Source: Elusimicrobiota bacterium (GTDB lineage Bacteria > Elusimicrobiota > Elusimicrobia > UBA1565 > UBA9628). From it: 27,084 nt of DNA. The notes beneath the pieces are model-generated. The model saw only the letters and a program-made list of their open reading frames with translations, made no database searches and was not told the origin of the DNA. The stretch lies in contig DAHVNA010000030.1 of the NCBI GenBank assembly GCA_027319565.1, positions 1 through 27,084 on the forward strand, written 5' to 3'. The position numbers and the translations under genes are program-made. Below are positions 1-27,084 of this stretch, one piece after another; position 1 is the first letter of the stretch; each line of letters begins with the position of its first letter.

Positions 1-33
1 AACAGCGCCTCCTGCTTTTGAAATCTCATTCAT
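1..33 (-). CDS. 5' end of a gene running off the left edge (MNEISKAGGAV...)
   Basis: ATG at 33 on the minus strand with AGGAGG Shine-Dalgarno at 40-45; open to the window edge; divergent from the USP gene. Confidence 0.6.
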   Translation of the reverse strand, partial: MNEISKAGGAV

Positions 34-89
34 GGCCAGCCTCCTATGCGAATTATTCTTTCCATATATTACCAATTCGCCGTCGGTTT

Positions 90-120
90 TGAATCCTTTT
101 TGGCCTCAATGTCATCTAAA
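90..120 (+). promoter_or_regulatory. Candidate alternative (ECF-type) sigma promoter TGAATCCTTTTTGGC-N8-CATCTAAA
   Basis: Near-identical copy at 18750-18779 (minus strand); both end 35-41 nt upstream of an SD-led start codon. Confidence 0.55.
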
Positions 121-161
121 AAGTGAGAGAGGTTTGCGCCTCATATCCTAGGAGAGAATAA

Positions 162-1010
162 ATGAAAAAGGCTTTAAATCTAGAATTGCCTCATAAAATA
201 CTGATTGCCAGCGATTTGGGACCGGCCTCTAAGGCCTTGATGAAATACGCTGAAATCATCAAACCCATTCTTAAGCCCCAGATGATTCTCCTCTATGCCC
301 AGCATTTCGATGTGCCGCCCTATTTTACGGAAGGACAGATTTCTTTTTTCGCCAAGGAATTAAAAGAAGCGCACAAAACAGCGCGCCAGCACATCGCCCG
401 CTGGGCCAAAGACTTTTTAGTGGACATCGCGAAAATCGACTTAAGAGAAGAGCCGCCGGTAGAAGCGACGCTTTTGGGCGCGCGCGAAAATCAGGCAGAT
501 TTAATTATGCTTGGCTCGCACGGAAGAAACTGGGTCGGGCGCATCTGGCTTGGATCTGTGGCCGAAAACGTGCTGAGAAGGTCCGACCTCCCTGTTTTGA
601 TTGTTCCTCCCCATGCGGAGCTTCATGCCGTCAGAAAAATTCTCTCGCCCGTCGGTTTTGGAGAGACTGGAAAAAACGCGCTTAACCACGCCGCTCTCTG
701 GGCAAAAGCCGCGAAAGCCAAACTCGTCATCTTGCACTCACGGGAAACAGACGCCCCCAAAATGCCTTGCCCTTGGAACGCCAAGGAACTTTCGGTCCAA
801 TGCGAAATTGACGAAGTCACTCTCGAGGGACACCCCGCGGAAGAAATTCTAAAATTCGCGGAATCAGAAAACCCGGATTTGATTGTCATGGGTTCGGACG
901 TCAAGAAAACCACTCTTGGTTCTGTTTTCAGCTCCATTACCGAACGCGTCCTTCACGCCTGCCGCTGGCCGATTTTGATCATTCCCAAAACCCAAGGAGA
1001 CCCGCGTTAA
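162..1010 (+). CDS. Universal stress protein with tandem USP domains
   Basis: Two USP repeats: ADLIMLGSHGR...LGSVAENVLRRSDLPVLIVP and PDLIVMGS...SSITERVLHACRWPILIIP; SD AGGAG upstream. Confidence 0.93.
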   Translation: MKKALNLELPHKILIASDLGPASKALMKYAEIIKPILKPQMILLYAQHFDVPPYFTEGQISFFAKELKEAHKTARQHIARWAKDFLVDIAKIDLREEPPVEATLLGARENQADLIMLGSHGRNWVGRIWLGSVAENVLRRSDLPVLIVPPHAELHAVRKILSPVGFGETGKNALNHAALWAKAAKAKLVILHSRETDAPKMPCPWNAKELSVQCEIDEVTLEGHPAEEILKFAESENPDLIVMGSDVKKTTLGSVFSSITERVLHACRWPILIIPKTQGDPR

Positions 1011-1444
1011 TGGACGATCCCTTTCCGCACCATTATGAGACAAGTCTGTCTTGGGCGCCCGAACGCCAGGCCGCAATAGAGGCATCTCCCCGCCCGCCCA
1101 TACTCGCCGGACCACCGCCGCAGTTTGGCGGGAAAAATCGCTGGTGGAGCCCGGAACATCTGTTTGTTTCTTCAATTAATCTTTGCCTTCTCTTGACTTT
1201 TCAAACCATCGCGGAAAAATCAAAGTTAGCGGTCAAGGATTACCGCAGCCAAATCAAAGGCACATTAGAAAAAACTTCCCAAGGGCTGATGTTTACCGAA
1301 GCGTTGATGGAAGTCAAGATCTCAGTCCCCTCGGGAGAAAAAGATAAAACCCTCAGACTTTTGGCACTGGCTGAAAAACGTTGTTTAATCTCCAATAGTC
1401 TCAAGACCAAGGTCTCAACCAAAGTGGAAGTGGAGGAGATTTAA
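1010..1444 (+). CDS. OsmC/Ohr family protein
   Basis: PPQFGG..WSPEHLF...C and AEKRCLISNSLK two-Cys pattern; TAATG coupling to the USP gene. Confidence 0.9.
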   Translation: MDDPFPHHYETSLSWAPERQAAIEASPRPPILAGPPPQFGGKNRWWSPEHLFVSSINLCLLLTFQTIAEKSKLAVKDYRSQIKGTLEKTSQGLMFTEALMEVKISVPSGEKDKTLRLLALAEKRCLISNSLKTKVSTKVEVEEI

Positions 1445-1445
1445 T

Positions 1446-2666
1446 TTATTGAGCGCTATCGGTTTTCTCTCGGGCGGGCTTAAATTGCAGGAGATTTAAA
1501 ACTTCCCGCCTCCCGCAAGAAAATGTAAGGCACTCCTTTGCTTGGCTATGACTTTCTAAAAAATCAGGATGAGCTAAAACCCACTGATAGTCGTTTTTCG
1601 CGGCGTCTCTTAAGCCCTCCAAATCTTCCCCAAACCCACGGTAAAGGTGCAGCAGGGATAAAAATCCCTCATTCGCGTTCTGCTCCGGACGTTGAAAAAA
1701 ATCGATCGCCCGGCTAAACCAATTGACGATCTCATAACTTTCTTGAGGATTTAAGCAATCTTGCGGGCTAAATCCGCAAGCGAGATCCAAAAGATTTTTT
1801 TCATAGGCCTCGGGGTTGGCCTTGGCCACGTTAAAAACATCTTGTCCCAAGGCCAGCGAACGGTTCCACTCGCCTAACTTCGACCGAAGTGCGATCTCGA
1901 GAAATTCGAAGTAAAGGCTCTCTGGATACTTCTGGCGCAATTTTTCAATAATGGACAAAGAGGTCTTATAGTCTTTTTTATCCATCAGGTAGAGAGTGGC
2001 CAGGAAAATCGCGGCTTGATCCCGGCTGTAAGGCCCGCGATCTTCGGCGATAATCAGTTGTTCGATGCCGCGCCGCTCATTGGCGTGAAGGCCCCCCAAA
2101 AAGGCCCCAGCCTTCAGCAAAAATCCAAAGCGCGAAACCTGATAATCATAGCTTCCCAGCCCCAAGTAGGCGTCATAGTAGGTCGAGTCCAGACGAACAC
2201 AATCTTTTAAATGAGAAAGCGCCTTGCGCCCGTTTAAGAAAGCCTTGAACCAATGGTGGTGGATAAAATCCCATTCTCCCAATTCGCCCAGGGAAAGGCC
2301 GATGATAAAATGTCCTTCCGCCTGATCGGCGCGGCGGGAACTGGCCAACAAGCGCTTGGCCCCTTTAATCGCGAGATTTAAATCGTTCTTAAAGCGCTGT
2401 CTTAGCCAATCGGGCGGCGGAATAATCCCATTCCGAGCGGAGGTTTCCCACCATAAGGCCCCGGCATCGGATAAATAGGCGAAAGGATCGTTGGGATTGG
2501 CCTCAATGATTTGGGCAAAATCCCGATTGGCCTGCTCGAAATTCATGCCGTAAAGATCGCTCAAGGCGGTCTTAAGTTCGGTCGAGGAAGTCGAAATTAA
2601 AAAATTCTCGCCGGCATAAAGACGCCCGCTCGAAAAAAACAAGAGAAAAAAGAAAAGTCTTCTCAT
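1446..2666 (-). CDS. Exported helical/TPR-like protein
   Basis: Signal peptide MRRLFFFLLFFSSGRLYA; TPR-like helices (NPNDPFAY, LDSTYYDAYLGLG, KYPES); ATGA overlap with the LOG gene. Confidence 0.7.
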   Translation of the reverse strand: MRRLFFFLLFFSSGRLYAGENFLISTSSTELKTALSDLYGMNFEQANRDFAQIIEANPNDPFAYLSDAGALWWETSARNGIIPPPDWLRQRFKNDLNLAIKGAKRLLASSRRADQAEGHFIIGLSLGELGEWDFIHHHWFKAFLNGRKALSHLKDCVRLDSTYYDAYLGLGSYDYQVSRFGFLLKAGAFLGGLHANERRGIEQLIIAEDRGPYSRDQAAIFLATLYLMDKKDYKTSLSIIEKLRQKYPESLYFEFLEIALRSKLGEWNRSLALGQDVFNVAKANPEAYEKNLLDLACGFSPQDCLNPQESYEIVNWFSRAIDFFQRPEQNANEGFLSLLHLYRGFGEDLEGLRDAAKNDYQWVLAHPDFLESHSQAKECLTFSCGRREVLNLLQFKPAREKTDSAQ

Positions 2667-3574
2667 TTTCCGCTTTTTTTCTTTTTATCCTCTAAAGCCC
2701 ACGGCCCTCGCCCGCTCTTATTCCAGAAGCTTTGAATGTAGGCCCAACCCTCTTCGGCTGTCTCGGCGATATAAAACAAACGCCGCTCGGTCCAGGAAAT
2801 GAGCCCCTGCTCGGCAAGAAAATCCCAGTCGACCACCCGTTCCCAAAATTCGCGGCCAAAGAGGACAATCGGAAGAAGAGATTTCTTCCCCGTCTGGACC
2901 AAGGTCAAGGCCTCAAAAAGCTCGTCAAAAGTCCCGTATCCTCCGGGAAAAGCCACCATCGCCTTGGCGCGCATCATAAAATGCATTTTTCTAAGAGAGA
3001 AATAATGGAACTGAAAGCTCAAATCCGGAGTCAAATAGGGATTGGGATCCTGCTCATGCGGAAGAGTGATGTTAAGCCCGATGCTTTTGGAGCCCGTCTC
3101 CCACGCCCCGCGATTGGCGGCTTCCATAATTCCGGGTCCGCCGCCGGTGACAATGACAAATTCAAGACCCTTGTCTTTCTGCTGGGCCTTTGAAATCAAA
3201 GCGGCAAATTTCTGGGTTTCCGCATAGTAACGAGATTGCTTTAAGCGCATCTTGGCGAAGTTAAACTTCTTAATTAACTCCGGATTCCGCGGAGACCTCT
3301 TGAGGTCGCTCTGGGCCGCGATCAGATTTTTGCGCGCCCCTTCCGGAGACAAAATCCGCGCCGATCCAAACACGACAATAGTCGAGCGGATGCGGTGTTC
3401 TCTTAAAATCATCTCCGGTTTGAGAAGCTCCAACTGCAAGCGCACGGGGCGCAATTCCCTTTTATTTAAAAAGCGCATATCCTCATAGGCCAAGGAATAA
3501 GCCTTGGAATTTCTAATCTGGCTAATCATCTGCGCTTTCTGTTGATCACTGACTTCGCGGTTTAAAGGTTCCAT
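2663..3574 (-). CDS. LOG family (TIGR00730-like Rossmann-fold) nucleotide phosphoribohydrolase
   Basis: VFGSAR, TGGGPGIMEAANRGA and FPGGYGTFDELFE motifs; start placed at ATG 3574 (SD-like AGGGG) to avoid overlap with dctM. Confidence 0.9.
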   Translation of the reverse strand: MEPLNREVSDQQKAQMISQIRNSKAYSLAYEDMRFLNKRELRPVRLQLELLKPEMILREHRIRSTIVVFGSARILSPEGARKNLIAAQSDLKRSPRNPELIKKFNFAKMRLKQSRYYAETQKFAALISKAQQKDKGLEFVIVTGGGPGIMEAANRGAWETGSKSIGLNITLPHEQDPNPYLTPDLSFQFHYFSLRKMHFMMRAKAMVAFPGGYGTFDELFEALTLVQTGKKSLLPIVLFGREFWERVVDWDFLAEQGLISWTERRLFYIAETAEEGWAYIQSFWNKSGRGPWALEDKKKKSGK

Positions 3575-3585
3575 AATTTCCCCTG

Positions 3586-4854
3586 TTATTGTATTTTTAA
3601 AATTCTCGGCAGCCAAAGGCTGAGGCCCGGAAGATAGGTCACCAAAATAAGAAAAAAGACCAGTATCGCCCAAAACGGAAACGCCGCGCGGTAAAGCTCG
3701 GGCAAGGTTTTTTCAAAACGGCGGCTCGACAAAAAGAGATTCAATCCCATCGGCGGGGTCATGTATCCAATCTCGAGATTGAGCAGAAATAGGCTGCCAA
3801 GATGAATCGGGTTGATTCCATATTTAAGGGCGATCGGAACGATAATCGGAACGACGATGATAATCGCCGAAAAAATTTCAACCATGTTGACGACGAGGAG
3901 AAAAATATTGAGCAAAATCAAAAACTCATTGGGGCCGGAAATATGGGTCTGAAGCCAGGCAAAAAGGCGATTGGGAATTTCCGCTTCAATGAGATAATTG
4001 GTCAAGCCTAGCGCGGTCCCCAGAACAATCAAAATGGCGCCCACCAAGGCCATGCTTTTGACCATGACATTGGGGACGGCGGAAACTTTAACATCTCTGT
4101 AAATTAAAATCTCAACCACCAAGACATAAAAAGCCATCACCGCCGCCGCTTCGGAAGCGGTAAAGATTCCTCCATAAATTCCGCCGATAATCAAAAAGGG
4201 AAGGGGCACTTCCCAGGCGGCTTCGCGGAAAGCGGTCTTAAAAGAGCTCCACTGAAAAGGAGAACGCGGCATTTGAATTTGAAGGGAAACGCGCGCGACA
4301 TAAAGAGACAATAAGATCAAAAGAATGAGCCCGGGAATCAAGGTCGCGGCAAACAACTGATTGATGGATATTTTGGCCACCAAGGCGTATAAAATAATCG
4401 GCAAACTCGGCGGAAATAAAAGCCCCAAACTCCCGGTCGTGGTAATCAGCCCCAATGAAAATTTTTCCGAATATCCCTGCCGGGTCAAAATGGCGTAGAT
4501 GATTCCGCCCAAGGCGATAATCGTCACCCCCGAGGCTCCGGTAAAAGCGGTAAAGAGAGCGCAGGCCCCCAGAGAGGCTACCGCGATTCCCCCGGGAAGC
4601 CAAGACAAAGACGCTTCCGCCAAAGCCAAAAGCCGCTGGGGAGCGTTGGATTCGGCGAGAAGATATCCAGCGAAGGTAAACAAGGGAACCGCAATCAAAG
4701 ACGGCATGTCCGCCAAGCGAGCGAGTTCGATAATCAAAGCGGCAGATTCAATATGCGCCCAATGGAAGAGAAAAAGGGACAACCCTCCCAAGAGAGCGAA
4801 AATCGGCGCTCCCAAAGCCGCCAGCGCGGCTAACCCTATCAAAAATAAGCTCAT
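3586..4854 (-). CDS. dctM: TRAP transporter large permease (DctM)
   Basis: Highly hydrophobic; LIAVPLFTFAG, GSLGLLFPPS, GIFTASEAA and EIGYMTPPMGLNLF motifs. Confidence 0.93.
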   Translation of the reverse strand: MSLFLIGLAALAALGAPIFALLGGLSLFLFHWAHIESAALIIELARLADMPSLIAVPLFTFAGYLLAESNAPQRLLALAEASLSWLPGGIAVASLGACALFTAFTGASGVTIIALGGIIYAILTRQGYSEKFSLGLITTTGSLGLLFPPSLPIILYALVAKISINQLFAATLIPGLILLILLSLYVARVSLQIQMPRSPFQWSSFKTAFREAAWEVPLPFLIIGGIYGGIFTASEAAAVMAFYVLVVEILIYRDVKVSAVPNVMVKSMALVGAILIVLGTALGLTNYLIEAEIPNRLFAWLQTHISGPNEFLILLNIFLLVVNMVEIFSAIIIVVPIIVPIALKYGINPIHLGSLFLLNLEIGYMTPPMGLNLFLSSRRFEKTLPELYRAAFPFWAILVFFLILVTYLPGLSLWLPRILKIQ

Positions 4855-5336
4855 CGAATTTCTTCTTTAATGGGGCTTAGAACTCGAATCAAGAAATGAA
4901 ATCCCACCAGCAGAAAACCGAGCCAAATAATATCGGCCGAGGCCCAGGATGGAAAAGAAAAACTGCCGATTCTAAAAAGGGCGTGCCCATAGGTTTTTTC
5001 TTCGGCGGCGTATTCTCTCGCGGCAAAAGCCAAAAACAAAGAAGCGAGCGCGCCGGAGAGATTGGCGACGGCGGCAAACGCCCTTGATAGGATTTGATTC
5101 TTGGGCTTGGGCATCTCCCAGGCAAAATGCTTTCCTTGGGAAGCGGCAAAAGCCGCGCCTAAAAATCCCAGCCAAATCACCAGATGCCGCAACAAGGGAT
5201 CGGCCCATAAAATTCCAGAATGAAAAAAATCGCGCAAAACGACTTGAAAGAACGCCAGGAATATCATCAAGGACAATAGGACCACTAAAAGAGCGGTCTC
5301 AACCAGGGCTAAAGCCCGCTCAACGGGCTTTAGCAT
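4851..5336 (-). CDS. dctQ: TRAP transporter small permease (DctQ)
   Basis: Four TM segments; QVVLR...WADPLLRHLVIWLGFLGA...H pattern; lies between dctP and dctM. Confidence 0.88.
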   Translation of the reverse strand: MLKPVERALALVETALLVVLLSLMIFLAFFQVVLRDFFHSGILWADPLLRHLVIWLGFLGAAFAASQGKHFAWEMPKPKNQILSRAFAAVANLSGALASLFLAFAAREYAAEEKTYGHALFRIGSFSFPSWASADIIWLGFLLVGFHFLIRVLSPIKEEIR

Positions 5337-6369
5337 GATGACTGCGGAATGTTTGAAGGGAGTTCTGCACCTGGTCTAAAAATTTTTGCGAATAGAGTTT
5401 TCCCACCAAGGCTTCCCTGGCCTTCTGGCCCAAATTCTGGTATAACTTCATCACTTGAGGAGAAGGCTTCGGGCTTATCGTGAGCCCTTCTTTTTGAAGA
5501 GCGACTAGAGATTCCTCGTTTTCTCTTCGGGAAATGGCGTTAAGCCGCGTCAAATATTGATGACTCACTTTTTTAATGATCTGTTTTTGAGAAGGGCTCA
5601 AACGATCAAAAGTCTTTTTAGAGATTAAAACGGCGCCCGAGGCATAGGCTAAAGACACCGGGTCTATATATTGAGTCTTCGTAAACCATTGAAGGGCGGT
5701 GACCGCCAGCGGAGGGCCGTAAACCGTGTCGATCATGCCGGTTTGAAGAGAGGTCATCACGTCCAACTCCGAGAGGGGAATCGGGTTAATTCCCAAAACC
5801 TTAAAAGCCGCTTCGGCGATGGGGTCTCCCTCCCAAATCCAAATCTTATCTTTCTTAAGGGAATCTATACCTGAAAATGGATGCTGGCTAAAAAAATGGA
5901 CAAAGCCGAGATCGCTCCAGCCCAACAAGACAAAACCGCCTTTTAAAAACGCCTGTTCAAATTGAGCGCGGAATTTTTTTCTGATAAAATCAATTTCCGC
6001 GGTGTTTTTAAAAAGCCAGGGAGAATCAAGAACGCGGACTTTGGGCGCGATTTCCCCGAGCCCGAGGCCGGTAAACCCGCCGGCCTGCATTTCCCCGATC
6101 CGAATCTTTCTCAAAACGTCTTTCTCATCTCCGGCAACGCCCCCGGGATAAATTTTAAAAGAAACCTGGCCCTGGGTTTCTTTTTTAAGTTCCTGATTTA
6201 AATCCTTCATCGTATTCATCCACGCCGAACCCTCCGGAGCCAATGTCGCGAATTTAATCACGACCGGCTCTGAGTACAGCCAAGCGGGGCAAAGACCTAA
6301 GACAGCTAAAGACAAAACGGTTTTTTTAAATTTAGCGTAGCGATTCCAACGATTCTTTGCCTCTGGCAT
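5320..6369 (-). CDS. dctP: TRAP substrate-binding protein DctP (TatP-type)
   Basis: IKFATLAPEGSAW, YPGGVAGDE, LQTGMID; signal peptide after ATG 6369; alternative in-frame ATGs at 6378 (inside repeat) and 6477 (overlapping the tatT end). Confidence 0.88.
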   Translation of the reverse strand: MPEAKNRWNRYAKFKKTVLSLAVLGLCPAWLYSEPVVIKFATLAPEGSAWMNTMKDLNQELKKETQGQVSFKIYPGGVAGDEKDVLRKIRIGEMQAGGFTGLGLGEIAPKVRVLDSPWLFKNTAEIDFIRKKFRAQFEQAFLKGGFVLLGWSDLGFVHFFSQHPFSGIDSLKKDKIWIWEGDPIAEAAFKVLGINPIPLSELDVMTSLQTGMIDTVYGPPLAVTALQWFTKTQYIDPVSLAYASGAVLISKKTFDRLSPSQKQIIKKVSHQYLTRLNAISRRENEESLVALQKEGLTISPKPSPQVMKLYQNLGQKAREALVGKLYSQKFLDQVQNSLQTFRSHHAKAR

Positions 6370-6372
6370 TTT

Positions 6373-6446
6373 CGTCATTCCGACGAAAGTCGGAATCCAG
6401 AGCCGCAGAGAGGCTGGACCCCGGCTTACGACATGCCGGGGTGACG
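6373..6446. repeat. Palindromic doublet 1: A unit 6373-6400, 13-nt spacer, inverted B unit 6414-6446
   Basis: CGTC-ATTCCGAC-GAAA-GTCGGAAT-CCAG; reverse strand CGTC-ACCCCGGC-ATGTCGTAA-GCCGGGGT-CCAG. Confidence 0.92.
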
Positions 6447-6463
6447 ATTTAGGAACCACTACA

Positions 6464-7315
6464 TTAAAAGAGTTCATTTTCTTTCTCCAACAAACGGGCC
6501 GCCTTTTCCTTGGCGACCTCATCGGATAAACGGGCGTTCGGCAATTGGCCGGCCGGAAGATCTTTGACTTTCTTAAGCAAAGACTCAAACAAAGTCTGGT
6601 CCTGAACCGCGACGGCATAAGACTGGGCCTCCAAAACATATCCCATCAGATACTGGCCATGATTGAGGGCCTGGGCTTGGTCAAAGGAAGCCTTGGCTTT
6701 TTTAGGATTTCCCCCAAGCATGGGTGGCCGGGAATAATAAGTTCCAAAGAAAAGCTCCGGTCCGGCGAAATAATAGCCGGGGTTTATTTCTTTGACTCGC
6801 CGCATCATCGCCACGACTTTCGGCAAAGCCGCCAGGTTTTCCGGAGAATCTTTCTTGAGATTAATTTCTCCCGCCCAATTGAAAGCGGCCCAGAAAAGCG
6901 CCGGAACGTCTTTCTTGGACGCGCTTTTAAGCTCTTTTGACAGCGCCGCCAAATTTTCAGTTTTGATGTTTTTAAATTTCCCGCAATCGGACAGGGCTCT
7001 TAAAGCGTAATTTCTCCCTCGGCGATAAAAACCTTGGGCGCGAACGGGGTTTGAATCTTCGATGAAAAGAAAACTGTATCCGGCAAAACCCTGGGCGGCC
7101 AAAACCAGCAGTGAAGCGTTGCGTGGACTGTTATAAAGAAGCTCTTCAAGAAGTTTGAGTTGTGCGGGAAAAGCGTCCTGGGCAAAAGTCGGATCCGACT
7201 CATTGTAAAGAGCCCCCACTCCGCCCTTGATGACTTCGGCGGTTGAGCGCACGGCGATAGGGCGCAAGCTGCAGGCCGAAGCCAAAACGAGCAAAATCGG
7301 CAAGAATTTTTTCAA
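6464..7315 (-). CDS. tatT: TRAP transporter TatT component (TPR-like lipoprotein)
   Basis: Lipobox LASAC; ESDPTFAQDAFP, RGRNYALRAL, ALFWAAFNW, PPMLGGNPKKAKASF; directly upstream of dctP. Confidence 0.85.
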   Translation of the reverse strand: MKKFLPILLVLASACSLRPIAVRSTAEVIKGGVGALYNESDPTFAQDAFPAQLKLLEELLYNSPRNASLLVLAAQGFAGYSFLFIEDSNPVRAQGFYRRGRNYALRALSDCGKFKNIKTENLAALSKELKSASKKDVPALFWAAFNWAGEINLKKDSPENLAALPKVVAMMRRVKEINPGYYFAGPELFFGTYYSRPPMLGGNPKKAKASFDQAQALNHGQYLMGYVLEAQSYAVAVQDQTLFESLLKKVKDLPAGQLPNARLSDEVAKEKAARLLEKENELF

Positions 7316-8007
7316 TTGAGGATAGGTTCCAGGGATTCTCTGGTTTTTAAGAATTTAAGAGTCGAGTTCCAAGGGCCGCGTTTCCCGTAGAACTGAAGAA
7401 CGTCTCCGTTCAGTTTAGCCCCATACATCGTCTGGTCGACTCCCAAAAACCATTGAATGGATTGTCTGAGAGAATCCACGGACTCATGCATCACGTAGAA
7501 ATTTCCCTCCTCCAGTTGCAGCAAGCACACCGAGGCCTGGGGGCGCGGGCCAGGTTGATAGACGGGAGCAAAGACGATGGAATCAATGGTAATCTTATCC
7601 ACTGAATCATAAAGCGGACGAAGTAAATCATGCGCGATAATTTTCGCTTGAACCCCTTGGGGGTCATCCAGGTCTTTGACCAAAACGGCGTCGTTTTTAA
7701 GAGAAATAAAATAGCGATGGGAAGGGAAAACGGCGGTTTGGCCCTTGGCCAAATCCTCGCGAGAATAAATACGGGTAACGCCGTCTTGGCGAAATTCCGT
7801 CCACAGGGAGCTGTCCAAACCAATTTGGGCCGCGACCTCTATGAGACCGCCTCCCACGGGGCGGGAAATAAAGGCCTTCTTTTTGGGAGAGGTAAAGGCG
7901 TTTAAGTTCAATTCCAAAAGCAACTTGGGAGAGGGAGTCGAAGCGGCCCGCAAAACGGAAGGCGCGAAAACCAGCGCAAAGGCAAAACAAAAAATTATCT
8001 TTTTCAT
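7312..8007 (-). CDS. Hypothetical secreted protein
   Basis: Signal peptide MKKIIFCFAFALVFAPSVLRA; stop overlaps the tatT start; no recognised domain. Confidence 0.7.
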   Translation of the reverse strand: MKKIIFCFAFALVFAPSVLRAASTPSPKLLLELNLNAFTSPKKKAFISRPVGGGLIEVAAQIGLDSSLWTEFRQDGVTRIYSREDLAKGQTAVFPSHRYFISLKNDAVLVKDLDDPQGVQAKIIAHDLLRPLYDSVDKITIDSIVFAPVYQPGPRPQASVCLLQLEEGNFYVMHESVDSLRQSIQWFLGVDQTMYGAKLNGDVLQFYGKRGPWNSTLKFLKTRESLEPILN

Positions 8008-8065
8008 TCTTCCATTGTATAAAAGTTAAGGGAAAAATGATTCCCGCAAAAAATTGGGGATGCGC

Positions 8066-8094
8066 TAGACTTTCCTTTAAACTCTTGTTAGAAT
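8066..8094 (+). promoter_or_regulatory. Sigma70-like promoter TAGACT-N17-TAGAAT with extended -10 TG
   Basis: -35 at 8066-8071, TG at 8086-8087, -10 at 8089-8094; SD AGGAG at 8115-8119 before ATG 8125. Confidence 0.5.
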
Positions 8095-8124
8095 CAAGGC
8101 AAGCCCGTATCCAGAGGAGAGACA

Positions 8125-9135
8125 ATGAAAAAATATATTCTCGCAGCAATCGCTTCGTTGTTCGCGACCGGCTTTATTTTGGCTTCCGCCTTCGCTCAGG
8201 ACGAAATCGCGCCGACGGCTCCTTGGTATCAGGCGCTCGTCTCGCTGCCGAAGGGATTTCACTTTCAATCCTCCCCCAAGATCGCCTTGACCAACTCCAA
8301 GTCCGGCTCCAAGGGAAGCTTCGGCGCGCATATCATGCCGATTCGCCTTAACGGCGCATATCGGTCCCAGACGCAATTCGCCGCGTCTCCCAAAATTCTT
8401 TTGTCTTATTACGGCGGCCCGGTCCTCAGCCATGTAAAAGTCGTCGTCGTTTATTGGGATAAAAACGTCGCCTTTCAAGATCAGATTCCGGGGTTTTTTG
8501 CCAACATCACCCAAAGCCCCTTTTTCGACTGGCTCAAGGAATACCGGACGCCTTCTCAATCCGTCCAACGCGGCTCTTTAGAGGCGATGCATGTCTCGAA
8601 GAAGGCTCCTTTCAAAAATCTGATTGAGGATTCAGAAATCCAATCTCAATTAACGAGAATGATTAAAGCCGGTTCGGTGCCTCACGCCGACAAAGACACT
8701 CTATACATGATTTATTTCCCGCCTCAAATGCAGATCGATTTAGCCGGGCAAAAATCCTGCGAAGTCTTCTGCGCCTATCACAACAGTTTTCTCAAAAACG
8801 GGGAAGAAATCAACTACGGGGTCATTCCCGATCAAGGCGGCGCATGCGCTGGCGGCTGCGGAAATAATTCGTCGCAATTTAACAACGAGACCTCGGTCAG
8901 TTCTCACGAGCTGACCGAAGCCGTGACCGATCCCGCAGTGGGACTGGTCAAAGGTTCTGAGCCCGCTTATCCCTTGGGATGGTATAACGCCTCCGCCGGA
9001 GAAATCGGAGACATTTGCGCGGATAAACAAGGAACAGTGGAAGGCTATGTCGTTCAGAAGGAATGGTCCAACTCAAGACAGACTTGCGTTAGTTCCGCCA
9101 GCGACCCTGGATCTCCGGTCGCTTCTCCGAACTGA
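8125..9135 (+). CDS. Secreted Cys-containing protein, Phi-1/EXORDIUM-like
   Basis: Signal peptide; YYGGPVL, FCAYH, SHELTEAVTDP and GWY...GEIGDIC motifs. Confidence 0.7.
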   Translation: MKKYILAAIASLFATGFILASAFAQDEIAPTAPWYQALVSLPKGFHFQSSPKIALTNSKSGSKGSFGAHIMPIRLNGAYRSQTQFAASPKILLSYYGGPVLSHVKVVVVYWDKNVAFQDQIPGFFANITQSPFFDWLKEYRTPSQSVQRGSLEAMHVSKKAPFKNLIEDSEIQSQLTRMIKAGSVPHADKDTLYMIYFPPQMQIDLAGQKSCEVFCAYHNSFLKNGEEINYGVIPDQGGACAGGCGNNSSQFNNETSVSSHELTEAVTDPAVGLVKGSEPAYPLGWYNASAGEIGDICADKQGTVEGYVVQKEWSNSRQTCVSSASDPGSPVASPN

Positions 9136-9173
9136 CCAAAATTATTTTGAGGGGTTCCAGGCCAAGCCCCCAT

Positions 9174-9300
9174 CGTCATTCCGGCGACCGAGCATAGGCG
9201 AGGAAGTGCCGCCTCCAAGTCTGTTGGAAAGCGGCCGCAAGCCGGAACCTAGAACTCAGTCGAGAGACTGGACCCCGGCTTACGGCCTGCCGGGGTGACG
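9174..9300. repeat. Palindromic doublet 2: expanded A unit 9174-9252 (55-nt loop), 15-nt spacer, inverted B unit 9268-9300
   Basis: CGTC-ATTCCGGC-[55 nt]-GCCGGAAC-CTAG; B unit is 31/33 identical to 6414-6446. Confidence 0.85.
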
Positions 9301-9310
9301 GATTGTTTTT

Positions 9311-9666
9311 GGTCATTCCGGCGCAAGCCGGAATCCAGAGAACATGTCTAAGCAGCCCTGCGTTTATATCATTGCCAGTCGCCGCAATGGAACTCTTTAC
9401 GTCGGCGTGACCTCGAACTTGGCTCAACGCGTCTGGGAACATAAAAACGACGTTGTGGAAGGGTTTACCAAGAAATATAAGGTTCATAGCCTCGTCTGGT
9501 TTGAACTGCATGAAAGCATGGAATCGGCTACTGTGCGGGAAAAGGCCATTAAAGAATGGAAGCGACGCTGGAAATTAGAACTGATCGAGAGTGGAAACCA
9601 GGATTGGCGAGACCTTTATGATGACATCGTTTAAATATCTGGACCCCGATTTCCATCGGGGTGACG
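9311..9666 (+). mobile_element. Putative autonomous element: A hairpin - GIY-YIG gene - inverted B hairpin
   Basis: GGTC-ATTCCGGC-GCAA-GCCGGAAT-CCAG (9311-9338) ends 5 nt before the ATG; inverted CGTC-ACCCCGAT-GGAA-ATCGGGGT-CCAG (9639-9666) begins 4 nt after the stop; same A/B order as the short doublets; mobility is inferred. Confidence 0.6.
9344..9634 (+). CDS. Small standalone GIY-YIG nuclease (96 aa)
   Basis: CVYIIAS-RRNGT-LYVGVTSNLAQRVWEH, GFTKKY, conserved Glu in REKAIKEWKRRWK, C-terminal NQDWRDL. Confidence 0.93.
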   Translation: MSKQPCVYIIASRRNGTLYVGVTSNLAQRVWEHKNDVVEGFTKKYKVHSLVWFELHESMESATVREKAIKEWKRRWKLELIESGNQDWRDLYDDIV

Positions 9667-9668
9667 AA

Positions 9669-12626
9669 TTATTTTTTGTCATTCCCGGCCAAGGATTCCG
9701 CGCGCTCAATGAACAATCGGTATCTCTGCGAAAGATTAGGATCCTGATTTAAAAGAGCTGCGCTCTTAAAATCCGAAGCGGCATTTTCATATTGTCCCAT
9801 TTTTGTATAGGCCGAAGCCCGGTTGCGCCAATAGCGGGTGGCCATGGGGCTCAGTTCAATAGCCCGGCTAAAGGCGGCGATCGCTTTAGGATAATTGCCA
9901 AGGGCGAAATATCCCAACCCAAGACCGTTATAGGTCTGAGCGCTGGCCGGATCTTTCTGGACGGCAAGCGCATAATTATCAAGAGCTTTCTGAGGATCTT
10001 TCTGGAAATAACGGACATTGCCGCCCAAAAAGTAGGCGCGCGCGTTGTTGGCGTCCAGATTGAGAGCCGCGGAAATCTCGGAAAGAGCGTCTTGATATTC
10101 CTTGCGAAGAATCAACAAGGAAGCGAATTCGAGGCGGTAAGAAATATCATGCGGAGCCCCGGTAATGGCGCTTTCAAAATCAGTTTTAGCCGAATCATAG
10201 AGATGATAGGCGATATAGGCTTCTCCCCGAGCCGCCAGAATCTGCGGGTTAGAAGGCAAAATATCCAAGGCCTTGGAATAGCGCGTAATCGCCTCGTCAA
10301 AACGGCCAGCGTTGGCGTCGGCATCGGCTTTGATGAGCAAAAGATAAGGGTCGATTTTATCGTCCGGAGACAAAGGCGCCGCTTCGGCAATCGCCTGATA
10401 GAAATCGTTTTTCGTATCATGCGGCACGGCAAAACCGATTTCCGGGGAATGAGCGAGAGGAAGCAAAAGATTGGCCGCCCGATAATCCTCATGCGCCTGC
10501 CGGTAATGATGGGAAGCGGCATGGGCGACGGCCTTGGCCAAATAGAGCTGGGATTTTCTCAAGCCCAGAATAATGGCGCGATTGAGATTGTCGATCGTCT
10601 CCCGCGCTTTATGGCGATCCAGATACGACAATCCCAACTGAAAATAAGCCTCGGCAAAGGAAGGATCGACTTCCAAGGCCTGATTGCAAAAGGGAATGGC
10701 TTTCTCGGGCTTCTTAAGAACCCGCCAAGCCTCGCAAATTCCGGTCAAAGCCCGCCTTGAACGCGGCTTGACTTTCAAGGCCTCTTGAAATTCTTTTAAA
10801 GCCTCCTTGGCGTCTCCCGAGGCTCCTTCGGCGCGGGCCAAATAAATTGGGTAAGAAGGATTTTTTTCATCCAAATCGGCGGCCCGGCCCAAAAATTTCA
10901 CGGCATGGGCGTAATCATTGACCCGCCAATAGAGAAGCCCCTTGGCATAATAAGCCGGGGCGTATTTCGGATTTTTGCCGAGAACCGCGTCCACGTCTTT
11001 AAGTCCATGGGTCAGATCTCCCAAGCGCGAGTAAACCTTCGCCCTTGTGCTGAGAACTAGTTTTGAATCTTCTCCCAATTTCAGAGCTTCCCCCAGGGAT
11101 TTAAGCGCTCCCAAAAAATCCGACATCTTATATTGAACTACTCCCAGGTTGTATTGATAGACGGGCGATTTGGGAGCCAAAGAAACCGCCTTTAGCAGAT
11201 CTTTAAGCCCGGTTTCTTTTTGATGGAGCATTTCCGCTTCGATGACGCCGCGATCGTTATAGGCCTTGGCGTTTTGCGGTTCGGCTGCGATCGCGGTATT
11301 TAAATCCTCCAAAGCTTTTTCCGGATGATGGGTAAAAGCGTAAAGCCCGGCCCGCGAGAGGCGGACAAAGACGTCTTGCGGAGAAATCCCCACCGCCTGG
11401 TCTAAATCGTCTAAAGCCTTGTCCTTGTCTCCCTCTTCTTCTTCAATTTGAGCTCTTAAGGCCCACGGAGTCGGGGAGCTTGGCCCCATTTCAATGGCCA
11501 AGGACAAATCCTTTAGCGCCGCCTTGGGGTCTCCATTGTTTTTTTCCAGGTTCGCCCGCCTTAAAATCGCGGTCAAGAAAATTTTCGCGCAGGGAGCTTT
11601 TAAGCACAGGCTTTCATCGACCGCCTTGGAATAGGCGAGACTCGCGGCCTTGATATTTTTATTTTGAGCGAAATAGTCTCCAATTTGAATGGCCTGGGGA
11701 GGAGACAACCAATAAAGACCCAGGGCCTCGCGGTAGTCTTTTTCCGCTTTCGATTTTTTTCCATATGCAAAATAGGCCTTGGCCCTTTCCAAGTAAGGCT
11801 TCTCATCCCCGCCCGATTCTTGAACGGCGCGGTCCAGATTTTCGAAGGCGGCCGTGCTTTGCTTGGCGGCAAATTCAAGACGAGACAACTCCAAATAAGG
11901 GCGATCGTCGTCGGGGTTGAGCTTCAAGGCTTTTTCATATGCCTCTTCCGCGCGCTCTGAATCGCCTTTTTGAAATAAAATATTTCCCAAAAGGATATAC
12001 GCCTCGATATCCGATGGATTTTTTTTCATGACCCCGATGAGATCCTTCAAAGAGGCGCCTAATTTCTTTTCCTTATATAAGATGAAGGCCCGCTGATAAA
12101 GGTAAAGCGGCGACGGTTCGGCCTCGATTTGAATCGCGTCGTTGATATCGCTAAAAGCTTCCTCGTATTTTCCCAGGGATTGATAGGCCAAGGATCTCCC
12201 GGCCAGGACTTCGGGGGTTTTAATTCCGCGGCTGAGCATCTCCGCATATGCCTCCAGGGCCAAGGCGCCCTCGCCTCGGATTTCAAAGGAGATTCCGGCG
12301 GCCAATAACTCTCCGGCACGCATTTGAGAAAAAGGAGTCGAATGATGAGCGAATATCCAATTGGCATCCTTGACCGCGTCTTCGACATTGCCCAGATGTT
12401 CTTCAATGGAAGCCTCAAGCCCCCGGGAGCGCAGCCAATCAGGATCGGCTTTGATGGTCTCTTTGGCGTAAACTAAGGCCTTGTCAAAATGGGTGTCCAA
12501 ATACATTTCCACCGCCCTTTGATACAGACTGCGGGGACGGTGGGGATTACTAGCCCAGGCTGGTGCGGACAAAAAGACCAGTGACAGAACCCAAAGCTCT
12601 ATTTTCAATCTTGATTGCATAGACAT
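9669..12626 (-). CDS. Large exported tetratricopeptide-repeat protein (985 aa)
   Basis: Signal peptide (VFLSAPAWA); TPR periodicity along the whole length (e.g. AYILLGNILFQKGDSERAEEAYEKALKLNP). Confidence 0.9.
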   Translation of the reverse strand: MSMQSRLKIELWVLSLVFLSAPAWASNPHRPRSLYQRAVEMYLDTHFDKALVYAKETIKADPDWLRSRGLEASIEEHLGNVEDAVKDANWIFAHHSTPFSQMRAGELLAAGISFEIRGEGALALEAYAEMLSRGIKTPEVLAGRSLAYQSLGKYEEAFSDINDAIQIEAEPSPLYLYQRAFILYKEKKLGASLKDLIGVMKKNPSDIEAYILLGNILFQKGDSERAEEAYEKALKLNPDDDRPYLELSRLEFAAKQSTAAFENLDRAVQESGGDEKPYLERAKAYFAYGKKSKAEKDYREALGLYWLSPPQAIQIGDYFAQNKNIKAASLAYSKAVDESLCLKAPCAKIFLTAILRRANLEKNNGDPKAALKDLSLAIEMGPSSPTPWALRAQIEEEEGDKDKALDDLDQAVGISPQDVFVRLSRAGLYAFTHHPEKALEDLNTAIAAEPQNAKAYNDRGVIEAEMLHQKETGLKDLLKAVSLAPKSPVYQYNLGVVQYKMSDFLGALKSLGEALKLGEDSKLVLSTRAKVYSRLGDLTHGLKDVDAVLGKNPKYAPAYYAKGLLYWRVNDYAHAVKFLGRAADLDEKNPSYPIYLARAEGASGDAKEALKEFQEALKVKPRSRRALTGICEAWRVLKKPEKAIPFCNQALEVDPSFAEAYFQLGLSYLDRHKARETIDNLNRAIILGLRKSQLYLAKAVAHAASHHYRQAHEDYRAANLLLPLAHSPEIGFAVPHDTKNDFYQAIAEAAPLSPDDKIDPYLLLIKADADANAGRFDEAITRYSKALDILPSNPQILAARGEAYIAYHLYDSAKTDFESAITGAPHDISYRLEFASLLILRKEYQDALSEISAALNLDANNARAYFLGGNVRYFQKDPQKALDNYALAVQKDPASAQTYNGLGLGYFALGNYPKAIAAFSRAIELSPMATRYWRNRASAYTKMGQYENAASDFKSAALLNQDPNLSQRYRLFIERAESLAGNDKK

Positions 12627-12716
12627 CTATATAAACACAAATTATTAAATTTTTAAGTCATAACCAAGGCCTCAATGAGGAAAAAGTAAAAAAATGGTAA
12701 AAAATCGCCGGACGCC

Positions 12717-12745
12717 TTGACAAAAATACTCCTAGGGGTTAACCT
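12717..12745 (+). promoter_or_regulatory. Sigma70 promoter TTGACA-N17-TAACCT, likely leaderless transcript
   Basis: Perfect -35 at 12717-12722, -10 at 12740-12745, ATG at 12752 with no SD. Confidence 0.55.
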
Positions 12746-12751
12746 TAGAAT

Positions 12752-14365
12752 ATGGCAACGATTATTTCAAACTCTCCGATACCGGGACTGAAGATTTCAA
12801 AGGTCGGTAGTGACCGCAAGAAAAAAAAGAAGGGCGGCGGGCTTTTCGGCCTTGGGTCAAAGACCGCGGAAGAAGCGGGAAGCCTCGTTCGCGCCCGTGC
12901 GGCGACATCGGTCTTATCGGCCGGGGCGTCTCCCGCCTTAGGCGGCGCCGCGCGAGCCGCTCTTCCTTTTGGAGCCAAGATTTTTATGAGTCTCATGCTT
13001 GGCATCGCCGGCTTTGGCGTTTATTCGGCGAGACAAGCCTTTAACCATCGCCCCGTCATTCCAGTCGCTTCCCCTAGAGTTTTTGCGCCAAGACCCGTTC
13101 CCCAATCTCAGCCAGCCCAAGCCGAGGCCTCTCCGCAAAATCTACCCACCGACAATCAAGGATACAGTTCTTTAAACATGGTCAAATCCGGCCTTCCGGA
13201 AATGCAGGCGCCGCCTCCCGCGCCCGCCCAAGCCGCGGCCGCGCCGCCGCCGACCCAGCCTTCTTCTCCTGCGGTTCCCGACATGTCGGCTTTAGCCCAG
13301 GCCGCGAAAGCCGCCAAGGGCGGAAATGGCGGCAGCCCCTTTGATTCTAAAGTTGGACAACTTGACAGCGCGATGCCGTCTCTTTCCGGTGGCGGTCCTG
13401 GGCTTTCCGGCGGGGTTGGCATGCCCTTTCAAAAAATGAATCCGCCCGCTTTTTTGCAAAAGCCTAAGCCCATGGCCATGGCCCAAACCGCTCCTTCGAT
13501 GGGAATGGCCCACGGCGCAGGATTTGGCGGAGTGGGACACGCCTTTAGCCAGGCCAGAAACGCCGCGGCTTACGGCAACGCGGCGGCCAATTCCAATGGC
13601 GCGGGCGCGGCTTATAATTCCGGAGCCCAATTTGACAGCCCCATCGGCCAACCTGCGACCATGGGTTCTCCTCAAGGCATCGGCTCCGGCTCGGGCCTTC
13701 TCGGCGCCGCCGACGCCAGCCCGTCAACTAATCCCAACGGCAGCGGCCAACCCTCCTCCGGCGGCGGTGGCGGATACGGAAATTCCAATTACTGCCCCGG
13801 CTGCATCCCCGGCGGCTCCGGCGGCGGGACCAATGTCACGCCGTGGGGAGGGCTGACGTCCATAGGGGGATATTTATTAATGGCGGCGGGGCTTTTGGTC
13901 TTAACGGCTTCGCTAATTGCAAAAGACCCTCCATGGGGCTCCATGATAGCCGAATGGCTGGGATCAATTGGTGCCGCTTGTGCCGCCGCCGCCGTGGTTA
14001 TCGGAACAATGATCATGGCCCAAGGCCAAACCCTTCAGGGCCTTATGTTTGTGATTGGCGGAGGACTTTTGGTCTGGGGTGGAATCAATGCCGCGCTTAA
14101 TGGCGCGGCGGCTGTTCCAGAACAACAATCTACCACAATGACTATAGATCAACAGGAGTCCAATTTTCAGGGACAGATATCAGATATGGGACATTCCTTT
14201 GACAATGCTATCTCCCCATCCGGAGCCACTTACTACGACCCGAACATGGACCCTATGTACCAATCCTTTGACGGAACTGTTCCAGGCGCAGGAGCTGCTC
14301 CTTCGGTTAATCCAGGGATACTTCCCCCCGTTCCTAACATTACCATCTCGTCATCCCTTTTCTAG
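12752..14365 (+). CDS. Gly/Ala/Pro-rich low-complexity membrane protein
   Basis: 537-aa ORF: basic KKKKKGGG patch, one N-terminal TM, long P/A/G linker, three C-terminal hydrophobic helices, acidic tail. Confidence 0.8.
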   Translation: MATIISNSPIPGLKISKVGSDRKKKKKGGGLFGLGSKTAEEAGSLVRARAATSVLSAGASPALGGAARAALPFGAKIFMSLMLGIAGFGVYSARQAFNHRPVIPVASPRVFAPRPVPQSQPAQAEASPQNLPTDNQGYSSLNMVKSGLPEMQAPPPAPAQAAAAPPPTQPSSPAVPDMSALAQAAKAAKGGNGGSPFDSKVGQLDSAMPSLSGGGPGLSGGVGMPFQKMNPPAFLQKPKPMAMAQTAPSMGMAHGAGFGGVGHAFSQARNAAAYGNAAANSNGAGAAYNSGAQFDSPIGQPATMGSPQGIGSGSGLLGAADASPSTNPNGSGQPSSGGGGGYGNSNYCPGCIPGGSGGGTNVTPWGGLTSIGGYLLMAAGLLVLTASLIAKDPPWGSMIAEWLGSIGAACAAAAVVIGTMIMAQGQTLQGLMFVIGGGLLVWGGINAALNGAAAVPEQQSTTMTIDQQESNFQGQISDMGHSFDNAISPSGATYYDPNMDPMYQSFDGTVPGAGAAPSVNPGILPPVPNITISSSLF

Positions 14366-14431
14366 AAAACGCCTCTACCGCGTGCATAATGAAAGCGTCG
14401 CCGGAGATAGGGACAGTCCCCCACAGACTGC

Positions 14432-14501
14432 CGTCATTCCGGCGAAAGCCGGAATCCAGAACCACGCGGACAACTGGACCCCGGCTTTCGCCGGGGTGAC
14501 G
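14432..14501. repeat. Palindromic doublet 4: A unit 14432-14459, 14-nt spacer, inverted B unit 14474-14501
   Basis: CGTC-ATTCCGGC-GAAA-GCCGGAAT-CCAG; reverse strand CGTC-ACCCCGGC-GAAA-GCCGGGGT-CCAG. Confidence 0.93.
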
Positions 14502-15290
14502 GAGAAAGTCAACACGCCGGATTATTCGGAAGCGGAACATCCTGATGATTTTGCGGTTGTCGTCGGAGTCGAGAAATACGCTCAGGACTTGCCTGCGGCG
14601 GAATTTGCCGATGAGGACGCCACGGCCTTTCGCGCGCATTTAATCGCTTTGGGAGTTCCAGCGCGACATATCGTTTACCTTTCGGATGAGCGGGCGGGAA
14701 GAAGCGAACTGGTCAAAAACATTGAGCGCTGGCTGCCTAAAAATGTTAAACCCGACTCCCGCGTCTATTTTTATTTCTCGGGACACGGCGCTCCCGATCC
14801 CGCGACCGGCAACGCCTATATTTTGCCCTTTAGCGGCGACCCTTCGGACCTTTCTGACACCGCCTACCCTTTAAGCCGCCTCTACGCCAGTCTTGAAAAA
14901 CTTAAAGTTCATCATGTCATCGTGGCGTTGGACTCCTGCTTTTCAGGCGCGGGCGGGCGTTCCGTCATCGCTGAAGGCACGCGCCCCTTGGTCAATCGCG
15001 TCAAAGAAGGAGTTGTCCCGCGAAACGGAAAACTGCTCGTTCTCACCGCCTCAAAATCCGACCAAACCTCGGGAGTTCTTAAAGACAAGAGGCACGGGAC
15101 TTTCACTTACTATCTGCTTAAAGGCTTAAACGGCAAGGCTCTTGATTCTAAAAACCACGTAACGATGGATTCTCTCTACCGCTACCTCGCCCCCAAGGTC
15201 GAAGACGCCGCGCATTTAGACGACCGCGATCAAAACCCGCAGCTTTTGCCCAAAAACGCCCGCTCCGCCGAAAATTTGACGCTGAGATAA
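14496..15290 (+). CDS. Caspase-family (peptidase C14) protein; start uncertain
   Basis: FAVVVGVEKY, YFSGHG (catalytic His), LDSCFSG (catalytic Cys), HGTFTYYLLKGL, QNPQ; candidate GTG starts at 14496 (inside repeat) or 14382. Confidence 0.85.
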   Translation: MTEKVNTPDYSEAEHPDDFAVVVGVEKYAQDLPAAEFADEDATAFRAHLIALGVPARHIVYLSDERAGRSELVKNIERWLPKNVKPDSRVYFYFSGHGAPDPATGNAYILPFSGDPSDLSDTAYPLSRLYASLEKLKVHHVIVALDSCFSGAGGRSVIAEGTRPLVNRVKEGVVPRNGKLLVLTASKSDQTSGVLKDKRHGTFTYYLLKGLNGKALDSKNHVTMDSLYRYLAPKVEDAAHLDDRDQNPQLLPKNARSAENLTLR

Positions 15291-15390
15291 ATTCCTATGG
15301 ACAAAGGCGGGGGAGCCTGAGCAAATCGCCGACCTTATTGAAAGTTACATTCAGCGCGCGCATCATGGAGATATTGCGGGAAACGAGGGT

Positions 15391-15418
15391 TTGGATTCCG
15401 GCTTACGCCGGAATGAGG
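15391..15418 (-). repeat. Solo A-type hairpin in reverse orientation with degenerate tags
   Basis: Reverse strand CCTC-ATTCCGGC-GTAA-GCCGGAAT-CCAA between convergent genes. Confidence 0.8.
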
Positions 15419-15476
15419 AAGGAGGCTTACGTGAGCTTTTGGGTTTTTTGCGCTGGCAAACGCAGCTCGTTTATTC

Positions 15477-16937
15477 CTATCTCCCCAAAAACAGGGATCT
15501 TTTAAGCGCGGTTTTTTCTTCTTCGTTAAAAAATCCCGTCAGATAAAGCGCTACGGGAAACAAAGCCAATAGACCTAGTCTCAGCCCCAACCGGCCTTCC
15601 CCGACGCCGATCCCCTTCCAGCGAGCGAAAGCAAGAATTAAAAAGACAAGGCCCGCCAAATGCAAAAGCCTTTTCCATTCGTAGGAAATCGGGTAAAGCC
15701 TGCGGCCCAGAAAGTAGAGAAAAAGCGCCATAGAGGTATATGCCGCCAAGGTGGCAAAGGCCGCACCCATCATGCCCCAGCGGGGAATCCACAAAAGATT
15801 GGTTCCGATATTGACCAAGGCCCCCAGGGCCGCGGCATATGCCACATATTCGCTTTTCTCCGCCAAGGTCACCGGCGCCAAGAAATTAATATAAATCCCG
15901 TCGAAAAGATATCCCAAGGTCACGACCGGAACCAAGGACAGTCCCGCCCAATAAGCCGAGGGAATCAGAGATTTTCCGCCGAAAACGGGCGGCATGACCA
16001 GATAGGCGATTAAAAAAGTGATCCCCAGAAAAATCAGCGAACAGATGAGGACAAAGTAAGTCAAAATTCGGGCAAACAAATTCCGCGCATCGGGGCTTTT
16101 CGCCCTTTGAAGGAAAAACGGCCGCCAAGCGGAATCAAACATATTGACCACCATCATCATGAAAATTCCAAGGCGGTAATTGGCCTGATAGACTCCCACC
16201 GTCCAATCATTGGTCATAAATTTTAATATCGGCCTGTCGATGACCTGAACCATCATCGCCGATAATCCCGCCGGCAAAAGCGGAAGCCCGAAGCGCAAGA
16301 GTTTCCCCCATATCTCCCGGGAAAAGCGTAGCCTTAACTCGGACCAGGAAAATGGAAGAAGCAATACCAAGGTCAAAACCGAAGAGATAAGCCCGGCCCA
16401 GAAAACCCCCTCAACCCCTTTTTTAAGACTCACTAAAAAGACGTAGCTTAAAACGATATTGGAGGCGATATTGACGACCTTAAGCCCGGCATAAAGCCCC
16501 GCGCGGTGGTTCATCCGCAGACGCGCAAACGGAGTCAAGGCCAAAGCGTCAAAAGATAAAATGCCGATCGAAATTAAAATCAGGCGCTGATCGGAAATGC
16601 CGGAAACCCTTGAAATCCAAGTCGATTTCCCGAAGAGAAAAGCGGAAAAGATTACGCTTGTGATCAAAACCGACCAAAAAGCCGTTGAAAAGACCTCTAC
16701 TCCACTCAGTTCCGAATCGCTCTTGTAATAACGCATGAAAGCGAAAGAAATTCCGTAGCCGTAAAGGACGTTGAGAAAAGCCAAATAAGAGAAGAGTGTC
16801 GCGACAATGCCGTAATCGGCGGGAGAAAGAGCGTGGGTATAGAGAGGCAACAGAAAAAAATTAAGCAGCCGCCCCATCACCGTTGACAAGCCGTAGATCA
16901 AGGTCTCGCGGCTAAGCGCCTTCAATTCGCCAATCAC
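15477..16937 (-). CDS. Oligosaccharide flippase (Wzx/MOP superfamily)
   Basis: TLIYGLSTVMGRLLNFFLLPLYTHALSPADYG, LLRFGLPL, IDR...VGVY, LLWIPRWGMMGAAFAT; many TM helices. Confidence 0.9.
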   Translation of the reverse strand: MIGELKALSRETLIYGLSTVMGRLLNFFLLPLYTHALSPADYGIVATLFSYLAFLNVLYGYGISFAFMRYYKSDSELSGVEVFSTAFWSVLITSVIFSAFLFGKSTWISRVSGISDQRLILISIGILSFDALALTPFARLRMNHRAGLYAGLKVVNIASNIVLSYVFLVSLKKGVEGVFWAGLISSVLTLVLLLPFSWSELRLRFSREIWGKLLRFGLPLLPAGLSAMMVQVIDRPILKFMTNDWTVGVYQANYRLGIFMMMVVNMFDSAWRPFFLQRAKSPDARNLFARILTYFVLICSLIFLGITFLIAYLVMPPVFGGKSLIPSAYWAGLSLVPVVTLGYLFDGIYINFLAPVTLAEKSEYVAYAAALGALVNIGTNLLWIPRWGMMGAAFATLAAYTSMALFLYFLGRRLYPISYEWKRLLHLAGLVFLILAFARWKGIGVGEGRLGLRLGLLALFPVALYLTGFFNEEEKTALKRSLFLGR

Positions 16938-17047
16938 TTTTGGATTCTAGCAAAAGCGGAAAGGACTTGACGGATGGGCGGCATTTGAGTCAAGATATGA
17001 AAGCGTCATTCGGCAACGGCTTAAATAAAAAAAGAAAAGGACAAATT

Positions 17048-17902
17048 ATGAAAAAAATGTGCGCGCTCGTTTTAATGTTGATCGCGGGAAGCTTTTCTTC
17101 GCCCGCTTTTTCAGGCGTGTTTAGCTCCCAACCTTCGGACCAACAAATCGAAAACGTGCTCAAAGCCCACCCCGATTTAATTTTGGACGTTCTGCGCGAG
17201 CATAAGTCCGAGCTTTACGACATCGTCAGCCAGGCTTTCCAGGAAGAGCAGGTCAAGCGGGAAAAAGAGGCCGAAAAGCAGGAACAAACCGAAGAAGAAG
17301 CGGCCTTTAAACATCCCTATCAACCGGTCATCAATAAAAACACCCTGATCCGCGGAAATAAAAACGCCAAATACACCCTGGTTGAATATTCCGATTTTCA
17401 ATGCCCTTATTGCGGCCGCGCCTTCCCGACGATTCAAGCGCTCAGGAAAAAATATGGTTCCAAAATGCGCTTTATTTACAAAAATATGCCGCTTCCCATG
17501 CACCCGCAATCGATGCCGGCGGCCGAATATTTCGAAGCGGTGGCCCTGCAATCCCGCAAAAAGGCTTGGCTGTTTAACGACAAGATGTATGAAAACCAAT
17601 CGCGGCTGGGACCGGAATTTTACAAGCAGACCATCAAAGAACTCGGACTCAACGTCAAGCAAGCGGAGAAAGACGCGAAATCTCAGCGCGTTCAAGACCT
17701 CATCCAAGCCGACATCAAAGAGGCGGAGAAATTTGGCTTTACCGGGACGCCTGGGTTTCTCTTAAACGGAGTTCCGATTCGCGGCGCTTATCCCGAAGGG
17801 AAATTTATTTCGATTATCGATCGTCTCAAACTCCACGGGAAAAAGCCCGCTTCCGTAAAAACGGCTTCCCAGGCCTCCGGGTCTTCTGGCGCGCAAAATT
17901 AA
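17048..17902 (+). CDS. DsbA-family thioredoxin-fold protein
   Basis: EYSDFQCPYC, MPLPMH, GFTGTPGFLLNG; signal peptide from ATG 17048 with SD AAAGGA. Confidence 0.9.
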   Translation: MKKMCALVLMLIAGSFSSPAFSGVFSSQPSDQQIENVLKAHPDLILDVLREHKSELYDIVSQAFQEEQVKREKEAEKQEQTEEEAAFKHPYQPVINKNTLIRGNKNAKYTLVEYSDFQCPYCGRAFPTIQALRKKYGSKMRFIYKNMPLPMHPQSMPAAEYFEAVALQSRKKAWLFNDKMYENQSRLGPEFYKQTIKELGLNVKQAEKDAKSQRVQDLIQADIKEAEKFGFTGTPGFLLNGVPIRGAYPEGKFISIIDRLKLHGKKPASVKTASQASGSSGAQN

Positions 17903-17916
17903 GCTCAGGGTTTTCG

Positions 17917-18519
17917 TCACGAACCCTTAAGGCCGCACAAGAGAGCGTAGTGGTAGGGAAACGTCCGTTCTTTGAGAACGGAAAAGCCGAAATTAAGAAC
18001 GCGAGAGCGTCCCTCTTGCGGGGAATAGACATGATCCCGCGGCGGCCCGACAGGGCGTTCTATTGCTGAATTCCAATCGACAAAAAGGACCTTGCCGGAA
18101 GGCTTGAGCAGCGCTTGAATTTCTTCCATCGCCCGGTCTCCCAACTCATGAAGAACGTTCAAAGCTAAAACCCCATCTGCGGTTTTTTTAAGGCGGGAAT
18201 ATTTCTCATCTTTAGTCCATAACGCCTTGATATTCCGCAGAGGGCTCTTGTCTAAATTTTGAGAGAAAAATTCGAGCATCTTTTCCTGCTCATCAATTCC
18301 AATAACCTCGATTTCGGGGCACAAGGCGGCAATCTCAATGGCATAAAGCCCGGTTCCCGCGCCAAAATCAATCAAAAGCTCCTTGGGAAGAAGCCCCAAA
18401 AGAGAGATTAAATCCTTGGGCGGAAGATAATCAAAGCGACTCCGGTCATTTAATGACGCGGCGCGCTCCGGATTAAAACGCTCCGGCTGGCGGGCTCCAT
18501 GTCGATCGTGTTCCACCAC
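17917..18519 (-). CDS. Class I SAM-dependent methyltransferase
   Basis: LIDFGAGTG motif I, VLHEL, LKPSGKVLFVDW, GPP. Confidence 0.88.
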   Translation of the reverse strand: MVEHDRHGARQPERFNPERAASLNDRSRFDYLPPKDLISLLGLLPKELLIDFGAGTGLYAIEIAALCPEIEVIGIDEQEKMLEFFSQNLDKSPLRNIKALWTKDEKYSRLKKTADGVLALNVLHELGDRAMEEIQALLKPSGKVLFVDWNSAIERPVGPPRDHVYSPQEGRSRVLNFGFSVLKERTFPYHYALLCGLKGS

Positions 18520-18525
18520 GGAAGA

Positions 18526-18714
18526 TTATTTCCCGACAGTAGATATCTTGCACAGGCTGTAGGCCGGGCAATAGCGAAAAATGCCCGTCAAAACCGGAAC
18601 AATTCCAATCAGTCCCCACCAGGTTTTAGGCCCCCAGAAAACAAGCGAGATTAAAACCAGCCCGACAATAATTCTCAGCCAACGGTCCCAGCTTCCTACA
18701 TTGATTTGAATCAT
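18526..18714 (-). CDS. DUF2892 (YgaP-like) small membrane protein
   Basis: NVGSWDRWLRIIVG...WGLIGIVPVLTG...CPAY; strong SD GGAGGAG. Confidence 0.9.
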   Translation of the reverse strand: MIQINVGSWDRWLRIIVGLVLISLVFWGPKTWWGLIGIVPVLTGIFRYCPAYSLCKISTVGK

Positions 18715-18749
18715 AACTCCTCCCGAGGCTCTATCACGGAGCCTTAATC

Positions 18750-18779
18750 TTTAGATGCCGAAAAGCCAAAAAGGATTCA
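18750..18779 (-). promoter_or_regulatory. Second copy of the TGAATCCTTTTTGGC-N7-CATCTAAA motif
   Basis: 15-nt and 8-nt blocks identical to those at 90-120; ends 35 nt upstream of the DUF2892 ATG. Confidence 0.55.
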
Positions 18780-19115
18780 CCGCCTTGGCCCCCGGCCGAT
18801 GACGATTGTTCCCTGAACTCGAGAAAAGAAAACAAAAATCGCCAACACGCAGGCCAAAAACCCCATGACCATCAATGGAATGCCAAAGGGAAGCCCGATG
18901 ACGGTCAAGACTAAAACCAGGCCTGCCCCCATCATCCCAAGACCAATCAAAGCCAGTAGAAAGCTTAACGCCGCCTTGGACAAAAATCGGCTAAGCCAGG
19001 AACGCGGGGACGGTCTTTCCTCAACAAAGGGATCTCGTTTGACATCCTCATCTACAATCTCGGCCTCGACAATTCTCGGAGAAGGCTCTTCGGGAGGCGT
19101 AGGAAAATATTCCAT
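18777..19115 (-). CDS. Hypothetical membrane protein
   Basis: Two hydrophobic helices (LTVIGLPFGIPL); fits within the operon. Confidence 0.7.
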   Translation of the reverse strand: MEYFPTPPEEPSPRIVEAEIVDEDVKRDPFVEERPSPRSWLSRFLSKAALSFLLALIGLGMMGAGLVLVLTVIGLPFGIPLMVMGFLACVLAIFVFFSRVQGTIVIGRGPRR

Positions 19116-19119
19116 TAAA

Positions 19120-19575
19120 TTAATTGATGAGCGTATGCCCGTTTTCTCTCAACCAGCGCCTCTGAATTTTATACTCCGGACAGAATTTTCCAACCCGGGC
19201 CCAGAATTCTTTTGAATGATTTAAATGAGACAAATGGCAGAGCTCGTGAATCACGACATAATCCCGGACCTCGGGCGGCGCCAAGACAAGCTTCCAGTTA
19301 AAATTGAGATTTCCTTTTTGCGAGCAACTCCCCCAGCGGGTTCTTTGTTCCCGAATGGCAATTCGGCCATAGCGAACGCCCATCTGAGAAGACCAATACT
19401 CAACGGAAGAAGAAAGAATTTCCCGCGCCTTTTGGCGAGAGGGAACAGTCTTGTTGGTCGGTTTAACGCCGTCCAAAGCCGGTAACGGCAAAAAAATTTC
19501 CCGCAAGTCCTTTTTTAAGCGCTCCAAGAAGTCGCGCGTTTCTTGGATGGACGGAAAAACCTCCGGCAGATTCAT
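19120..19575 (-). CDS. YgjP-like (DUF45) zinc metallohydrolase
   Basis: QRTRWGSCS, LNFNWKL, DYVVIHELCHL..LNHSKEFW (HExxH). Confidence 0.9.
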   Translation of the reverse strand: MNLPEVFPSIQETRDFLERLKKDLREIFLPLPALDGVKPTNKTVPSRQKAREILSSSVEYWSSQMGVRYGRIAIREQRTRWGSCSQKGNLNFNWKLVLAPPEVRDYVVIHELCHLSHLNHSKEFWARVGKFCPEYKIQRRWLRENGHTLIN

Positions 19576-19578
19576 GGA

Positions 19579-20967
19579 TTATCTCCAGGAATATTCGACG
19601 ACATAGTTAATTTTGGAAGAGGAATTTTTCTTGACCGGGATTTCAAAAATAATGGTCTGCGCGTCTTTTTTCTTCCATTTTCGATCTGAGGAAACTATCT
19701 TCCACTTTGACCAGCGGTAGAGATGTTCAATGACCTCCACTGAAATGTCAGAGTCTTTCCGGTTTGTCAGAGTAATCTCAAAGCCTTCTTTGGTTTTCTT
19801 GGATTCGGTCTCAAACAGAACGCGCTTGCGCCGGCCAAGCACGTCAAAAGCCCGCCCAACGTGAATTTCCGCTTTTTCCCCCTTCGCCAAAGGAGCGAAG
19901 GAATCTCCACCGATCCACTCCAAGGACCCGTCTTTATCTCTTTGATAGAACTGAATCATTCCAGGGGGAAGGGCCAGTCCCAAATGCGAGGATTTTACAT
20001 TCTGGAGCTTAAAAATGACTTGAACCTCTCCCTGGCTTTGCGATCCATAGTCGGGGTTGCTCCGCGTGTATTGATTAAAATCTCCCAAGATATCCGAGGC
20101 ATCATAGATGTAAACTTTTTGGACGGGAATATCCTTGGCCTGTCCAAAAGAAATCCGCCGAGTCCTTTCGTTGAGATTGACAGTTCCTGGAATATTATAA
20201 ACGTGATATTCAAAAAAAGCCCGCCCCTTTGCGATTATATTTGGAGCGGCGGCCAGGGCGCGAAATAAAGGCCGCGGGCGCGGCGGCGCAGCGGACGCTT
20301 GATTGGGGCTTCCGGCCACAAGTTTAATTTTCGATTGAGGGAAATCGCGCCCGGAACGGTTATGAACGCTCGCCCAAACGCTTAAGTCCATTCGGTTTGA
20401 AGGCGCGTTGACGACGGCGGCGTAATCGGCCTCCCAAGACAAGCCGCTCGTTAGATAATCCGTTTCGAATTGATGCTGCCCCGCATGGAAGACCTTAAGT
20501 TTCCATTTGAGAGTCGGTTTGAGCCGAAGATCGTCCGGAGGCGATTTTAAGACAAAGGTTCCCGGAGGATTCAGATAAATTCTACCCTCGGACTCTACTA
20601 CATTAAGATTCTGCCGCGACTCAATCAAAACGCCTCTCAAGATATGTAGGAGAGACGACGCGGTGTTTGTCTCTTCAACTCTTATTTTTTGCCCGATAAA
20701 ATTTTTAAGGATTTCTTCTTTATTGGACAACCCCGGATCAAAATTCTCCTCGAGAACTTCGACATCGGCAGCCCCGTTTAAAGCGCGGATTTGGACGCTG
20801 TTGGGCTCAAATCCAATGGGGACCGGATAAGAACTGGTATAGACAACCCCCGCTGGAAGATCAAAGGTCCTGCGTTCCTTAACGAGCGCCTGATTGTCGC
20901 TATAAATCGTGATCTGGGCGGCGCGCGACGAAGCCCCAAACGCCAGAGCCGCGAGGAAAAGAATCAT
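19579..20967 (-). CDS. DUF4139-domain exported protein
   Basis: ITIYSDNQALVKERR, YLTSGLSWEADY, LGLALPPG, GRAFDV; signal peptide from ATG 20967 (the longer ORF overlaps the upstream gene). Confidence 0.85.
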   Translation of the reverse strand: MILFLAALAFGASSRAAQITIYSDNQALVKERRTFDLPAGVVYTSSYPVPIGFEPNSVQIRALNGAADVEVLEENFDPGLSNKEEILKNFIGQKIRVEETNTASSLLHILRGVLIESRQNLNVVESEGRIYLNPPGTFVLKSPPDDLRLKPTLKWKLKVFHAGQHQFETDYLTSGLSWEADYAAVVNAPSNRMDLSVWASVHNRSGRDFPQSKIKLVAGSPNQASAAPPRPRPLFRALAAAPNIIAKGRAFFEYHVYNIPGTVNLNERTRRISFGQAKDIPVQKVYIYDASDILGDFNQYTRSNPDYGSQSQGEVQVIFKLQNVKSSHLGLALPPGMIQFYQRDKDGSLEWIGGDSFAPLAKGEKAEIHVGRAFDVLGRRKRVLFETESKKTKEGFEITLTNRKDSDISVEVIEHLYRWSKWKIVSSDRKWKKKDAQTIIFEIPVKKNSSSKINYVVEYSWR

Positions 20968-20983
20968 TCCGGGGTGAAAATCC

Positions 20984-21787
20984 CTAATTTTGACCAGGAC
21001 GAAGAGTAATCGGGGTCGCCTTTTCCATATCCTGATAGAGCGGCATGTCGATCTGAAGATAACCGTTATGAGCGTCCTCGATGTCCGAGATCGGCATATC
21101 GACCATCGCGTGAACCGTAATGCCGTCCACGCCCAAATCGTCCGGGCCCTGGATCGAGTAGGTGACGATACTTCCGAGGATAAATGGATATTTCGGATAA
21201 TTGGGATTCGTGAACTCGAATTTATCCTGATTATAAAGCACTTGGGTCTTCTTATCACCGATCAACATCGCTTGGATTTGAAACGGCTTTCCATCCTTGG
21301 AGACGCCCGAATCGACGGTGATCGCCGCGAAATCATATTTCGTGAAAAGCGTCTTGGCGACCCCCCGGGAGATGTAGAAAATATGCGGGGTCGTCAGACC
21401 GTTATCGGTTAAAAAATTGACGTCGTTGTATCCCGCCGCGACGGCGGCCGCCACGATCGGGTCAAGGGCTGAAAACGAAATCGCGTGGACTTGCGAAATA
21501 TCCAAACCCGGAACCCGGCTCAAAACCCAATTTCGGATCGCCTGGTTCGGAGCGCCCAGGCTACGCCACAACTCTTCCGTGATCAGCGGCCCGCCCGAAT
21601 TACCGGCAAATCTCTGTTCCACGAGGACCGGTCTCGGAGGCCGGGGCACGGAAGTCGTTCGGATCAGCTCACGGAACGGCACCACGGGGGAAACAATCGG
21701 CGCAACTTTTTCCAAAACTGCTCCAGGATCAACGACACCCTGAGCCATCACCGGCAAGGACATCCAGACCAGTAGAATATTGATCAT
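20984..21787 (-). CDS. Hypothetical secreted protein
   Basis: Short signal-like N-terminus MINILLVWMSLPVMAQ; first gene after a sigma70-like promoter. Confidence 0.7.
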   Translation of the reverse strand: MINILLVWMSLPVMAQGVVDPGAVLEKVAPIVSPVVPFRELIRTTSVPRPPRPVLVEQRFAGNSGGPLITEELWRSLGAPNQAIRNWVLSRVPGLDISQVHAISFSALDPIVAAAVAAGYNDVNFLTDNGLTTPHIFYISRGVAKTLFTKYDFAAITVDSGVSKDGKPFQIQAMLIGDKKTQVLYNQDKFEFTNPNYPKYPFILGSIVTYSIQGPDDLGVDGITVHAMVDMPISDIEDAHNGYLQIDMPLYQDMEKATPITLRPGQN

Positions 21788-21793
21788 ACCCGC

Positions 21794-21823
21794 ATTATTA
21801 CAAAGCCCTCAAGCAATTGTCAA
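21794..21823 (-). promoter_or_regulatory. Sigma70-like promoter TTGACA-N17/18-TAATAAT, likely leaderless
   Basis: TTGACA at 21823-21818, TAATAAT at 21800-21794, ATG 6 nt later, no SD. Confidence 0.5.
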
Positions 21824-21869
21824 ACAAAAATGAGAACTCCGACAGGGTCCAAAGACCTAGAAGGTCCCA

Positions 21870-23081
21870 TCAATCGATGATCTCAAGAAGAGCGAAATGG
21901 AGATACTCGGTTTCCGGCATCGCCAGCAAAATCGGGTGATCAAGAGCCTGAGGCCTCAAGCTCACAAGCCGAACGCTTTTCCGGGCCTTGGCCGCGGCCT
22001 GACGCAGAATCGAGACAAACAGCTCCCGGCTGACATGATGAGAACACGTGCTCGTCGCTAAAAGCCCGCCCCGAGGCAAAGCCTTTAAAGCCAGGCTATT
22101 GAGCCGAACATACAGGCGCTCCGACTTTAAAAGGTCCTTGCGCGAAGAAACCAGGCTGGGCGGGTCCAACAAGATCATGTCCGGAGACGCGCCAAGGTTT
22201 TCCGCCAGGGAAACAAGCTCTTCTTCGGCGTCTTTCTTTTCGAATCTCGCGAGGGCAGAAACCCCGTTTAAGGCCGCGTTTTGATTGGCCAGGGAAACCG
22301 CGTCTTGAGAGCTGTCAAAACCCACGACCGACTTGGCCCCGAATTTAGCGGCATTGATTCCAAAAGTTCCGACATAGGAGTAGAAATCAATTACGGTTCT
22401 CCCCGGGAAATAAGGCCTCAGAAAAACCCGATTCTCCGATTGATCGAAATAAAAACCGGTTTTTTGAGCGGCGACAATGGGAACCGAAAACTTAAGCCCG
22501 AAATCATCGATCTCGACAAAAGGAGGAATTTCTCCATAGTGGGTTTTTTCTTCCAGCGGAAGACCTTCTAAAGCCCGGCTCTTATGATCGTTTCTAAGGT
22601 AAATCCCGGAAGGGTTCAGCAATTTTAAAAGCGCCTCTGAAATTTGAGACAAGCGCTTTTCCATTCCGGCGGATAAAATCTGCAAGACTAAAACCGAGCC
22701 ATAGCGGTCGATGACCAAGCCCGGAAGTCCGTCTGATTCGCCAAAACAAAGCCGATAAAACGGAGGCCGTCCGGGATAAACCCTTTCCCGATACGCCAGC
22801 GCCTCTAAAAACCGTTGGTAGAAGAAATGAGAATCAATCGATTCCAAGCGCTTGCGCGAAAGAATACGAACGGCAATGAGGCTATGCGGATTATAAAATC
22901 CAAGTCCTAGAAATTCTCCGGAAAATGAAAAAACTTCTCCCAAATCTCCGCTTTCAAACTTTCCGCTGACCCCCGCAATTTCATTGGAAAAAATCCATGA
23001 ATGTCCGGAGAGAATCCGTCTTTCTTCATTTCGTTTAAGCTTGATCTTAAGTTCCGCCCCACGGCTCAATTCCATCGGCAT
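21870..23081 (-). CDS. rlmI: RlmI-like PUA-domain rRNA m5C methyltransferase
   Basis: GHSWIFSNEI, GESDGLPGLVIDRYG, QKTGFYFDQ, LDPP, TCSHH, ETEYL. Confidence 0.85.
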   Translation of the reverse strand: MPMELSRGAELKIKLKRNEERRILSGHSWIFSNEIAGVSGKFESGDLGEVFSFSGEFLGLGFYNPHSLIAVRILSRKRLESIDSHFFYQRFLEALAYRERVYPGRPPFYRLCFGESDGLPGLVIDRYGSVLVLQILSAGMEKRLSQISEALLKLLNPSGIYLRNDHKSRALEGLPLEEKTHYGEIPPFVEIDDFGLKFSVPIVAAQKTGFYFDQSENRVFLRPYFPGRTVIDFYSYVGTFGINAAKFGAKSVVGFDSSQDAVSLANQNAALNGVSALARFEKKDAEEELVSLAENLGASPDMILLDPPSLVSSRKDLLKSERLYVRLNSLALKALPRGGLLATSTCSHHVSRELFVSILRQAAAKARKSVRLVSLRPQALDHPILLAMPETEYLHFALLEIID

Positions 23082-23863
23082 TCTATTTTTTCTCCAATTT
23101 GAGACTTAAATCGAGCGGCAAAACTGCCATCCCTAACCGCCAGCTCCAAAAGCCCAAAAGAGCTGTCGAGGCAAAGAGGGCGATTTTTGGGGACTTCCGC
23201 GTAATGCCGCCGCAAGGGGCCCACGCTTTTTCCCCTAAAGAAAATTTCGGGATCGCGCTTAAAGTTTAAAACGCGCAATTTTGACGCTTCTATATTGCTG
23301 ATGCAATTTCCAAAGCGATCGATGAAAATGATTTTTCCCTCGGCCTTCCCCGGTTTTAAAAGAGGCTGGGGCCAGGGATCATTGACCTTTTTTAAGGTTT
23401 TGGGCCCCAAAAGACGAACGGGCTTGCCTTTAATTAATTCCACGGCGACAGGCGCAAAGATATCGCGGCCATGAAAGGTATTGGAAATATCGGAGTTCAT
23501 CCATTCCCGGCTAGAGACAATCCGCGATTCAAGAATCGGCTCTTGAATCCAGCTTAAAACTCCGTTATCCGGCGCTAAAAACTGATGCCGACGGGTTTTA
23601 ACCCACAAGATATTTCTTTGGGAGCCCACTCCGGGGTCGACTACGCAGACAAACAAGGCGCCCGCAGGGAAATAGGGCGTCGCGGCGCGAAGAAAAAAAG
23701 CCGCCTCTTTCACATTTTGAGGAGAAACCTCATGCGAGAGATCAATTATTTTCGCTTCCGGAACCTTCGATGCAATGACTCCCTTGAGGATGCCGAGATA
23801 GGGATCCTTGAGGCCAAAATCAGTCAGTAAAACGATTAAGCCCGGAGTCTTTTTTTCCTTCAC
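23066..23863 (-). CDS. DUF62 SAM hydroxide adenosyltransferase (SAM hydrolase/halogenase family)
   Basis: LLTDFGLKDPY, VVDPGVGSQR, APDNG, TFHGRDIFAP, IDRFGN. Confidence 0.9.
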   Translation of the reverse strand: MKEKKTPGLIVLLTDFGLKDPYLGILKGVIASKVPEAKIIDLSHEVSPQNVKEAAFFLRAATPYFPAGALFVCVVDPGVGSQRNILWVKTRRHQFLAPDNGVLSWIQEPILESRIVSSREWMNSDISNTFHGRDIFAPVAVELIKGKPVRLLGPKTLKKVNDPWPQPLLKPGKAEGKIIFIDRFGNCISNIEASKLRVLNFKRDPEIFFRGKSVGPLRRHYAEVPKNRPLCLDSSFGLLELAVRDGSFAARFKSQIGEKIECRWN

Positions 23864-25173
23864 GATGTAATGCCGGACCTCTCTAAAAGCTGTTCAACGG
23901 AATTTTTATAATCGGAAAGGTCAAAACAACGGTCCAGATCTTTTCGGGAAAGCCGCTTGCTTACGCTGGGATCCGCGGCGATGATTGAGCGAAAGGGCTG
24001 GCGCGTTTGCCAGCACTTCATCGCATTTTTCTGGACCACCTCATATGCCTTTAAGCGCTCCATTCCGGAATCAATCAAAGACAAAAGGACGCGCTGCGAA
24101 AACATCAGCCCATAAGAGCGGTTCATATTTTCCTTCATTCTCTCCGGATAGACCAAGAGCCCGGACAGAACGTTTTTAAAACGGTTAAGCATAAAATCAA
24201 GCAATATACAGGCATCGGGCAAAATAACGCGCTCAACGGAAGAGTGACTGATATCTCTTTCATGCCACAGGGCAATATCCTCAAGCGCGGCCGGGGCATA
24301 GGAGCGCATGAGTCTTGAAAGGCCGACCAAATTCTCGCAAAGAACCGGATTTCTTTTATGCGGCATCGCCGAAGATCCCTTTTGCCCCGCGGCAAAGGGC
24401 TCTTCAAGCTCGAGGGTTTCCGTCTTTTGAAGATGCCGAATTTCCGTCGCCCAGCGCTCGATTCCAGCCGCGATTAAAACCAGAGCCTGGATAAATTCCG
24501 CGTGGCGATCGCGGGGAATGACTTGAGTTGAGATCGGCTCGAAGTTAAGCCCCAGGCGAAGACACACCTGGGCCTCTAAAGTCGGCGGAATCTGGGAAAA
24601 AGTCCCGACCGCGCCGGAAAGTTTTCCATAGGAAATCGCGTCCTTGGCCCTGAGGAGCCTTTCTTTTCCGCGCAAAGCCTCGGCATGCCAGGAAGCGAAT
24701 TTAAGACCCAAGGTCATCGGCTCCGCGTGAACCCCGTGGGTGCGGCCCGCCATCCAGGTCATCGCGTGTTTTTTAGCCAAGCTTTTAAGTTCGGCCAAAA
24801 CAGAATCAAGCCCTTTTACAAGCAAATCGGCCGCTTCCCGCATTTGAAGCGCCAAAGCGGTATCTAAAACATCGGAGGAGGTTAAGCCGTAATGGAGATA
24901 GCGCAAAAGATTGGGCGCCTTGCCGTTAAGTTCCGAAGCGATGGCGGAAATAAGGGCAACCACATCGTGATTGGTTTTAGCTTCGGCCTCTTTTGATTTT
25001 TTAACCAGACTATGCCCCTTAAGAGAAGCTAAAATTGAAATTTCAGACTCCGATATCCCCTTTTCCTTGCCCAGGGCCGCGACAAATTCTTTTTCGACTT
25101 CGATCATCGCCTTGATCCGGTTTTCATCGCTCCAGAGGCGACTCATTTCTGGACGGCTATAGCGTTCAATCAT
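23860..25173 (-). CDS. purB: Adenylosuccinate lyase
   Basis: MIERYSRPEM, HYGLTSSD, GRTHGVHAEP, GSSAMPHKRNP signature, HERDISHSSVER. Confidence 0.97.
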   Translation of the reverse strand: MIERYSRPEMSRLWSDENRIKAMIEVEKEFVAALGKEKGISESEISILASLKGHSLVKKSKEAEAKTNHDVVALISAIASELNGKAPNLLRYLHYGLTSSDVLDTALALQMREAADLLVKGLDSVLAELKSLAKKHAMTWMAGRTHGVHAEPMTLGLKFASWHAEALRGKERLLRAKDAISYGKLSGAVGTFSQIPPTLEAQVCLRLGLNFEPISTQVIPRDRHAEFIQALVLIAAGIERWATEIRHLQKTETLELEEPFAAGQKGSSAMPHKRNPVLCENLVGLSRLMRSYAPAALEDIALWHERDISHSSVERVILPDACILLDFMLNRFKNVLSGLLVYPERMKENMNRSYGLMFSQRVLLSLIDSGMERLKAYEVVQKNAMKCWQTRQPFRSIIAADPSVSKRLSRKDLDRCFDLSDYKNSVEQLLERSGITS

Positions 25174-25184
25174 AATGTTCCCCT

Positions 25185-27026
25185 TTAGAATTTTAACCTT
25201 CTTAAAGATCGAAAACGAATTCTCTCTTCCCTGCGCCCGCGCTTGACATCCCCCTCGATTTCTCCGGCCTTGATCTTGCTCAGCCTCGGTTCGACATCGG
25301 GATGATTGAGGTCTCCGGTCACGCGAAAACCAATGGCGGGCCGCCCCAATTCATCCACCCACCACTCCGGCAGCGGCGCGCTGTAGTGAGTCAGCCTGGT
25401 TAAAACGCTCATGTCGATTTTTTCCTTGGCGAAATCGGCCTTGCCTTGCGCATAAGCGATGAGTTCCGGACCATTGACGTAGGAAAATCGGGTCGTAATC
25501 ACTCCGTTTCTAATTCCGTACTCCCCTTGGATTTCGTTAAAGTCCAGGGTTTTGGGATACGCCTTGGCCGCGCTTAGAACGGAGAGACTGTTCATCTTAT
25601 GCATATAGACATATGGCAAGAAAATAATTTTAAGCAATTTGTGAGATTTTTGAAGAGACTCGATGTCTTTAACTTCTCCTTTCCCCAAAGTGATTCCCGC
25701 TTCCCCGCTCAGATGATTCAGGCGCGGGGTCACCCCCTGCAGCTTCCAAAGGAGATTGACATTCTTGACGAAAAAATCGTTCTGGACAATCTCGCCGATA
25801 TGAATGCCCCCCATGGTATTGGGAAACTTTTTAGGAATAAAACTCTTAAATTGCCTGACCCAGCGTTTTTGCCATGATTCTCCCGCCTGAGGCAAACGGG
25901 CGGAATGAGATTTTTCTTGGGAGTCCAAATTCCGCATCTGTTCGAGAAAGTTTTCCACTTGTTCATAATCAATCTTGTTAATCGAACCCGCGATCGCGAC
26001 CATTCGCGGTTTGGGGAGCGGGAAAACCCGCCCTTTCCCGCGAAAAACAGAACCCTTCCATTTAAAATAAAGAGAGCGTATGCGCAGATCGCGCTTGTTG
26101 AGAAGCAGAAAATTCCCGTTGACTTTTGAAAACGTGTTCGACGCGGTCCGCACCTCGGAATCTCTCGCATGAAAAGACATCTTGGCAAAATTGTCCAAAG
26201 AGGCAAAATCAAGATGCCGGGCTTTTTCCCTAACTCCAAAAATGCGGGAACTAAAATTTTCAGCCGAAAAAGTCGAATTCTCTATCCGCATTTGTTTAAA
26301 CGTTCCATTGACCTGCGCCGACGCGCTCACAGTTCCTTTCAAACGGTAGACTTTCACGGGCGGGAAAATGGAATCCGCAAAATCGAGGGGAAAATCGGAG
26401 ACGCTCACCGCCAAACGCGCCTGCGGAAAAGAATTTTTAGGAAGAGAAATTTCTCCCTCCGCCGATCCATTAAGAGATCCTGCCACAATCGTAAAACGGC
26501 GGAGATAAATATCCGCGCTTGAAATATCCGCATCGAATTCGCAATCGCTTTGCGGGAGGTGCACATTCCAGCGTTTCCCTAAAAGATTTTCCCAATCGCT
26601 GGGTTCCAATGCCGGCAAATGAAGAGAAGCGTCAAGATTGGGACTTTTAAATCCCACCAGCCTCAATGAACCGGAAACAGAGTAGCTGGAAGACTTGAGC
26701 GTAAATTTTTCAGCCCTTAAAAAAGCCCGGTCCATATTAAAACCGTCAAAATCGGCGACTCCTTTAAAAGTCAAGGAAACGTTCACCGGACGAGACTTTA
26801 CAACACCCGCGACTTCGCCGTTTAAATGAAGAAAAGACGGATGATAAAAATCAAAAGGTTTAAGATCGCCTTCGACTAGGTGGACATTCAGGGTCGTACT
26901 CGATTGAGCGTCCTCAACTTGGATATGCCCCTCTTCAATCGATAAGCCGGAGGGAGATAAAACCAGCGAAAGCGGAATTTTCCCAAAAATATTTATTTCT
27001 TTATTTTCCCGAATCCGAGTTTGAAC
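25185..27026 (-). CDS. AsmA-like beta-rich envelope protein; 5' part uncertain, possibly frameshifted
   Basis: Alternating beta-strand pattern and C-terminal FNEIQGEY..RNG, G.ADF, GDLNHPDV; frame open from 27026, first standard start GTG at 26786. Confidence 0.65.
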   Translation of the reverse strand, partial: VQTRIRENKEINIFGKIPLSLVLSPSGLSIEEGHIQVEDAQSSTTLNVHLVEGDLKPFDFYHPSFLHLNGEVAGVVKSRPVNVSLTFKGVADFDGFNMDRAFLRAEKFTLKSSSYSVSGSLRLVGFKSPNLDASLHLPALEPSDWENLLGKRWNVHLPQSDCEFDADISSADIYLRRFTIVAGSLNGSAEGEISLPKNSFPQARLAVSVSDFPLDFADSIFPPVKVYRLKGTVSASAQVNGTFKQMRIENSTFSAENFSSRIFGVREKARHLDFASLDNFAKMSFHARDSEVRTASNTFSKVNGNFLLLNKRDLRIRSLYFKWKGSVFRGKGRVFPLPKPRMVAIAGSINKIDYEQVENFLEQMRNLDSQEKSHSARLPQAGESWQKRWVRQFKSFIPKKFPNTMGGIHIGEIVQNDFFVKNVNLLWKLQGVTPRLNHLSGEAGITLGKGEVKDIESLQKSHKLLKIIFLPYVYMHKMNSLSVLSAAKAYPKTLDFNEIQGEYGIRNGVITTRFSYVNGPELIAYAQGKADFAKEKIDMSVLTRLTHYSAPLPEWWVDELGRPAIGFRVTGDLNHPDVEPRLSKIKAGEIEGDVKRGRREERIRFRSLRRLKF

Positions 27027-27084
27027 TCATCAAAAGGGATGTCCATTCCGGGGATTTTGTCTCCGTTTCCGGGCTTATTTTTAA

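Follow-up and report, generated by a model that had tools for sequence, protein, structure and literature searches.

How a small nuclease gene came to lie between two tagged hairpins, and whether its product spreads them, is the question raised by positions 9,311 to 9,666 of a 27,084-nt stretch of Elusimicrobiota DNA (hereafter the window; contig C35 of genome G000, 2.03 Mb, 91.65% complete). The first-pass annotation, made from the sequence alone, described this unit as a candidate autonomous REPIN-like element with a non-RAYT nuclease, for which no mechanism had been characterised. Since the pairing of a GIY-YIG gene with hairpins is already known, the locus is not a new system; rather, we identify it as a new member of the known Ssn/SRM system, with useful mobility evidence. 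Our preferred reading, to which we give a probability of roughly 0.6, is that the Ssn gene and its SRM flanks form part of a mosaic cassette, and that hairpins and cassette are spread by host recombination or by MITEs and not by Ssn cut-and-paste.

The layout of the locus (Table 1) agrees exactly with the bracket first described: the ssn open reading frame, with its ATG at 9344, 96 codons and a TAA at 9632-9634, lies 5 nt after hairpin A and 4 nt before the inverted hairpin B, in a unit of 356 bp. The CGTC tags ascribed to the flanking hairpins were found for B, whereas the tag of A reads GGTC; in both hairpins the tag G and the C that follows the stem are retained. The three doublets reported for the window, with spacers of 13-15 nt, are likewise present (13, 15 and 14 nt in order of position), and the middle one lies 10 nt upstream of hairpin A and came in together with it. 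Scanning the whole 2.03-Mb genome for tagged hairpins returned 43 matches, a few of them overlapping, against 0, 3, 0, 0 and 0 in five shuffles, and the first base of the tag was C in 36, T in 13 and G in 2 of 51 cases. The published degenerate SRM pattern, a search aid and not a definition, gave 37 matches across the genome compared with 4-10 in three simulations, and matches three of the seven window hairpins, neither of the flanking ones among them. The insert in the loop of hairpin A' is a copy of a 51-57-nt module (window 9185-9235; 13 loci in G000; also in G004, L124) that occurs in A-hairpin loops or standing alone. This module is a second repeat type in the hairpin mosaic, and presumably resembles other CGTC families. 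Also observed was a caspase-like Peptidase_C14 open reading frame (14502-15290, + strand, E 8e-11) directly 3' of the third doublet, where gene content varies among congeners. A short palindrome of the GGGACAGTCCC type (window 14413-14421, and many junctions in G001, G003 and G005) recurs intergenically in the genus, often at the positions of SRM doublets in G000.

Table 1. Coordinates of the hairpins, the nuclease gene, the gained DNA and the IS630-type shells (window positions unless a contig of G000 is named).
Feature	Position	Strand	Evidence
IS630-type MITE shell around doublet 6373-6400/6414-6446	6332-6467	.	left end 23/33 alike to an L240 end; profile match; absent in G001, G002, G003, G005
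527-bp segment absent from close relatives (equivalently 9167-9693)	9154-9680	.	empty sites in G001, G002, G003, G005; 527-nt contig skip
Left copy of imperfect 13-bp duplication; together with adjoining bases on the left, contains what was formerly the TPR gene's 3' end, now displaced	9154-9166	+	sequence
Hairpin A', 51-nt loop insert; left arm of upstream doublet; in gained DNA	9174-9252	+	insert recurs at 13 G000 loci; contig joint skipping 51 nt
Hairpin B with 9-nt loop; right arm of upstream doublet; in gained DNA	9268-9300	-	sequence, hairpin scan
Hairpin A, SRM/NTS-like, CGTC-1-type REP; 8-bp stem, 4-nt loop, tag GGTC	9311-9338	+	sequence; fold z -4.8 for the stretch holding A
ssn gene, 96-aa single-domain GIY-YIG nuclease (Ssn/SsnA family)	9344-9634	+	PF01541 E 4.9e-16; 55/93 identity to N. 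gonorrhoeae copy; invariant residues
Hairpin B (SRM), inverted; 8-bp stem, 4-nt loop, tag CGTC	9639-9666	-	sequence; fold z -3.0 for the stretch holding B
Linker, truncated A arm and right duplication copy (9681-9693); present last codons and stop of the TPR gene (- strand)	9667-9693	+	sequence; C43 recurrence
A+B doublet, 14-nt spacer	14432-14459/14474-14501	.	sequence; G003 also has a hairpin there, so not an empty site
Solo degenerate A hairpin, tag damaged	15391-15418	-	sequence
Further IS630-type shells with SRM doublets in G000	C22:35172-35307, C23:157464-157611, C15:30488-30625, C20, C14

The 96-aa product consists of one GIY-YIG domain (PF01541, residues 5-78, E 4.9e-16 in Pfam); no NCBIfam model scored above its cut-off for this protein, and a search of solved structures returned no close relative (best E 0.034). 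The homology criterion of Chenal et al. 2025 (PMC11893778) was a match at E < 1e-10 over > 75% of the length, with a strict set at 60% identity. Compared with the N. gonorrhoeae copy, a 94-aa protein whose gene sits in NTS arrays, the window protein gave a tblastn E of 6e-33 with 97% covered and 59.1% identity (55/93), slightly below the strict cut of that paper. Its residues Y8, Y19 and E66 correspond at equal spacing to Y6, Y17 and E64 of the gonococcal copy, and together with G21, R29, H33, K70, K77 and W88 they are invariant in all 85 rows of an alignment from which one duplicate row was left out. Judged by its sequence, the protein almost certainly belongs to the Ssn family. One weak 31-residue match from PADLOC was not accepted as evidence of a role in defence.

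Contrary to the initial statement that this pairing lacks a characterised mechanism, Chenal et al. 2025 (PMC11893778) reported binding and cleavage together with a role in transformation. In that work, the Ssn family (CDD cd10448, GIY-YIG_unchar_3) comprises GIY-YIG proteins of 94 aa, and NTS/SRM hairpins flank their genes on at least one side in 71% of homologues and on both in 42%. SsnA bound the hairpin as ssDNA only and cut in its 5' flank, an NTS75 oligonucleotide yielding a 20-nt product that corresponds to a cut 4 nt before the tag; the substitutions Y6A, Y17A and E64A abolished cutting, and hydrolytic cleavage specific to hairpins and to ssDNA was demonstrated for four homologues (PMC11893778). 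The proposal that the GIY-YIG protein recognises the tagged hairpins is thus borne out in print for the family, which binds them and cuts at them on ssDNA. In N. meningitidis, SsnA lowered the integration of NTS-bearing DNA, indicating a role in transformation, and the NTS-ssnA-NTS arrangement was called IS-like and compared, as a hypothesis, with REP/BIME transposases (PMC11893778). SsnA-associated repeats are already a benchmark class in a 2026 preprint (10.64898/2026.09.22.753630). The repeats were also described as CGTC-1 REPs by Di Nocera et al. 2013 (PMC3733652), with a CGTC/TGTC tag, an 8-bp stem, a 4-nt loop and a CCA tail, mostly as head-to-head dimers, some of them in frame within genes and some nested in longer palindromes; the Neisseria members are dRS3, and the available sections of that paper report no dedicated transposase or other enzyme. 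All of the tag, stem, loop, tail and dimer features were found in the G000 repeats, some B copies having 9-nt loops. The literature covered, which lay mostly outside subscription journals, yielded no paper showing Ssn mobilisation or tying these doublets to IS630 ends.

The enrichment of flanking CGTC hairpins among homologues, which the first-pass annotation had proposed to look for, was clearly apparent. The best 80 of 389 confirmed relatives in GTDB were fetched, and with four omitted for flanks that were too short, the remaining 76 loci form a set biased to close relatives. Within these, a tagged hairpin was present within 150 nt upstream in 64, downstream in 67 and on both sides in 58, compared with 7 of the 901 control windows and none of the 13 loci with other GIY-YIG genes. 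The nearest pair was arranged A(+)/B(-) in 38 of the 58 doubly flanked homologues, and a tight bracket (<=20 nt on both sides) was found in 20 of the 76 and was missing in 56. The 146 flanks of the homologues fell into 98 neighbourhood clusters, the largest containing five, and the ssn copies among the best 80 of the 389 spanned at least eight phyla at 66-79% identity. These data do not prove transfer from one phylum to another, since the quick ssn tree was poorly resolved (6 of 82 branches strong); labels changed 21 times on it, where 8 is the minimum and shuffling gave a mean of 26.5, and we rejected this mostly unresolved tree as proof of transfer. No phage carriage of ssn was detected in 50,697 phage records at E 1e-15, and 20 of the 31 "plasmid" matches listed correspond to chromosomes or large replicons. 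One 2.17-Mb record filed as a plasmid (L139, NZ_CP119140.1) is suggestive of a chromosome in its size and content.

Within its own lineage, the gene is patchy: a close ssn (74-79%) was identified in 3 of 60 relatives and in none of the five congeners. The suggested correlation between repeat number and gene presence held in part. The four ssn-bearing genomes possess 26, 9, 172 and 159 hairpins, whereas of the 57 genomes without ssn, 48 have zero, eight have 1-7 and G004 has 142, in a comparison among genomes that are kin and not independent. The G004 assembly (97% complete) yielded no ssn and no Y1 transposase, and its small GIY-YIG gene (L219) was judged not to be an Ssn because the window-protein query does not match it; with 142 hairpins and no ssn found, G004 indicates that gene and repeats are not strictly coupled. 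The description of the enzyme as a non-RAYT nuclease is supported, with no PF01797 match for a RAYT/Y1 transposase in G000 (91.65% complete). A RAYT was also rejected as hairpin partner on the lack of a PF01797 match in G000 or G004, and among the Y1 loci of relatives one of nine has a single hairpin within 1.5 kb.

A second ssn copy was identified on contig C34 of G000, 92% alike over 289 nt, with a +1 frameshift, an early stop, a 5' hairpin tail in common with the window copy and no B end; the extra base responsible for the frameshift is also present in contigs of runs X1 and X4. This copy lies in a 1.4-kb insertion (98040-99408, L149) that is absent from G003 and comprises a loop-insert hairpin, a 223-aa open reading frame, a hairpin and the frameshifted ssn, and looks like a hairpin-bounded composite with cargo. 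The 223-aa passenger is membrane-protein-like. At the same site G005 carries a different insertion, of 5.9 kb, on which account the site may be a general hot spot.

Empty sites in relatives had also been proposed as a check, and four of the five congeners (G001, G002, G003 and G005) provide them. In these genomes no hairpin separates the upstream 336-aa gene from the TPR gene, the ends of which are some 50 nt or less apart, while in G004 the two genes lie on different contigs with other DNA beyond them. Relative to G003 the extra DNA amounts to a net 529 bp; a metagenome contig ~90% alike (run X5) shows a clean 527-nt skip, running from 9153 to 9681, and in further contigs of X1, X4 and X5 the skip is 579 nt with 56 letters between. 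The 527-nt skip of the empty allele implies that the gained DNA consisted of the upstream doublet, A-ssn-B and the linker. Hence, although the 356-bp A-ssn-B layout is exact, the DNA gained here measures 527 bp and reaches beyond A and B. The gain was likely recent, its direction being taken by parsimony from four congeners and the metagenome contigs. The 13-bp repeats that bound it are alike at 11 of 13 positions and resemble the first arm and loop of a hairpin; a 33-bp duplication, proposed from the G003 alignment, was narrowed to these 13 bp by the closer empty allele. The cassette landed within the TPR gene, among its last codons, and brought it a new stop; the cassette ends lie 3 nt (left) and at least 10 nt (right) from the predicted Ssn cuts. 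On contig C43 (6597-6690), a B hairpin, the same linker, the truncated A arm and the left-end bases of the cassette follow one another in a single run (linker-to-left-end part 6619-6690), which is the junction expected if the window array formed a circle or was copied in tandem; as one example, it could also be a rearranged copy formed without any circle. Some contigs jump from A to B over the gene, or turn back; these joints have short sides of 28-33 letters that fit other repeat copies, and were rejected as signs of excision.

These observations bear on the idea that A-ssn-B is an autonomous REPIN-like element, with Ssn alone excising or copying and inserting the unit and the short doublets as its non-autonomous derivatives. 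The tags of both hairpins face outward, so that predicted cuts fall outside both ends, in favour of such an element; the unit actually gained, however, is the 527-bp one, with ends displaced from those cuts. Similarly, the A(+)/B(-) order and the tight bracket recur among homologues, yet most of the homologues lack the latter. The 26-172 hairpins in three of the four ssn-bearing genomes, their lack in most of the others, the absence of a detectable RAYT in G000 and the IS-like layout remarked on by Chenal et al. 2025 (PMC11893778) all speak for such an element, but the flanks of doublet insertions are variable and 7 of 25 doublet loci adjoin the ends of another element, described below. Fixed ends at the hairpins, with a constant target duplication at several sites, were not observed. 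GIY-YIG chemistry is hydrolytic, with no strand-transfer step that we know of, and we consider this explanation unlikely.

To examine the doublets themselves, 22 of 56 loose repeat clusters were compared with G003 and G005: 15 aligned on both sides with both genomes, two lay outside the compared DNA, three were too rearranged, and the remaining two were the C34 case and the window doublet at 14432, where G003 too has a hairpin. The hairpin unit was absent from both congeners at all 15 aligned sites, and the extra DNA was usually larger than this unit by variable amounts, with no constant duplication length. A fixed-length target duplication for all doublets was rejected, with only C11:4786 (16 nt) above the null maximum of 12 (200 draws). 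Ends fixed 4 nt outside the tags, as predicted from SsnA cutting, were also rejected, no conserved base or boundary being found there. At C11:4757-4899 of G000, a 158-bp doublet insertion with an exact 16-bp flanking duplication was observed, the site being empty in G003 and G005.

Several doublets have outer flanks in common, and one class of these ends in CTAGTGTAGTG, found in 13 of 301 genomes of the phylum. In the congener G001, such ends bracket a 1,140-bp element encoding a 363-aa DDE_3/HTH transposase (L240:376-1515), a domain set that we take to be of IS630 type; the G000 assembly yielded no homologue of this transposase. When 18 ends of this kind from other genomes were combined in a profile, it identified 16 sites in G000 and none in the reversed genome, and at 13 of the 16 a hairpin starts within ~40 nt (null 0). 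These ends adjoin 7 of the 25 doublet loci, the window doublet at 6373-6446 among them, and neither the other 18 nor the ssn cassette has such an end. Identity to the L240 ends is 23/33 for the window left end, 28/33 for C22 and 24/33 for C23, and the copies possess both the terminal inverted repeats of the autonomous element and the TA(G) duplication characteristic of IS630-type MITEs, the right end of the window copy being short and decayed. The window MITE has added 132 bp, in frame, to the 5' end of a DctP-family gene and is missing in four congeners. This gene (5323-6476, - strand), the N-terminus of which is longer by 44 MITE-encoded codons (compare the in-frame palindromic elements of Rickettsia), belongs to a TRAP transporter operon in which a TAtT lipoprotein gene occupies 6464-7315. 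A second doublet subfamily in G000 (C67:52693, C14:5684, C11:16855 and C56:59605) has outer flanks in common that end in GTAAC and GTTAC, 11-16 nt past the tags.

The same IS630-type shells bracket different hairpin interiors in G014, G028, G160 and G225, and from these varied interiors the shell seems to capture varied repeat cores. With such ends at 7 of 25 loci, the doublets likely travel, at least in part, in the MITE of another enzyme. The first-pass annotation had treated the short doublets as MITE-like non-autonomous derivatives of the nuclease element; because several sit inside IS630-type ends, they are not simply its internal-deletion derivatives.

A more sweeping explanation would make hairpins and ssn alike passengers of DDE transposases (IS630-type MITEs and others) and of ordinary horizontal transfer, with Ssn having no part in their spread. 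The full-length element of G001, the proximity of hairpins to 13 of the 16 end matches, the shells around unrelated interiors in G014, G028 and G160, and the 142 hairpins of G004, where no ssn was found, are each consistent with this possibility. It nevertheless leaves 18 of the 25 doublet loci and the ssn cassette itself without a vehicle end, finds no homologue of the transposase in the G000 assembly, and must account for a close coupling of gene and hairpins across phyla, which needs a link that passengers would not keep; we regard it as distinctly improbable. The remaining candidate, a domesticated host factor that cuts incoming hairpin-bearing ssDNA and so tunes natural transformation, as demonstrated for N. 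meningitidis (PMC11893778), with mobility incidental, is very doubtful here: the window ssn is intact with all invariant residues and G000 encodes ComEC and DprA family proteins, but matches to both occur also in 10 of 14 control genomes and so do not demonstrate competence, ssn was not found in any of the five congeners, the second copy is broken, and the hairpins number only some tens.

The preferred reading, in which an Ssn gene with SRM flanks is carried in a mosaic cassette spread by host recombination or MITEs, might operate as follows. The window copy of Ssn, presumed active, is predicted to bind hairpins on ssDNA and to make its cut ~4 nt 5' of the tag. Repair of such breaks by host recombination would likely spread the cassette and hairpins, with some doublets likely carried by IS630-type MITEs. 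The one junction on C43 suggests that a crossover at the half-hairpin-like 13-bp site may have brought the cassette in, as a circle or as a tandem array, and Ssn cuts could promote recombination events of this kind. More tentatively, and at well below even odds, Ssn/SRM may be a transposase-free mobile system in which arrays freed by Ssn cuts in ssDNA circularise or concatemerise and re-enter the chromosome at half-hairpin look-alikes through host recombination, which would yield the permuted 527-bp cassette of the window, while IS630 MITEs subsequently capture and amplify the doublets. If true, this transposase-free Ssn route would supply the missing spread mechanism for the orphan CGTC REP superfamily.

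The locus bears on a question left, in their available sections, by Chenal et al. 2025 and Di Nocera et al. 2013, namely how CGTC/SRM hairpins and the nuclease gene spread. Its contributions are a pair of alleles, one filled and one empty, whose ends are placed within 13 bp, a half-hairpin-like target, and a second vehicle in the form of IS630-type MITE ends, which are concrete substrates for a mobility test of Ssn-driven spread. For ssDNA tools, it also adds another natural pair of Ssn and hairpin that differs in stem sequence.

Among known systems, the closest is Ssn/SRM as described by Chenal et al. 2025, with which the locus has in common a single GIY-YIG domain of ~95 aa, the Y6/Y17/E64 triad (here Y8/Y19/E66), 59% identity to the N. 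gonorrhoeae copy, a hairpin with CGTC tag, 8-bp stem, 4-nt loop and C after the stem, and hairpins on both sides (42% of homologues in that paper, 58 of 76 here). It differs in the stem variants ATTCCGGC and ACCCCGAT, in a GGTC tag outside the published SRM pattern, in its A/B heterodimers, and in a patchy lineage with empty sites and mapped insertion ends, which the available sections of that paper do not describe. With the CGTC-1 REPs of Di Nocera et al. 2013 the repeats share tag, 8-bp stem, 4-nt loop, CCA tail, head-to-head dimers and in-frame and nested copies; unlike that description, ssn is the partner gene here and in Chenal et al. 2025, where the 2013 paper is not cited, and one outer-palindrome class is traced here to IS630-type ends. 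The RAYT/REPIN system (TnpA-REP, Y1 HUH) likewise places a small enzyme gene between tagged hairpins, with dispersed inverted doublets, mosaic arrays and recognition of hairpins on ssDNA. RAYT/REPIN repeats, however, carry a GTAG tag and their Y1 transposase forms a covalent intermediate, whereas here the tag is CGTC, the enzyme is a GIY-YIG hydrolase and G000 has no PF01797 match. Finally, as in IS630-family MITEs, examples of which are Correia elements and RUP, the shells described here possess ~33-bp terminal inverted repeats in common with a full DDE_3/HTH element of a congener, CTAG-type ends and a TA(G) duplication at empty sites; they are distinguished by an interior that is an SRM doublet, and they surround 7 of the 25 doublet loci and not the ssn cassette.
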